This document shows positions 1 through 64,000 of a stretch of 64,000 nt of DNA, one piece after another. The translations under genes and the position numbers were made by a program. How positions within the stretch are numbered: position 1 is the first letter of the stretch; each line of letters begins with the position of its first letter. The notes below the pieces were generated by a model. It ran no database searches. It saw only the letters and a list, made by a program, of their open reading frames with translations, and was not told where the DNA came from. This DNA is from Candidatus Uhrbacteria bacterium (GTDB lineage: Bacteria; Patescibacteriota; Patescibacteriia; UBA9934; GWF2-40-263): contig JAHFIQ010000002.1 in the NCBI GenBank assembly GCA_023246355.1, forward strand, positions 118,229-182,228, written 5' to 3'.

Positions 1-264
1 TCTCATGAGAAGAAAGAAGATCCACTGGATATCTGGGACGTGATGCCTGAGGCCAAAACCCAGTCAGAAACATGGGATCCAGACAATCTTTCTGAGGACG
101 AGATGGTTGAGCTGGAAAAGCAGTACGAGGAATTTGCCAAGAGAAACATCAAGGAAGCTATTGCGGAAACGCAGGTAAAGCAGCCAGAGGAACCAAAATC
201 ACAGGATGCGAAAAAAGATGAAGATTTTGGGGAAGAACAGTTCTATTTGGAGCCAGTTGAATAA
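1..264 (+). CDS. 3' end of an acidic hypothetical protein (runs off the left edge)
   Basis: Frame is open from base 1 to TAA at 262-264. D/E/K-rich and does not resemble the EF-G C-terminus. Confidence 0.6.
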   Translation, partial: SHEKKEDPLDIWDVMPEAKTQSETWDPDNLSEDEMVELEKQYEEFAKRNIKEAIAETQVKQPEEPKSQDAKKDEDFGEEQFYLEPVE

Positions 265-301
265 CGTCCACAGGCGTGTTCATAAGTGTTCTACCTAAGA
301 C

Positions 302-330
302 TTGCGCGAATTTAGCCCCTTTGTTATACT
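302..330 (+). promoter_or_regulatory. sigma70-type promoter for tuf
   Basis: TTGCGC-17 nt-TATACT with an extended -10 TG. Confidence 0.6.
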
Positions 331-410
331 TTCGCACGTCTTCAAAAAAGGAGGCTAAAAGGAAAAAACATAAATAATTTTGGGTAAAAATTGCCCTTAC
401 TTTCAATCGT

Positions 411-1604
411 ATGGCTGAAGTCTTTCAGCGCACCAAGCCGCACGTGAACGTTGGTACCATTGGTCACGTTGACCACGGGAAAACTACGACCACGGCCGCC
501 CTGCTCGCCGTTTTGAACGCGAAGGGCATGACCGCCCAGAAAAAGGGCGTCGATGATTTGGATAAAGCTCCTGAGTCCAAGGCACGTGGAATCACGATCG
601 CCACAGCTCACTGTGAGTATGAATCCGACAAGCGCCACTATGCGCACGTCGACTGTCCAGGTCACGCCGACTATATTAAAAACATGATCACCGGTGCCGC
701 CCAGATGGACGGAGCCATTTTGGTCGTGTCTGCCGCTGATGGTCCAATGCCTCAGACCCGCGAGCACATTTTGCTCGCTCGTCAGGTTGGTGTTCCAGCC
801 ATCGTGGTGTTTTTGAACAAAGTTGATCAGGTGGACGATCCAGAACTCATTGACTTGGTTGAAGAGGAAGTTCGCGATCTGCTCAAGAAATACGAATATC
901 CAGGGGACGAAGTACCAATCATTCGTGGCTCAGCTCTTAAGGCGCTTGAAAATCCAACAGACGAAGCAGCCACCAAGTGCATCATGGATTTGGTCAATGC
1001 TCTGGATACCTACATCCCGGAACCTGTTCGTCAGACCGACAAACCATTCCTCATGCCTATCGAGGACGTATTTTCCATCGAAGGTCGCGGAACCGTTGTC
1101 ACAGGTCGTATTGAGCGTGGCATGTGTAAGATCGGTGATGAATTGCAAATTGTTGGAATGCGCGAAGAGGCCATGAAAACGGTTGTGACAGGCATCGAGA
1201 TGTTTAACAAGCAACTCTCAGAAGGTCGAGCCGGAGACAATGCGGGAGTGCTGTTGCGCGGAACAAAGAAAGAAGAAGTCGAGCGCGGAATGGTGCTTGC
1301 ACTTCCTGGTTCCATTACTCCACACACCACGTTTGAGGCAGAAACGTATGCTCTGACGAAGGAGGAAGGTGGACGCCACAAGCCTTTCTTCAAAGGCTAC
1401 AAGCCACAGTTTTACATTCGCACCACAGATGTAACCGGTGAAGTGCAGTTGCCTGAGGGAACAGAAATGGTGATGCCAGGGGACACAGCCAACCTGACCA
1501 TTACGCTCATCCAACCCGTGGCTCTTGAGGAAAAGATGTCCTTTGCTATTCGCGAAGGAGGTCATACGGTTGGTGCTGGCGTGGTGACAAAAATTATCAA
1601 ATAA
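411..1604 (+). CDS. tuf: elongation factor Tu
   Basis: [22 protein letters not shown] and NKVD motifs. Confidence 0.99.
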
Positions 1605-1661
1605 TCCATAGGAGCTCCGGCGTTGTTGTCGGGGCTCCTTATTCGTTCTTTCTTTCCGCCT

Positions 1662-1991
1662 GTGACTGATCAGATCAAACCAGAAGAAAAGGCGCGCATC
1701 CGCATTAAGATTCGTGCCTACGATCACAAAATCATCGACTCGGCCACACAGACCATCATGAAGACGGCTGAACGGTCGGGGGCGGTGGTGATCGGCCCGG
1801 TCCCTCTTCCCACCGAGAAGCGGAAGTACACGGTGAATCGCTCGACGTTCGTGCACAAGGATTCTCGTGATCAGTATGAGATGCGTGTTCACAAGCGCAT
1901 CATCGATATTACGGATCCAACGGAGAAGACCATCGACTCGCTCATGAGTCTGAATCTTCCAGCGGGAGTCGATGTTGAAATCAAAACATAA
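1662..1991 (+). CDS. rpsJ: 30S ribosomal protein S10
   Basis: [11 protein letters not shown] and GPVPLPT motifs; GTG at 1662 is the likely start. Confidence 0.96.
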
Positions 1992-2147
1992 GGAGACGTT
2001 TGAACAAGGAAGAGAGATCTCGAGACTCTGGTCGCCGATCGGAGAAAACCTTCCTCGTGCTTTGAACGCCACCCTTTGGAGACGCGTATCCTCACAAATT
2101 ATTTTCCTCACGTCTGAGTTACGGTTACGGCCGTTTTCAATCATGAG

Positions 2148-2197
2148 GCTAGAAGTCAGCAAAGAATCAATGATTCTGTTCTGACTTCTAGCTTTTC
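2148..2197 (+). terminator. strong hairpin plus short U-tract between rpsJ and rplC (terminator or attenuator)
   Basis: GCTAGAAGTCAG...CTGACTTCTAGC with inner AGAATCA/TGATTCT, followed by TTTT. Confidence 0.5.
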
Positions 2198-2219
2198 TGC
2201 TAGGAAAAAGTTTCTTGTT

Positions 2220-2846
2220 ATGTCTTTCATCATTGGACGCAAAATTGAAATGACACAGAAGTTTAAGGACGACGGAACGGTCGTGCCTGTGACGTTGATT
2301 CGGGCTGAGCCAAATGTCGTGACTCAAGTCAAGACCCTTGCCTCTGACGGCTATGTCTCTGTGCAGGTTGGAACCGAAGTAGAAAAAGATCTCAACAAGC
2401 CCGAAGCAGGACATGTGAAGGATCTTCCTCTTGTGTCGCTCTTGCGTGAGTTTCGTGTGGACCCAGGGGAGATGAAACGTGGGGACCTCATGACCGTGGA
2501 AGCGTTTGCTCCTGGCGTTCATGTGGATGTCGTTGGAGTATCAAAAGGACGTGGATTTGCCGGTGTGGTGAAGCGACATCTGTTTCATGGAAAGCGCGCC
2601 ACACACGGAACCAAGGACCAGGAACGCATGCCAGGTTCCATTGCCTCTCAGCGCCAAGGAAAAGTCATCAAAGGACAGCGCATGGGCGGACACATGGGAA
2701 CCGATCGTGTCACGGTGAAAAATTTGGAAGTTATTGCGGTTGATGCAGCAGCTCAGGTGATCGCCCTCAAAGGCGCGATTCCTGGAGCGCGCGGAGGATT
2801 GGTTCTTATTAAGACTCGACCTGGAACGACTGTATGGCAAGTGTAG
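2220..2846 (+). CDS. rplC: 50S ribosomal protein L3
   Basis: GRKIEMTQ, SKGRGFAGVVKR and GHMG motifs; operon position. Confidence 0.98.
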   Translation: MSFIIGRKIEMTQKFKDDGTVVPVTLIRAEPNVVTQVKTLASDGYVSVQVGTEVEKDLNKPEAGHVKDLPLVSLLREFRVDPGEMKRGDLMTVEAFAPGVHVDVVGVSKGRGFAGVVKRHLFHGKRATHGTKDQERMPGSIASQRQGKVIKGQRMGGHMGTDRVTVKNLEVIAVDAAAQVIALKGAIPGARGGLVLIKTRPGTTVWQV

Positions 2847-3469
2847 ATCTCTACTCCGCACAAGGTGAATCAAAAGGATCGTTTACCCTTCCCGATCGCT
2901 TGTTTGCTGTGGCCGTGAATCCTGCGCTCGTCCATCAAGCGGTTGTCACCCAGGGAGCAAATGCCAGGTCTTCGATTGCTCACACCAAAACACGTGGGGA
3001 GGTTCAAGGAACGACCAAGAAACCTTGGAAACAAAAAGGCACAGGACGTGCACGTCACGGTTCTCGTCGTTCTCCTATTTGGATTGGTGGTGGTATCACG
3101 TTTGGCCCTCGCTCTGAGCGAAACTTTTCGTTGAAAATGAACAAGCGTGCTCGTCAGAAAGCGCTTGCCATGGTGCTCAGCGATAAGGTGGCTCATGGGA
3201 AAGTCATTGCCATTGAGCAGCTCGCCCTTGAGCAAGGAAAAACCAAGTCTCTCACGAGCCTTCTCAAAAAGCTCCCGCTCACAGGACGAAAAACATTGGT
3301 CGTTTCTGAACCTGAGAACAAAGGCGTGGCCCTTGCTTCACGCAACGTTCGCGGTGTGCAGTCCATTCCTGCCAATGCTCTGAACGTGGTTGATCTGCTC
3401 AGTGTTGATCAGGTGATTTTCACTGTTCCAGCGGTTTCGCTTATCACCAATCTGTTTAAGCGTATCTAG
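2834..3469 (+). CDS. rplD: 50S ribosomal protein L4
   Basis: KPWKQKGTGRARHGS. Confidence 0.98.
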   Translation: MASVDLYSAQGESKGSFTLPDRLFAVAVNPALVHQAVVTQGANARSSIAHTKTRGEVQGTTKKPWKQKGTGRARHGSRRSPIWIGGGITFGPRSERNFSLKMNKRARQKALAMVLSDKVAHGKVIAIEQLALEQGKTKSLTSLLKKLPLTGRKTLVVSEPENKGVALASRNVRGVQSIPANALNVVDLLSVDQVIFTVPAVSLITNLFKRI

Positions 3470-3470
3470 T

Positions 3471-3866
3471 ATGGGAATTTTCAATCGATTTAAAAAGACG
3501 AAGCATGAACCTGAACAGGTTCAGGAACAGAAAGCTGCCTTGGTCACCAAAGCAGCCGAGGGTTCTATTTCCATGCAAAAGCGTTCAGCGTCGAATGTCA
3601 TTGTTCGTCCACTGGTTACGGAGAAATCCGCGGGTCTTGCCGGAAGCAATACATACGTCTTTGTTGTTGATACGCGAGCCAATCGCATCCAAGTGCGTAG
3701 TGCCATCAAACAGATGTATGGCATCACGCCTTTGCGTGTGAACATCCAAAACGTTCCAGGTAAGTGGGTGCGTTTTGGTCGTTCCCAGGGGAAACGAAGT
3801 GACTGGAAGAAGGCCTTGGTGACGCTGCCTGAGGGCAAGACCATTAACGTCCACGAAGGAGTTTAA
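3471..3866 (+). CDS. rplW: 50S ribosomal protein L23 with N-terminal extension
   Basis: PLVTEKS and WKKALVTL. Confidence 0.96.
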
Positions 3867-3867
3867 T

Positions 3868-4713
3868 ATGGGAGTCAAACACTACAGACCAACAACCAAT
3901 GGTAGACGCATTTCCAGTGTGGACGATTTTTCTGATGTCACGAAGTTTTCACCAGAAAAGAAGTTGACGATCAACAAGAAAAAGTTTGCGGGTCGCACCA
4001 AGGGAAAAATTACGGTTCGTCATCATGGTGGTGGAGCTCGTCAACGCATCCGATTGATTGATTCTCGTCGTGAGAAGTTTGACGTACCGGCTTCTGTGGT
4101 CGCGATTGAATACGATCCAAACCGCGGTGCACGCTTGGCCTTGCTGCACTACGCCGATGGAGAAAAGCGCTACATCATTGCTCCGGTTGGATTGAACGTG
4201 GGAGCGACCATCGTTTCCTCAACCAAAAAAGGCGAGATCCAAACAGGGAATCGTTTTCAGCTCCAGCACATGCCCGTTGGTATGCAGGTCTACGATATTG
4301 AACTCAAACCTGGCAAAGGTGGACAGATGGTTCGTGGAGCTGGGACAACCGCTCAGTTGATGGCCGTAGAAGGCGCGTATGCAACTCTCAAACTTCCTTC
4401 AGGCGAAATTCGCATGGTGGCAAAAGAGTGCATGGCAACGCTTGGAACAGCATCCAACCCAGATCGACGTCTCATCCGTTGGGGCAAGGCTGGACGCATG
4501 CGCCATCGGGGGATCCGTCCGACGGTCCGAGGAAAAGTCATGAACCCCGTTGATCACCCGCATGGTGGTGGTGAAGGCAGAAATCCGATTGGACTCAAGC
4601 GCCCCAAGACGCCAACCGGAAAGCCAGCGCTGGGCGTGAAGACGCGCAAACGTCAGGCATCGGACTCTTTGATCGTTTCACGCCGTAAGCGTGGGCGATT
4701 TGTCGGAAGTTAA
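3868..4713 (+). CDS. rplB: 50S ribosomal protein L2
   Basis: EYDPNR and [13 protein letters not shown]. Confidence 0.99.
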
Positions 4714-4717
4714 TTGT

Positions 4718-5044
4718 ATGGCACGAAGTCTCAAAAAAGGACCCTACGTTCACCCCAAACTCTTAAAAAAACTCCTCACACGCAAACCTGGTGTGGGCGG
4801 GCCAATTAAGACGTGGGCGCGTTCTTCCACGATCACACCAGAAATGGTTGGATTCATTTTCGCGGTGCACAATGGCCGCGATTTCATCCAAGTGCGCGTG
4901 GTTGAAAATATGGTAGGTCACAAGCTGGGCGAGTTTTCTCCGACACGAAAGTTTGTGAAGCACGGTGGAACAACCAAGGCAACAGAAGAGGGTGGAACAC
5001 CTGCCGCGGCTCCAGCCTCAGCACCAAAAGCAGGAAAAAAATAA
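4718..5044 (+). CDS. rpsS: 30S ribosomal protein S19
   Basis: MARSLKKGP and [11 protein letters not shown]; ATG at 4718. Confidence 0.98.
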
Positions 5045-5050
5045 TCTCCT

Positions 5051-5443
5051 ATGGAAGTTCAAGCATCTGCACGCTATATCCGCATGTCTCCGACCAAAGT
5101 TCGGTTGGTGATTGATATTGTCCGCGGATTGAAAGTGCGCGACGCTCAGGCTCAACTGGCGTTCATGAAAAAAGCCGCGGCGGAACCAGTCTTGAAACTG
5201 CTCAATTCTGCCATCGCGAATGCCTCGCATAATTTTCAGATGGAGAAAGAATCTCTGTACATCAAATCGATTGTCGCCGATGGCGGGCCAATGCTTGGAC
5301 GCTTTCGAGCTCGTGCCATGGGTCGGGCCGCTCCGATCCGAAAGCGCAGCTCACACATTTCCATTGTTTTGGATGATGTGAAGAATCGTCAAAAGGCACG
5401 ATCGAAGAAGACTAACGAATCGCTCAAAACGCAAAAGGCTTAA
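5051..5443 (+). CDS. rplV: 50S ribosomal protein L22
   Basis: SPTKVRLV and RARAMGRA..IRKRSSHI. Confidence 0.98.
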   Translation: MEVQASARYIRMSPTKVRLVIDIVRGLKVRDAQAQLAFMKKAAAEPVLKLLNSAIANASHNFQMEKESLYIKSIVADGGPMLGRFRARAMGRAAPIRKRSSHISIVLDDVKNRQKARSKKTNESLKTQKA

Positions 5444-5451
5444 CGTAAGGT

Positions 5452-6096
5452 ATGGGAAATAAGGTAAACCCAATTGGATTCCGTGTTGGTGTCATCCGTG
5501 GATGGGATGGTGTTTGGTTTGCCAACCGCCAGCAGTTCAAAAACTTCTTGAAAGAAGATGTGGCGATCCGCGACTATCTGAAGAAGTTACTGAAAGAAGC
5601 CCTGGTTGATCGGATTGAAATTGAGCGTTCACGTCAGGAAATTCGTTTGATGATTTACTCAGCCAAGCCTGGTATTATCATCGGCCGTGGCGGTGCAGGG
5701 ATTGAAGATCTTACCAAGAAGCTCAAAACAACGTTTTTCCCTGGACGACGGGTGAAGATGAGCTTGAACGTCAAGGAAATCCAAAAACCGTCATTGTCTG
5801 CGCAGGTGATAGGCCAGCAAATCGCTGCGGATATTGAGAAGCGCATGCCGTTTCGACGTGTCATGAAGATGGCGATCGAGCGTGCCAAGAAAGCCGGAGC
5901 GCTCGGAGTCAAGGTCACCATCAGCGGACGATTGAATGGGTCGGATATTGCTCGCCGTGAAACGATTGCCGACGGCAAGATCCCTTTGCACAACCTGCGA
6001 TCAGATATCGATTTTGCACCGGTGAAGGCCCAAACGATTTGGGGTTCGATCGGGGTAAAGGTCTGGATCAATCGTGGGGAAATTTTTGAAAGCTAG
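5452..6096 (+). CDS. rpsC: 30S ribosomal protein S3
   Basis: [13 protein letters not shown]-domain GIIIGRGG and GVKVWI. Confidence 0.98.
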
Positions 6097-6097
6097 T

Positions 6098-6517
6098 ATG
6101 TTGATGCCAAAGAAAGTCAAACATCGCAAGTGGCACAAAGGTCGCCGTTTGGGACGAAGAATCGCTACCACCAAGACTACACTCGCCTTTGGCAGTTTCG
6201 GATTGAAAGCCACCACCGAATCGTGGATCACTTCACGACAAATTGAAGCGGCTCGCCGTGCCATGACACGTGCCGTGGCTCGTGGGGGAAAAATCTGGAT
6301 TCGTATTTTCCCAGACAAGCCTGTGACGACCAAAGGGTCGGAAATGCCGATGGGAAAAGGAAAAGGCGCGGTGGATCATTATGTGGCGATTGTGCGGCCT
6401 GGAACCATCATGTTTGAAATGGGTGGTGTGGATGAGTCGCTCGCCAGGTCTGCTCTTACCCTGGCTTCTCACAAACTTCCGGTCATCACAAAAATTGTGA
6501 CCCGCGAGGTGATGTAA
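6098..6517 (+). CDS. rplP: 50S ribosomal protein L16
   Basis: [21 protein letters not shown] and MGKGKG. Confidence 0.98.
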
Positions 6518-6521
6518 CCCT

Positions 6522-6725
6522 ATGGATACAAAAGCTCTCCGATCTAAATCAACCGAGGCTCTTCAAACAGAGCTCTCAGAAGCACAGACACACCTGAAGT
6601 CTCTGGATTTTAAGCTCGCTGCCAACCAATTAAAAAACGTGCGTGAAAGTCGAAAAACGAAGCAGCTCATCGCGCGTCTGCAAACGCTGATCAACGAAAA
6701 ACATCTTGTACAACCATCGGTATGA
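6522..6725 (+). CDS. rpmC: 50S ribosomal protein L29
   Basis: Size, operon position and IARLQT motif. Confidence 0.92.
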   Translation: MDTKALRSKSTEALQTELSEAQTHLKSLDFKLAANQLKNVRESRKTKQLIARLQTLINEKHLVQPSV

Positions 6726-6976
6726 CCGCTACATCTATTCATCGAACATTTACCGGAGTCGTCGTGTCGGCCAAAATGGCCAAGACGCTTGTTGTGCGTG
6801 TTGAGCGTACGGTGGTTCATCCCAAGTATGGTAAGCGCTATGTGCGATCCAACAAGTTTCATGTCCACGATGAAGCTGGTACACATAAGGAAGGAGACAC
6901 CGTCACCTTTCGTGCCTGCCGACCGATTTCTAAGACCAAATGTTGGAGAGTGTTAACGAGCCAGGCAAAGAACTAA
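6722..6976 (+). CDS. rpsQ: 30S ribosomal protein S17
   Basis: [17 protein letters not shown] and RPISKTK. Confidence 0.97.
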
Positions 6977-6977
6977 T

Positions 6978-7349
6978 ATGGTGCAGCTCAGATCCATGAT
7001 CAAAGTCGCCGATAATACCGGAGCCCGCAAATTGCAGGTCATTCGTGTGATTGGTGGATATCAGCAGCGTTACGCCTACATTGGCGACATTGTGACCGCC
7101 GCCGTGAAGGAAGCGGTTCCACATGGTACGGTCAAGAAGAGTGATGTGGTCACCGCCGTGATGGTTCGTGCGCGTAAAGAGATTCGTCGCCCTGACGGGA
7201 CGTACATTCGCTTTGATGAAAATGCGGCTGTGATTATTGATTCCAAGACGAAAGAGCCAAAGGGCACGCGCATTTTTGGACCTGTGGCACGTGAATTGCG
7301 CGGCCTGGGTTTCACCAAAATTATTTCTCTGGCTCCAGAAGTCCTCTAG
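6978..7349 (+). CDS. rplN: 50S ribosomal protein L14
   Basis: [15 protein letters not shown] and SLAPEVL. Confidence 0.99.
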
Positions 7350-7350
7350 T

Positions 7351-7674
7351 ATGAAAATCAAGACTGGCGACAACGTCCGTGTCCGCACGGGCAAAGACAA
7401 AGGTAAACAAGGAACCATCCTTCAGGTGTTTCCTCATCTTGAACGTGTCGTCGTTGAAGGGGTGAACAAGATGACCAAACATCTGCGTAAAACCGGGCAA
7501 CGGGCTGGACAGAAAATTGAGTTTTCTTCCCCGATTCACGTCTCCAACGTAGAACTTGTTTCTCCAAAAAGTGGAACGGCTGGTCGTGTGGCGTACAAGC
7601 TGATTGAGCAGGACGGAACAAAGAAGAAGATTCGTGTGATTCGTAAAAAAGGCGAAACCGAGGATATCGAATAA
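7351..7674 (+). CDS. rplX: 50S ribosomal protein L24
   Basis: MKIKTGD..GKDKGK and IHVSNV; ATG at 7351. Confidence 0.97.
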   Translation: MKIKTGDNVRVRTGKDKGKQGTILQVFPHLERVVVEGVNKMTKHLRKTGQRAGQKIEFSSPIHVSNVELVSPKSGTAGRVAYKLIEQDGTKKKIRVIRKKGETEDIE

Positions 7675-7678
7675 CGGT

Positions 7679-8221
7679 ATGTCATTCCAAACTTTCTACA
7701 AAAAAGACGTCGCTCCAAAACTCATTACAGAGTTTGGTTTCAAGAACGTCCATGCGGTTCCCACGGTGAAGGCGATAACGCTCAACGTGGGACTTGGTCC
7801 GGGTCTGAAAGACGCGAAGTTTTTGGAAACAGCCGAGAAAACGCTGATCCGCATCTCAGGTCAAAAGCCGGTGATGACCAAATCACGCAAGTCCATTGCT
7901 GGGTTCAAGATTCGTGAAGGACTGGTCGTTGGCATGAAAGTCACCCTGCGCGGAAAGCGCATGTGGGATTTTCTGGAAAAACTTATTCGTGTTTCCTTGC
8001 CACGCATACGCGATTTTCGTGGGCTCTCGCCGGATGCCTTCGATGGACAAGGAAATTACTCAATCGGCTTCAAAGAGCACATGGCTTTCCCTGAGATTCG
8101 CAGCGACGAGATTGAGCTCATTCACGGATTGCAAGTCACGATTGCGACCTCCGCCGGATCCGATCCTATCGCGCGATCGCTGCTTAAACACTTAGGGATG
8201 CCACTGCGAACGGAAAACTAA
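7679..8221 (+). CDS. rplE: 50S ribosomal protein L5
   Basis: GQKP, FKIREG and LPRIRDFRG. Confidence 0.98.
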
Positions 8222-8222
8222 T

Positions 8223-8408
8223 ATGGCCACCGAGAACCAAATTGCCAAATCAAAAAAACGACCCAAGTTTTCCACACGTGTGGTCCACCGTTGTTGGCGT
8301 TGTGGACGCTCTCGTGCCTATATGAGAGTGTTCGGCATCTGTCGTATCTGTTTCCGCGAGCTGGCCAACCGTGGTGAGATTCCAGGCGTAAAAAAATCAA
8401 GCTGGTAA
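8223..8408 (+). CDS. rpsN: 30S ribosomal protein S14, zinc-binding type
   Basis: 61 aa with CxxC...CRICFRE. Confidence 0.97.
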
Positions 8409-8410
8409 TT

Positions 8411-8803
8411 ATGATCACCGATCCAATCTCCGATTTTCTTACACGTATTCGCAATGCTCAGTTGGTGCATCTTCCTGAGATTGTTTTGCCATATTCAAAA
8501 ATCAAATTTGCGATTGCGAAAATTCTTGAGAAAGAAGGGTACGTCGGACGTGTTGAGAAAATCGAGCAAGCAAAGATGCCCTCTCTTCGCGTTGAGTTGT
8601 GTTATCCCTCTGGTCAACCAAGGATACAGATGATTTCACGAGTGAGCCGACCCAGCCGGCGTGTATACGCCAAGTCAACGGAGCTGCCACGCGTGCTTTC
8701 TGATTTTGGCATCGCGATTATTTCAACCCCAAACGGCATGATGACGAATAAAGAAGCCCGAGCGCGTCACTTGGGCGGGGAAGTCATTTGCGAAGTTTCC
8801 TAA
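8411..8803 (+). CDS. rpsH: 30S ribosomal protein S8
   Basis: DPISDFLTRIRN and GGEVIC. Confidence 0.98.
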   Translation: MITDPISDFLTRIRNAQLVHLPEIVLPYSKIKFAIAKILEKEGYVGRVEKIEQAKMPSLRVELCYPSGQPRIQMISRVSRPSRRVYAKSTELPRVLSDFGIAIISTPNGMMTNKEARARHLGGEVICEVS

Positions 8804-8804
8804 T

Positions 8805-9368
8805 ATGTCTCGTGTTGGAAAAAAACCCATTCTGATTCCTACCGGTGTTGAGGTAAGCATTCAGGATCAAACCGTGAACGTCAAAGGTCCAAAAGGATCG
8901 CTCTTCACGAGCGTGAATGCCATTGTGACGCCAGTCCTTTCTGAGACTCCCGAAGGCAAAGTCGTTGTCTTTCAGGTTGACGAAACCATGGTCGACGATG
9001 CAAACACCCGAGCTCAATGGGGAACCGCACGCGCCAACGTCGCCAATCTTGTCAAAGGAGTGACGGAGGGATTCATGAAAAAACTAGAGGTCAACGGTGT
9101 GGGTTTTCGCGTGAATGTTTCAGGTCGTACGATTGTGCTGACCGTCGGGTTCTCCCATGACGTGAAGGTCCCCCTGCCTGAGGGTGTGACGGCGACGGTT
9201 GAGGGGAACCTCATCACGATCACAGGAGCTGACAAACATTTGGTGGGTGAATTTGCTGATCGTGTCCGTTCGATTAAAAAGCCTGAGCCCTACAAGGGGA
9301 AAGGGATCAAGTACACTGATGAAGTGATTCGTCGAAAAGCTGGTAAGACCCAAAAGGCAGGAGCCTAA
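8805..9368 (+). CDS. rplF: 50S ribosomal protein L6
   Basis: MSRVGKKP and PEPYKGKGI. Confidence 0.98.
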   Translation: MSRVGKKPILIPTGVEVSIQDQTVNVKGPKGSLFTSVNAIVTPVLSETPEGKVVVFQVDETMVDDANTRAQWGTARANVANLVKGVTEGFMKKLEVNGVGFRVNVSGRTIVLTVGFSHDVKVPLPEGVTATVEGNLITITGADKHLVGEFADRVRSIKKPEPYKGKGIKYTDEVIRRKAGKTQKAGA

Positions 9369-9371
9369 TCT

Positions 9372-9728
9372 ATGAGTGGCAACATCAAACAAAAACGCGC
9401 ACACGCGGCTCTGAGAGCCCATCGAACCCGTTCACGTATTCGTGGCACGGCTGAGTGTCCGCGTCTGACCGTCAAGCGCAGCTTGAAGCATATCTATGCC
9501 CAACTCATTGACGATGCCAAAGGAGTGACTTTGGCTGCTGCGTCAGACACAACCGTGAAAGCGACGGGTAAACCGGTTGAAGTCGCACAGGCGGTTGGAG
9601 CGTCTTTGGCAGACCAGGCAAAAGCGAAAGGGTTGTCTTGTGCGGTGTTCGATCGAGGCAGTTACCGGTATCATGGTCGTGTAGCTGCGATTGCACAGGG
9701 CGCTCGAGAGGGAGGACTCACTATTTAA
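9372..9728 (+). CDS. rplR: 50S ribosomal protein L18
   Basis: HIYAQLIDD and FDRGSYRYHGRV. Confidence 0.98.
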   Translation: MSGNIKQKRAHAALRAHRTRSRIRGTAECPRLTVKRSLKHIYAQLIDDAKGVTLAAASDTTVKATGKPVEVAQAVGASLADQAKAKGLSCAVFDRGSYRYHGRVAAIAQGAREGGLTI

Positions 9729-9729
9729 T

Positions 9730-10272
9730 ATGCCAGACCAAAAATTACAAACAAAATCCGGCCGCGGAGGTGGAAAACAAGGAGGAGAGGACGCGCGAGG
9801 ACGTGGTCGCGGACGTGGTCGCAAGAATGAAGAGCGTGCTCCTCGTGAATTTGAGCAAAAGATTTTGGATTTGGCTCGTGTGACTCGTGTGACCGCTGGA
9901 GGGAAACGTATGTCGTTTCGTTGCGCCCTTATTATCGGTGACAAAAAAGGCCGCGTAGGACTGGGTGTTGCCAAGGGGGCGGATGTCCAGATCGCGATTG
10001 AGAAGGCCTACAAGCAGGCAAAGAAAGATGTGCTGGTCGTGCCGATCGTTGATCAAACGCTTCCTCATCCCATCACCGTAAAGTTAGGTTCTGCCATGAT
10101 TATCTTGAAGCCTGCACCTTCTGGTACAGGACTCAAGAGCGGTGGTGCCATGCGTATGGTTCTGGAATTTGCCGGTGTGCCAAATGCGGTTTCAAAAATT
10201 ATCAATTCAAGCAATAAAATAAACATCGCGCAGGCCACACTGGAAGCCATTCGTCGACTGCAGATGGCCTAA
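9730..10272 (+). CDS. rpsE: 30S ribosomal protein S5 with RG-rich N-terminal extension
   Basis: RVTRVTAGGK and LKPAPSGTG; ATG at 9730. Confidence 0.97.
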   Translation: MPDQKLQTKSGRGGGKQGGEDARGRGRGRGRKNEERAPREFEQKILDLARVTRVTAGGKRMSFRCALIIGDKKGRVGLGVAKGADVQIAIEKAYKQAKKDVLVVPIVDQTLPHPITVKLGSAMIILKPAPSGTGLKSGGAMRMVLEFAGVPNAVSKIINSSNKINIAQATLEAIRRLQMA

Positions 10273-10289
10273 GTTCCTGTTCACCCTCT

Positions 10290-10730
10290 ATGTCACTTAC
10301 CCTTCACACCTTGCGACCACAAAAAGGCTCTCAGAAATCCAAGAAGCGCGTTGGACGTGGTTTGGGTTCCACTGGCACCTATTCCGGACGAGGAGTGAAA
10401 GGGCAGAGCGCTCGCTCCGGTGTTTCGGGTTTGAAACTTCAAGGTCTGCGCCATATCATGCTTGCCACGCCAAAGATGCGGGGGTTTACGAGCGGTTGGG
10501 AACGAGCCCAAGCGGTGAATGTTGATGATCTTTCAAAGACGTTTAAGACGGGAATGAAAGTCACACCGAAATTGCTTGAAAAAGCTGGGCTGATCGGAAA
10601 AGCGACTTCTCCGGTGAAAGTGCTTGGTGGGGGAGCGATTTCCATTGCGCTTACCCTCTCAGGTTGTCGTGTATCAGCGTCTGCAAAACAAAAAATCGAG
10701 GCAGCGGGTGGAAGTATTGTCAAAGAATAA
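10290..10730 (+). CDS. rplO: 50S ribosomal protein L15
   Basis: KRVGRG..GRGVKGQ.ARSG and KIEAAGG. Confidence 0.97.
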   Translation: MSLTLHTLRPQKGSQKSKKRVGRGLGSTGTYSGRGVKGQSARSGVSGLKLQGLRHIMLATPKMRGFTSGWERAQAVNVDDLSKTFKTGMKVTPKLLEKAGLIGKATSPVKVLGGGAISIALTLSGCRVSASAKQKIEAAGGSIVKE

Positions 10731-10739
10731 TCGATCGCT

Positions 10740-12002
10740 ATGAACACGCTCCTTCGCATGTGGAAAACAACAGACGTCCGCAACAGCCTCCTGTTTATTC
10801 TGGCGATGCTGATCATTTTTCGTCTGACCGCACACGTTCCCGTTCCTGGTATTGATGCTTCTGCTTTCACAACCATTTTTCAAGGTAATCAATTTTTGGG
10901 ACTCCTCAATGTTTTTTCTGGTGGCACGCTTGAGAATTTTTCCGTGGTGGCCATGGGAGTCATGCCCTATATTACTTCTTCCATTATTTTTCAACTCCTC
11001 GGCATGATTCTTCCAGCTGTGGAGGAGATGCAAAAAGAAGAACAAGGACGACAAAAACTCAATCAGTGGACACGACTTGCGACTGTGCCTTTGGCCCTTG
11101 TGCAGGGATATGGATTGATCCTTCTGCTTTCGCAGAAGGGACAATTTTTTACGGCCGCGGGAATCGAAACCATGGCGTTTGCGATTATCAGTCTTGCGAC
11201 AGGAACGATGTTTCTCATGTGGATTGGAGAACTCATCTCCGAGAAAAATGTGGGAAACGGGATTTCCATCATTATTCTTTCTGGTATTTTGGCCGGTCTT
11301 CCAACCACCCTCAGCCAATCACTCGCGGTTTTTGATCGCTCACAGCTGGTCACTCTCATTCTGTTTGTGGTGGCGTCGGTGGTGACGGTTGTGTCCATTG
11401 TCGTCATGCATGAAGCGCAGCGAAACATTCCTGTGCAGTATGCTCGCCAAGTGCAGGGCGGCCGATTTTCAGGAGCCGTGAGTTCTCATATCCCTCTGCG
11501 TCTGAATATGAGCGGGGTGATTCCGATTATCTTTGCGGTTTCGATTATTCTGTTTCCAACCGTCCTCTCTCAGTTTTTCTTAAATGCCAAAACAGACTTC
11601 CTGCGCACCGCAGCGAACTGGACACTTCAATTTTTTCAAAATCAAATCGTCTACGGCGTGACCTACTTTGTCCTCGTTTTCTTTTTCTCCTATTTTTACA
11701 CGGCCGTGATTTTTCATCCTGATCGAGTGGCGGAGAATATTCAAAAACAGGGTGGCTTTATTCCTGGCATTCGTCCGGGGAAGCCGACAGCGGAGTATCT
11801 TGGCTGGATCGTAAATCGTGTGCTCTTGGTTGGAGCGACCTTTCTTGCTGTGGTGGCTATTCTGCCGATCATCGTGCAACAGCTCACAGGGAACGCGGCG
11901 TTGTCCTTGGGCGGCACACGCATTTTGATTACGGTCGCTGTCATTGTTGAAAGCGTGAAACAGATTCAGGCACAGATGAGCATGCGAGAGTATGATGCAT
12001 AG
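10740..12002 (+). CDS. secY: preprotein translocase subunit SecY
   Basis: Multi-TM protein with MGVMPYITSSII, GNGISIII and IPGIRPG. Confidence 0.99.
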   Translation: MNTLLRMWKTTDVRNSLLFILAMLIIFRLTAHVPVPGIDASAFTTIFQGNQFLGLLNVFSGGTLENFSVVAMGVMPYITSSIIFQLLGMILPAVEEMQKEEQGRQKLNQWTRLATVPLALVQGYGLILLLSQKGQFFTAAGIETMAFAIISLATGTMFLMWIGELISEKNVGNGISIIILSGILAGLPTTLSQSLAVFDRSQLVTLILFVVASVVTVVSIVVMHEAQRNIPVQYARQVQGGRFSGAVSSHIPLRLNMSGVIPIIFAVSIILFPTVLSQFFLNAKTDFLRTAANWTLQFFQNQIVYGVTYFVLVFFFSYFYTAVIFHPDRVAENIQKQGGFIPGIRPGKPTAEYLGWIVNRVLLVGATFLAVVAILPIIVQQLTGNAALSLGGTRILITVAVIVESVKQIQAQMSMREYDA

Positions 12003-12005
12003 AAA

Positions 12006-12029
12006 GGCGGCCCTTGTCGGGCCGTTTTT
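12006..12029 (+). terminator. intrinsic terminator after secY
   Basis: GGCGGCCC-TTGTC-GGGCCGTT followed by Ts. Confidence 0.7.
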
Positions 12030-12064
12030 AATTTTGCCATGATCTCTGCTAGACTAGGCCATGT

Positions 12065-12679
12065 ATGATCTACAAGATGTTGCTTATGGGACCACAGGGT
12101 TGCGGCAAGGGCACGCAGGCTGAGATTGTTTCAAAAATCCTTCGTGTGCCAGCTCTCAGCATGGGACAGCTCTTGCGAGATGAAATTGCCTCGGGAAGTG
12201 ATCTCGGAAAAAAATTTGACGTGATTTTAAAGCGCGGTGACCTCGTGTCTGATGAAGACGCGGCCATGATGCTCAAGCGTCGTTTGGAAAAATCTGATGC
12301 GCAAGGTGGCTACATCATCGATGGCTATCCGCGAAATCTTTCTCAGTGGAAGGCGTTTGATTTTGATACGCCCACCCATGTCATCGTGATCGATGTCCCA
12401 AGGGAGGAATCGCTGAAGCGTCTTGGGGGAAGACTCACCTGTCGAGTGTGCAACAAGGTTGGTGCCATGAAAGACGGCATCAAACCAGGTGACCTCTGTG
12501 CCTGTGGCGGGGAGTGGTATCAGCGTGACGACGACACCCCTGAGGCGATTTCGCGCCGGCTTCAGATCTATGAAAACGATACGCAGCCAGTGATTGAAAA
12601 ATATGGTGCGCTTGTGAAGCGCGTTGATGGGGTCGGTTCGGTTGAAGAAGTCGCCACCCGTATTAAACAACTGCTTTAA
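12065..12679 (+). CDS. adk: adenylate kinase
   Basis: GPQGCGKGTQA, DGYPR, Cys-containing lid and RDDD. Confidence 0.96.
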   Translation: MIYKMLLMGPQGCGKGTQAEIVSKILRVPALSMGQLLRDEIASGSDLGKKFDVILKRGDLVSDEDAAMMLKRRLEKSDAQGGYIIDGYPRNLSQWKAFDFDTPTHVIVIDVPREESLKRLGGRLTCRVCNKVGAMKDGIKPGDLCACGGEWYQRDDDTPEAISRRLQIYENDTQPVIEKYGALVKRVDGVGSVEEVATRIKQLL

Positions 12680-12680
12680 T

Positions 12681-13460
12681 ATGTCTCTCACCAAAACACC
12701 AGATGAAATCGAGAAGATGCGCCGCGGCGGGCATCTGCTTTCGCGTGCCCTCAAAGCATCCGTGGATGCTGTGGCGCCTGGCGTCATGCTGAGAGAACTC
12801 GACGCGATCGCCGAGCAGGTGATTGTTGATGGAGGCGGGAAGCCATCATTCAAAGGGTATCAACCAAGACCGTCTGACACGCCGTTTCCAAGCACGTTGT
12901 GTGTGTCCGTGAATGAAGAGATCGTGCATGGTCTTGGAAATCGCGATCGCAAGCTCAAGGAAGGAGACATCGTGGGGCTTGACATCGGTTGTTGGTTTGA
13001 AGGGTTGTGCACGGACATGGCCGTGACGGTTCCGGTTGGAGTTGTGAGTCCCGAGGCAACCAAGCTCATACAGGTCACACGCGATTCTCTCATGGCTGGA
13101 GTCGATGCGGCCCAGGTCGGCGCTGAGATTAAAGATATTAGTGCGGCGGTCGAGGATTTTGTGAAGCCCCATGGCTACGGCATCGTCCGTGCACTCGTTG
13201 GGCACGGCGTGGGTCACCAGGTGCATGAAGATCCCCATGTCCCAAATTTTGTGTCTGATCGCTATCCAAAAGTACCTATCCAAGACGGGATGTGTTTGGC
13301 GCTTGAGCCGATGCTGGGAATGGGCGGCGATTATCATGTGAAGACAGCCGAAGATGGTTGGAGTATTGTGATGGCAGATGGATCACTCGGTGCACACTTT
13401 GAAGTCACGATCGCGGTCACAAAAACAGGCACGGAAATTTTGACCCCGTTGCCTCTATGA
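12681..13460 (+). CDS. map: methionine aminopeptidase, type I
   Basis: CVSVNEEIVHG, GHGVG..HEDP and AHFE; ATG at 12681. Confidence 0.97.
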   Translation: MSLTKTPDEIEKMRRGGHLLSRALKASVDAVAPGVMLRELDAIAEQVIVDGGGKPSFKGYQPRPSDTPFPSTLCVSVNEEIVHGLGNRDRKLKEGDIVGLDIGCWFEGLCTDMAVTVPVGVVSPEATKLIQVTRDSLMAGVDAAQVGAEIKDISAAVEDFVKPHGYGIVRALVGHGVGHQVHEDPHVPNFVSDRYPKVPIQDGMCLALEPMLGMGGDYHVKTAEDGWSIVMADGSLGAHFEVTIAVTKTGTEILTPLPL

Positions 13461-13873
13461 GAATCCTCGGTATCGATTACGGTGATAAAAAAATAGGACT
13501 TGCGTTTGGGGATTCCACGGTAGGCGTGGCTGTGCCCTTGGATGTTGTTCCTAATCTTGGTGAGGAAACACTGAAAATTTTTGCCAAAAAAGTTACCGTG
13601 GATGATATTGAGTGTATTGTTGTAGGAGTGCCACTTTCTACAGGTGGACATCATTCTCCTCTCCAGCTTGAAAAGACACGAGCCTTCATCAAAGCCCTTG
13701 AGAGTGTTGTTTCTGTGCCAGTCGTGGAAGAAGATGAATCGTACACAAGCGCTGAGAGTATTCGTCTTCAGCGAGAGGAAGGCGCTCAAGCGCAGGAAGA
13801 TGCTCTCTCCGCCATGCTCATTGTTCAAGCCTATATGGAAAAGGTACAACGTAGTGAGCCTGTCGAACTATGA
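13457..13873 (+). CDS. ruvX: RuvX/YqgF pre-16S rRNA nuclease
   Basis: ILGIDYG.KKIGLA, VVGVP and DESYTS. Confidence 0.93.
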   Translation: MRILGIDYGDKKIGLAFGDSTVGVAVPLDVVPNLGEETLKIFAKKVTVDDIECIVVGVPLSTGGHHSPLQLEKTRAFIKALESVVSVPVVEEDESYTSAESIRLQREEGAQAQEDALSAMLIVQAYMEKVQRSEPVEL

Positions 13874-14352
13874 GTCACTTTTCACGCATCATTCTTCTGA
13901 TCCTTGTGTTGCTCGGTGGATTTTGGTTGTGGAAGGATCTTGGGGAGGTAGATGAGGTGGAACAGGTGGATGAGGTGGCAGAGGAAGAAGGAAGAACCGT
14001 TGCGCCAAACGAATTTGTGTCCGATGCTGGTGTTATTCTTCGCGTTCTTTCACCACTTCCGGATTCTGTCATAAGCTCGCCACTCACGATTACTGGAGAG
14101 GCTCCAGGAACATGGTACTTTGAAGGCAGTTTTCCTGTGGATCTGGTGGATGGGGCTGGGATTGTCCAAGCCCAGGGTCAGGCGCAGGCTCAGGACGATT
14201 GGATGACGTCAGAGTTTGTGCCGTTTGTTGTGACACTCGAATTTGAAAAGCCAAGTTATAGCGAAACAGGAACGCTATTTCTCCGCCGTGATAATCCTTC
14301 AGGTCTGTCCGAGAACGACGACGCGATTGAGATTCCCATTCAATTTCAATAA
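13870..14352 (+). CDS. membrane-anchored Gmad2 immunoglobulin-like domain protein
   Basis: N-terminal TM, then SPL.ITGEA.GTWYFEGSFP...WMT..FVPF...DNPSG. Confidence 0.8.
   Translation: MSHFSRIILLILVLLGGFWLWKDLGEVDEVEQVDEVAEEEGRTVAPNEFVSDAGVILRVLSPLPDSVISSPLTITGEAPGTWYFEGSFPVDLVDGAGIVQAQGQAQAQDDWMTSEFVPFVVTLEFEKPSYSETGTLFLRRDNPSGLSENDDAIEIPIQFQ
13944..13989 (+). repeat. 9-bp minisatellite (NAGGTGGAW), copy A
   Basis: GAGGTAGAT GAGGTGGAA CAGGTGGAT GAGGTGGCA; 39/41 nt identical to the reverse complement of 45055-45095. Confidence 0.8.
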
Positions 14353-14370
14353 TTCACCTCAAAGGATTTT

Positions 14371-15390
14371 ATGCGTAACCTTTTTCTCCCTCTGACGTTG
14401 TTGCTCCTTCTAGGAGCCGGGTGTTTCTCCTTGGAATCTGAGACCACAGCGGACAGCGATACGGGTGAACAGACACAGGTTGTGACTGAACCAAGCTCGG
14501 TCACTGGCGAGCCGACCGAGCCACCCACAGGTGAGCCACCCGATCAACAAGAGTCTGGTATTCAGAATCATGCTCTCTTTATTGCCTTTAGTGATGACGG
14601 AGACACATGGGACGTGAATGAAGAAACGATTGCTGAGGAAGCGTCCGTGGGGAATTTGATGGCACTGACACAGGATGCGGGTGAGTATGAGGCAGGAGAC
14701 TTGCTTGCCTATTTTGTGGATGCCAGTGAGATGGCGAAGATCGGGGAAGAACGTATTGGTCTTATCTCCTCCACGGACAACGGCAAGACCTGGAGTGAGC
14801 GTCAGAAAATCGTGATCAACGATTTGCCTGACACCATCTTGACGGTCGATCCAACAGCCGTTCAACTGGACGATGGCTCGATTCGGATTTTCTTTTTTGA
14901 CTTTTCACAGGTCGGCGGCGTGGCTCAGGAAGACTGGGATGAGGATCAAGATCACGTTATTCTCTCGGCCATCTCAACCGATGGCGAGACTTTTGATTTT
15001 GAAGGAGAGTCCTTCAGACGCGTGAACGTGACGGATCCTGAAGTGGTAAAATTCGGTGACATGTGGTTCATGTATTTGGCTGCCATGGCTGAGGACGGCA
15101 TCGCGATTGCCACAAGTGTTGACGGACAGAGTTTTGAGGATACAGGCATCGTAATCAACATGGAGGGCATTCCTGGATCATTGGTGGTAGATGATGAAGT
15201 CCAGATTTTTGGATGTAGCCGCACGGGCATCACCAGAGCGAGCTCAACAGATGGCACCACATTCTCAGAGGAAGAAATTGCCTTGCAAGTTCCGGCGTGT
15301 GATCCTGATCCCGCGATTCTTGCGGATGGATCGATTGCACTCCTCTTTAAAGGATTCTCAACAACCCTCACGATGCCCCCTGCACAATAA
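14371..15390 (+). CDS. acidic lipoprotein with Asp-box/BNR repeats (beta-propeller, glycosidase-like)
   Basis: LLLLGAGC lipobox; repeated SxDGxT(W/F) and DP motifs. Confidence 0.7.
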   Translation: MRNLFLPLTLLLLLGAGCFSLESETTADSDTGEQTQVVTEPSSVTGEPTEPPTGEPPDQQESGIQNHALFIAFSDDGDTWDVNEETIAEEASVGNLMALTQDAGEYEAGDLLAYFVDASEMAKIGEERIGLISSTDNGKTWSERQKIVINDLPDTILTVDPTAVQLDDGSIRIFFFDFSQVGGVAQEDWDEDQDHVILSAISTDGETFDFEGESFRRVNVTDPEVVKFGDMWFMYLAAMAEDGIAIATSVDGQSFEDTGIVINMEGIPGSLVVDDEVQIFGCSRTGITRASSTDGTTFSEEEIALQVPACDPDPAILADGSIALLFKGFSTTLTMPPAQ

Positions 15391-15447
15391 AATACCTCCG
15401 TCGACCAGCATCGCCCTTTTGGGCGATTTTTGGTATGCTATAGGCAT

Positions 15448-15639
15448 ATGATCAACATAAACCTTGTGAATGCTGCGGTATTTATTGCCGTGGCCGTGCT
15501 CCATGTTGTGAGGCTTCTCACCGGGGCAGAAGCAGTGATTGGCGGCATGGTGATGCCTCTGTGGCTGTCGGCCGTAGGGGTCGTGGTCGCCATTGTGCTT
15601 GCTTGGCTTAACGTGAAAGCCATATCCAAAAAAGTATGA
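15448..15639 (+). CDS. small two-TM membrane protein
   Basis: Hydrophobic 63-aa ORF after a TATGCT -10-like box; overlaps the next start codon. Confidence 0.7.
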   Translation: MININLVNAAVFIAVAVLHVVRLLTGAEAVIGGMVMPLWLSAVGVVVAIVLAWLNVKAISKKV

Positions 15640-16622
15640 GCGATCAACAACACAAAAGCACAGCCAAGGACGTGTTTTCATATTTGCTGATGATCGCCAT
15701 GCTCTATGTGGGTGTGGTGAGTTTTATTACACTTCTGTTTCAATACGTGAACGTGAAATTTCCTGACACGCTTGATTATTGGATGATGGGCGGGGCTGAT
15801 CAGGCGATGCGAGGGTCTATTTCAGCCCTCCTCATCGTCTGGCCTGTGTACATCCTCATGAGCTGGCTCATTGGCCGGGATCTCAAAGCCGATGTGAGTA
15901 AACAAGGTCTGTGGGTACGTAAGTGGCTTTTGTATCTCACCCTGTTTGTGGCAGCACTGACCGTCATCATTGATCTCATCACGCTCGTGAATACATTTTT
16001 GAACGGGGAGATTACCACGCGATTCATTTTGAAAGTGATCGTTGTGCTCCTCGTGGCTGCGGCGGTATTTGCGTATTATCTTTGGGAGCTACGTCGAGAC
16101 CCAGCAACAAAGACCCTTCTTCCTAAGCACGCTGCTCTTACCAGTTCTTTGATCGTGATCGCCGCCATTGTCGCCACGTTCCTGTTGATTGGAAGCCCTG
16201 CCAAACAACGAGATGCACGCATGGATCAGCAACGTGTTTGGGATCTGCAATCCATTCAAAGCCAAGTCCTCACCTATTGGATTCAAAAAGAGACTCTGCC
16301 TGCGACATTGGATGATTTGAAGGATCCGTTTTCAGGCTACGAGGCACCAGTGGATCCGGTCACAGGCGAGCCCTACACCTACACGGTAAAAGGCGAACTT
16401 GAATTTGATGTGTGCGCAGACTTTGAAACAGAAGTTGTTGAAGATGAAAACAATAAAGTCTATCCCGTGATGACGCCGTATGATTACAACTACGGGACAA
16501 CAGGGAACTGGGCACATGGTATTGGCACAACGTGTTTCACCCGGACGATCGATCCCGAGCTGTACGATGAAAGTGATACGGGAGGTCCAGAAGACCTGAA
16601 GAGTGTCGTCGCGCCTGAATGA
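15636..16622 (+). CDS. DUF5671-type membrane protein with a pilin-like C-terminal domain
   Basis: About 5 TM helices with RKWLLYLTLF, then D.QRV.DL..IQ...LP.TL.DL...DPVTG.PY.Y. Confidence 0.75.
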   Translation: MSDQQHKSTAKDVFSYLLMIAMLYVGVVSFITLLFQYVNVKFPDTLDYWMMGGADQAMRGSISALLIVWPVYILMSWLIGRDLKADVSKQGLWVRKWLLYLTLFVAALTVIIDLITLVNTFLNGEITTRFILKVIVVLLVAAAVFAYYLWELRRDPATKTLLPKHAALTSSLIVIAAIVATFLLIGSPAKQRDARMDQQRVWDLQSIQSQVLTYWIQKETLPATLDDLKDPFSGYEAPVDPVTGEPYTYTVKGELEFDVCADFETEVVEDENNKVYPVMTPYDYNYGTTGNWAHGIGTTCFTRTIDPELYDESDTGGPEDLKSVVAPE

Positions 16623-17395
16623 GCGTTCTCTCTCACACCACAGGTATCGTTCTTTCCCATCGCGACCACCGGGAAGCGGACCGGTGGTATTCGGTTTTTA
16701 CACCCGATCGTGGAAAGGTTGAGTTTCTGGCCCGTGGTGGACACAAGCCGCTGGCAAAACTGACACCGCATTTGGAAATGGTCGCCGTCGTGGAACTCAT
16801 GTTGGTTCACGGTCGTGCGTATCACATTGTCGCTGGAGTTGAACGTCAACGTGCGTTCGCTCACGTCTACGATGATCTGCAAAAATTGACCCTCGCCCAA
16901 AACGCTTTGCATCTGGTCGATATCGGAACGCGTGCACAAGAAGCAGACGTTCAAGTCTATCAACTCTTGGAGGATTGGCTTTCTTTCCTTGATGCAGACA
17001 CAGAACTCTCCACAGAGCGTGCTGGGTTTTTGCTTGGGGCGTTTACTCTCAAGCTCATGACGCTTATTGGGTATCGACCAGAACTTTCGCACTGTCTCAA
17101 TTGTCGCCTGAGCATTACGGCAGGATCGTATCGTTGGCATGCGCTCAAGGGTGGAGTTGTTTGTCGTGCCTGTTTCATTCACGAACAAGAACAATGGTTT
17201 TCCGCAAGAGAGATGACCGATGGAACATTGAAACTTTTACGATTTGGCATTGAGGAACCGTTTCCTGTTCACTTACGTCCACACTTGACCGGTGAAGATT
17301 TGTTGGGCTTTCACGAAGCAGTTGAATCACTGATTATTTCCCACTTTCCTACGATTCCTGCATCCTCATTGAGAGAGTCCTGCGCCGTGTGCTAG
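16619..17395 (+). CDS. recO: DNA repair protein RecO
   Basis: GIVL...EADR...T..GKV...ARG and GYRPEL.HC..C...GGVVC..C. Confidence 0.93.
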   Translation: MSVLSHTTGIVLSHRDHREADRWYSVFTPDRGKVEFLARGGHKPLAKLTPHLEMVAVVELMLVHGRAYHIVAGVERQRAFAHVYDDLQKLTLAQNALHLVDIGTRAQEADVQVYQLLEDWLSFLDADTELSTERAGFLLGAFTLKLMTLIGYRPELSHCLNCRLSITAGSYRWHALKGGVVCRACFIHEQEQWFSAREMTDGTLKLLRFGIEEPFPVHLRPHLTGEDLLGFHEAVESLIISHFPTIPASSLRESCAVC

Positions 17396-17406
17396 GCTGA
17401 TCTTCT

Positions 17407-18789
17407 ATGATCACAACCGTTTCACAGGTGAGAGAACATATCGGCCAGGAAGTTGAACTTCAAGGCTGGTGTTACAACTTTCGCTCCAGTGGGAAAATTT
17501 TCTTTTTGCAATTTCGCGATGGGACAGGTCGCGTGCAGGTGGTTTTTTCCAAGAGCGAAATTTCATCGGACCAATGGGACCTCTTGGATCAATTGCGGCT
17601 CGAGTCATCGGTGATTGTTCGTGGAATCGTAAAAGCAGAGCCCCGCGCTCCAAGTGGGTTTGAACTCCAAGGTGTCTCATTCAAGATCGTTCAGTTAGCC
17701 CAAGAAGGCTATCCGATCGGCAAAAAAGAACATGGACCAGAATTTCTTTTGGACAACCGGCATCTGTGGCTGCGCGCGGAAAGTCAATGGGCCGTGCAGC
17801 GTGTGCGTGATCGCATCATCACCTCCACCTATGAGTGGTTTCACGAAAACGGGTTTATCAAATTCGACACGCCGATTTTAACGCCGACTTCTTGTGAGGG
17901 AACGACGGAGTTGTTTGAGATGGATTATTTTGGAGAAGGGGAGAAGGTAGAACAGGGGGATGAGGTGGAAAAGGTTGGACCTCTCGGAAAAGGCGAACCA
18001 GAAAAAGTAGAAACGTCTGGTGGAACAAAGGCCTATCTTGCGCAGTCTGGTCAGCTGTATTTGGAGGCTGGCATCATGAGTCTTGGTCGCGCATTTGACT
18101 TTGGTCCCGTCTTCCGTGCAGAGAAATCAAAGACACGGCGACATCTGACCGAGTTTTGGATGATGGATGCCGAGGCAGCGTACGTCGAGCATGAAGGGAA
18201 CATGGCGATTCAAGAAGCGCTCATCTGTCGCATCGTGGCAGACGTTCTGGCACAGTGCGCGTATGAGCTCAAGGTGTTAGAACGTGACATCGAGCCGCTG
18301 AAAAAAGTTCAGGCACCGTTTGTGCATCTGACCCACGAAGAAGCAACGAAAAAATTGAGAGAACTTGGAAGTGATATTGGTGAACGCGCGGATTTGGGAG
18401 CCGATGACGAGACACTTCTCACACAGCACTATGATCGACCGATTTTCATCGAGAAATATCCGGCCGAGGTCAAAGCGTTTTACATGAAGCGCGATCCTCA
18501 CGATGACACACGGGTCCTCAACAACGATCTGCTCGCACCGGAGGGCTACGGGGAAATCATCGGGGGTTCCCAACGTGAAGACGATTACGAGACACTGCTC
18601 AAACGCATTCACGACCACGGGCTTGATCCAAAACCGTTTGACTGGTACCTCGACTTACGCCGCTATGGATCGGTTCCGCACTCGGGGTTCGGCTACGGCC
18701 TGGAACGCATCGTCGCCTGGACCTGCGGCCTTCACCACGTACGCGAAACCATTCCGTTCCCACGACTTGTAAATCGCATCAATCCCTAG
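17407..18789 (+). CDS. asnS: asparagine--tRNA ligase
   Basis: RHLWLR, SGQLY.E, FRAEKS.TRRHLTEFWM and VPHSGFGYGLER. Confidence 0.97.
   Translation: MITTVSQVREHIGQEVELQGWCYNFRSSGKIFFLQFRDGTGRVQVVFSKSEISSDQWDLLDQLRLESSVIVRGIVKAEPRAPSGFELQGVSFKIVQLAQEGYPIGKKEHGPEFLLDNRHLWLRAESQWAVQRVRDRIITSTYEWFHENGFIKFDTPILTPTSCEGTTELFEMDYFGEGEKVEQGDEVEKVGPLGKGEPEKVETSGGTKAYLAQSGQLYLEAGIMSLGRAFDFGPVFRAEKSKTRRHLTEFWMMDAEAAYVEHEGNMAIQEALICRIVADVLAQCAYELKVLERDIEPLKKVQAPFVHLTHEEATKKLRELGSDIGERADLGADDETLLTQHYDRPIFIEKYPAEVKAFYMKRDPHDDTRVLNNDLLAPEGYGEIIGGSQREDDYETLLKRIHDHGLDPKPFDWYLDLRRYGSVPHSGFGYGLERIVAWTCGLHHVRETIPFPRLVNRINP
17944..17979 (+). repeat. 9-bp minisatellite, degenerate copy B inside the asnS insertion
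   Basis: AAGGTAGAA CAGGGGGAT GAGGTGGAA AAGGTTGGA. Confidence 0.6.
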
Positions 18790-18790
18790 T

Positions 18791-20056
18791 ATGAAATCCT
18801 TCAAAACGCTTCTCTTACTCATCGTCATTGTCCTTATCGGAGGCTTGGGGTTTCTGTACTGGGCCAGCTTTGTGGATCAGACAACGGAGCCGATCGCTGA
18901 GGTGTCTGAGGAGCAAGAAGCGCAGGAGACGCAGGAGCCAGAGAATGTCGGCCCAGGAACGTATCTCATTTTTCAATCAGTCCGTACGACCGACGCAGGA
19001 GAACAAGACTGGGCGAATGATGATACACAGACCTATACGTTTTACCGTCTCGCACTAGGCGAAGCGACCTATCGAGCAAATCCTTCCTCGGAAGATCTTG
19101 TTGCGTTTGCGACGGTTGAGCATGGACCGGAGTTTGGGGGAGGACTGACGACCACGATCTTTGGAGAAAATCTTTTGATGCATCGATACCAGACCAGTCG
19201 TGTGTACGACGCCGTGAATGGACGTCCAGAGGAGGGGACAGAGCAAGATGGACTGATGTCACTCACAGGGGAAATTGTGAAAACACGACCAGAGCAGTGG
19301 GGTTCGATTCGTTCAAAGAATGGACGGTACGAGGTGACGTGGAATTCTTTGTACGATGAGATTGAACAGAACATCCTTGTCACAGACACACTTAGCGGTG
19401 AGATCGTGGCACAGGTTGATCCCGCATCCATTATGGAATCGTCTCGTTGGACGGCTGAACCGTTTGCGATGAATAACCTTGGAACGTATCTGTATCTGCA
19501 CGAGGTATGTGGCTGTGAGGCATCGTTGTCTGGCTATTGGGAAGTGAATCTAAAGACTGGCGAGATCCGGGACTTACAGAAACTGTTTGATCTCCCTTCG
19601 TGGAGTCAGACAAATTTGGATCCAGACACTGGGCGACTGCTTGTCATCGATGAGGCTCGTGAAGCAAGTAGTGAGGGGCCATTTGATGAACTGGTGCCTC
19701 CCTCAACGGTCCGGTTGATCGATCTTGATTCTAGTGAGACAACCAACCTGTTTACCGATGAAGCACAGGCCTATGGTCGTCCGTTGCTTGATGCTTCAGG
19801 CCAAGATTCTTATCTGTTGAGACCCTGGAAAGAAGGAAACGAGATCTGGCTTTTTGGACTTGAGGATGACGAGGCACAAGAGGCTGAGAAACTCACGGAT
19901 GGTTGGGTGATGGACTGGGTCGGTGACTGGTTGGTCGTCGACGATAATCAAATCCTGAGTCTGTTTAATTTGGAAACACGAGGATCGATGACGCTGGTCG
20001 TCCCCGATGGAGCTGAACGGTTCGAATATGTCGGGTCGGTTGTGATAGGCGAATAG
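18791..20056 (+). CDS. membrane-anchored acidic extracellular protein, probably a beta-propeller
   Basis: N-terminal TM, beta-strand-like repeats and a CGC motif; no family recognised. Confidence 0.7.
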   Translation: MKSFKTLLLLIVIVLIGGLGFLYWASFVDQTTEPIAEVSEEQEAQETQEPENVGPGTYLIFQSVRTTDAGEQDWANDDTQTYTFYRLALGEATYRANPSSEDLVAFATVEHGPEFGGGLTTTIFGENLLMHRYQTSRVYDAVNGRPEEGTEQDGLMSLTGEIVKTRPEQWGSIRSKNGRYEVTWNSLYDEIEQNILVTDTLSGEIVAQVDPASIMESSRWTAEPFAMNNLGTYLYLHEVCGCEASLSGYWEVNLKTGEIRDLQKLFDLPSWSQTNLDPDTGRLLVIDEAREASSEGPFDELVPPSTVRLIDLDSSETTNLFTDEAQAYGRPLLDASGQDSYLLRPWKEGNEIWLFGLEDDEAQEAEKLTDGWVMDWVGDWLVVDDNQILSLFNLETRGSMTLVVPDGAERFEYVGSVVIGE

Positions 20057-20065
20057 ATTTCAGCT

Positions 20066-20566
20066 ATGGTTTCATCAGAAAATAATTACGCCTTCATTGA
20101 TAGTCAGAATGTGAATCTTGCAATTCGGGCGCAGGGGTGGAAATTAGATTTCAAACGTTTCCGAGTGTATCTTCGAGACAAATATCAAGTCGAGAAAGCC
20201 TATTTGTTTATTGGGTACATACCTGGCAATCAAGGTCTTTATAATGATCTCCAGAGTGCTGGGTTTAATTGTATCTTTAAACCAACTCTGCAATATAAGG
20301 ATGGAACAACGAAAGGGAACTGCGATGCGGAACTTGTCCTGTGGTCAATGATAGAGTTGGGAAATTACAAAAAGGCTGTTATCGTGACAGGTGACGGTGA
20401 TTTTTACTGCCTTGTCGATTATTTGCTTAACCAAAAGAAACTTGAGGCCGTATTAATCCCAAACCAGTATCACTTTTCGGGGCTTCTTAAATTTAAGCAT
20501 TTTCGTCCTTTTCTCCGCTACATGAATGGGCTCCGAGATAAGCTAAAAAAAGAAAGGGCCCCATAA
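20066..20566 (+). CDS. NYN/LabA (DUF88) PIN-like ribonuclease
   Basis: AFIDSQN, KGNCDAELV and TGDGDF catalytic Asp motifs; visibly more AT-rich than its flanks. Confidence 0.9.
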   Translation: MVSSENNYAFIDSQNVNLAIRAQGWKLDFKRFRVYLRDKYQVEKAYLFIGYIPGNQGLYNDLQSAGFNCIFKPTLQYKDGTTKGNCDAELVLWSMIELGNYKKAVIVTGDGDFYCLVDYLLNQKKLEAVLIPNQYHFSGLLKFKHFRPFLRYMNGLRDKLKKERAP

Positions 20567-20603
20567 GGACGAGACCTTATAGGGCTTACTTTCCGTTGGT
20601 GAT
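20545..20603 (-). ncRNA. putative small RNA 1, convergent on and overlapping the NYN gene 3' end
   Basis: Minus-strand promoter TTGACA (20633-38)-17 nt-TACTCT (20610-15) with extended TG. Predicted RNA ATCACCAACGGAAAG..GCCCTATAAGG-TCTCGT-CCTTATGGGGC.CTTTC plus U7. No ORF follows the promoter. Confidence 0.6.
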
Positions 20604-20640
20604 AAATAAAGAGTATCATCGCTGTGAAAAGTTGTCAAAC

Positions 20641-20690
20641 AAAAAGGGCTCCTTAGGTAGTTAGCCGTTCGGATCCCTCTTCGTATTGAT
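20641..20690 (-). ncRNA. putative small RNA 2, tandem paralogue of sRNA 1
   Basis: Minus-strand TTGACA (20718-23) and extended -10 TG-T-TATAGT. Predicted RNA ATCAATACGAAGAGGGATCC...GGAGCCCT plus U5. It starts ATCA 6 nt after the -10 box, exactly as sRNA 1 does. Confidence 0.5.
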
Positions 20691-20742
20691 GCAGCTACTA
20701 TAACATAGTTTGATCGTTGTCAAACAGAACGAGACCTTATCT

Positions 20743-21102
20743 ATGTCAAATAAACATGGCCCTTGTCTGGAAAAGAACTGCTCGTGGTGCTGCAAGCCAG
20801 TGAAAGTGCCAGCCAATTTTCCAGACGAAAAGATTCCAAAGGATAAGGAAGGAAAGAAAATTTGGAAAGACCGTGACGAGCTCATTGTACCGGCCAGTGC
20901 ATTTGATCGAGTAAGACTCAAGACGTTCGACTGTGATTTGCTCGATTCAGAAACGGGGAAGTGTACCGATTACGAAAATCGTCCAGAGATTTGTCGGAAT
21001 ACGAGTTGTCTGGATGACACGTCGTCCAAGAGTGTTGACGAACAGCATAAAGATACGATTGACGAAGAATTTCTTGTTCTTCGTGGTCAACGAAAAAACT
21101 AA
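20743..21102 (+). CDS. YkgJ-family cysteine-cluster (Zn/Fe-S chelating) protein
   Basis: C-x4-CSWCC ... C...GKCTDYENRPEICR; ATG at 20743. Confidence 0.85.
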   Translation: MSNKHGPCLEKNCSWCCKPVKVPANFPDEKIPKDKEGKKIWKDRDELIVPASAFDRVRLKTFDCDLLDSETGKCTDYENRPEICRNTSCLDDTSSKSVDEQHKDTIDEEFLVLRGQRKN

Positions 21103-21105
21103 TGT

Positions 21106-22197
21106 ATGGGAAAAAAAGTTGTCGGCATTTTTTTTGGAGGTCGATCGGCGGAACATGAGATTTCGATGCTTTCAGCAACAAGCATCATGGAAGCCATTCC
21201 GAAGTCACGGTATTCAGTCGTTGCCATTGGGGTGAGAAAGGACGGCGGTTTTGTTTATTACCCAGGTGGGAAGGCTATTCTTCATGGAACTGATGCGAGT
21301 AAGGTGCGGTTGGCGCCGAGTGGTATTCCCGTGACGTTTCAGTTTGGAAAACGGCCAGGCTTGATAGCGCTGTCAAACAAGCGATTTCTGAAGCGACTTG
21401 ATGTGGTCTTTCCTGTTCTTCATGGAACGTATGGCGAGGACGGAACCATGCAAGGACTTCTGGAGATTGCCGGCCTACCCTATGTCGGCCCTGGCGTGCT
21501 TGGCTCTGCCATCGGAATGGATAAAGACGTGACAAAACGACTTTGGCGTGATGCAGGACTGCCCATTGCTGATTTTTTGGTGGCTCGATCATCACAAAAA
21601 AACTGGACGTACGCTCAAATCATAAAAAAGCTGGGAACTCCATTTTTTGTGAAACCTGCTGTTGCTGGTTCATCCGTAGGCGTTCACAAGGTTACGTCAT
21701 CTAGACAATTTGTGGTGGCAATGCGAGACGCGTTTTCCTATTGCGAGAAGGTTCTTATCGAAAGGATGGTTCAGGGTCGGGAAATAGAGTGTTCGGTTCT
21801 CGGTGGTGAGAATCCAAAAGTTTCGTTGCCAGGTGCGGTTATTCCAACACACAGTTTTTATTCTTACGAGGCGAAGTATCTTGATCCAGATGGTGCGCAG
21901 TTCGAGATACCGGCTCGAATGGCAAAAGCCAGTATTCGTCTTGTGCAGGACATTGTTCGAAAGGCTTATGTCTCGTTGGGACTGGAGGGAATGGCGCGTG
22001 TGGATGGATTTTTGGATGACGCAGGAGTGTTTACCCTCAATGAGGTAAACACGATTCCCGGATTTACCAAGATCAGCATGTATCCAAAACTGTGGAAAGT
22101 AAGCGGTTTTCCGTTTCCAGATCTTCTTGATCGTCTTTTGCAAGATGCTATGGATCGGTACGCAAGGGGTAGGAAGCTAAAAACAGGTCGGTTGTGA
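21106..22197 (+). CDS. ddl: D-alanine--D-alanine ligase
   Basis: GGRSAEHEIS, LHGTYGEDG, GSSVG and NEVNTIPG. Confidence 0.97.
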   Translation: MGKKVVGIFFGGRSAEHEISMLSATSIMEAIPKSRYSVVAIGVRKDGGFVYYPGGKAILHGTDASKVRLAPSGIPVTFQFGKRPGLIALSNKRFLKRLDVVFPVLHGTYGEDGTMQGLLEIAGLPYVGPGVLGSAIGMDKDVTKRLWRDAGLPIADFLVARSSQKNWTYAQIIKKLGTPFFVKPAVAGSSVGVHKVTSSRQFVVAMRDAFSYCEKVLIERMVQGREIECSVLGGENPKVSLPGAVIPTHSFYSYEAKYLDPDGAQFEIPARMAKASIRLVQDIVRKAYVSLGLEGMARVDGFLDDAGVFTLNEVNTIPGFTKISMYPKLWKVSGFPFPDLLDRLLQDAMDRYARGRKLKTGRL

Positions 22198-22213
22198 TAG
22201 ACTAATGCTCACT

Positions 22214-23623
22214 ATGACAAGAACATGGATCGATCAGACGCCCACCCTTGTTGGGCAAAGCGTGGTACTTAAGGGCTGGGTGCACCGGCTGCGAAAAATG
22301 GGCGATAAGCTGGTGTTTGTGGACTTGCGCGATGGTTCGGGTCTCGCACAGGTGGTGTTTTATAAACCAGATTTAGACACGGCTACGGCCTCAAAGGTCG
22401 ACGAACTCAAGCCGGAGTTTGTCTTGGAAGTGGAAGGAATGGTCAATAAACGCGGAGAGAAGCAAGTGAATCCTGAGATGAAAACGGGAACGGTAGAGAT
22501 TGGTGCGAAGAGTTTGACGATTCTGAACACCGCGCTCACGCCGCCATTTCCTGTGGATCAAGATTCAGCAAACGTGGCTGAGCATGTGCGGATGAAGTAT
22601 CGCTACTTGGATTTGCGTACAGAACGTCTGCAACATCATCTGAGACTTCGAAGTCAGTGGGTGCAGGCCTGCCGTGAGTATCTCTTCCAGAATCGATTTG
22701 TGGAAATCGAGACGCCGCTTCTGACCAAAGCCACCCCAGAAGGTTCTCGTGATTTTGTCGTGCCATCCCGTTTGCAACCAGGGAAATTTTTTGCGCTTCC
22801 GCAGAGCCCACAGCAGTACAAGCAATTGCTGATGTGTTCTGCCTTTGAGCGCTACTTTCAAACCGCTCGTGCTCTGCGTGATGAAGATCCTCGAGCTGAT
22901 CGAGGATTTGAGCATACGCAAGTCGATATCGAGATGAGTTTTGTGGAGCGTGAAGATGTCATGCAAATGGTGGAAGGGATGGTAACCGCAGCTGCAGAAA
23001 AACTCGGGTTCACCATTGCCAAGAAACCATTTCCTCGCATCAGCTACAAAGACGCGATGGCGACATACGGCGCGGATAAGTTTGATATGCGCACAGAGAC
23101 AGAGAAAGCCGCCGGGGTATTGGCTTATGCATGGGTGATCGACTTTCCATTTTTTGAGCGCGATACAAAGAGTGGTCGCTGGACATTTACGCACAATCCG
23201 TTTTCTAATCCTTTACCAGAGTTTCGTGAAGATCATCTCGCTGGCAAGAATATCGAAACCATACTGACATCTCAATATGACCTGGTCTGCAACGGCTATG
23301 AGTCTGGTGGTGGTTCCATTCGTGCTCACGAGGCCGACGTGTTGGAAGCCACATACAAAATCATGGGATACAGCAAAGAAGAGCTCGAGGGATCTGTCGG
23401 TCATATGTTGGAAGCCTTCCGGTTTGGCGCGCCTCCCCATGGCGGCATTGCCTTGGGGGTTGAACGCAACCTGATGAACCTGACAAGGGAATCAGCTCTA
23501 CGTGAAGTGGTTGCCTTTCCCATGACAGCCTCTGGTACCACATCAGTGATGGAGGCTCCAACGAACTTGGACGTGGAAACATTACTGGAATTACATCTGA
23601 AGACTACAGAGAAAAAAGGCTAA
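22214..23623 (+). CDS. aspS: aspartate--tRNA ligase, short form lacking the GAD domain
   Basis: RYLDLR, TPEGSRDF, LPQSPQQYKQLLM and PPHGGIALG; start is 22205 or 22214. Confidence 0.95.
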   Translation: MTRTWIDQTPTLVGQSVVLKGWVHRLRKMGDKLVFVDLRDGSGLAQVVFYKPDLDTATASKVDELKPEFVLEVEGMVNKRGEKQVNPEMKTGTVEIGAKSLTILNTALTPPFPVDQDSANVAEHVRMKYRYLDLRTERLQHHLRLRSQWVQACREYLFQNRFVEIETPLLTKATPEGSRDFVVPSRLQPGKFFALPQSPQQYKQLLMCSAFERYFQTARALRDEDPRADRGFEHTQVDIEMSFVEREDVMQMVEGMVTAAAEKLGFTIAKKPFPRISYKDAMATYGADKFDMRTETEKAAGVLAYAWVIDFPFFERDTKSGRWTFTHNPFSNPLPEFREDHLAGKNIETILTSQYDLVCNGYESGGGSIRAHEADVLEATYKIMGYSKEELEGSVGHMLEAFRFGAPPHGGIALGVERNLMNLTRESALREVVAFPMTASGTTSVMEAPTNLDVETLLELHLKTTEKKG

Positions 23624-23631
23624 CCTGAGGC

Positions 23632-23660
23632 AAAACGGTCCGCCTGAGGCGGATCGTTTT
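23632..23660 (+). terminator. hairpin terminator after aspS
   Basis: AAAACGGTCCGCC-TGA-GGCGGATCGTTTT. Confidence 0.7.
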
Positions 23661-23679
23661 GGTATAATGGCGGCGTGGT

Positions 23680-24378
23680 ATGTCGTTTGAAGTGAAGCTC
23701 GCAAAGTTCGATGGGCCTTTACACGTACTTTTGGAATTGATCCAGAACTCAAAGCTCCCCATCACAGAAGTTTCGCTTGCCAGCGTGACAGACGACTATC
23801 TGCGCTATCTTGACGAGCAAGACGTCCCCGTTTCCGAGCTTGCCGATTTTCTCGTGATCGCCACGCGCTTGTTGCTCATCAAGTCACAGGCGATTCTTCC
23901 TGTCCCTCAGGATGAGGAACAGGAAGATGCATCGACTCTCGCTCTCCAATTGCGTCTGTACCAAGAGTTTGTGGAAGCGTCCAAGCAGATCGAAGCCCTG
24001 TACGATCGCGCACAGAGATCATTTGAACGCGCCATGCCTGATGTGGTGAAGCCTGAGGGAGTTGAGATTCCTGTTGGCCTAAGCGGGGGCGTGCTTCACA
24101 GCGCGTTTCAAGGTTTGCTTAGACGACTTGAACCGTTCTTTCGTCTTCAAGAGGCGACCATGGAACGCGTTGTGTCCGTTCAGGAGCGGCTGCGTGAGAT
24201 TCACGAAGCGATTTTGAGCAAAGCAAAACTGACGTTCGCTCAATTTGCCGGCTCTGGTCGATCAAGAGTGGATGTGGTCGTGAGCTTCTTGGCGCTGTTG
24301 GAACTCGTGAAACAACGCATCGTCCATGTCATCCAAACGGACACGTTTCATGATATTGAAATTAAACGAGCGGATTAG
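23680..24378 (+). CDS. scpA: segregation and condensation protein A
   Basis: FDGPL..LL.LI and FLALLELVK. Confidence 0.95.
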   Translation: MSFEVKLAKFDGPLHVLLELIQNSKLPITEVSLASVTDDYLRYLDEQDVPVSELADFLVIATRLLLIKSQAILPVPQDEEQEDASTLALQLRLYQEFVEASKQIEALYDRAQRSFERAMPDVVKPEGVEIPVGLSGGVLHSAFQGLLRRLEPFFRLQEATMERVVSVQERLREIHEAILSKAKLTFAQFAGSGRSRVDVVVSFLALLELVKQRIVHVIQTDTFHDIEIKRAD

Positions 24379-24380
24379 GT

Positions 24381-24935
24381 ATGGTCACGACCACCATTGA
24401 AGCGGTGCTGTTTGCCGCAGCCAAACCCATCAGGATCAAAGACTTGCAAAAGCATCTTGAACTCTCCCAAGAGGTTGTTCGTGAAGCTCTTGATGCTCTT
24501 GCGGCTCAACGCAATACGACAAACTCAGGGATCCATCTCATCGAACACAATGAAGCCGTACAGCTCGTGAGCCATCCCGAGCTTGCACAAGACGTGGCGA
24601 AATTTTTGCGTGTGGAAGCCTCGGGCCCACTGACCCGGCCCTCGCTTGAGACCTTGACGATTATTGCCTACCGCGGTCCCATCACCAAGCCTGAAATCGA
24701 GATGATTCGTGGGGTGAATTGTTCCCTGATTATTCGCAACCTCCTCATTCGCGGTTTTGTGGTTGAGGAGCAAGACACCAAAAAACTTCAACCAATCTAC
24801 ACCGTGAGCCACGAGTTTTTACAAGCCTTGGGTATCGCGACGCTTCGTGACCTTCCCGAGTACCACGCCTTTCAAACCAACCAGAAGATCACTGAGCTTC
24901 TGAGTCGGGAACCTCAAGAGACTTCCGATGTATGA
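24381..24935 (+). CDS. scpB: segregation and condensation protein B
   Basis: IEAVLF and LETL.IIAYR.PIT..EIE.IRGV. Confidence 0.95.
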   Translation: MVTTTIEAVLFAAAKPIRIKDLQKHLELSQEVVREALDALAAQRNTTNSGIHLIEHNEAVQLVSHPELAQDVAKFLRVEASGPLTRPSLETLTIIAYRGPITKPEIEMIRGVNCSLIIRNLLIRGFVVEEQDTKKLQPIYTVSHEFLQALGIATLRDLPEYHAFQTNQKITELLSREPQETSDV

Positions 24936-25906
24936 TCATCAAGCTCTTCACGCAGCTGGTTCTTGCGACAACGGTTTTTCAGTTTTTTCCGATGGATGTT
25001 GGAGAGCTTGAACGTCGTGCCCTGTTGCCCGAGTCGCCGGCACGCTCGTTTGATTTGCTTGCGAGTTGGGACACCCTCAAGCATCTGCCTGAGGCCACTG
25101 ACCGAGAACGGGCTCCGAGAAAAATAGTGACGACAAGCATGGGGGTGGTGACGAGCGCCCAGAGTGCGATTGTGATGGATCGGCGTTCGGGAGAGGTGCT
25201 GTTTGAGAAAAATGTGCATGGTTCTCGGGCGATTGGTTCCATCACCAAACTCATGACCGCCCATGTGTTTCTACAAACGCAACCTGATCTTTCTGCGCCT
25301 GCCACCATCACCGATGAGGATGTGCGATTGGGCGCAACGCTTCATTTACCTGTTGGGGAAACCGTCACGATCCAAGATTTGCTTCGTGCCAGTCTTGTGG
25401 GTTCGGATAACACGGCCACGATGGCGCTCGCTCGGCTTTCAGGGTTGCCGCTTGGGGACTTTGTCGCCCGCATGAATGAGGAAGCCGCGGGGATGGGAAT
25501 GCAGGAAACAACGTTCGCCGATCCCGCGGGATTGTCTTCTGATAACGTATCTGTAGTGACAGATTTGGCACGGATGTTCGATACGATTTTGCAAAACGAA
25601 ACGATTGCACAGGTCACACAACAATCCGTCGTAAGCATCACCGGAAGCTCAGGTCGTACGTATACAATTGAAAGCACGGACGAGCTATTAACCTCATTTG
25701 TGAACCAGTCGCCTTATGAAATTCTCGGAGGGAAAACTGGGTTTCTTCCAGAAGCTGGCTATTGCCTCGGTTCCATTTTTTCTCACGAAGGAGAAGGAGA
25801 TGTCGTGGTCGTGGTGCTTGGATCTGAAACAAAAGAAGGTCGATTTCAAGATGTGAAGTCGTTGGCCGTTTGGGCGTATCAAACCTACGACTGGCAAACC
25901 TTATGA
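24932..25906 (+). CDS. peptidase S11 (D-Ala-D-Ala carboxypeptidase/endopeptidase)
   Basis: SITK (SxxK), SDN and KTG motifs. Confidence 0.9.
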   Translation: MIIKLFTQLVLATTVFQFFPMDVGELERRALLPESPARSFDLLASWDTLKHLPEATDRERAPRKIVTTSMGVVTSAQSAIVMDRRSGEVLFEKNVHGSRAIGSITKLMTAHVFLQTQPDLSAPATITDEDVRLGATLHLPVGETVTIQDLLRASLVGSDNTATMALARLSGLPLGDFVARMNEEAAGMGMQETTFADPAGLSSDNVSVVTDLARMFDTILQNETIAQVTQQSVVSITGSSGRTYTIESTDELLTSFVNQSPYEILGGKTGFLPEAGYCLGSIFSHEGEGDVVVVVLGSETKEGRFQDVKSLAVWAYQTYDWQTL

Positions 25907-26403
25907 TCGAGACACTTCTCACCTGGTTTCAAGGATTTCCACCAGAGCTCGTCGCGGGGCTTCTCTCCGCCCTGCCGCTCACTGAGACCCGTCTCGCGCT
26001 TCCGGTCGCGATTTTTGTCTTGCACCTTTCTCCACTGACGGCATATCTGACCACGCTCGCAGGAAATCTTGTACCCATGCCATGTATTTTTTATCTGTTG
26101 ACTCCGGCCTTGCGCGTCGTGCATCAGCACATTCCACGACTGGACGCTTGGTTTTTGCGCTGGAGAGAAAAACAAGAAAAGACATTTGGACAGAGTTACT
26201 CGAAGTGGGGGGCCTTCTTTTTATTTTTACTCGTGGTCACTCCAGGCCCTGGCACAGGAGTCTGGACTGCGAGCGCTCTTGCAGTGCTCTTCCACATTGA
26301 TCTGCGACTATCAGCCCTCTCGATCGTCTGCGGAGCCATCATAGGAAGTCTTGCTATTCTTGCAGTGACTCAGGGTGTGTTTGTTGGTCTGCATCTCCTA
26401 TGA
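25903..26403 (+). CDS. putative small multi-drug export membrane protein (COG2426)
   Basis: LP..E.R.A.P, GNL.P and P.PGTG.WT motifs. Confidence 0.85.
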   Translation: MIETLLTWFQGFPPELVAGLLSALPLTETRLALPVAIFVLHLSPLTAYLTTLAGNLVPMPCIFYLLTPALRVVHQHIPRLDAWFLRWREKQEKTFGQSYSKWGAFFLFLLVVTPGPGTGVWTASALAVLFHIDLRLSALSIVCGAIIGSLAILAVTQGVFVGLHLL

Positions 26404-27581
26404 GAATCGCGATTGATGGAACGACTCTGTGCTCCGCTGATGGTTCCCGCGGAGCAGGCATCGAGCACTACACCTGGTCGATCGTGAGGGCGATGATTCA
26501 GATGGGTGAACAGCACGAGTTTTTTATTTCAACTCCTCCATCTTTGTCCCGTGTGCGACGTCAGGAACTTCAAGCAATGGGTGGAAACGTTCATCTCCTT
26601 CCCACGTTTGGTCCAAAACTTTCCTTTGTGTCTCGGCACGTCATTCTGCCATTTCGATTTTTGCTCACGCGGCCAGATGTGTTGTTTTCACCGTTTGGTC
26701 AACTTCCTCTGCTCTGGCGCGGAAAAAGTGTGGTAACCGTCCACGATCTTTCGATCTACGAGCATCCCGAGTGGTTTCCACAAGCGCAGGATTTTTCCGT
26801 TCGCACACTGGTGCCAAAAAGTTTGGAGCGCGCCGACCGTGTGATCGCCGTGAGCGCCTCCACGCAAGGAAAACTTTATGCGCTCTTTCCAGTCACAGAA
26901 GGCAAGACCCAAGTTGTGCATGAGGGTGTGAGTTTGGAAGTTGCGTATGAAGCGCTGAAACACACCGACGAAACCAGTCGGCGTTTTCCGTTTGATCGGG
27001 ATCTGGTTCTCTGTTTAGGGACTGTGGAACCACGCAAGAATCTGGTCAGCGCCTTTCTGGCATTCGATCAGTTTTTGCAAAGTCATCCAGAGCAAGCTTC
27101 TCAAGTGCGTTTAATCGTTGCTGGAAAAAAAGGATGGCGTACGCAGGAAATAGAAAACGAGCTCATTCGTGTGAATCGCTCATGGAGAGAGAGTGAGCCA
27201 AACGGCGTCATTCAATGTCTGGGGCCGGTCACCGAAGAAGAAAAATGGAATCTTCTTGCTCGCGCCTCATGTCTGTTGTTTGTGTCCCTCGATGAAGGGT
27301 TTGGGTTGCCTGTCTTGGAAGCCATGGCTGTTGGGACACCCGTGATCATCTCCAATCGTGGCGCTCTCCCAGAAGTCGGTGGCGATGCGGCGATGTACGT
27401 TGAACCAGATGACATCGAGGGAATGTCCTTCGCTCTCTCTCAGTGTCTGCTTGTTCCCGAGGGCATCCGAGAGTTGAAAGAACTGGGGATCAAACGTGCT
27501 GCCGAGTTGAGTTGGGAGCGCGCGGCAAAGGAGACACTGAACGTGCTGGAAGAAGTTGGACGAGCAGATACAACAGCTTGA
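26400..27581 (+). CDS. glycosyltransferase, family 4
   Basis: VTVHDL, GTVEPRKNL and EGFGLPVLEAMA.G.PV. Confidence 0.95.
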   Translation: MRIAIDGTTLCSADGSRGAGIEHYTWSIVRAMIQMGEQHEFFISTPPSLSRVRRQELQAMGGNVHLLPTFGPKLSFVSRHVILPFRFLLTRPDVLFSPFGQLPLLWRGKSVVTVHDLSIYEHPEWFPQAQDFSVRTLVPKSLERADRVIAVSASTQGKLYALFPVTEGKTQVVHEGVSLEVAYEALKHTDETSRRFPFDRDLVLCLGTVEPRKNLVSAFLAFDQFLQSHPEQASQVRLIVAGKKGWRTQEIENELIRVNRSWRESEPNGVIQCLGPVTEEEKWNLLARASCLLFVSLDEGFGLPVLEAMAVGTPVIISNRGALPEVGGDAAMYVEPDDIEGMSFALSQCLLVPEGIRELKELGIKRAAELSWERAAKETLNVLEEVGRADTTA

Positions 27582-27614
27582 CTTCAGGTGAGAGCACCTA
27601 CACAATAGTCCTAT

Positions 27615-27845
27615 ATGGAACGAATTGAAGTGAATCCAAACATTATGGCTGGCAAGCCAGTCATTCGCGGAACGCGGATTTCTGTTTCGCTTGTTTTGAA
27701 TTTATTGGCGAATGGCTATACCCCATCACGTGTGATCGAGGCCTATCCTCAATTGACTTTTGAGGATGTACAAGCCGCCATGCAATTTGCTGCGTCTCTT
27801 GCCAACATGGAAGAGCGCTCCTATGGCCTGATCCAGCCCGTGTGA
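27615..27845 (+). CDS. DUF433 antitoxin
   Basis: P.IM.GKPVIRGTRI.V...YP.L..EDV.AA. Confidence 0.93.
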   Translation: MERIEVNPNIMAGKPVIRGTRISVSLVLNLLANGYTPSRVIEAYPQLTFEDVQAAMQFAASLANMEERSYGLIQPV

Positions 27846-28213
27846 AATTTTTGTTGGACGAAAATTTATCGAGGGAGACGGCAGAGTACATGAAAGGTTT
27901 GGGTTACGAAGCAGCCACTGTTTTTGATTTTGGCTTGTCTCAGTCGGAAGATCGCGAGATTGTCCATTCTGCTGCCGAGCACGGTTTTATTTTGATGACA
28001 TTCGATTTGGACTTCGTGTTCCTCTATAGAATATTTGGAGAAAAGAAATTTGGTGTCGTCATTTTTCGATTGCATGATCAGACGGTTGAGTCAGTGAATC
28101 AAGCCGTGGACCGATTATTGGAGAGTCGTTGTTTGGATGAAAAAGTGAATCAGCGAGGGGTGGTGATCGTGGATGAAGTGTCCATCCGTGTGCGTCGAGA
28201 GTCTGAAACCTAA
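27842..28213 (+). CDS. DUF5615 PIN-like toxin
   Basis: KFLLDENL..D.EI...T.D.DF; overlaps the DUF433 stop codon. Confidence 0.9.
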   Translation: MKFLLDENLSRETAEYMKGLGYEAATVFDFGLSQSEDREIVHSAAEHGFILMTFDLDFVFLYRIFGEKKFGVVIFRLHDQTVESVNQAVDRLLESRCLDEKVNQRGVVIVDEVSIRVRRESET

Positions 28214-28224
28214 ACACACATTGT

Positions 28225-29163
28225 ATGGAGACAAAAGATCGTGAGAAGATCTTAGAGAAAAAAGTGATGATCGGCGGTGAGTCTTTTGATCTTTTTCTTG
28301 ATCGGCAAAGGGGCGCCTCCCTGTATGTGAATGCTGATCGAAGTAGATACCTCCGTGTTGGCGATCCTGATGTTGTAGAAAAGGAGCTAGATTTTCACAA
28401 GCAACTTCTGGGAGGTGGGTTCCCTGTTTCAAGAATCCTTGACGAAGGACGTCTTGGTGAGCGATCGTATTGGTCTGAAGAATCGTTGGGCAATGACCAT
28501 CTTCACGACATATTTAAACAGGAAACAGAGAGTGCAGGGCTGATTTCTGAATCGTCTTTTAGAGCTTTTTTGAAGGTCGTTCAGCAATTCAATGCGGCAC
28601 AGGCAAGTACAGCGAATACGTTACCCATCGACTTTGAAAGACTCTCAGCTGCTGTTGGGTTTGATGGGATGATTCATGAACTTCCAGACCTCTCTGACGA
28701 TTTGCGCGCGAGTTGGAAAATGGTACAGGAGCGGCTGAAGGACTATCCAAGCTGTTTGACGCACGGGGATTTTAACCCGCACAACCTTTTTTCAAAAGGA
28801 GTGATTGACTTCGGCGATCACTTTGTTGGACCAATCGGATATGACGCAGTGACAGCAGTCACGACGCCGTTTTGGTTTCCTAAAGGAGAAGGTTTTGAAT
28901 TTCGGCGGAAGTATACGTTCACAGAGGATCAAGTCCGTCAGTTTTTCGATGCGTGTGGAACGTATCAAGTAGGCGAAAGAGAGATAGACATTCGTGATCG
29001 ATTTGACGAGCTTTTCTTGTTAAAGGCGGCTTGGTGGTCTGTACGTAATCAGCGCAATCCAAAATTACAGGAGTGGCGCTATGACAGATTTAGGAAAGTT
29101 GTTGATGAATTCATCCGTGGCGAGTCACTTCTCGAACATTGGCAATCGCATCTAAACGATTAA
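28225..29163 (+). CDS. aminoglycoside phosphotransferase / choline kinase family protein
   Basis: HGDFNPHN and IDFG motifs. Confidence 0.85.
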   Translation: METKDREKILEKKVMIGGESFDLFLDRQRGASLYVNADRSRYLRVGDPDVVEKELDFHKQLLGGGFPVSRILDEGRLGERSYWSEESLGNDHLHDIFKQETESAGLISESSFRAFLKVVQQFNAAQASTANTLPIDFERLSAAVGFDGMIHELPDLSDDLRASWKMVQERLKDYPSCLTHGDFNPHNLFSKGVIDFGDHFVGPIGYDAVTAVTTPFWFPKGEGFEFRRKYTFTEDQVRQFFDACGTYQVGEREIDIRDRFDELFLLKAAWWSVRNQRNPKLQEWRYDRFRKVVDEFIRGESLLEHWQSHLND

Positions 29164-29170
29164 TCCTCCA

Positions 29171-29207
29171 AACGAAAAGACAAACCTTGCTGGTCTGTCT
29201 TTTCGTT
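29171..29207. terminator. bidirectional terminator between convergent genes
   Basis: AACGAAAAGACA.ACC...GGT.TGTCTTTTCGTT. Confidence 0.7.
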
Positions 29208-29218
29208 GATGAGATATC

Positions 29219-29683
29219 TTAAAGTTTTGTCTGTAAATACGCAATCAGCACCACTTGGGCGAGCAGGGCGTAGTACAGAGGAACGTCGCCTTTGCGTTTC
29301 ACAAAAAAGTCGTGGAAGTAAAAGTGCATGCGCATGAACCAGCGCAGAAGTGGGGACTTGGTCAGATCATGGAGACCGACAAGCAGATCGGGGAGCACAC
29401 CACCGACGATGCCCCACGTGAAGGTGCGCATGGATTCAATGTCGCGGGTGTTGGCGAGCAGCAGGACGAAAAAAATCGCAAAGATGGCGTCGACCATCAC
29501 ATAGGCAACGGCTTGTTTCCGACGACGTTTGTGTACACGAAAATTGTCAGCCAACCCCGTGTCGCCGTGGGGAATCATGTCGATCAAAAAGTGGGAGATA
29601 AAGCCAAAGATGAAGGCAAGGACCGGGTTTCCTGTTGCGCGTCCAAGAACGGCTCCCAGCGTTGCATGAGTGGTCAGGGTCAT
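29219..29683 (-). CDS. membrane protein, putative metal-dependent hydrolase
   Basis: TTH..G, SHFLID.IPH.D, LPD and H..FH motifs; several TM helices. Confidence 0.7.
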   Translation of the reverse strand: MTLTTHATLGAVLGRATGNPVLAFIFGFISHFLIDMIPHGDTGLADNFRVHKRRRKQAVAYVMVDAIFAIFFVLLLANTRDIESMRTFTWGIVGGVLPDLLVGLHDLTKSPLLRWFMRMHFYFHDFFVKRKGDVPLYYALLAQVVLIAYLQTKL

Positions 29684-29793
29684 AACTGGGTTCTAGGATA
29701 GCAGTTTTTTTGGATCAAGGGTATCAACCCACCGCTTGATTCAAACGGGAGGATCAGGTAAAACGTTCAGCACCATGTTTTTGGGGTGAACAG

Positions 29794-30399
29794 ATGAAGC
29801 TCTGCTCAGCCCCCAAATGTGGGGGGATATTCTACGCACGTGGGTTTTGTCGCAAGCACTACCAGCTATTTCGCCTGGCTGGCTTTCCAGAAGGTTGGAT
29901 GCCCAAGCGTCGCATTTGGTTTTGTTTGGTGCAGTGGTGCGATGAGGAAGTGACCACACGGGGATATTGCGCCGCTCACTACCAACAGTGGCGCCGGCGG
30001 GGGTATCCAAAAAACTGGAAGCCGAAGAAGCCTCGTGAGCCGATCTTGCTGTGCCTGGTCAGCGGCTGCGGTGAGCCGAAAAAAACCAAAGGTTTCTGTG
30101 ATCGGCACTACAAGCAATGGAGGAGGGGTCATCTGGAAGGCTTCACTCCACCAGCCGTTGTTCCTCACTGCAAGGTTCCCGAGTGCGAGGGCACGGTTAT
30201 CGGACAAGGGTTTTGTCGACGTCATTACAATCAGTGGCGTCGCAATGTGCTTGAAGGTTTCCCTCGCCCTGGCTTCCCCTTGTGCAAAGTTCCTTCCTGC
30301 GATGAGCCTGTTTACGGGTATGGATGGTGTCAGCGCCATTATCGTTTCTGGCGACGCCGTGGCTATCCCAAAGATCTGGATCCGAACACGTTAAGCTAA
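29794..30399 (+). CDS. protein made of five tandem C-x4-C-x7-G-x-C-x2-H-Y zinc-finger-like repeats
   Basis: Five units of about 39-44 aa, four of them ending HYxxWRR (unit 1 ends HYQLFRL); followed by a terminator hairpin. Confidence 0.85.
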   Translation: MKLCSAPKCGGIFYARGFCRKHYQLFRLAGFPEGWMPKRRIWFCLVQWCDEEVTTRGYCAAHYQQWRRRGYPKNWKPKKPREPILLCLVSGCGEPKKTKGFCDRHYKQWRRGHLEGFTPPAVVPHCKVPECEGTVIGQGFCRRHYNQWRRNVLEGFPRPGFPLCKVPSCDEPVYGYGWCQRHYRFWRRRGYPKDLDPNTLS

Positions 30400-30516
30400 C
30401 GCGCACTCCCTCGCATCCTGCGGGGATTTTATTTTGATGTTGACGTTTGTTCACCGGGGTGAAAAAAAGTCAGCGCGATCGTTTGACAGTCACCCGCGGA
30501 TCCATTATAACTATGC

Positions 30517-30593
30517 CGCGGGGTAGAGCAGCCTGGCAGCTCGCTTGGCTCATAACCAAGAGGTCGCTGGTTCAAATCCAGCCCCCGCAACCA
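30517..30593 (+). tRNA. tRNA-fMet (CAT), initiator
   Basis: Cloverleaf CGCGGGG...CCCCGCA-A-CCA with C1:A72 mismatch and CTCATAA loop; TTGACA-17-TATAAC promoter upstream. Confidence 0.95.
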
Positions 30594-30687
30594 AAAACAT
30601 TCGTGCACCGCACGGATGTTTTTGGTATTGACTTTTTTCATCCTTTTCCTTACTCTGGAGAACCTCCACTCATTCTTGGAGAACATC

Positions 30688-30969
30688 ATGCGATTGTTTT
30701 ACATCGGAACAGGCATTGTGATCTGTGCAGCGATCCTTCCTTACCCCCTCGTGCTGATGGGGGTCCCACATACCGCTGTTGCAGCGATTGTGACGATCGT
30801 GGGGGTCGGAGGATTCCTTCTGCAGATGTACGGGGCCTTCAAGATGCGTGCGGCTCATGAAAATACCCTCAAGCAGATGAGGAATCGCCACGAGGCCAAA
30901 ATGGCAGCGGCACAACGCCTTCCTGCCGCGCAAGCCATCCGCCTCCTCCTTCAACCAGACGACGACTAG
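30688..30969 (+). CDS. small two-TM membrane protein
   Basis: TTGACT-17-TACTCT promoter, GGAG RBS and a downstream terminator hairpin. Confidence 0.7.
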   Translation: MRLFYIGTGIVICAAILPYPLVLMGVPHTAVAAIVTIVGVGGFLLQMYGAFKMRAAHENTLKQMRNRHEAKMAAAQRLPAAQAIRLLLQPDDD

Positions 30970-31006
30970 CTCCTCGCGCTCTAAGCGCGAGTTTTCTTTT
31001 TTAAAC

Positions 31007-31038
31007 AAAAAACCAGTCACAAACGTCACTGGTTTTTT
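31007..31038 (-). terminator. terminator downstream of the tRNA-Leu/tRNA-Met pair
   Basis: AAAAAACCAGT...ACTGGTTTTTT. Confidence 0.65.
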
Positions 31039-31114
31039 GGTAGCTGGGGTGGGAGTCGAACCCACGACCTCGGGCTTATGAGTCCCACGCTCTAACCAAC
31101 TGAGCTACCCAGCC
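31038..31114 (-). tRNA. tRNA-Met (CAT), elongator type
   Basis: GGCTGGGTAGCTCAGTTGGTTAGAGC..GACTCATAAG..GGTTCGACTCC..CCCAGCTACCA; tRNA-Ile2 cannot be fully excluded. Confidence 0.9.
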
Positions 31115-31155
31115 GTACTACCGAGCCCAAGCAGATCGCTTTTTTTCGAGCTGCG

Positions 31156-31242
31156 TGGTGGCCAGAGAGGGAATCGAACCCTCACATGGTTGCCCATACG
31201 GGATTTTGAGTCCCGCGCGTCTACCAATTCCGCCATCCGGCC
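31156..31242 (-). tRNA. tRNA-Leu (CAA)
   Basis: GGCCGGATGGCGGAATTGGTAGACGCG..CTCAAAA, long variable arm, GGTTCGATTCC and CCA end. Confidence 0.95.
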
Positions 31243-31349
31243 ATAGGCGTCGAAATAGTAACAAAGACTCTTTTGTGTGTCCATCAACGTTCTGTTTGAT
31301 CAAGAGAAAACCCACCTGCTTGAAAGCGTTGGTGGGCAGCGTGCTGGTC

Positions 31350-31772
31350 TTAGCCAGCGGCAAGGATGAGCTTTCGCCTCGCAGCGGCCTCCAGTGGTTT
31401 TGGGGCAGGGGAGACAGCCACCATGGCTTCGGCCGGGTCGCCGGTCATGAAGCGCAGGAGCACCTCGATGTCAGGTGGGCTTGGGATCACGAAGATTTTC
31501 CAGAACTGCGGAGGCCCGAGTCGAGGAGCCACGATCACCTGTCCTTCTTGTTCTAGCGTCGTGATCGAGAGATCAAGACGCGCCTTGAGCTTCAAGGTGG
31601 TGAGCAGATCCTGCACAACGTTGGCGGGAAGCACGGCGTGCGTGTTGATCTCGTCGTGTTGTACGAAGCGGATGACCCCCGTTCCTCTGGGAGGTACATG
31701 GAGGAGAATCCCTTCAACCCCAATCGCTCGCGCTGATGCGAACATCTGGTTCATGAGATCCCTATTTTCCAT
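31350..31772 (-). CDS. stand-alone degenerate GspE/PilB N-terminal (N2D-like) domain protein
   Basis: LKLKARLDLS....EQEG resembles the PilB motif K..A.LDI.E.R.PQDG; no Walker A. Confidence 0.55.
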   Translation of the reverse strand: MENRDLMNQMFASARAIGVEGILLHVPPRGTGVIRFVQHDEINTHAVLPANVVQDLLTTLKLKARLDLSITTLEQEGQVIVAPRLGPPQFWKIFVIPSPPDIEVLLRFMTGDPAEAMVAVSPAPKPLEAAARRKLILAAG

Positions 31773-31870
31773 CGACCCCTCCTGACTCCATCACCATGCC
31801 TGAAAAAAACCTTTTGGTCAAGATGGCTTCTGTGCTTAGACGATGTCAGGTATAATGTCATTACTCGCTT

Positions 31871-32644
31871 ATGGCGCATATTATTTCGGTCGTCAATCAG
31901 AAAGGAGGTGTGGGGAAAACGACCACAGCGTTGAATTTGGCTGCGTATTTGTCCGAGCTGGGCAAGTATGTCTTGTTGGTTGATCTTGATCCACAAGCCA
32001 ACGCAACGTCCGGGCTCGGGTTGGATCACAAAACGCTTCCTGCTGGCGTGTACGAAGGGTTAATTGGAAGTCAGGCTGTCCGTGATCTCATCCGACGAAC
32101 CAATCACGAAGGGCTTCGGATTCTCCCTGCGACCCAAGCGTTGGCTGGAGCCTCGGTGGAATTGGTCAACATGGAAGAGCGTGAACATTTCTTGCGCAAG
32201 GCGCTTTTGGAAATCCGCAACGACTACGACTACATTTTCATCGACAACCCGCCGTCCTTGGGCATGCTCACCATCAATGGACTGGTGGCCGCTGATTCGG
32301 TACTCATTCCTGTGCAAGCTGAATACTTCGCGCTGGAAGGCCTCTCACAGCTCATGAATACCGTGAACTTGGTGCGCGAGAATTTGAAACCTACCCTTGA
32401 AATGATGGGCGCAGTCATCACCATGTATGATGGTCGCACGCGGCTTTCCAAAGAAGTTCTTGAAGAGCTCTATCGGTATTTTCCCGAGAAGATTTTTCGT
32501 TCAGTTATTCCTCGATCTGTGAGGCTGGCGGAAGCGCCTTCATTTGGGAAATCTATTTTTCACTATGATCCTTCCTCCAAAGCCGCAAAAGCGTACGAGC
32601 GGTTGGCGAAGGAATTTATTCTTCGCGAAGAAGGAAAATTATGA
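31871..32644 (+). CDS. parA: chromosome partitioning ATPase ParA/Soj
   Basis: NQKGGVGKTTT, DLDPQANAT and LAEAPSFG. Confidence 0.97.
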   Translation: MAHIISVVNQKGGVGKTTTALNLAAYLSELGKYVLLVDLDPQANATSGLGLDHKTLPAGVYEGLIGSQAVRDLIRRTNHEGLRILPATQALAGASVELVNMEEREHFLRKALLEIRNDYDYIFIDNPPSLGMLTINGLVAADSVLIPVQAEYFALEGLSQLMNTVNLVRENLKPTLEMMGAVITMYDGRTRLSKEVLEELYRYFPEKIFRSVIPRSVRLAEAPSFGKSIFHYDPSSKAAKAYERLAKEFILREEGKL

Positions 32645-33498
32645 GCGCACCATCCGTCTTAGGTCGAGGACTTGGATCCTTGATTCCACACAAACAAACA
32701 ATCACCGAACAAGTGATCCCATCCGCGCGCACAGAGGTGTTGGAAGTTCCCGTTGGGGATATCCACGAGAATCCGCGCCAGCCGCGCCAGCATTTTTCTG
32801 CTTCTGAACTTGAGGACTTGATTGGATCGATTAAAGAGCATGGCATCATGCAACCCTTGGTCGCAGTGCGAGACTCAGGGGACTTTGAGTTGATTGCCGG
32901 AGAGCGCCGTTTGCGTGCGGCCAGGACCTTGGGTTTCAAAACCGTTCCGGTAATTGTCCGCCGCGCGACAGAGCAACAAAAACTCGAGTTGGCCCTCATT
33001 GAAAATATTCAGCGACAAGATTTGAATGCGGTGGAAGAGGCCTTGGCCTATCGAGCGCTGACAGACGAATTTAATCTCACACAGGATGACGTGGCCAAGC
33101 GTGTGGGGAAAAGTCGTTCCAACGTTGCCAATATCCTTCGATTATTAGATCTCTCACCTGAAATGCTTGAGGCCCTGAAAGATGGGAGACTCACCAAGTC
33201 CCATGGCCGTACGCTTCTGGCTGAACCGGATGAAAAAAAGCGAGAAGCGTTATTTCAGCAGATGCTCTCGGGCGGAGTCAGTGTGCGAGAAGCGGAGGCA
33301 CGTGTGTCGTCTCATCCACGCCGAGCTTCTTCGACCACAAAAAAAGACCCGAACCTCTTAGCTCACGAAAAAAAGCTTCGCGAGATTCTTGGGACCAAGG
33401 TCGACATTAAAGAATCGGGTGGAAAGGGCAGTATTACGATCGCGTTTTATTCGCGAGAAGAACTTCTGTCTCTGCTGGATCAACTTTCAGGATTCTAA
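32641..33498 (+). CDS. parB: chromosome partitioning protein ParB/Spo0J
   Basis: LGRGLGSLI, AGERRLRA, ENIQR.DL and HTH. Confidence 0.97.
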   Translation: MSAPSVLGRGLGSLIPHKQTITEQVIPSARTEVLEVPVGDIHENPRQPRQHFSASELEDLIGSIKEHGIMQPLVAVRDSGDFELIAGERRLRAARTLGFKTVPVIVRRATEQQKLELALIENIQRQDLNAVEEALAYRALTDEFNLTQDDVAKRVGKSRSNVANILRLLDLSPEMLEALKDGRLTKSHGRTLLAEPDEKKREALFQQMLSGGVSVREAEARVSSHPRRASSTTKKDPNLLAHEKKLREILGTKVDIKESGGKGSITIAFYSREELLSLLDQLSGF

Positions 33499-34976
33499 CG
33501 CCCCAGCATGCCAGCCAGCCAGCCAGTGACGCTGCGATGGGTGGCGTCTTTTATTTTATTGCGCGCATGGCGCGTTTTGACAAACTTGAGCCAATCCGTG
33601 TTCGGGCTGCGACGGTTTTTATCTGTGACGATGTCGACGATGTCCCCAGAGCGCAGCGGCGTATCCAAGTTACGCATGATTTCGTTGACGCGAGCTGCTG
33701 TGCATTTATTGCCCACCTCTGAGTGAATCGCATAGGCAAAATCCACGGGCGTGGCGCCTTCAGGTAAGTCGATGACATCCCCTTGGGGAGTGAAGACAAA
33801 GATGCGGTCCTTAAAGACATCGATCTTCATGACCTCCAGCTGTTCCATGAAGTCTTTTTTCGTTTCGAGTTCTTTTTGAATTTGGACGAGTTCATCCATC
33901 CAATGCGTGTGCTTCACGGGTTTGTGTGAACCTTCTTTGTATCGCCAGTGCGCTGCGATACCATACTCAGCCAGCTCATGCATCTCCATTGTGCGAATTT
34001 GAAACTCGACGATTTCTCCGTTATCGGTAAAGACGGTCGTATGCAGCGACTGATACCCGTTGGGTTTGGGTTGGGCGATGTAGTCTTTGATGCGGCCTGG
34101 AACCGGTCGCCACTGTTGATGCAACAGTCCCAAAACGGTGTAACATTCCTCGATGTCGCTCACGATGATGCGAATGGCGATCAGATCGTAGAGTTTGCTG
34201 AGGTCCCCTTGGTACCGGTTCAGTTTTTTGAATAGACTGTACAGGCGCTTGACTCGGCCGTGCACTTGGAAATCTGTGACGCCTGTTTGCGTTAAAAATT
34301 TTTCCACTTGGTCAATCACGCGGCTAACATAGGCTCCTTTTTCTCGCACCTTAATGTCCATGATGTTTTTCATTCGTTCGTACTCTTTGGGATACAAATA
34401 GGCAAACGAAGCATCCTCAAGTTCTCCCTTAAACTCACTCATGCCCAGGCGTCCAGCAATGGGGGCGAATATTTCGAGGGACTCGCGAGCAATGCGTTGC
34501 TGTTTATGTTTTGGTTGACCGTAGAGGGTTTCCAAATTATGGAGGCGATCAGCAAATTTCATGAACACCACTCGCACGTCGCTCGCCATGGCCAAAAACA
34601 TTTTTCGCATGTTTTCCGCGTAGCGTTCAGCGCCTCGATACTTGATGCCATGCTTGAGCTTGGTGACACTCTCAACCAGAGAGGCGATGTCGTCGCCGAA
34701 GGCGGTTCGAATCGTTTCGATCTTGACGTCGGAATCCTCTGCCACGTCATGCATGAGGGCCGCACAGATGACGTTTAGGTGCAGTCCCATTTCTGCCAGC
34801 TTGTAGGCAACGGCCACAGGGTGAGAAATAAAATCATGGCCCGTGAGTCGTTTTTCTCCTTCGTGCGCTTGGGCTGCAACACCATACGCACGACGCAGAG
34901 TAGCAAGGTCAGGGTTCTTGTAGGATTTTTTGACAAGCTGTTCAAGCTCATCGTAGGTGCGGACAATTTCTGTCAT
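33495..34976 (-). CDS. rel: RelA/SpoT (p)ppGpp synthetase/hydrolase (HD, synthetase and TGS domains; no ACT)
   Basis: HD motif, ADRLHN, KPNGYQSLHT, EFQIRT and TGS; likely ATG at 34976. Confidence 0.95.
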   Translation of the reverse strand: MTEIVRTYDELEQLVKKSYKNPDLATLRRAYGVAAQAHEGEKRLTGHDFISHPVAVAYKLAEMGLHLNVICAALMHDVAEDSDVKIETIRTAFGDDIASLVESVTKLKHGIKYRGAERYAENMRKMFLAMASDVRVVFMKFADRLHNLETLYGQPKHKQQRIARESLEIFAPIAGRLGMSEFKGELEDASFAYLYPKEYERMKNIMDIKVREKGAYVSRVIDQVEKFLTQTGVTDFQVHGRVKRLYSLFKKLNRYQGDLSKLYDLIAIRIIVSDIEECYTVLGLLHQQWRPVPGRIKDYIAQPKPNGYQSLHTTVFTDNGEIVEFQIRTMEMHELAEYGIAAHWRYKEGSHKPVKHTHWMDELVQIQKELETKKDFMEQLEVMKIDVFKDRIFVFTPQGDVIDLPEGATPVDFAYAIHSEVGNKCTAARVNEIMRNLDTPLRSGDIVDIVTDKNRRSPNTDWLKFVKTRHARNKIKDATHRSVTGWLAGMLGR

Positions 34977-34983
34977 GTATCTT

Positions 34984-35078
34984 ACAAGACTTGAGTGGCA
35001 CGGTGTCTGACCCTGATCGGCAGCGTAGCGCCAGCGAGCACCGGCAGGGTCTGCACCGTGACGAGGCTCAAGTCTTGT
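34984..35078. repeat. 95-nt imperfect inverted repeat (rod hairpin) in the rel leader
   Basis: Nested stems ACAAGACTTGAG/CTCAAGTCTTGT, CACGGTG/CACCGTG and GACCCTG/CAGGGTC. Confidence 0.8.
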
Positions 35079-35184
35079 GTATGATTTCTCCACGATACTG
35101 CCGTGCCACGCGCATGTCAAAGCGTCGTTTGAATTGACAAAAGTCATTTTTTCTGCTACGCTAGCATCAATCTAAAATCAATCT

Positions 35185-35976
35185 ATGGCAGGATCGAGTG
35201 AAAGAGCAGCAGGGGAGCCAAGACGTGAACGACGTCCTTCTCTTGTTGTAGCGCGACGACCTCACATGACGGAAACAGGTGCACGACCTTCTGTCACGCT
35301 CGCTCCAGATACGGCAGCGGTCGAGGCAGCGCGTGAAGCTGCTGCGGCCAGGGCTGCTGCGGCTGAGGTGACAGAACCAAGACCAGGAACCGCTGTTGAA
35401 GTTCGCGATATTCCAGACGAAGAATTTGAAGACCTCCCTGATCTCGAAGACGAACAAGATCCTGATTCAGGATTTCTTCACTCCGTGGGCAAAGCGGCTG
35501 GCGCTGTCGCTGGTGTCGGTGCCGTATCTGGCATCACGGGGATCGCTCGTTTTGGGGCTGTAAAATCTTTGACGCTCGTCGATCGATTGGCCTTGAAGCT
35601 CAATAGTTGGGGGGACGGTCTCTTGAAAAAAGCGGACATGCCTTTCCCGTTTGGAACCCTTGCCTCGGTGACGGCCGGAGGACTCGATTGGGTTGTCGGT
35701 GCCCTTGCCAGCGAGAAGTCTCTTGCAGAACTTATCAAGAAAGAAAAAGAAGAACAGAAGAAGGCAGAAGACAAGGCTCTCGCGAAACTCCTTGACGATC
35801 AAAAGAAAATGGAAAAGAAACAAGACGATGCGGCCAAGAAAAAGAAAGAGAAAGAACAAAAAAAGAAAAAGTTACAAAAAGCATTTGGAAGGGATCAAGC
35901 CGATGCAATTGAGGAAGCCATCGAAGCAGAGGAAAAAGAAGAAGAACCGAAAGCCGAAGAAAAAGAAGCCGCATAA
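35185..35976 (+). CDS. hypothetical protein with a central hydrophobic segment and K/E-rich coiled-coil tail
   Basis: Long ORF with TTGACA-17-TACGCT upstream. Confidence 0.7.
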   Translation: MAGSSERAAGEPRRERRPSLVVARRPHMTETGARPSVTLAPDTAAVEAAREAAAARAAAAEVTEPRPGTAVEVRDIPDEEFEDLPDLEDEQDPDSGFLHSVGKAAGAVAGVGAVSGITGIARFGAVKSLTLVDRLALKLNSWGDGLLKKADMPFPFGTLASVTAGGLDWVVGALASEKSLAELIKKEKEEQKKAEDKALAKLLDDQKKMEKKQDDAAKKKKEKEQKKKKLQKAFGRDQADAIEEAIEAEEKEEEPKAEEKEAA

Positions 35977-36009
35977 AACGAGCCTCGCCCATAGGCTACG
36001 GCCGAGGGC

Positions 36010-38322
36010 CTACGCTCGTTTTTGCTTTTTGCCTCGTGCGAATCTTGATGGTCCGCGCGCTCGTTTTTTTGCGAGGATGTCGATCGCGACGTCTCTGGTG
36101 ATCTCTTCAGGGTTCCATTTTTTTCCAATCGAGGCATTGGTCGTGCCGTCAGTGAGATAGGGACCGAAGCGACCAGTCTTCAAGAGGATCAAACCTTTTG
36201 AATCAGGATCCTCCCCAAATTCTCCCAGCGGCGTTTTCATCTTTTCTTTGAGCTGCTTGGATTCTTTCAGCAAAGCTTTTGCTTCTTCAAGTGTGACCGT
36301 GAGCGGGGAAAGAGGTTCCTTGATGGAGGCATAGACATCCCCGGCTTTTGCATACGGACCGAACCGTCCCACAGCAACCGTGATCGTCTCGTCCTCATCG
36401 GTTACTCCCAATGTTTTTGGAAGTGACAGACAGGCGAGCGCCTGTTCAAGCGTCACAGATTCAAAATGCATGTCCTTCATGAGGCTTGCACTGTGAGGCT
36501 TGGCTTTTCCCGCGTCCTTATCGGCTTTGGTAAATTCTCCGAGCTGAACAAAGCCGCCAAAGCGTCCGGTCTTCGCGATCACAGGCAGGCCCGTTCTGGG
36601 ATCCGTTCCCAGAACTTTGTCAGGCATGATGTCCTCGCGCTTGACCTCCTTTGTTTTTTCCTCAAGCGTTTTGTGAAACGGCGTATAAAAAGCCTGTAGG
36701 GTTGGGACGAGCTTGGCATCACCGTCGGCGATTTCATCGAGCGTGGATTCCATTTTTGCCGTGAACGCGTAGTCGATGATGGAGGGGAAGTGGTTCACCA
36801 AAAGATCGGTGACGATCATGGCAATGTCTGTGGGCGCGAGTTTTTTGTTTTCATCGCGCTCAACATAGCCACGATCGATAATGGTGGAAATGGTCGGGGC
36901 GTAGGTGGATGGGCGACCAATGCCAAACTCCTCCAAGGCTTTCACAAGAGTGGCATCTGAATAGCGAGCGGGTGGTTCGGTAAAGTGTTGTGTGGGAAGA
37001 ATCATTTTCGTTTGGACTTCTTCACCCTCTTGCAGATCCGGCAGAATTTTTTCCTTGGCTGATTGATAGACTTTCATGAATCCATCAAAGGCGACTGAGC
37101 TGCCGTTGGCACGGAAAAGGTAGGTGGATGAGGTGGATAAGGTGGCTGAGGTGGTTAAATCAACAGTCGTGCGATTGAGCTCGGCTGAGGGAAGTTGAGA
37201 AGCAAGCGTGCGTCGCCAGATCAGGTCGTAGAGTTTCCAGGCGCGTGGCTCGAGCTCTGAGCGTAGCGTTGCCGGTTCTACATCCACACTCGTCGGACGG
37301 ATGGCTTCGTGGGCTTCCTGGGCGCCGGCTTTGGCCGTTTTGTAGCGCTTGGGACCTTCAGCGTAGCGTGAACCAAAATGCGACTGGATATAGGTTTGCG
37401 CTTCACCCAAAAATTTCTCGGCAAAGTTCATCGAGTCGGTACGCATGTAGGTGATGCGACCCGTTTCGTAGAGTTGTTGCGCCAGCCGCATGGTTTGCTT
37501 GGCGCTCATGCCGAGTTTTGTGTTGGCATCGATTTGGAGGGTCGAGGTGGTATACGGTGTTGGTGGCGCGCGCTTCACGAGTTTCTTTTCTACGGCCGTG
37601 ACCTTCATGGAAGACCCAGCAAGATCCGTGACAATTTTTTCTGCCTCCGCCTGCGTCTTGATTTCAAGCTTGTCGATTTTTTTTCCATCGCGGGTTTCGA
37701 GTTTGGCAGGGAAGTCGAGCCCTTCTTTTGTGAGTGTTGCATCGATCGTCCAAAATTCATCAATCTGGAACGCACGTCGTTCCCGTTCGCGATCGACCAC
37801 CAGGCGCATGGCAACCGATTGCACGCGACCCGCAGAAAGTCCGCGACGAACCTTGGTCCACAAAAAAGGGGACAACTCGTATCCAACAAGGCGATCCAAA
37901 ATGCGGCGCGCTTGTTGGGCATCGACCAAATTCAAATCAATGTGCCTGGGATGCGCCACGGCCTCATCAATCGCATGCTTGGTGATTTCATGAAACGTGA
38001 TGCGTTTGGCTGTTGCCTCATCCAGTCCCAGTGCTTGCGCCAAATGCCACGCGATGGCTTCTCCTTCACGGTCTTCGTCCGTCGCCAAGTAAACGTCATC
38101 GGCTGCTTTCACCGCGGCCTTGAGTTCTGTGACATGGGGTTTGCTCTTGGGAGGAATCGTGTACGTCGGTTCAAAATCGTGCTCCACATCCACACCCAGT
38201 TTGCTCTTGGGTAAATCGCGGATATGACCAAACGAAGAGAGCACGCGGTACTCGCCGCCGAGATATTTTGAAATGGTTTTTGCTTTCGTCGGGGACTCGA
38301 CGATGAGAAGTTTGGAAGGCAT
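36010..38322 (-). CDS. topA: DNA topoisomerase I with C-terminal GRFGPY repeats
   Basis: IVESPTKAK, DEDREGE, SAGRVQS, ITYMRTD and AHEAIRPT. Confidence 0.98.
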   Translation of the reverse strand: MPSKLLIVESPTKAKTISKYLGGEYRVLSSFGHIRDLPKSKLGVDVEHDFEPTYTIPPKSKPHVTELKAAVKAADDVYLATDEDREGEAIAWHLAQALGLDEATAKRITFHEITKHAIDEAVAHPRHIDLNLVDAQQARRILDRLVGYELSPFLWTKVRRGLSAGRVQSVAMRLVVDRERERRAFQIDEFWTIDATLTKEGLDFPAKLETRDGKKIDKLEIKTQAEAEKIVTDLAGSSMKVTAVEKKLVKRAPPTPYTTSTLQIDANTKLGMSAKQTMRLAQQLYETGRITYMRTDSMNFAEKFLGEAQTYIQSHFGSRYAEGPKRYKTAKAGAQEAHEAIRPTSVDVEPATLRSELEPRAWKLYDLIWRRTLASQLPSAELNRTTVDLTTSATLSTSSTYLFRANGSSVAFDGFMKVYQSAKEKILPDLQEGEEVQTKMILPTQHFTEPPARYSDATLVKALEEFGIGRPSTYAPTISTIIDRGYVERDENKKLAPTDIAMIVTDLLVNHFPSIIDYAFTAKMESTLDEIADGDAKLVPTLQAFYTPFHKTLEEKTKEVKREDIMPDKVLGTDPRTGLPVIAKTGRFGGFVQLGEFTKADKDAGKAKPHSASLMKDMHFESVTLEQALACLSLPKTLGVTDEDETITVAVGRFGPYAKAGDVYASIKEPLSPLTVTLEEAKALLKESKQLKEKMKTPLGEFGEDPDSKGLILLKTGRFGPYLTDGTTNASIGKKWNPEEITRDVAIDILAKKRARGPSRFARGKKQKRA
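37121..37156 (+). repeat. 9-bp minisatellite, copy C, antisense within topA
   Basis: TAGGTGGAT GAGGTGGAT AAGGTGGCT GAGGTGGTT; reads TTSATLSTSST in TopA. Confidence 0.7.
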
Positions 38323-38360
38323 GTAGTCTACAAGCTACAAGTGATAGAACAGAACGTCAA

Positions 38361-38386
38361 GACACGTCGTTCGCGAACGACGTGTC
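38361..38386. repeat. perfect 26-bp palindrome between dprA and the topA promoter
   Basis: GACACGTCGTTCGCGAACGACGTGTC. Confidence 0.9.
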
Positions 38387-39473
38387 AAGCGCGGGAGTAA
38401 AAATTTCCGCCGTGATGTCGCACCGCGCCTTTGATCTCAAGCATCGTGAGTGTGCTGCCAGCCTTGTGGGGTGGAAGCTGTGTGGCGCGGATGAGTTCAT
38501 CGATGTGGATCGGGGAGGTAGTCAGCCGATTCCATAGAGCGGTCTCTTCTTCACCACGCGGCTGGTAGGAATGTTCCACAGGGGCTGGAACGTCTTCCAG
38601 TCCAAACAGATCTTGTGCACAGGTCACCGGCGTTGCCCCAAGTTTGATGAGATTGTGAGGACCTTGTGATGTTTCAGAGTGAATGGAACCAGGCACTGCA
38701 TACACGTCCCGACCGCTCTCCAAGGCACAGCGTGCTGTGATAAGTGAACCTGATTTGAGTGCGGCTTCCACAACGAGCGTGCCGTTTGCGATGCCGGCGA
38801 TGATGCGGTTGCGGAACGGAAAATGTTGCTTGAGCGGATTTGTCCCAAGAGGAAATTCAGAGATGAGCGCGCCCCCTGATGCCAATATGCGGGATGCCAA
38901 TGCCCGGTTTTGCGAGGGGTAGATACTTTTGTCATCAACCCCTGAGCCCAAGACCGCGATGGTTGTTCCGTCCGTACTCAGGGTCGTATCATGGGCGATC
39001 GCATCGATTCCGTAAGCAAGTCCACTCACAATCACGACGCCGGCTTTCGACAGGGCGGTCACCATCTCTTGTGTCACCTGGATTCCGTACGCACTGGCTT
39101 TGCGAGAACCCACGACCGCGATGTGACGTTTTCCAGGATCTGGAAGTCTACCTCGCAAAAACAGCACGGCCGGGGCATCATAAATTTCTTTTAGGAGGGG
39201 TGGATAGATGTCATCCATGAGCGTCACCGCCTGCACGCCATGGATTTCAAGTTCACGCATGAGCGCTTCAGGATCGATGTGAATGCGTTCTTGCAAAAAC
39301 CGGCTGGCAATCTGTGGTTCGATACCAGCCTCCACCAGTTCTCCGGCTGAGGAGGTAAACGCGCGCTTCCCAGATCCAAAATGGCGCATGAGACGACTCA
39401 TGCGCACCGCGCCAAAGGAACGAAATTGGACGAGCGCCACCCAGTACGCTTTTTCTTCCGTAGACAAGTTCAC
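38385..39473 (-). CDS. dprA: DNA-processing protein DprA
   Basis: AVVGSR, VSGLAYGIDA.AH and FPFRNRIIAG. Confidence 0.96.
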   Translation of the reverse strand: MNLSTEEKAYWVALVQFRSFGAVRMSRLMRHFGSGKRAFTSSAGELVEAGIEPQIASRFLQERIHIDPEALMRELEIHGVQAVTLMDDIYPPLLKEIYDAPAVLFLRGRLPDPGKRHIAVVGSRKASAYGIQVTQEMVTALSKAGVVIVSGLAYGIDAIAHDTTLSTDGTTIAVLGSGVDDKSIYPSQNRALASRILASGGALISEFPLGTNPLKQHFPFRNRIIAGIANGTLVVEAALKSGSLITARCALESGRDVYAVPGSIHSETSQGPHNLIKLGATPVTCAQDLFGLEDVPAPVEHSYQPRGEEETALWNRLTTSPIHIDELIRATQLPPHKAGSTLTMLEIKGAVRHHGGNFYSRA

Positions 39474-40000
39474 AGAAAGGATTCGATTTTTTTGATGGCT
39501 TGTTCGATGATCGATGGAAGTTCAACGGTTTCTTTTTCGCTCCAGGCTTGCAGCACAAACGCATCCAGTGGCACGTCTTTATGTTCAGGTCGGCCAATGC
39601 CAATGCGCAGTCGAGCGATGGCCGTGTCTTTTGGAAACTGACTCAAGATTGATTCCATCCCGCGATGCCCAGCAGAGGAACCACTGGTCTTGAAGCGGAG
39701 ATCGCCAAACGCAAGATCCGCGTCGTCGTAGACCACGAAAAGCTCATCAGGTTTCACTGGATACTTTGCAAGAATTCCAGCCACGCTTTTACCGCTCACA
39801 TTCATAAAGGTCTGCGGTTTCACGAGCAGGATGCGTTTATCTTCCATCACGGCTTCAGCCACCTCAGCTTGAATGGCGCGCTTGGGTGCAAAGGCGGCAT
39901 CGAGTTTTTTTGTCAGGGCATCCACAACCAAGAACCCGACGTTGTGGCGTGTCTTCTCATATTCTTTTCCAGGGTTCCCAAGTCCGATAATGGCCTTCAT
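39470..40000 (-). CDS. pth: peptidyl-tRNA hydrolase
   Basis: GLGNPG..Y..TRHNVGF, KPQTFMN.SG and RLRIGIGRP. Confidence 0.97.
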   Translation of the reverse strand: MKAIIGLGNPGKEYEKTRHNVGFLVVDALTKKLDAAFAPKRAIQAEVAEAVMEDKRILLVKPQTFMNVSGKSVAGILAKYPVKPDELFVVYDDADLAFGDLRFKTSGSSAGHRGMESILSQFPKDTAIARLRIGIGRPEHKDVPLDAFVLQAWSEKETVELPSIIEQAIKKIESFL

Positions 40001-40002
40001 AG

Positions 40003-41367
40003 TTAGTCCGACACGGCACTCGCCAAACGAATGTCGATGGCAAGAGGCGTCCCTTCGAGTTTGAAATGTTCACGCAGTCGATTTTCCAAATAGCGAATGT
40101 AACTTTGGTTAAGCGTGTCCGTGCGCTTGGCTTTGATGATGAGATCAAACGTTGGTGGAGCATGGCGGACTTGCTTCATCCCAAGCACCTTGGGCGCCCA
40201 CGGACCATGGCCAACCACGGGAGCAAATTGATGCACAGCGATCTCTAAAAATTTTTTGAGCTTTTCTTGATCGATGTCGATGCTTCTATTTTTATTCACC
40301 GCGTCGATCGCGTCAAACAAGTTCTGCACGCGTTGCGTGGAAAGGGCACTCACAAAATGCACCGGCGCCCAGGCCAAGAACGGAAGGGAGGCGGCGATGT
40401 ATTCGCGGTATTGATTCATCGTGCCTGTTTCTTTGTCGTGGATGAGATCCCACTTGTTCACGACGATGAGCACGGCTGAACCTGAGTGCTTCAAAAATCC
40501 AGCTAGGACTTTTTCTTGCGTGCCGATTTTTTGTGTGGCATCCAGCACCAGCAGTGTCACATCAGCCAACTTTACCACGAGTTCATTGCGCTTCACCGCT
40601 TCGTGTTCGAGTCCTCCGGCTTTTCTCACCTTGGCATGTTTACGCATGCCGGCCGTGTCAATGAAAATGTATTTTTTTTCTCCGCGCTGAAACAAGGTGT
40701 CGTTTGGTTCACGCGTGGTGTGTTCGATGGGACTGGTAATAAATCGTTCCTCACCGATGAGCGCATTCAACAGTGTTGACTTGCCGACGTTTGGTTTTCC
40801 GATCACGGCAACTTTTGTGCCTTCCATTTTAAGAGGATCAACCGGCGGTCGACCGATGTCTTCCAGTTTTTCGTAGATCGCGTCCAGCAGATCGCCAACG
40901 CCGGTTCCTCGCGTAGCCGAGATGGGCAGCGGTTCAGGCAGTCCTGGAAAACGCCACATGGAATCGGAAACGCTCATACGCTCACTGGCTTTTTCTGCTT
41001 TGTTTCCAACGACGATGACCGGCTTGCCGGACTTGCGAAATCGGTCCGCGAGGGCGCGTTCTTCTGGAATGGTTCCTGCTTTCATGTCCAAGACGAACAA
41101 AAGCAAATCAGCCGTCTTCATCGCGATGTCGGCTTGCTTCACGATATTGCGTTCGATTTCGTCTTTCTGATTGACATCCAGTCCTCCGGTGTCGACCAAG
41201 CGTATGACGGTCCCGCGCCACAGACAATCTCCCTCGTTTCGGTCTCGGGTGGTTCCCGCGGTCGGAGAAACAAGCGCCTTCTGGGTTTCAAGAAGGCGAT
41301 TGAAAAGCGTTGATTTTCCGACATTTGTCCGGCCGACCAATGCGACGATGGGGAGAGAAGTAGACAT
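40003..41367 (-). CDS. der: ribosome biogenesis GTPase Der (EngA)
   Basis: Two GTPase domains: GRTNVGKS/DTGG and GKPNVGKS/DTAG/NKWD. Confidence 0.96.
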   Translation of the reverse strand: MSTSLPIVALVGRTNVGKSTLFNRLLETQKALVSPTAGTTRDRNEGDCLWRGTVIRLVDTGGLDVNQKDEIERNIVKQADIAMKTADLLLFVLDMKAGTIPEERALADRFRKSGKPVIVVGNKAEKASERMSVSDSMWRFPGLPEPLPISATRGTGVGDLLDAIYEKLEDIGRPPVDPLKMEGTKVAVIGKPNVGKSTLLNALIGEERFITSPIEHTTREPNDTLFQRGEKKYIFIDTAGMRKHAKVRKAGGLEHEAVKRNELVVKLADVTLLVLDATQKIGTQEKVLAGFLKHSGSAVLIVVNKWDLIHDKETGTMNQYREYIAASLPFLAWAPVHFVSALSTQRVQNLFDAIDAVNKNRSIDIDQEKLKKFLEIAVHQFAPVVGHGPWAPKVLGMKQVRHAPPTFDLIIKAKRTDTLNQSYIRYLENRLREHFKLEGTPLAIDIRLASAVSD

Positions 41368-41472
41368 GCGAGAGTATTGTAAGGGTAATGGCTCGGATTG
41401 ACAAAACAGGCTTTTTCACTGATACTCATCCTCTTGGTGAAAGCCAAGAAGTTCTTCACAACGGAGGTTCCC

Positions 41473-43566
41473 TTGAAGGCACTTCGTCCCTATCAGCAGG
41501 AAGCCTTCGACCTGGTTTGGAACCGGATTGAGGGCAAGAAAGAAACGCGAGCACTGGTTGTCCTGGCCACAGGCCTTGGCAAGACAGTTCTGGCTGCTGC
41601 ACTCGCGCGTCGTTGGTTTTCTGAGCGGACCGACCGCCTACTTTTCCTGGTCCATACGGTCGACATCGTACGTCAGGCTCGAAAGGAGTTCCGTGAGGTT
41701 CTCCACGAGCTCACGACGATTGGCATCCTGACAGGATCGGAAGCGGAAAATCTCGACGCACAGGTACTGTTCTCCACATTTCAGTCGATGCAGAATCGGC
41801 TGAAGACAGTGAAGCCAGATACGTTCGGATTCGTCATCGTCGACGAAGCCCATCATGGCCAAGCTGTCACGTACAAGGAGGTCATCGAGCACTTCACGCC
41901 CGAGTTTCTTCTAGGTATGACAGCCACGCCAGACCGCCACGATGGCGAGGATATCCGCGACATCTTCGGGCCCGAGCTCTGCGCCTTTCCCCTCCAGTGG
42001 GGCATCGTGGAAGGCTGGCTGTCACCTGTCGAGTATCGAGTGCTTGCGGACAATATCTCCATCATGCGCTTGAGGGAGCTCATTCGGCAGGCTCACGAGG
42101 GAGTGCGCGTCAGCCGCAAGTCGATTGACTCGACGATTTTCCTCCCGGAACGGACGGAGGTGATTGTCGATATTGTGCGAAACGCACAAGGCGGAGAGAA
42201 GCGCACCATCCTGTTCTGTCGTTCGATCGAGCATCTCAATCACGTCTTGGAGTTTTTTCCGGAGGCGCTCGCGTATCACTCGAAGATTCCGGAGACAGAA
42301 CTTCGGCGTCGGTACGACGATTTTCGGGAAGGACGTATCCAGACGCTCGCGACCATCGACATGTTCAACGAGGGGATCGACATCCCCGACGCGGAACTTC
42401 TTGTGTTCCTGAGAGCGACCGATTCCAGGCTGCTGTGGCTCCAGCAGTTGGGTCGAGGGCTCCATGGTACGAAGAAGGTTCTCGTTCTGGACTTTGTCGC
42501 CAACTGTGACCGAGTGAAGGCGGTTCAGGAGCTTGGTCTCACACCGACGATCCACACAGGTTCCTTGCCGGAATCGGTGACGATCGATGATCTCAACCTT
42601 CAGGTAACATTCACTGAAGAATTGAGAGACTTGTTGGGCCTGCTGGATTTCCTCGACATGGGGTTCTACGAGACCTACGAGGAAGCCCGCGCGGCGGTGG
42701 CGAAACTCAATCCGCCGTGGGATGGTCGTCTGATAGCGTGGTTCAAGAAGAACGCCCGTCGTGACCCGCGCATTCCCAGGACTCCCTGGAGTGTTTACGA
42801 GGGTAATGGGTGGGTGAGCATCAGGCACTTCTGCGATAGAGATTATTATCAAACTATCGGAGAGGCTATGTTGGCCGTTCAGGTACTCAACCCGCCGTGG
42901 GAGGGCAAACTTGACGAATGGTATCGCAGAGTCTACAAACTAGATCAACGTCTTCCTTCGGCTCCGTGGGAATACTATAGAGATAAAGGTTGGGTGAGCA
43001 TCAGGCACTTCTGTGGACGCGAGTTCTACACTCATGAGGAGGCTCGGAAGGCCATTGTCTGTCTTAACCCCCCGTGGGGAGAAGCTCTCAGTGCCTGGTA
43101 TAAGACGAACCGTCATCGCGACCCTCGACTGCCATCAACCCCTTCTCTGTACTATAGAGACAAAGGTTGGGTGAGCATCAGGCACTTCTGTGGACGCGAG
43201 TTCTACACTCATGAGGAGGCTCGGAAGGCCATTGTCTGTCTTAACCCCCCGTGGGGAGAAGATCTCAGCGCCTGGTATAAGACGAACCGTCATCGCGATT
43301 CTCAACTTCCTGGTAATCCATGGACAATTTACAAGAATAAAGGCTGGGTGAGCATCAGGCACTTCTGCGGTAGGGAGTTCTACCCGACTCTCAAAGAAGC
43401 GATGGTGGCCGTTCAGGCTCTCAATCCACCGCCGGATGGCAACATCTTAAGGTGGTATCTGAAAATCTATAAGAAAGATCCTCGTCTTCCCGCGTGTCCC
43501 TGGGAATACTACGCCGACAAAGGCTGGATCAGCTGGCCGCACTTCTGCGGACGCGAGAAGACCTAG
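41473..43566 (+). CDS. SF2 (ResIII-like) helicase with five C-terminal ~59-aa repeats resembling the phage-integrase repeat unit
   Basis: LRPYQ, ATGLGKT, DEAHH, TATP, EGIDIP and QQLGRGL; repeats Y.T..EA...DPRLP..P...Y...GW; GGAGG then TTG at 41473. Confidence 0.88.
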   Translation: MKALRPYQQEAFDLVWNRIEGKKETRALVVLATGLGKTVLAAALARRWFSERTDRLLFLVHTVDIVRQARKEFREVLHELTTIGILTGSEAENLDAQVLFSTFQSMQNRLKTVKPDTFGFVIVDEAHHGQAVTYKEVIEHFTPEFLLGMTATPDRHDGEDIRDIFGPELCAFPLQWGIVEGWLSPVEYRVLADNISIMRLRELIRQAHEGVRVSRKSIDSTIFLPERTEVIVDIVRNAQGGEKRTILFCRSIEHLNHVLEFFPEALAYHSKIPETELRRRYDDFREGRIQTLATIDMFNEGIDIPDAELLVFLRATDSRLLWLQQLGRGLHGTKKVLVLDFVANCDRVKAVQELGLTPTIHTGSLPESVTIDDLNLQVTFTEELRDLLGLLDFLDMGFYETYEEARAAVAKLNPPWDGRLIAWFKKNARRDPRIPRTPWSVYEGNGWVSIRHFCDRDYYQTIGEAMLAVQVLNPPWEGKLDEWYRRVYKLDQRLPSAPWEYYRDKGWVSIRHFCGREFYTHEEARKAIVCLNPPWGEALSAWYKTNRHRDPRLPSTPSLYYRDKGWVSIRHFCGREFYTHEEARKAIVCLNPPWGEDLSAWYKTNRHRDSQLPGNPWTIYKNKGWVSIRHFCGREFYPTLKEAMVAVQALNPPPDGNILRWYLKIYKKDPRLPACPWEYYADKGWISWPHFCGREKT
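42973..43298 (+). repeat. near-identical coding tandem duplication, 177-bp period
   Basis: 42973-43121 versus 43150-43298: 149 bp with 3 mismatches. Confidence 0.9.
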
Positions 43567-43597
43567 CCCGACAGCAACTCGACGCAAACGCGTCACG

Positions 43598-43651
43598 ACC
43601 GGTTCTACAACGAACCGGTTTTAAATTGGATATCACAGATTGTGATATCCA
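43598..43651. terminator. two hairpins between the convergent helicase and HNH genes
   Basis: ACCGGTTC..GAACCGGT plus TTT; TGGATATCACA-GAT-TGTGATATCCA. Confidence 0.55.
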
Positions 43652-43665
43652 TAACGAAAAACACC

Positions 43666-44001
43666 TCACAAGGAGGTGTCGGTGTCGGGAAGCGTTGCTC
43701 CTTTTGCCTGGTTGCATTGTGAACAGGCGAGTTGGAGATTGTCGAAGGTGTCCCGGCCGCCCTTCGAGAGGGGGATGATGTGGTCTCGTGTTGCCTGGCG
43801 TGGGTCATCGTGGACCAGGTTCACTTGCTCCCCGCACAGCACGCACTTGCCGCCATACTTCCGGATGAGTTGCTTGATCTCCCACTTGTGTCGGTTGGCG
43901 TGCTCCTTTCCCAAAACGGGGTCGCCAGTAACTTCTCGTTGCGCTTGAGCGTGACGATCTTTCTTCGTATGGATTTTCCGCATGGGAGAATGACTGTGCA
44001 T
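43666..44001 (-). CDS. HNH endonuclease (McrA-like)
   Basis: C..CG...DHIIPLSKGG.D...NLQLAC..CN..KG; TTGACA-17-TACTCT promoter at 44052-44024. Confidence 0.9.
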   Translation of the reverse strand: MHSHSPMRKIHTKKDRHAQAQREVTGDPVLGKEHANRHKWEIKQLIRKYGGKCVLCGEQVNLVHDDPRQATRDHIIPLSKGGRDTFDNLQLACSQCNQAKGATLPDTDTSL

Positions 44002-44089
44002 GAACCCTCTCAGGAGCAGTTCGAGAGTACAAAAAAAATGGCCATTTGTCAATGGTTTCATCTTGAGGTCTCAATTTATGAGTTCCAAT

Positions 44090-45796
44090 TTAGTTCCTCG
44101 CGAGTGAACTCGCGCTTTCACCCAAAATCACCAAAAAGTCTACATCGTCTTCTGTGGCGAGGGTTTCGTAGTCGTCGCTGGTGAGCGCGATTTCTTGGGG
44201 AACGACCTCTCCACTGTACAACCAGCCAGTGGCTGAGAGTGTGACATCAGCCTGCAGGAAGTCACTGAGGGCTTTTAATTCTGTCGCGTGTTGACCATCG
44301 GAGAGATCGTAGATGACCGTATGGGCAAAACCGCGCGTCGCCGCATTGCCAACCTTGGCCACGTCAAAGCCTTGGCCATCCAAGAGTTGAGAGGCGCGGA
44401 ACGCCAGACCTGTGATGTTGGTTCCGTTTTGAATTTCCACGCGAACGAATTTTGGTTTTTCCTCTGGGGCCGCGGCAAAGGTGTCACTCAGTTCATCATC
44501 AGGTGTGAAAATGTTATCCGCGATTCTCTGCAGCGGCGACCAGTCGTCGTTTTTAGGGAGCAGCAAGTACGCGCCGTTTAAGACCGTTGCGTACAGCGGG
44601 GAGGAATCAGAGGCGTCGATGACGTGGTGCGTGATACTTTCTGTGTCCAAGTCCTTGACCTGTTTGGCCAGGCGGACGATTTCCCAAGCGTCTAAGTTGG
44701 TGGCGATGTTATTTTTGAGGGTCGTCATCATTTTAGAAATACGGCTGGGGTTCAGAAACGTCGAAGCAGAAAGCACCGTGTCCTTCACAGCCAGGATGAC
44801 TTTTTGCTGACGCTTGGACCTGGCAAAGTCAGAACCCTCGCCGTTGTTGCCATGTCGTGAACGCACAAACTTGAGCGCGGTCTCCCCATCCATGTGTGTC
44901 CAACCTTCTGAGAACGTGATGGATTCAAATCGGCAGGAATAATCTGGGACGACTTCGACGGTGTTCATTTCGATGTCTGAAGAAGCTTCTGTTTCCGGAG
45001 TAACCTCTGGGTCTATTTCAAGAATCTGTGCAAGTTCACTCGGCTCTTCCGACACCTCTTCCACCTCTTCCACCTGTTCCACCTCATCTACCTCCTCAAA
45101 CCCGCACTCATCATATTCTCGTCCAAGCGTTGGGTAATCAGGATCTGTGAAGCTATTGTCCACGTAAATATCCACGCCGCCGATCGCGTCCACAAATTCG
45201 GCAAAGCCATCAAAGTCCACACGCAAGTAGTACTGGATGTCCTCATCGAGCACATCACCAATCACTTGGGAGGCGAGCGCTGGTCCGGAGCCTGGTTCAT
45301 CCATTTCGCCGTACGCATTTGCGTGGTTCACCTTGCTGTACCCGTAGCCGGGAATCGGAACACTCATGTCGCGAGGAAGGGACATCATGCCAATGGCACC
45401 GGTGGAGGGCTGGTAGCTGGCAAAAATAATCGTGTCTGAGAGTTGTGGACCATCATGGCCTTCTCCGCCGATGCCCATTAAAAGAACATTCACCCGGTCT
45501 TCATCTTCACCCTTGAGCTCACGACCTTGTGCGGTGACAAAATGTTTGATCGTGGAGACAAGAGAAAAATCCGGGAACGCGGTTGACTCGGTGGTGGAAC
45601 TGACTTGATACGAAAAAATCGCGCCTGCGGTTGCGGCGATGACGACGATGAGCGTCAAGTGGCGGCCAAAACCCCGGCCTGTAGGCTGAGTCGACCTCTG
45701 AGATCTCTGTGGGGCTTGATCGTCCGTGGACGAGGCGCGAGCTCGTCTGGCACGCAGCGTTTTTTGATGCAGGAGATCAATCTTCGGTCGTTCCAT
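44090..45796 (-). CDS. LCP (LytR-CpsA-Psr) family protein with LytR_C domain
   Basis: N-terminal TM, SDTII, SLPRD, FVRSRH, SDFARSKRQQ and VEIQNGT..GLA; likely ATG at 45796. Confidence 0.93.
   Translation of the reverse strand: MERPKIDLLHQKTLRARRARASSTDDQAPQRSQRSTQPTGRGFGRHLTLIVVIAATAGAIFSYQVSSTTESTAFPDFSLVSTIKHFVTAQGRELKGEDEDRVNVLLMGIGGEGHDGPQLSDTIIFASYQPSTGAIGMMSLPRDMSVPIPGYGYSKVNHANAYGEMDEPGSGPALASQVIGDVLDEDIQYYLRVDFDGFAEFVDAIGGVDIYVDNSFTDPDYPTLGREYDECGFEEVDEVEQVEEVEEVSEEPSELAQILEIDPEVTPETEASSDIEMNTVEVVPDYSCRFESITFSEGWTHMDGETALKFVRSRHGNNGEGSDFARSKRQQKVILAVKDTVLSASTFLNPSRISKMMTTLKNNIATNLDAWEIVRLAKQVKDLDTESITHHVIDASDSSPLYATVLNGAYLLLPKNDDWSPLQRIADNIFTPDDELSDTFAAAPEEKPKFVRVEIQNGTNITGLAFRASQLLDGQGFDVAKVGNAATRGFAHTVIYDLSDGQHATELKALSDFLQADVTLSATGWLYSGEVVPQEIALTSDDYETLATEDDVDFLVILGESASSLARN
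45052..45097 (-). repeat. 9-bp minisatellite, copy D, within the LCP gene
   Basis: GAGGTAGAT GAGGTGGAA CAGGTGGAA GAGGTGGAA GAGGTG. Confidence 0.8.
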
Positions 45797-45878
45797 AATG
45801 GTTAACGGTATTGTAGCGGGAGTGAGCAGAATCTTCAACCGAAAGAAAAACACCCAGAGAAGTCTCTGAGTGATTTTC

Positions 45879-45955
45879 TGGTGGGCGTGAGAGGGCTCGA
45901 ACCTCTGACCTCTGTCGTGTGAGGACAGCGCTCTGACCAACTGAGCTACACACCC
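45879..45955 (-). tRNA. tRNA-Val (CAC)
   Basis: GGGTGTGTAGCTCAGTTGGTCAGAGCG-CTGTC-CTCACAC-GACAG..GGTTCGAGCC..CACGCCCACCA. Confidence 0.95.
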
Positions 45956-45958
45956 TTG

Positions 45959-46088
45959 TGGAACTGTTCCCCAATGAGCGATCTTGGCTTTCACGGGGCC
46001 CCGCCACCACCTCAACGTAGTTTTCACTACGTCTCGGCGGCTGGCTTCCCCGTTCAAGCCAATCTCATCTCATTGGGAAACAGTTCCA
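45959..46088 (-). ncRNA. putative 130-nt rod-shaped RNA ending 3 nt before tRNA-Val
   Basis: Five nested stems. A G-U wobble and a tandem GA/GA loop favour the minus strand. TTGCAG-17-TATCCT promoter at 46144-46116. Confidence 0.55.
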
Positions 46089-46153
46089 TTCTTTGCATCC
46101 TTATTAACGATGGGCAGGATACTCTAATCGTCTTTGAGCTGCAAGCGTTCTGG

Positions 46154-46208
46154 TTGACAAAAAGGCGAGTTAGGCATTCAATACCCATCCGTTCCTTACA
46201 AACGGGAG
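46154..46208 (+). promoter_or_regulatory. promoter, 17-nt leader motif and RBS of the RNase III operon
   Basis: TTGACA-17-TTCAAT, then CCATCCGTTCCTTACAA (also at 49289-49305), then GGGAG. Confidence 0.6.
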
Positions 46209-46211
46209 TCG

Positions 46212-46955
46212 ATGATGCTGACACCCAATCAGCTTGAGCGCGTAGCACAACTTGAAGAAAAACTTGGGGTAGAGTTTCGCAACAGACTGCTGCTCCACAT
46301 GGCGATCACGCATCGCTCGTACTTGAACGAACATCGTGAGGCCTTTTGGGACCACAACGAACGTTTGGAGTTTCTTGGAGACGCCATCATCGAGATGTGC
46401 GTGACTGAGTTTCTCTTTGATCATTACCCTGAAAGCTCGGAAGGAGAGTTGACTGAACGTCGCGCGGCACTCGTCAGCAGTTCAGCTCTGGCCCAAGTGG
46501 GTGGGATGCTGGGGCTCCCGGACATCCTCTATCTCTCCAACGGAGAAGCTCGGCTCGGACTGGAGGATCCAAAAACACGCAAGTACATGACCGCCTGTGG
46601 AGTTGAGGCGATCGTGGGTGCGGTCCACAAAGACCAGGGCATTGGCATGAATCGGATGGTCGTGGACCTGCTCATTCTCAGCCGGGCGGAGGAACTGTTT
46701 GCGCTGTACGCGGATCCCAAGTCCAAACTTCAGGAGCTTGTCCAACGACAACATGGTGTGACGCCTGAGTATCGGGTTCTCTCCGAGTCTGGGCCAGATC
46801 ACAACAGGCGTTTCAGGGTCGCAGTCTTTATGAACATCGTCCAATTGGGAATGGGCGAAGGCGACTCTGTAAAAGAAGCTCAAGTCGCTGCTGCCGACTT
46901 CGCATTGGCTCACCTTCCACAAGATGGGGTTTCGCATGCTCGCCACCAACAATAA
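46212..46955 (+). CDS. rnc: ribonuclease III, divergent
   Basis: HRSY, NERLEFLGDA and dsRBD DPKSKLQE..GPDH...F. Confidence 0.92.
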   Translation: MMLTPNQLERVAQLEEKLGVEFRNRLLLHMAITHRSYLNEHREAFWDHNERLEFLGDAIIEMCVTEFLFDHYPESSEGELTERRAALVSSSALAQVGGMLGLPDILYLSNGEARLGLEDPKTRKYMTACGVEAIVGAVHKDQGIGMNRMVVDLLILSRAEELFALYADPKSKLQELVQRQHGVTPEYRVLSESGPDHNRRFRVAVFMNIVQLGMGEGDSVKEAQVAAADFALAHLPQDGVSHARHQQ

Positions 46956-48015
46956 TCTGTTATTCCACGGCTTGCTTGCTCAATCCCGTGGAGAAGAAGA
47001 GTTCAAGCCGACCAAGGCCGAATTGGCTGTGGCGGTTACCACCAGGATGCACGAGGATCGCCAAGCCAATCTGGGAGGGGAAGACGATCTGGCCGTGTAC
47101 CTGCGGCCGATGAAAGCCTATCCGATGGTTTCGACTCATGCCCAGTGGGCAGATCTCTTTGCGCGGTACAAGGCAGGTGATGTGATCGCTCACGATGAGC
47201 TGGTGTATCGCAACATCCGTCTGGTTGTCTCCGTGGCGATCAAGTACAGCCGTCGTGGACTTCCACTTCTTGACTGTGTTCAAGAGGGAGTGATTGGTCT
47301 TCTGACTGCAATAAAGCGGTTTGAAATAGAGCGGGGATATCAGTTCAGCACCTACGCCACAGGCTGGATTCGCCAGGCAATCACGCGGGCCATCGAGGAC
47401 ACAGGAGATCGGTATTCGTACCGCATTCCGGTTCACATGGCAGAGCAGATTTCTGTTGTCCGGGGTTGCATGGCGCATTTCGTCAAAACCTATGGCGAGT
47501 GGCCCACACCCCTGGACGTGTACAAGCTGGTGAAGTCTCGCAAGACCCAAGTGGTAGCTGCCATGACACTCGTGGACACCAAGAACTGCATGAAGTACGT
47601 CCAATTCGGGGAATCAGAGCGATTGGATCGCGAGGTTTCTGGAAAGGGCGGCGAGGAAGAAGGTCGCTTTGGTGACAAGCTCCCTGATCGAAGAGTCAAA
47701 ACAACGACCGTGGTCGACGCGAGCAAAATGTTGCCGCGCTACCATGCGGCTCTGGAGCGGGTGGAGAAGGCTGTCAAAGCCCTGCCTGCCCGCGACGCCA
47801 TGGTTCTGTCCATGCGTCTGGGGCTTGGCTCGTTTGATTCCATGACGCTTGAGGAAGTTGCAGAGCGCTACGAGCTCACACGGGAGCGCATTCGGCAGAT
47901 CGAAGAGAAGGCCTACGAGAAGCTGGCAGAAGCTGGTTTCAAGATTTCCCACGAGCAAATCCAACAACTGCAAGACGTGTTGGACGAGCTCGAACGCATT
48001 GTGAGGTCGGTCTAA
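46936..48015 (+). CDS. RpoD/RpoS-like sigma70 factor without region 1.1
   Basis: NIRLVVSVA.KY..RGL...D..QEG.IGL, FSTYAT.WIRQAI and TLEEV....LTRERIRQIE. Confidence 0.93.
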   Translation: MLATNNNLLFHGLLAQSRGEEEFKPTKAELAVAVTTRMHEDRQANLGGEDDLAVYLRPMKAYPMVSTHAQWADLFARYKAGDVIAHDELVYRNIRLVVSVAIKYSRRGLPLLDCVQEGVIGLLTAIKRFEIERGYQFSTYATGWIRQAITRAIEDTGDRYSYRIPVHMAEQISVVRGCMAHFVKTYGEWPTPLDVYKLVKSRKTQVVAAMTLVDTKNCMKYVQFGESERLDREVSGKGGEEEGRFGDKLPDRRVKTTTVVDASKMLPRYHAALERVEKAVKALPARDAMVLSMRLGLGSFDSMTLEEVAERYELTRERIRQIEEKAYEKLAEAGFKISHEQIQQLQDVLDELERIVRSV

Positions 48016-49232
48016 TGGACGAGGTCAACTGTCAAATTGCGGAAGCATCGATTCCGGTCGCTCTGTGCTACCAGGAACAGGGAACAGCTGCCTGCGCGGG
48101 TTGCATGGCCGTCAGCCGCCGATGTCCGGAGTGCAAACGCGCCGGAAATATGGGTGAGGCAAAGGAAGGTGTGTGCAAGGATTGTCTTGCCAAGTTGAGG
48201 AGCAAGGCGGGCGATGCCAGGCCAAGCCTTCCAGGCGGAAACGTCGCGGATGCCCTGGAGGAAACGCTCGATGGCCTTGAGGACATCGCCTACGGTGACA
48301 CTTCTGCCATTTCTGGTGGAGATGAATCTCACCCAGACGCAGTGCGCGATCTGGACACAGATGCACTCAAGAAAAGCCGCCGCGCACAAGACGCTGGGTT
48401 TCTCCTGGCGCATCTTGGGCCCTTCATCGTGGAGAGACCAGACGGATCTCGTTTGGTGACAGCAGCTCACGCTGTGCTCATGGAACAGGCGAGGCTCATG
48501 CCTGATGAGACGAGTCGCGCCATTGAGTTGCTCGTGAGCCGTGGCCTTGTGGAGCGTCGTGGGGAGAGTGATCTCATTATTCTCACCCGCGAGATTCCAC
48601 AGCTGGCGTCTCAATCGTCCGCGGCGGGATTCACCGGCGGAGCTCCCAAGCTCACTCCACTCAGGCTTACGGGTCGTGTGGACGATGCCAAGGGACGTCA
48701 AATCCCAACCATCGAGGAGATCTATGCCGCATTGGAGGGTCGTCATCGGGTGGTTGGGGAAGAGAGACTGGTAACCGGCGCCGTGCCCATCCTCCAGCTT
48801 GAACTGCATGTGGGTGCTCCTGTGGCGATCCGCATGCTGGAGCGTCTGCAAGAAGAGACCTTGGTCAAGCCCAAGGATGGTTGGCGAACACTGGTTCTGC
48901 TGGGCGAAGGCGAAGTGCACGACTCGCGTGCCGCCCTCAAAGAAGAGACCATTCTTCGCATGGAGCGCTCAGCAGCAAAAGCGCGTCTCATCATTCGTAA
49001 AGGGGTGCTCACGAAGTTCGCCTTCGGTCGAGCGCTTCAAGCCTTGGATGAGAGCATCAGCGAGCTCGAGGCCATTGGCGTGCAAGTCGCCTCGCAGGTC
49101 ACGGCCTTGCGGGCACACCGCGAGGAAGTTCGCCAGGCAGAGCTCGGCTACGATGAAGCCCGTGCACAGAGCGAGAACGCGGTCGAAATGACCAATCCAC
49201 TGGCAGCTTCACAGAGGCCGCCAGACGCCTAG
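48015..49232 (+). CDS. hypothetical protein: Cys-rich Zn-binding N-terminus, two winged-helix-like domains, coiled coil
   Basis: Eight Cys including three CxxC pairs; ILQLELHVG...A.RMLE.L.E..LV resembles FtsK-gamma; TAATG coupling to the sigma gene. Confidence 0.65.
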   Translation: MDEVNCQIAEASIPVALCYQEQGTAACAGCMAVSRRCPECKRAGNMGEAKEGVCKDCLAKLRSKAGDARPSLPGGNVADALEETLDGLEDIAYGDTSAISGGDESHPDAVRDLDTDALKKSRRAQDAGFLLAHLGPFIVERPDGSRLVTAAHAVLMEQARLMPDETSRAIELLVSRGLVERRGESDLIILTREIPQLASQSSAAGFTGGAPKLTPLRLTGRVDDAKGRQIPTIEEIYAALEGRHRVVGEERLVTGAVPILQLELHVGAPVAIRMLERLQEETLVKPKDGWRTLVLLGEGEVHDSRAALKEETILRMERSAAKARLIIRKGVLTKFAFGRALQALDESISELEAIGVQVASQVTALRAHREEVRQAELGYDEARAQSENAVEMTNPLAASQRPPDA

Positions 49233-49257
49233 ACCCCACACACGTGGGGTTTTATGA

Positions 49258-49310
49258 TTGACGATTTCCATCCGAAGGCGTACGGTTTCCATCCGTTCCT
49301 TACAAGGAGT
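49258..49310 (+). promoter_or_regulatory. promoter, 17-nt leader motif and RBS of the HrpB-like gene
   Basis: TTGACG-17-TACGGT, CCATCCGTTCCTTACAA, GGAG. Confidence 0.6.
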
Positions 49311-49314
49311 TCTC

Positions 49315-51576
49315 ATGCAAGAGTCTCTTCCTGTTGACGCTGTGGCCCCGCAGGTCGTTGAAGCCATTCTCAGGAGGCGACGCAATGTCGTCCTCACCGC
49401 ACCGACTGGTTCGGGAAAGACCACCCGCATTCCACAGCATCTACATCTCTCAAGTCCTCGCTTGCGCATCCTCGTGGTTCAACCTCGTCGGGTCGCTTGT
49501 CGTGCGGTGGCTCGTCGGGTGGCCAAAGAGCTGGGAGTTCGGGCTGGGCAGCAGGTCGGCTACATCACGCGTGGCGATGTTCAGACAAGCGAGTCAACCG
49601 TTGTCACGTTCGTGACAGACGGCATTCTGCTCCAGATGTTCCAGTCGGATCCTCGGTTGAGGTCCTTTGACGTCATTGTCTTTGACGAGTTCCACGAGCG
49701 TCGTCTGATGACCGATTTGGCTCTGGCCCTCGCACGCCGAGCGCAGCTCTCAGGCAGCCACATTCGGATCATCGCCATGTCCGCGACCATGCCGGATCGC
49801 GAGCGTCTGGTGGAATACCTGGATGCTGAACCGTTCACGGTTGATGTCCGCAGTTTTCCGGTCGACATCCGTCACGTCTGTTCCAGGCCCCATGAGCATC
49901 GGCTGGCCGATCGCCTGATCGAGAAGATCACCTGGACGCTTCAGAATATTCCCGAAGGCGACATCCTCGTCTTCCTTCCGGGAAAAGCCGAGATCGACCA
50001 GGTGTTGCGTGGCCTTGCGCAAAAGGAGCTGCCCGACGTTCATGTCCTTCCACTGCACGGACAACTGCCCTCCGGGGGACAAGACCAGATCTTTGCTCGC
50101 GCAGAAGGTCGCAAGGTGATTCTTTCAACCAACATTGCCGAGACCTCACTGACGGTTCCTGGTGTCCGAGTCGTGATCGACTCAGGTCTGTCTCGTGAGG
50201 CGAGTTACCTTCCAGAACTTGGAGTCAATCGTTTGGTGCTTGGGGTGATCGCTCAGGATTCGGCAACGCAACGTGCGGGCCGAGCTGGACGTGAAGCACC
50301 TGGACTGTGTCTGCGTCTGTGGTCTGAGGGGGAGCATCGTCGGTGCGCTGAAACCGCGGCCCCTGAAATTCATCGGACGGAATTGTCTGATCTGGTTCTG
50401 CATCTGCGGGCGATCGGCATTGAACGCTTGGGGGAGTTTCCGTTTTTCGATCCACCAGACCCAGAGCGTCTGGCAGCGGCAGATGATCTGCTGAGCACGC
50501 TAGGTGCCTACGATCGCGATCACAGGCTCAACCACATCGGCCTCATGATGTCGCGGTTGAATCTTCCGGCACGTTTTGCCAGGATGATGGTACAGGCCAT
50601 GGCCGAAGGGGCTGAGCAAGAGGTCGCCTCGATCGTGGCCATGCTCATGACGCCCAACGTGTTCAAGTTCCCACCGGGTTTGCGAGAGGTCGCGCTGGAA
50701 GTGCACAGCCATTTGATGGCCACGGCCAACTCCGACTTTGATCAGCTGCTCAGGCTCTTTCAGGAGTTTGAACGGCAAGCACATCCCCAAAGGTACTGTC
50801 GCAAGAACTTTCTCACCTTCGGCGGGATGCGCGAAGCAGAGCGGTTGCAGGAGCGGATTCTGAAAACCGTGAAGGAGCTTCAGGCAACTCGACCCAAGGA
50901 AGCCATTTCGCGAGAGAGCATGTCGCGGTGTCTTTTGAGCGGTCTGCTTGATCGCGTGGGCCGTCGTCGGGAAGACGGACTCTTTGACATGGCGATGGGA
51001 GGCCTGGGGAAACTGCCCAACGGCTCACTGCTGAAAGGTGATTGGGTCTGCGCGGGTGAATTGCACAGCGCTCGGGAGAGGTTTCATCAGGGAACGCCTG
51101 CCGTGATCTCGCTTGCGTTTTCCTTTGACCCAGCCCTGCTCGAGCAAATCGGCGGTCACCTGATCCGCCAGCGGACGCATTTGGTCGAGGCCTTTCCCGC
51201 TTTGGGGAACGTACGGGCCAACCGCCTGACCTCTTACCTGTACTTGACGATAGGTGATTGGCAAGAGGTCCTGCTCAGCCTTCAGGAGGCTCGAGCCATT
51301 GCCAAGGAACAGGAGGAGGAGGCGAAGGATCACGATTGGCACAAAGCCGATGTTCGTCGGGTTGCGCGTCGCAAGGGATCTGTTGTCCTGTTTGCGGATC
51401 GGCATGTTCCCATCGCTGAGGAAGTCCCAGAAGGCCTGTGGTGGGTTGAGCGCTCTGGTACGAAGGAGGCGCATCCGAGATACAAGATTCTCGAGCTCCC
51501 GATTCCACAAGAAGGGGTAACACTTCCTTCTTTGGAAGCAACCAACGCACTGGTTGATCAACTCCTTGGTCTCTGA
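49315..51576 (+). CDS. HrpA/HrpB-like DEAH-box RNA helicase
   Basis: APTGSGKTT, QPRR, DEFHER, MSAT, STNIAETSLT, QRAGRAGR and HA2 domain; ATG at 49315. Confidence 0.92.
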   Translation: MQESLPVDAVAPQVVEAILRRRRNVVLTAPTGSGKTTRIPQHLHLSSPRLRILVVQPRRVACRAVARRVAKELGVRAGQQVGYITRGDVQTSESTVVTFVTDGILLQMFQSDPRLRSFDVIVFDEFHERRLMTDLALALARRAQLSGSHIRIIAMSATMPDRERLVEYLDAEPFTVDVRSFPVDIRHVCSRPHEHRLADRLIEKITWTLQNIPEGDILVFLPGKAEIDQVLRGLAQKELPDVHVLPLHGQLPSGGQDQIFARAEGRKVILSTNIAETSLTVPGVRVVIDSGLSREASYLPELGVNRLVLGVIAQDSATQRAGRAGREAPGLCLRLWSEGEHRRCAETAAPEIHRTELSDLVLHLRAIGIERLGEFPFFDPPDPERLAAADDLLSTLGAYDRDHRLNHIGLMMSRLNLPARFARMMVQAMAEGAEQEVASIVAMLMTPNVFKFPPGLREVALEVHSHLMATANSDFDQLLRLFQEFERQAHPQRYCRKNFLTFGGMREAERLQERILKTVKELQATRPKEAISRESMSRCLLSGLLDRVGRRREDGLFDMAMGGLGKLPNGSLLKGDWVCAGELHSARERFHQGTPAVISLAFSFDPALLEQIGGHLIRQRTHLVEAFPALGNVRANRLTSYLYLTIGDWQEVLLSLQEARAIAKEQEEEAKDHDWHKADVRRVARRKGSVVLFADRHVPIAEEVPEGLWWVERSGTKEAHPRYKILELPIPQEGVTLPSLEATNALVDQLLGL

Positions 51577-51677
51577 CATCTGACCTTGCCTCCTGGCAGG
51601 GTCTTTTCAATTGACGAGCATTTGTATTTATGGCATAGTTTTCGGCCGCTGCTTCCACCTTCTTCATAGGAGTCGCC

Positions 51678-53570
51678 ATGGATCATCAAGATATCCGTCG
51701 CGCGCTCCAGGGGAGTGTGGCGGCGGTTTTGGAAGACAAGCTTCTTCCACGTGTGCTTCGTCCCTACCAAGTTGAGACGTTCTACCGATTTGGCACTTGG
51801 CTTGCTGACACAGGTGCCACACATCGCTGCTACATCTCCCATGCTACGGGACTAGGCAAGACCGTCTGGTTCTCGTCACTTGCCAGACATTGTTCTGACA
51901 TGCGAGTGCTGGTGATTGTGCCAACCAAAATGCTCGTCGAGCAGACGATCCGAACCCTGACGCAGTTCTGCGGTGGCATGATTGGACATCAGTCAAGCCT
52001 AGACAAGATTCGCGATCGCCGCGGCCAAGTTGTGGCCATGCGTGGGCATGAGTTTTCCAATGTGGTGGTGACGACCGACGAAAGCTTTGTGACACGTGCT
52101 GCCGAGTTCCGCCGTGAGTTCGATCCCGACCTCATCATCTGGGACGAATGCCATTGGGCATACCACTCGTCGGCCTCTGCTGCGCTGGCCCTGTTTGATC
52201 GACCGGTGATTGTCGGGCTTTCAGCCACCACAGATTTCCTTACCAACGTGAGTCGCGGTGGTTCCGTTCCTGTGGTGATGGACAACGGCCAAGTGCTGTA
52301 TTGTCCGCCCAGTCGACTCGCCGCCACGCATTTCCACACCCTGGTGGATGAACGCACGGTTCGTTGGGGCATTGAAAGCGGTTGGCTCGCCCCGCTTGCA
52401 TGGGCACAGCTCCAGCTGAACCTGAAGCTCAGCGAAGTACCTGTCACGTCAGGTCCTGGAGGTGAGGACTACAACGAGGCCAAGCTCCAGCAAGCCATGG
52501 AGACGGCTTGGCCCACACTCATCGATGCGGTGTGCAAACTCTACGGCGATGAGTCCTACGGGCTCATCGATCGTCAGGTGTTTGCGGTCTGCCCCAGCGT
52601 TCGGGCTGGACGCGAGCTTGCCTATGCCCTTTCAAGCATGGGAGTTCCGGCGGCTTGCATTGATGGAGGGACGCCAGATCGCGATCGCAACATCATCTTG
52701 AGTGCCTTTGACAAGAGGGAATTTCGGTTCCTCTCCTCGGTCATGGTTCTGCGTGAAGGATGGGATGCGGATGCGGAAGTGTGCCTCATGCTGCGGCCGA
52801 CACGTTCACGCATCTACTACCTTCAGAGCATGGGACGTGTGCTGCGTCCATCACCAGATGGTGGGTACAAGGTTTCGCTCGTCGTTGATGTGAAGACACG
52901 TGATCAGCGGTTCACGCCACTCTCAACGCCTACGTTGTTCGCTCCTCCTGGGTCGGAAGTAGAGGAACGCAAGATTCTCATCGGACCTCGCCACTCCTCT
53001 GGCGCTCATGGGAAACCTTCCTCGCTTGTCTCGCCGTATGCGGTGGAAGGAATAGCGCCCAAGCTCATCCACGTTCCTGCGGTTGAAGTCGAGTACTGGG
53101 CGAGTGCGAGTGGCACCTTCGAAACTGATGGAAAAACATGGGGCACACCAGCGGCCTTGTCCCTGCTGCTGCCGGTCTCAGCACCAACGATTGATCGACG
53201 GGCGAAAGAGGCGTGCGAGAGTGGGATGATTTCTTCTCGAACGGCTCGCAACGCCAGTGGAAGGCATTGCGCCTTTTACGCCCTGGATGAGATTCAAGCT
53301 TTGTGCGCGGATCTGTTAAAACCTGACCGCATTCAATCAGCTGGATGGTTTGAGGAAGACGGTGAAGTGTGGGTCGCAAGGTACGCGGCTCCATCTCTGC
53401 TCTCCTTACTTCCCACAATTGTGGATGTGATCGTCGGCAATGCTCAGGTTCGTAGGCGTGAAGCCAAGCCGGTTCGTGGACGCGTGGCCACGTACTACTG
53501 CCTCTCGGATTTGAGAAAAGTTCGAGAACAACTGCACGTTTCTCGCGAACTCACGGGCAGCTCTTCGTAA
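51678..53570 (+). CDS. SF2 helicase with two C-terminal HTH-like repeats
   Basis: LRPYQ, ATGLGKT, DECH, SAT, EGWD and QSMGRVLR; TTGACG promoter and AGGAG RBS. Confidence 0.85.
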   Translation: MDHQDIRRALQGSVAAVLEDKLLPRVLRPYQVETFYRFGTWLADTGATHRCYISHATGLGKTVWFSSLARHCSDMRVLVIVPTKMLVEQTIRTLTQFCGGMIGHQSSLDKIRDRRGQVVAMRGHEFSNVVVTTDESFVTRAAEFRREFDPDLIIWDECHWAYHSSASAALALFDRPVIVGLSATTDFLTNVSRGGSVPVVMDNGQVLYCPPSRLAATHFHTLVDERTVRWGIESGWLAPLAWAQLQLNLKLSEVPVTSGPGGEDYNEAKLQQAMETAWPTLIDAVCKLYGDESYGLIDRQVFAVCPSVRAGRELAYALSSMGVPAACIDGGTPDRDRNIILSAFDKREFRFLSSVMVLREGWDADAEVCLMLRPTRSRIYYLQSMGRVLRPSPDGGYKVSLVVDVKTRDQRFTPLSTPTLFAPPGSEVEERKILIGPRHSSGAHGKPSSLVSPYAVEGIAPKLIHVPAVEVEYWASASGTFETDGKTWGTPAALSLLLPVSAPTIDRRAKEACESGMISSRTARNASGRHCAFYALDEIQALCADLLKPDRIQSAGWFEEDGEVWVARYAAPSLLSLLPTIVDVIVGNAQVRRREAKPVRGRVATYYCLSDLRKVREQLHVSRELTGSSS

Positions 53571-53580
53571 GACGGGCTGC

Positions 53581-53616
53581 TTTTCTTGTACAAGAAAACC
53601 TGCTCAGTGAGCAGGT
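53581..53616. terminator. paired palindromes between convergent genes
   Basis: TTTTCTTG-TA-CAAGAAAA and ACCTGCTC-AGT-GAGCAGGT. Confidence 0.5.
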
Positions 53617-53620
53617 CCGT

Positions 53621-54520
53621 TTACTCGTCCGCGAGGACTTCCATGATGGTCTGGGAGCGCTGTGCGATGCCGCGAAGCGCTTGCAGGAGTTGCTTGCGCC
53701 TGTTGCTGGGCATGGCTTTCCAGGCCTTTCGTACTTCCTCGACGTTCCCTTCGCACTGATGCGCGAGCTCATCCAGGTGACCGAACAGGCCCTGTGCTGA
53801 GCTGTTGGAGGTGTTGAGGAGCTGCCGGAAGCGGATGACACCAATGTTGATGTCGTCCCATCTCTTGTCCTTGCCTTCCATCTCGCGTCGCTTGAGAAAT
53901 GCATCCAGGCGCCTGACCGTCATGTGACTCGGTCGACCCTGGATGGATTCCTTGAACTCATCAAACACTTTTTGACACGTGTCGCTGTTGTGGTACTTGC
54001 CTGCGAGTGTGCTGCCGAAGTTCAAGGCGACATGACCCTGATCTACGAGCTGCTGAATTTCTGTTGGAAGTTTCAGTAGCGAGACCATTTTCGAGACGAG
54101 TGACCTGTGCTTCCATCCGACGAGACACCCGATTTTTTCCATGGTCATGCCGCGCTTCCACAACTCGTTGAGCGCTGCGGCCAATTCCATGGGAGACAAG
54201 TCTTCACGATTGAGGTTGTCCACCAAGGCGAAGGCAAGGGCATCGAGCTCTGTCCCTTCCAGCACAAATGCAGAGACCTCTTTGCGATCGAGCATCCTGA
54301 GGCTGCGGATTCGACGCTCACCCGAGACCAGGATGAACGTGCCGTCCCCGTTGGGGTTGGCTCGAACATGCACGGGGTTGAGCAGGCCAACCTCTTGGAT
54401 AGTGTCTCTCAGACTCCCCAGCCTCTCCTCGTCGAAGAGTTTGCGCGGCTGATTGGGATCGGCCACGACCTTGTCGATTGGAATGACCGTCACGGCCAGA
54501 TGCGGACCTCCGTCCATCAC
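53621..54520 (-). CDS. orphan ParB/Spo0J-family protein
   Basis: PNQPRK.F, SGERR.R, DNLNREDL and HTH; GGAGG RBS. Confidence 0.88.
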   Translation of the reverse strand: MMDGGPHLAVTVIPIDKVVADPNQPRKLFDEERLGSLRDTIQEVGLLNPVHVRANPNGDGTFILVSGERRIRSLRMLDRKEVSAFVLEGTELDALAFALVDNLNREDLSPMELAAALNELWKRGMTMEKIGCLVGWKHRSLVSKMVSLLKLPTEIQQLVDQGHVALNFGSTLAGKYHNSDTCQKVFDEFKESIQGRPSHMTVRRLDAFLKRREMEGKDKRWDDINIGVIRFRQLLNTSNSSAQGLFGHLDELAHQCEGNVEEVRKAWKAMPSNRRKQLLQALRGIAQRSQTIMEVLADE

Positions 54521-54627
54521 ACCCTCCAGTTGAATGGGTGGCCTTCTCTTTACGCCTTCTTTTGCGTTTCGTCAAGCGATTGCTTGCTCCCGCTTCAAAA
54601 ACCTGATACGCTGGCAGCGATTTCATT

Positions 54628-55233
54628 ATGAGTCGATTTGCAGGGATTGAAGATAAACTGTATTCGCGTTTTGGACCCGTGGGAGGAGCCGTGGCTTCTT
54701 TTGTGTTGGAGGTCATCCAAATCGTGCTCATCTCAAGTGCGATCATCATTCCGATTCGGTATTTCTTGATCCAGCCGTTTTATGTGAAGGGCGCCTCCAT
54801 GGAACCCAATTTCTACGATGCGGAATATCTGATCATCGATGAGCTCTCGTATCGGTTTCGGGACCCCATGCGCGGAGAGATCGTGGTGTTCCGTTATCCG
54901 CGCGATCCAAGTCAGTTTTTTATCAAACGAGTCGTTGCACTGCCTGGTGAGACTGTAGAGGTCACGGACAATCATCTGATTATCTACAATGAAGAGCATC
55001 CAAACGGCATGCTCTTGGAAGAAGACTACTTGGGCGGCGAGAAGACCACAGGTAAAGAACGTGTGACGCTCGGCGAAGATGAATTTTTTGTCATGGGAGA
55101 CAATCGTGATTCCAGTCTTGATTCAAGAAGTTTTGGTCCTTTGACACGCGATCATCTCGTTGGCCGCGTCTGGGTTCGCGGATTGCCGATTTCTCGATTT
55201 ACCACGTTTGATGTGCCATCGTATAACCTCTAA
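54628..55233 (+). CDS. lepB: signal peptidase I
   Basis: GASMEP, IKRVVALPG and GDNR..S.DSR. Confidence 0.96.
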   Translation: MSRFAGIEDKLYSRFGPVGGAVASFVLEVIQIVLISSAIIIPIRYFLIQPFYVKGASMEPNFYDAEYLIIDELSYRFRDPMRGEIVVFRYPRDPSQFFIKRVVALPGETVEVTDNHLIIYNEEHPNGMLLEEDYLGGEKTTGKERVTLGEDEFFVMGDNRDSSLDSRSFGPLTRDHLVGRVWVRGLPISRFTTFDVPSYNL

Positions 55234-55237
55234 TTGT

Positions 55238-56650
55238 ATGCCATTCAAAAAGAAACCCGTTGCGCCGAAGAAAGTCGTTGTACCAGAAAAAGAAGCGACA
55301 CCTCTCACAACCGCAGCTCCTGTAACCGATGAAAGCGAAGGAGGGAACTCCAAAAATCCTGAGTTGCTCCGAGGCTTTCGCGATATCATGCCAGAGGAGC
55401 AAGGGAAGTGGAATTTAGTCCGAGATGCCGTGCGCCGTTTGGCTGATGCGTACAGTTTTGATCGCATCGATCTGCCAATTTTGGAACGCGCGGATTTGTT
55501 TTTGCGAACGCTCGGGAAGGGGACGGATGTGGTAGAAAAAGAGATGTACGTGTTCACGGATCCATCCAATCGCTCCGTGGCTCTGCGTCCTGAAGCGACA
55601 GCATCGGCAGCACGCGCCTACATCAACCACGGCATGCTCGACCGTCCTCAGCCCGTGAAGCTTTGGTACATGGGACCCATGTTTCGCCACGATCGACCCC
55701 AGGCAGGTCGCTACCGTCAGTTTTACCAAGTGGGTTTTGAATCCTTTGGCGTGGATGAACCGATTGTCGACGCGCAGCTGATCGTGATCGGCATGCAGAT
55801 TTTTAAGGATCTCGGACTGGACGTGAAAGTGCAAATCAATTCGATCGGTACATCCGAGTGTCGCAAGGCATACTTGGCCGAGCTGGTCGCGTATTTCCGA
55901 CAACATCGTGCAAAACTGTCTGAGGATGACAAACGTCGTTTGCAAAAAAATCCTCTCAGAATTCTCGACAGCAAAGAAGAAGCCACGAAAGAGCTCTTGG
56001 AAGGCGCACCACAAATTTTGGATTGGCTGGATGAAAAATCCAAGGAGCATTTCATGAAGGTGCTCGAGTTTGTGGAGGAGATGGAAATTCCGTATCAGTT
56101 AAATCCGTACTTAGTGCGTGGACTCGATTATTACTCGCACACCGTGTTTGAGTTTGTGCTTGCCGATGACACAGGGGACTCCTCACAGGCAGCACTGGGC
56201 GGTGGCGGTCGCTATGATGGTCTTGTAGAAATTCTCGGCGGTCGGCCAACGCCAGCCTGTGGCTTTGCCCTTGGACTTGAACGCATCGTCAAAGCGCTTG
56301 AGGCAAAGGGAATCAATCCACCGGAACGCAGGCAGCCCGTGGTCTTTTTTGCACAATTGGGAGATGCCGCGCGACGTGTGGGACTCAAGTTGTTTGAAGA
56401 ATTTCGTCAGTCCGGAATTCCCGTTGCCGAGGCGTTTGGAAAAAATGCGCTCAAGGCACAACTGGAAGCCGCCAACAAACTTGGGGTACCGATCACGCTT
56501 ATTCTTGGACAAAAAGAGGTTCTGGATGGGACCATTATTGTTCGTGATATGGAATCCGGCGCCCAGGAAATTGTGGACGTAAAAAAGGCCGTTTCGATTG
56601 TTCAGCGCAAGCTCGTCCCTGTTGCTCTTGACAAACCAGCCCAAATTTAG
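55238..56650 (+). CDS. hisS: histidine--tRNA ligase
   Basis: RGFRD, LRPE.TA, RPQAGRYRQF, LVRGLDYY and GGGRYD; ATG at 55238. Confidence 0.97.
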   Translation: MPFKKKPVAPKKVVVPEKEATPLTTAAPVTDESEGGNSKNPELLRGFRDIMPEEQGKWNLVRDAVRRLADAYSFDRIDLPILERADLFLRTLGKGTDVVEKEMYVFTDPSNRSVALRPEATASAARAYINHGMLDRPQPVKLWYMGPMFRHDRPQAGRYRQFYQVGFESFGVDEPIVDAQLIVIGMQIFKDLGLDVKVQINSIGTSECRKAYLAELVAYFRQHRAKLSEDDKRRLQKNPLRILDSKEEATKELLEGAPQILDWLDEKSKEHFMKVLEFVEEMEIPYQLNPYLVRGLDYYSHTVFEFVLADDTGDSSQAALGGGGRYDGLVEILGGRPTPACGFALGLERIVKALEAKGINPPERRQPVVFFAQLGDAARRVGLKLFEEFRQSGIPVAEAFGKNALKAQLEAANKLGVPITLILGQKEVLDGTIIVRDMESGAQEIVDVKKAVSIVQRKLVPVALDKPAQI

Positions 56651-56692
56651 CAAACTTCCCGTTGCCATTACTCTTAATTGAAAGGAAATCCT

Positions 56693-56932
56693 GTGATTCT
56701 CGTCAAACGTAAAAAAGCTGAAAGTTTTGAAAGTTTTTATCGACGTTTCGGTCGTCGTGTGCAGCAAAGTGGTTCCGTGCTTGAATCCAAGAAGAACCGC
56801 TTCCACAAACCAGAACCATCCAAAACCAAAGTCAGAGCCTCTGCGCTTCGCCGTCTTCAGACGCGTATCAAGCGAGAATATCTCTTGCGCACCGGCCAGC
56901 TGATCGAGGAGAAGTTTCCTCAGAAGCGATAA
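56693..56932 (+). CDS. rpsU: 30S ribosomal protein S21, divergent
   Basis: VKRK..ESFES..RRF.RR....G.....K..RF...PS; sits directly upstream of yqeY. Confidence 0.75.
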   Translation: MILVKRKKAESFESFYRRFGRRVQQSGSVLESKKNRFHKPEPSKTKVRASALRRLQTRIKREYLLRTGQLIEEKFPQKR

Positions 56933-56946
56933 TGCCGCTCCAGCCT

Positions 56947-57693
56947 ATGTCTCTTCAAGAACAACTCTCAGAAGACATGAAGGCTTCCATGAAAGCCAAA
57001 GACAGTGCAACGCTTTCCACGTTGCGTTTGTTGCTTTCGGCTCTCAAGAATAAAAAAATTGATGTTCAACACGAATTGTCGGACACAGAAATTCAGGATG
57101 TCATCAAGACGCAAGTGAAGCAGTTGAAAGACTCGATTGTTTCTTTTGAGGCTGGCGGAAGATCTGATATGGTCGCGAACGCGAACGCAGAAATTTCTGT
57201 TCTTGCAAAATATTTGCCTGCTCAAATGTCTGATGAGGAATTATCAACGCTTGTTCAAAACGCGATTGCACAAACAGGTGTCACAAGCAAAGCAGATATC
57301 GGAAAAGTCATGGGCGTTGCGGTGAAGGCCTCCCAAGGTCGAGCCGATGGGGCACGTGTGAGAGAAGCCGTCATGCAACTCTTGCCTGTGTGTCTCTTGA
57401 CAGGCGTCTGTCTCTCCCAACCCGTCTTGGCGGCGATTCCGCTTACCGCTGAAAATCTTGGAGTGAATGCTTCTTCCATGGAACTCGCGCTCCGCATTTT
57501 CCGTGTGCTGATTCTCTGGCTTGGCATTCCAGCCATTTCGCTCATACTGACTGGTGGTTTTCGGTATATGATTGCCTCTTCTCGAGATCGCGAGCATCAA
57601 GAGTCTTGGGGGCTCATCATGCAAGGTTTTTTTGCCACGATGATCGTGGCTGGGCTGTTTGCCGTTTCAACCGTCGTTCTCCAGCAACTCTAA
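56947..57693 (+). CDS. GatB/YqeY domain protein fused to a VirB2/TrbC-pilin-like C-terminal region
   Basis: DMKASMKAKD..LR.L...K, YLPAQMS, GKVMG and GRADG; then PVLA and TM-GGFRYM-TM. Confidence 0.85.
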   Translation: MSLQEQLSEDMKASMKAKDSATLSTLRLLLSALKNKKIDVQHELSDTEIQDVIKTQVKQLKDSIVSFEAGGRSDMVANANAEISVLAKYLPAQMSDEELSTLVQNAIAQTGVTSKADIGKVMGVAVKASQGRADGARVREAVMQLLPVCLLTGVCLSQPVLAAIPLTAENLGVNASSMELALRIFRVLILWLGIPAISLILTGGFRYMIASSRDREHQESWGLIMQGFFATMIVAGLFAVSTVVLQQL

Positions 57694-57703
57694 ATGGAAA
57701 AAC

Positions 57704-57731
57704 AAAGCGAGCTTTTTAGAAGCTCGCTTTT
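57704..57731 (+). terminator. terminator after yqeY
   Basis: AAAGCGAGCTT..AAGCTCGCTTTT. Confidence 0.65.
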
Positions 57732-57806
57732 GCTATCCACAGATTTCCCTGCGCTCTTTTGCGAAAATGCGATACAATGAACACACGCGACTGCAAGGCG
57801 TTTCTC

Positions 57807-59618
57807 ATGATGCTACAGAGACAACACAGCCTCGCTTCCGTTTTGATGCACGCGGCGATTTTTGCCGTGGGGTTTTTTGTGTTCGTGGTGTTCGTTCATC
57901 CAATGCAGGTTTTCGCTCAGTCAACCGATCTTGAAACGCTCGGAGCCGCTTCAGGACTGCCAACCTCCGACATCGCGATTTTGATCGCGCGCATCATCCG
58001 ACAGTTTTTGATGGTGATCGGGATCATCTTTACCTGCCTGATTATTTACGCCGGCTATCTGTATTTCATGGCGCGGGGAGAACCGGAACCTGTAAAGAAA
58101 GCGAAAAAGATTCTTCAGCAATCCGTGATCGGCCTCATCATTATTTTTCTCTCCTACAGCATCGCAACGTTTATTTTGAATCGGTTGTTGGACGCGGCGT
58201 TCTCAGGAACCAGCGAAGCGATTGCAGAGCAGTATTCTGAACCACTGTCTGGATCGCTCGGCGCTGGCATTTTGGAAGATCATTATCCTGAACGTGATGC
58301 CGTGGACATTCCTCGCAACACACGGATTTTTGTCACGTTCAAAGAAGCCATTGATCCCACGACCATGATGGATGGATATACAGATGGCGATGAGCACGGA
58401 GACCTGAATACCGAATCGATTCTTATTTATCCAACCGCTGAAGGCTCCACGGCCGCTCTTGCTTCAGATGCGGTTCGGGTGACGTTTGATGACGCGTTTG
58501 AAACCTTTGTCTTTGATCCGGATGAGTATCTCGGCTCTGCAGAGGAAGACACCAACTATACGGTCGTGCTCACCACCAACATCGATAAAGCCGATGGAGA
58601 CCAAGCTTTTTCCGGCGCGTATTCAGATGGGTACAGCTGGCAGTTTGAAGTTTCAACAGAAATTGATTTGACGCCACCGTATGTGACCTCCGTGGTTCCG
58701 ATTCAGGATGCCACCGAGCCGCGCAATGTCACGATTGAAGTGGATTTTAGCGAGGCCATGGATCCAGTTGCTGGAACAGGAACATATGATGTGGCTCTGG
58801 GTGAGTTGTTTACCAATATCTCGGCGTTGGATGGGGACGCAGCCACCATCGAAGGAACCTGGGCGATCAGCAATGGCTATCGCACGATCGATTTCACAAC
58901 AACCGACGCGTGTAGTGAGGATCCTTGTGGAGATACCATCTATTGTTTGCCAGGAGGCGAACCGATTTCTGTGACCGCCAAGGCCGCCTCTGTCAATCCT
59001 GACGAGATTCCCCAAGGCGAACCAACAGGGGCCACGTTTGATGGACTAGTCGATGCCGCAGCCAATTCTTTGGATGGCGATGACGACGGCGATGCGTGTG
59101 GATCAAGTACAGATACGGTTGACTGCACAGATGGCGATGCAGATGATGACTACGATTGGAATTTTACAACCACAGACGAGATCGAAGATACGGTTCCGCA
59201 AGTGTCCACGTTGGATCCAGAGGTCGATGAGGACGAAATTAGTCAAACAGACGATCTGACCATTCTCTTCAACACGTTTCTGAAATCTTCGACCGTCAAT
59301 TCAACGTCCGCGTCTCTTTGGCCGGATCCAAATTACGAGATGTGGTTTGCGATTCGCAAGAGCAATACTGACTCGGCCACGGAAGTCTTAATGGAACACC
59401 CAACCTTTGTAAGTAACGCAGACGGCGGTTGGGATTATTGGCCAGTGCTCACGCAAGACATCAAGAGCACCTACCAAATCTGTATGTATCCGGCTATCGG
59501 TCCAAATAGTTGTACGTCCTCGCGCTCCACAAGCTACCCCTACTGTTGTGAAGGGTCTCCGTCCACTTCCGCGTGTGAGACGGATTCTGGTGACACGCTT
59601 CCTGATAATTCTGACTAG
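57807..59618 (+). CDS. pilin-like N-terminus plus Big_5 (SbsA-like) Ig domains; acidic surface protein
   Basis: Signal peptide, IIYAGYLY..ARG..KAKKIL...IGL.II, and three P.N..I.V.F.E-type Ig repeats. Confidence 0.8.
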   Translation: MMLQRQHSLASVLMHAAIFAVGFFVFVVFVHPMQVFAQSTDLETLGAASGLPTSDIAILIARIIRQFLMVIGIIFTCLIIYAGYLYFMARGEPEPVKKAKKILQQSVIGLIIIFLSYSIATFILNRLLDAAFSGTSEAIAEQYSEPLSGSLGAGILEDHYPERDAVDIPRNTRIFVTFKEAIDPTTMMDGYTDGDEHGDLNTESILIYPTAEGSTAALASDAVRVTFDDAFETFVFDPDEYLGSAEEDTNYTVVLTTNIDKADGDQAFSGAYSDGYSWQFEVSTEIDLTPPYVTSVVPIQDATEPRNVTIEVDFSEAMDPVAGTGTYDVALGELFTNISALDGDAATIEGTWAISNGYRTIDFTTTDACSEDPCGDTIYCLPGGEPISVTAKAASVNPDEIPQGEPTGATFDGLVDAAANSLDGDDDGDACGSSTDTVDCTDGDADDDYDWNFTTTDEIEDTVPQVSTLDPEVDEDEISQTDDLTILFNTFLKSSTVNSTSASLWPDPNYEMWFAIRKSNTDSATEVLMEHPTFVSNADGGWDYWPVLTQDIKSTYQICMYPAIGPNSCTSSRSTSYPYCCEGSPSTSACETDSGDTLPDNSD

Positions 59619-59623
59619 CTCCC

Positions 59624-62600
59624 ATGAACTTTCCACGAAAATCACAGGTGCTCGGCGTTTTCTTGGCACTCATGATCTGTGCCACCATTTTTGTCGCCGC
59701 GCCGGTGTTTGCCCAAGAGGTCGATACAGAAAGTTTTGCGGCCCAGGCCGGGTTTACCACAACCGCGGATATCACCACCATCATCGCAAGGCTCATTCGC
59801 ACCGCGATTAGTTTTATCGGGGTGATCGCAGTGGTGTTCGTCCTCTACGGCGGCTTCATGTTCATGACCGCTGGGGGCAATGCCGAGCGCGTGAAGACCG
59901 CGAGGAAAATTTTGATCAATGCCCTACTTGGACTTTTGTTAGTGTTTGCGTCTTTTGCGATCGTGAGTTTTATTTTGAACGCGCTCACGGACTCGACGAG
60001 TTCGGATATCACGTCTGAAGATTCTAGTTCTTCTTCCAGTTATGACGACAGTAGCTCAAGTTCGTCGTTCTATCTGCGATCCGTAAACACAGACTGTGCT
60101 GAGGCTTTGCAAAATCTTGAATTGCAGTTTGTGTTTTCCAAATCAATCGATGATTCAACCGTTGAGGACGGCATCGTGATTATGGAAGACGGTGAAACCA
60201 CAGCTGTTGATGGAACGTTTGATGTCTCAGGAAGAACCGTCACGTTCACGCCAAGCCAGGCCTGTGAGTCTCCGTACGAGGACTATTCCTGTTTTGATGC
60301 GACAACCGGCTACACGATCGAAGTCGATGCAACCGTTGTCGAGTCCTCAAATGGATCCTCGCTCGATTGCACCACCTCTTATCCTTGTTCGTTTGATTTT
60401 ACAACCGGTACAGGAGTCGACATCGAAGGGCCAACGGTTGAAATGGACGCGCCAGAGGACGGCGAATCTCTGTACATCGGGGCGATTGAAGAATTGGACG
60501 CAACCACATCTGACGATACGGGCGTCTCGACCGTTGATTTTTACCTGATTGACGATGATGAAGCACTGTATTCCTCTGGCGTTGAGCTCTCGACCCTAGG
60601 AGAGCTCACAGGTGGAAACGTTGAAAATACATTTTTTACAGACACGTCTGAGGAGTGGGCCACCACTGGTTACACCACCAACGAGCGGTACGACATCTGG
60701 GCTTCGGGATCTGATTGCGCAGGCAATGACGACACAGCCGACTCGATCGAGATTATCTTGCGTGCAGCCAACTGCAACAATGGCGTCATGGATGAAGATT
60801 TAGGAGAGACAGATGTTGACTGTGGTGGAGATGACACGAGTAGTGCTTATTACTGCGGCGCTTGTACCGGAGACGAGTGTACGGAAAATGCCGATTGTTC
60901 CAGCGGTCAATGTGTAGACGGAACTTGCGTGGAGACGCCCAAGATCGAATCGGTCTCCGCAGGGGACGGCGCGGTCGGGAATTTGATCACGATATCTGGT
61001 GAAGCGTTTGGGGATGATGAAGGCACGATCACGTTTTTGGGAACAGAAAGTGGGGACGAGATCACGGCCGCTGCCTATTCCTGCAACGATGAAACACAGT
61101 GGTCAGACACGGAAATCATCGTCCAGGTTCCCACAGGTGCCGTGGATGGCCCTGTCTCCGTCACCACTTCTGACACGACCCAGGATCCTGACCGCACCGA
61201 CGATGACTACGGTCCATCGATTGCAGATTTTGATGTGAACCTGATCGCGCGACCAGGCATCTGTATGCTCGATCCTGATTCGGGAGAAAATGAAACGGCC
61301 GTGGGCGTGTACGGAAATAGTTTTGGCTCCGAGCAGGGAACGTCGACATTTTATTTTACCAACTACGAAGCCTCTTCGTACGAAGATTGGGACGCGGCAG
61401 GAGAACAATTTACGGTCGCGGTTCCAAACGTAAACTCAGGGACGTATTATGGCCAAGTGTTTACGGGGGACTATGTGTGTCTTGATTCTCAAGGCGATGC
61501 CACAGGCGTTTCTTGTTCTGAAGATTCTGACTGCTATGCGGTGGAAGGCGTTGATGGAGGCGAGACCTGTGCGACCTCCTGGTGTTCTGAGTCGTTGGAT
61601 TATTGTTCGAGCGATGATGATTGTACAGACACAGGCGGTGATGGGTGTGAATCGATTCGTGTTGGTTCAAACGAAGTGAGGTTTGATGTTGAGGATACGT
61701 CTTCCACCACCACCCCGACAATCTCGTCTATCGATACTGGATGGCAAATGTGTACAGGAGGAACGGACGCTGGAGACCATTGTGGTGAGGATGCTGATTG
61801 TGAAAGTGGCGTGTGTATGGACGCCCCAAGTGTTGGCCCTCCTGGTCAGTACGTGACGATCTACGGGACCAACTTTGGGACCCTGCCTGGATCCGTGTTT
61901 TTGGAAAGTCAGCTCACAAGTCTCACAGCCTTGGGCGACACGGAATTTCCCGATGCCTGTGGAGAGGATTTCTGGAGTGACACCTCCATCACCATGAAAA
62001 TTCCAGAAACATACCAAACAGAAGAAAGTATTGAATATGTTCTCCACTCTTTGTATCTTGAACGCCAAGACGGAGAACAATCAGAGTCGACCAACCTGTC
62101 TGTGATCGATGACGTGCCTGGCCCATCCATTTGTGATATGGATCCAAGCGCTGGACCGGTGGGCACGAACGTGACCATTTATGGAGAAAATTTTGGAGAT
62201 AGCGACGGGGATGTTTACTTTTACAACGAGGTGCCGGCTGATGATTCCACGTTCGTTTGGGAAAATGATCAAATCAGTTCGATTGCCGTTTCAGAAGGTG
62301 TAGAAACGGGGCCTGTGTATGTGACTGAAGTGGAGAGCGGATTCTCCTCCAACTCCTCGAATTTTGAAGTCGGGGATTGTAACGAGGACGCGAGTTTGTG
62401 TGACACAGGCGAAACGTGCTGTTCAGACGGATCTTGTACCTCTTCAACTTGCGAAGCAGCAGCCGTGACCGAAGCTCACTATGCCTTCAAGGTTTCAACC
62501 GGTACCACGCCAAATACACCGGAGGTCGTGATTCAATGTGACTCCACCACTGCTTCGCCAGCCCCTTGGGAAGGCTGGAGCGATCCTGAAAACGTTTGTA

Positions 62601-64000
62601 CCAACACGTCCATCCAAGCCGAGTTCGACATGGACATGGATACCAGCACCTTCACCTCCTCAAATATTATCGTGGAGAGTTGTACAGAGTTCTATACCGC
62701 AGCCGAGGAAGCGGCGGGTGATGGAACAGAAGGGGACTGTAAAACATGGGAAGTTTTTGATGCAACTCCAGATATTACAGTCAGCGCCCGTGGTTTTACT
62801 TGGCAGCCTTATACGGTTCCGTCTTTCAGCGCTGATACAACGTATCGTGTGACACTCAACGGCAGTGGTGAGTCTGGTTCCATCCAAGCAGCTGCAAGTG
62901 CTGGCGGGGGTTATCTGGATGGAGACTATTCTTGGCAATTTACCACCAACGATGGAACGACGTTATGCGAGGTAGGCGGGGTGAATGTGAGTCCTGTCAC
63001 GGAATCGGTGAATGAAACAGGCGACATCGATTATCTTGCGAGCCTCGTCTCAGCCGATGATCAATGTGTGCCGGTGAGTTGTGATGGTCAGTCGATCGGA
63101 TGGGAGTCTGATTTTGACGGTGCGACGGTTCCTGACGGACCGTTCATGAGTGTCTGTACCAATGTGGTCACCGCGGTGTCGGAAACAGATGCCAACGATC
63201 CAGCCATCATCACCGCGACGGCGGTCAGTGCGGAAAATCAACCAGATGGCGACGGCGAGCTCACCATCAACTTTACCGATCCCGAAGTTGATTCGTATTT
63301 TCCAGACTGTTCAACAGCGTGTGTGAATGCTCTGCCTTGGGCGGAGTTTAATACCACGATGGACGCCACGACGATCACCACCTCGACCGTGACCATGTAT
63401 GAGTGTGAGGATTCGCTCTGTGCTGAATCTGAAATTGATCCTGTGGATTTTATTTCCTCCGTGAGCCTCACGTCATCTGATGACGGAAGTGATCGTCGGA
63501 TGGAAATCACGTTTGATACAGATGAGTACATGAGCGCAGACACCTGGTATCGCATTGTGCTGGATGGTGAGGCGATCCTGGCGGCAAATGGAAATCAACT
63601 TTCCGAGTCTGGGTCCAACTACGGTGATGATGCCAACCGTTACTTTGAACATGATTTTTCTTGGGTGTTTCAAACAAAAGATTCTGAGACCACATGCTCC
63701 GTGGATTCCGTTACGGTTTCACCGGACGAAACCACTGCGATGTATGTTGGTGATCGTGCGGAATTTGACGCCACAGCCTACGGTGAGCCGGATGACTGTT
63801 CCGTTGACGGCCAGGCCCTGCAATCGAGTTCCTACACCTGGTCTGCCTGGGGAGCACGTGATGTGTTGAATTTGGTTGGCGCGGCCACAGGGTCATCGAG
63901 TGATCAAAGCGACATTGTTGCCTACATGATCCAAGAAGGTGAAATTGAGCTCACCAGTGACTTGCCTGCGTACTGCTCTGCAAGCTGTTTGAATATCGGC
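59624..64000 (+). CDS. giant pilin-anchored surface protein with Ig/IPT and Cys-rich repeats (partial, at least 1459 aa; runs off the right edge)
   Basis: MNFPRK...PVFAQ signal, LYGGFMFMTAGGN.ERVK.A pilin motif, repeated TIYG.NFG IPT motifs. The end of the window is in the same frame, and the ORF track lists no closed ORF in it. Confidence 0.85.
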   Translation, partial: MNFPRKSQVLGVFLALMICATIFVAAPVFAQEVDTESFAAQAGFTTTADITTIIARLIRTAISFIGVIAVVFVLYGGFMFMTAGGNAERVKTARKILINALLGLLLVFASFAIVSFILNALTDSTSSDITSEDSSSSSSYDDSSSSSSFYLRSVNTDCAEALQNLELQFVFSKSIDDSTVEDGIVIMEDGETTAVDGTFDVSGRTVTFTPSQACESPYEDYSCFDATTGYTIEVDATVVESSNGSSLDCTTSYPCSFDFTTGTGVDIEGPTVEMDAPEDGESLYIGAIEELDATTSDDTGVSTVDFYLIDDDEALYSSGVELSTLGELTGGNVENTFFTDTSEEWATTGYTTNERYDIWASGSDCAGNDDTADSIEIILRAANCNNGVMDEDLGETDVDCGGDDTSSAYYCGACTGDECTENADCSSGQCVDGTCVETPKIESVSAGDGAVGNLITISGEAFGDDEGTITFLGTESGDEITAAAYSCNDETQWSDTEIIVQVPTGAVDGPVSVTTSDTTQDPDRTDDDYGPSIADFDVNLIARPGICMLDPDSGENETAVGVYGNSFGSEQGTSTFYFTNYEASSYEDWDAAGEQFTVAVPNVNSGTYYGQVFTGDYVCLDSQGDATGVSCSEDSDCYAVEGVDGGETCATSWCSESLDYCSSDDDCTDTGGDGCESIRVGSNEVRFDVEDTSSTTTPTISSIDTGWQMCTGGTDAGDHCGEDADCESGVCMDAPSVGPPGQYVTIYGTNFGTLPGSVFLESQLTSLTALGDTEFPDACGEDFWSDTSITMKIPETYQTEESIEYVLHSLYLERQDGEQSESTNLSVIDDVPGPSICDMDPSAGPVGTNVTIYGENFGDSDGDVYFYNEVPADDSTFVWENDQISSIAVSEGVETGPVYVTEVESGFSSNSSNFEVGDCNEDASLCDTGETCCSDGSCTSSTCEAAAVTEAHYAFKVSTGTTPNTPEVVIQCDSTTASPAPWEGWSDPENVCTNTSIQAEFDMDMDTSTFTSSNIIVESCTEFYTAAEEAAGDGTEGDCKTWEVFDATPDITVSARGFTWQPYTVPSFSADTTYRVTLNGSGESGSIQAAASAGGGYLDGDYSWQFTTNDGTTLCEVGGVNVSPVTESVNETGDIDYLASLVSADDQCVPVSCDGQSIGWESDFDGATVPDGPFMSVCTNVVTAVSETDANDPAIITATAVSAENQPDGDGELTINFTDPEVDSYFPDCSTACVNALPWAEFNTTMDATTITTSTVTMYECEDSLCAESEIDPVDFISSVSLTSSDDGSDRRMEITFDTDEYMSADTWYRIVLDGEAILAANGNQLSESGSNYGDDANRYFEHDFSWVFQTKDSETTCSVDSVTVSPDETTAMYVGDRAEFDATAYGEPDDCSVDGQALQSSSYTWSAWGARDVLNLVGAATGSSSDQSDIVAYMIQEGEIELTSDLPAYCSASCLNIG

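Follow-up and report, generated by a model that had tools for sequence, protein, structure and literature searches.

A candidate mobile toxin-antitoxin cassette that pairs an NYN-family nuclease gene with a convergent hairpin RNA in Patescibacteria

Why should a gene for a putative PIN-fold nuclease in a Candidatus Uhrbacteria genome be faced, across the 176 bp between the end of its ORF and the next ATG (20743), by two small hairpin RNA units on the opposite strand? We studied this locus in a window of 64,000 nucleotides (the whole stretch of DNA analysed), for which an earlier reading of the letters had proposed an RNase restrained or guided by a mini-array of small RNAs, possibly an antiviral or addiction module. 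All of the elements named in that original prediction sit at the positions given for them (Table 1). A 2017 survey lists the NYN.COG1432 cluster as of unknown function, and an RNA partner is absent from its text as far as that was available (PMC5499597). The reading we favour, with a probability of about 0.5, is that gene and RNA belong to a mobile toxin-antitoxin cassette in which the hairpin RNA would bind its cognate NYN RNase; that they make up an RNA-antitoxin cassette of one mechanism or another is considerably more probable.

Table 1. Features of the NYN locus, with positions in the window
Feature	Position	Strand	Basis
Possible weak -10 box (4/6 match), 6 nt 5' of the NYN ATG; leaderless mRNA	20054..20059	+	sequence
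NYN/LabA (PF01936) PIN-fold nuclease gene, putative toxin, 166 aa	20066..20566	+	Pfam E 3e-12
RNA unit 1, subtype A, predicted cognate RNA of the resident NYN	20545..20603	-	profile E 2e-17, profile seeded without the window
Unit 1 promoter: -35 TTGACA 20638-20633, 17-nt spacer, TG-extended -10 TACTCT 20615-20610	20610..20638	-	conserved in homologues
RNA unit 2, subtype E, orphan, GAA/UAA internal loop	20641..20690	-	match to another NYN subclade's primary RNA
Unit 2 promoter: -35 TTGACA 20723-20718, 15-nt spacer, TG-extended -10 TATAGT 20702-20697	20697..20723	-	sequence
14/15-nt repeat of unit 1 hairpin arm and loop, just 5' of the next gene's ATG	20726..20740	+	sequence
CxxCxxCC (PF03692) gene, host neighbour outside the cassette	20743..21102	+	no homologue beside other examined NYN loci

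The NYN ORF has a GC content of 0.40 against 0.52 in the window, and 77 of 81 homologous NYN genes are likewise AT-rich relative to their own flanks. Its product matches the PF01936 profile at 47.6 bits (cut-off 24.2); NCBIfam returned no match and PADLOC only a weak NYN match. The closest solved structure is the NYN.COG1432/LabA-like protein VPA0982 (PDB 2QIP, E 1e-10), which shares its family and fold, and the AF2 prediction (pLDDT 93.7) gives a VIA Z of 18.9 against 2QIP and 15.0 against the MARF1 NYN domain. Four catalytic-type aspartates (D12, D87, D110, D112) are intact, and 128-130 of the 130 clade proteins retain these acidic residues. From the predicted fold and these residues we infer that the protein is an RNase. 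In 27 of 79 homologues (L001-L080), compared with 19 of 237 control positions, a -10 box lies 5-8 nt 5' of the start codon; boxes so near the start suggest that NYN mRNAs are leaderless. Uhrbacteria and further CPR groups supply the nearest named homologues. The host genes around the window NYN include a 421-aa ORF of no assigned role, the CxxCxxCC protein and a D-Ala-D-Ala ligase, together with flanking synthetases that, from inspection of their sequences, we take to be asnS-like and aspS-like. Elsewhere in the window there are a DUF433 and DUF5615 (PIN-like) pair resembling a type II VapBC module (27615-28213), with an APH-family phosphotransferase gene (28225-29163) after it; a 201-aa ORF for a zinc-finger repeat protein with repeated Cys/His motifs (C-x4-C...C-x2-H-Y) and a weak DUF5763 match (29794-30399); and a region of GC 0.56-0.59 (48000-53000) against 0.52 overall.

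Unit 1 comprises an unpaired AUCAC leader, a two-part hairpin with a GG-UCUCGU-CC apical loop, and a U-tract; its predicted start is A20603, its U-tract reaches 20545, and it overlaps the final 22 nt of the NYN ORF. Unit 2 has its predicted start at A20690 and its U-tract reaches 20641, and in both units 6 nt separate the -10 from the start. Folding z-scores for units 1 and 2 are -4.5 and -3.8 on the minus strand and -3.2 and -1.9 on the plus strand. A generic promoter scan at its own thresholds reported neither unit's promoter and detected the unit 1 terminator. Three related metatranscriptome contig sets gave no placement here, which speaks neither for nor against transcription of the units. 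In the 63 homologous promoters whose -35 is good, the spacer is 16 nt in 38, 17 nt in 14 and 15 nt in 2, which places the unit 2 spacer one base below the mode; the modal value of 16 rather than 17 nt may be a feature of CPR sigma-70. An antisense ORF of 86 aa (20921-20661, TTG start) enters unit 2 but begins upstream of both promoters. The repeat at 20726..20740 is likely to be the relic of a third unit, chance being the alternative; matches of at least 12 nt occurred in 9 of 893 control pairs. A 12-nt match 5' of the CxxCxxCC gene was considered as a regulatory target and set aside because it does not recur at other loci. Neither unit matched Rfam 15 at E<=10, and at six other loci no Rfam covariance model reached its gathering score over the RNA. 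We also abandoned a hammerhead reading of the plus strand, based on GGACGAAAC, which we presume to be a hammerhead motif, since the positions concerned are variable and Rfam gives no match there.

Homologous loci were searched with a nucleotide profile that spans promoter and unit and was seeded from 39 of them, the window excluded. Promoter and a 50-60 nt hairpin were found directly 3' of NYN, on the opposite strand, at 79 of 80 genome loci, and a covariance model (R1) matched 3' of NYN at 78 of 80 metagenome loci, some of whose contigs duplicate the genome set; both metagenome misses end at most 11 nt past the protein match. A conserved convergent promoter and hairpin 3' of homologues was the check that the original prediction had set for itself, and conservation on this scale indicates that the window element is not there by chance. 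Its idea of a mini-array calls for correction, and a co-processed one is unsupported: most loci carry a single RNA (a second unit or hairpin is on site at 6 of the 80 genome loci), and unit 2 belongs with a different NYN subclade. In the 10-pair upper stem of 88 units, 117 cells had changed on both sides compared with 35.7 after shuffling, giving a covariation score of 0.407 versus 0.209 after shuffling (0/500), with slid controls no higher than 0.193, in a shuffle test that relatedness among the units can inflate. In the unpaired leader, positions 1-5 and 7 show 91-100% conservation, a figure slightly overstated as the start was chosen by its motif, and an apical loop of the form GG-UNYYGU-CC occurs in about 56 of 78; at 18 fourfold-degenerate NYN sites the mean top-base frequency is 0.36, i.e. 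synonymous sites are saturated. The apical loop is able to change, as the RNA of one locus (L073) lacks it and two others (L030, L035) have different loops, which counts against the favoured reading. A leader-loop pseudoknot showed no covariation (61 observed, 60.9 shuffled). RNA lengths among subtypes differ by non-multiples of three, which argues against an encoded peptide. The RNA family is real, widespread and tied to a mobile NYN clade, and it is apparently undescribed: no account of an NYN-hairpin RNA pairing was found in the literature covered, namely main texts open without subscription.

The convergent layout, with its overlapping 3' ends, is also what a type I-like system would present, in which the RNA would pair with the 3' end of the NYN mRNA and RNase III would cleave the duplex, as with RatA on txpA. 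We regard this as unlikely but deserving serious weight. In the sections of the source available, txpA/RatA, bsrG/SR4 and fst/RNAII each have a convergent small RNA over the toxin 3' end, and our layout equals that of the first two (PMC4147584); the correspondence is at gene level, with transcript ends predicted from sequence. The duplex with the cis-overlap is computed at -113 kcal/mol, 4 of 5 host genomes examined encode RNase III, and the plus-strand U-tract is weak (at most 5 U of 8 in 66 of 78), so the mRNA could traverse the whole RNA gene. The mobility and decay described below fit antisense control equally well, and symE/SymR and ralR/RalA provide precedents for nuclease-type toxins controlled by RNA. 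However, cis-complementarity requires neither a conserved unpaired leader and loop nor recurrent asymmetric internal loops, and the overlap with the NYN coding region varies from 0 to 53 nt across loci. Unpaired RNA positions are conserved here and the overlap is shorter than in type I systems, whose toxins, with SymE and RalR as exceptions, are mostly small hydrophobic peptides of less than about 60 aa rather than 166-aa soluble PIN enzymes. We favour protein binding because cis-pairing, being automatic, gives no reason for unpaired bases and asymmetric loops to stay constant. The near-consensus convergent promoter and the terminator-like hairpin and U-tract might alternatively damp NYN by transcriptional interference, with the RNA product incidental. 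This we consider very improbable, since the transcript would end within 0-53 nt of the coding region and the conservation of leader, loop and internal loops, the clade-specific subtypes and the intact orphan RNAs would all be left unexplained.

On a quick IQ-TREE maximum-likelihood tree of 151 proteins, the RNA subtypes, which differ in their internal loops, follow the NYN subclades, a match that physical linkage alone would be expected to produce. Subtype G proteins have in common a basic 10-residue insertion. In several subtypes, and in 7 of 91 units of the first set, UAA stands opposite GAN, presumably the internal-loop motif of that name, under which our literature search found nothing. 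Unit 2 is identical to unit 1 at 32 of 54 positions, so it is not a copy, and to the primary RNA at another locus (L166) at 45 of 50. A model built from four subtype E RNAs with the window sequence left out (R2) reports unit 2 at 66.8 bits (E 1e-13) and gives no hit on unit 1. The resident NYN shares 36-38% identity with subtype E proteins. In 401 genomes a subtype E RNA stands beside 7 of 7 subtype E genes (four being the training loci); in one genome (G302) the E RNA is present and the E gene absent, these genomes being incomplete, and no subtype E gene occurs within the 64-kb window. Unit 2 is therefore likely to be an antitoxin left behind by an older cassette that lost its nuclease gene at this site. 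Its pairing with the resident mRNA is at the level of shuffled sequences (-30.7 versus -29.3 +/- 3.0), and we accordingly dropped the possibility that it acts on that mRNA. Mixed tandem RNAs were also seen at L023, L026, L077, L144, L157 and L204, and single genomes can hold four cassettes with differing RNAs (G109) or two of the same subtype (G001), the latter a point against the favoured reading. At three loci (L054:2729-2828, L065:3487-3592 and L138) one promoter seems common to two hairpin units, a possible polycistronic RNA, and a group I intron (RF00028, 73 bits) lies just 5' of the subtype E cassette at L166:287-522.

The surroundings of the cassettes point to mobility. Genes downstream fall into 66 clusters among 72 and those upstream into 61 among 67; no conserved protein antitoxin gene was found beside NYN in these sets, unlike in VapBC, whose toxin is also a PIN-superfamily RNase. 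Direct repeats of 27-103 bp surround 14 of 79 cassettes compared with 8 of 6162 cross pairs, one of the 14 (at L015) being merely a duplicated RNA promoter; none were found around the window cassette. Insertion with long target duplication has been reported for restriction-modification genes (PMC2853133, in the part available). Two complete cassettes stand in tandem at L015 and L064, and at L224 an intact A cassette precedes a subtype E gene and its RNA, the gene being frameshifted, possibly through an assembly error. NYN genes are split or have internal stops at L012, L080, L108, L167 and L281, with internal stops and an intact RNA at L012 and L080; at L280 the gene is cut to 15 codons and joined to an intact RNA gene, and lone RNAs occur at L092, L100, L102, L117, L279 and L290. 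Loss of the enzyme first, with the RNA kept, is the order expected for a toxin and its antitoxin. At the level of sequence, linkage, covariation, mobility and gene loss with the RNA retained thus lend good support to the idea of an RNase restrained, in addiction-like fashion, by a small RNA. A defence-island setting was considered and rejected, since few neighbours resemble defence genes: in PADLOC at 1e-10, 13 of 135 match, several through generic helicase, cold-shock or methyltransferase domains. tRNA-like sequence adjoins cassettes or RNAs at L134, L038, L046, L053 and L290. At L054:3441-4033 an orphan RNA is divergent from an antitoxin-like gene, which we take to be of the Panacea/DUF4065 family, followed by a small RelE-like ORF.

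Across 151 sampled Patescibacteria genomes we counted 50 clade genes in 42 genomes (E at most 1.3e-29). Family RNA accompanies 45 of them, by model match or by eye; one of the other five has an unrelated promoter and hairpins and four have none. In a distant LabA-like CPR clade the RNA was found at 0 of 17 genes. Five NYN genes with intact acidic residues (L079, L150, L155, L159 and L160) have no family RNA nearby, nor was one found in their genomes at E<0.05, and such intact RNA-less genes count against any toxin model. The last four make up two subclades in which the loop that precedes the KGN motif carries an insertion of ~3-16 residues and the C-termini are longer; they may be attenuated or tamed forms. 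Judged by eye, the distant NYNs at L169, L170, L171, L173 and L191 face a promoter-like sequence and a hairpin of unrelated sequence, and the convergent promoter-hairpin architecture may span the whole NYN family. A further distant NYN, at L168, faces such a promoter-like sequence with unrelated hairpins. Carriers beyond CPR, by their record titles, include Emticicia, Omnitrophota, Armatimonadota and Deltaproteobacteria. Phage records gave no match to NYN, a plasmid collection only distant ones (27-32%), and IMG/VR two contigs, both with the RNA; no viral decoy copy of the RNA with a subtype A pattern was found. In one ESM Atlas cluster Uroviricota is the commonest label among 6 labelled members, which we note as a lead only. 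The NYN/LabA clade search returned at least 7991 clusters at 90% identity, a count that takes in more distant relatives.

Near-obligate linkage and conserved unpaired bases would also suit an RNA that joins a non-toxic NYN in a ribonucleoprotein, as its cofactor, activator or fixed guide, to process host or phage RNA. Eukaryotic NYN-like RNases act on stem-loops, and the leader, AUCAC(C), reproduces 5-6 nt found in the 16S 3' tail. We nevertheless judge this reading improbable. An RNA-guided array needs a variable spacer and a target; here the RNA has no variable unpaired segment and no target was found, which also tells against the guided nuclease of the original prediction, as complementarity to rRNA and to the RNA's own mRNA is no better than chance. 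Against three 16S and three 23S rRNAs, both identity and complementarity were at the shuffled level except for one 23S (mean 9.0 versus 7.9), and leader-mRNA pairing was -8.7 for the own mRNA and -8.6 for others. Mimicry or targeting of rRNA, and pairing of the leader with the mRNA, at the GDGD codons or at other sites, were accordingly discarded, for chance-level matches and for lack of cognate preference, respectively. In addition, the RNAs outlast their genes, and the distribution is patchy and mobile.

Among known systems the cassette resembles type III (ToxIN, CptIN, TenpIN) in joining an endoribonuclease-type toxin, here of predicted activity, with a non-coding RNA, in lacking a protein antitoxin and in having subfamily-specific RNAs. 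The type III toxin belongs to the ToxN family, whereas PIN/NYN is the sole Pfam family matched here, and its RNA consists of tandem pseudoknot repeats upstream of the toxin with a terminator between, according to the part of the source available (PMC12283969). The RNA described here is downstream, convergent at 79 of the 80 loci, driven by its own promoter and mostly a single hairpin. The type III analogy of the original prediction may therefore extend to mechanism at most and not to family membership, as the ToxN-family toxin and the upstream tandem repeats are absent. In the type III-like, HEPN-based AbiF/RCd22 pair a hairpin-motif ncRNA neutralises the RNase by direct binding, in cis and in trans (PMC12373285, available portion). 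By analogy the NYN cassette is likely to work as AbiF/RCd22 does, with another fold and layout; the two differ in fold, RNA position and prophage setting, and Rfam abiF is unmatched here. Cas13 is reported to descend from an RNA-antitoxin group (PMC12283969, same part).

Under the binding model the NYN/PIN-fold protein is a predicted toxic RNase, and the convergent ~55-nt hairpin RNA, made from its own promoter, would block the enzyme of its own subfamily by binding it. The near-consensus promoter would hold the RNA in excess, and the NYN would recognise leader, internal loop and apical loop. On loss of the cassette, or when transcription stops, for example during phage infection, the RNA would decay and the RNase be released. 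A new cassette would land beside an old one, whose toxin gene would then decay, and mixed tandem RNAs would accumulate. More tentatively, and with considerable doubt, we suggest a lock-and-key class of RNA antitoxin, the first with a PIN/NYN RNase and a monomeric convergent hairpin, with at least seven subtypes and a presence in more than a quarter of Patescibacteria genomes, where orphan RNAs would serve as a working immunity library against incoming cassettes or toxins acting in trans.

If the favoured reading is true, it would provide a function for a very large uncharacterised NYN/LabA clade, and RNA-antitoxin biology would gain a new RNA family of unusual layout. A 166-aa RNase with ~55-nt orthogonal RNAs would offer compact switches, and the natural subtype pairs make binding versus antisense action directly testable. 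The cassettes would also be among the commonest selfish or defence modules of CPR bacteria, whose defences are poorly known.
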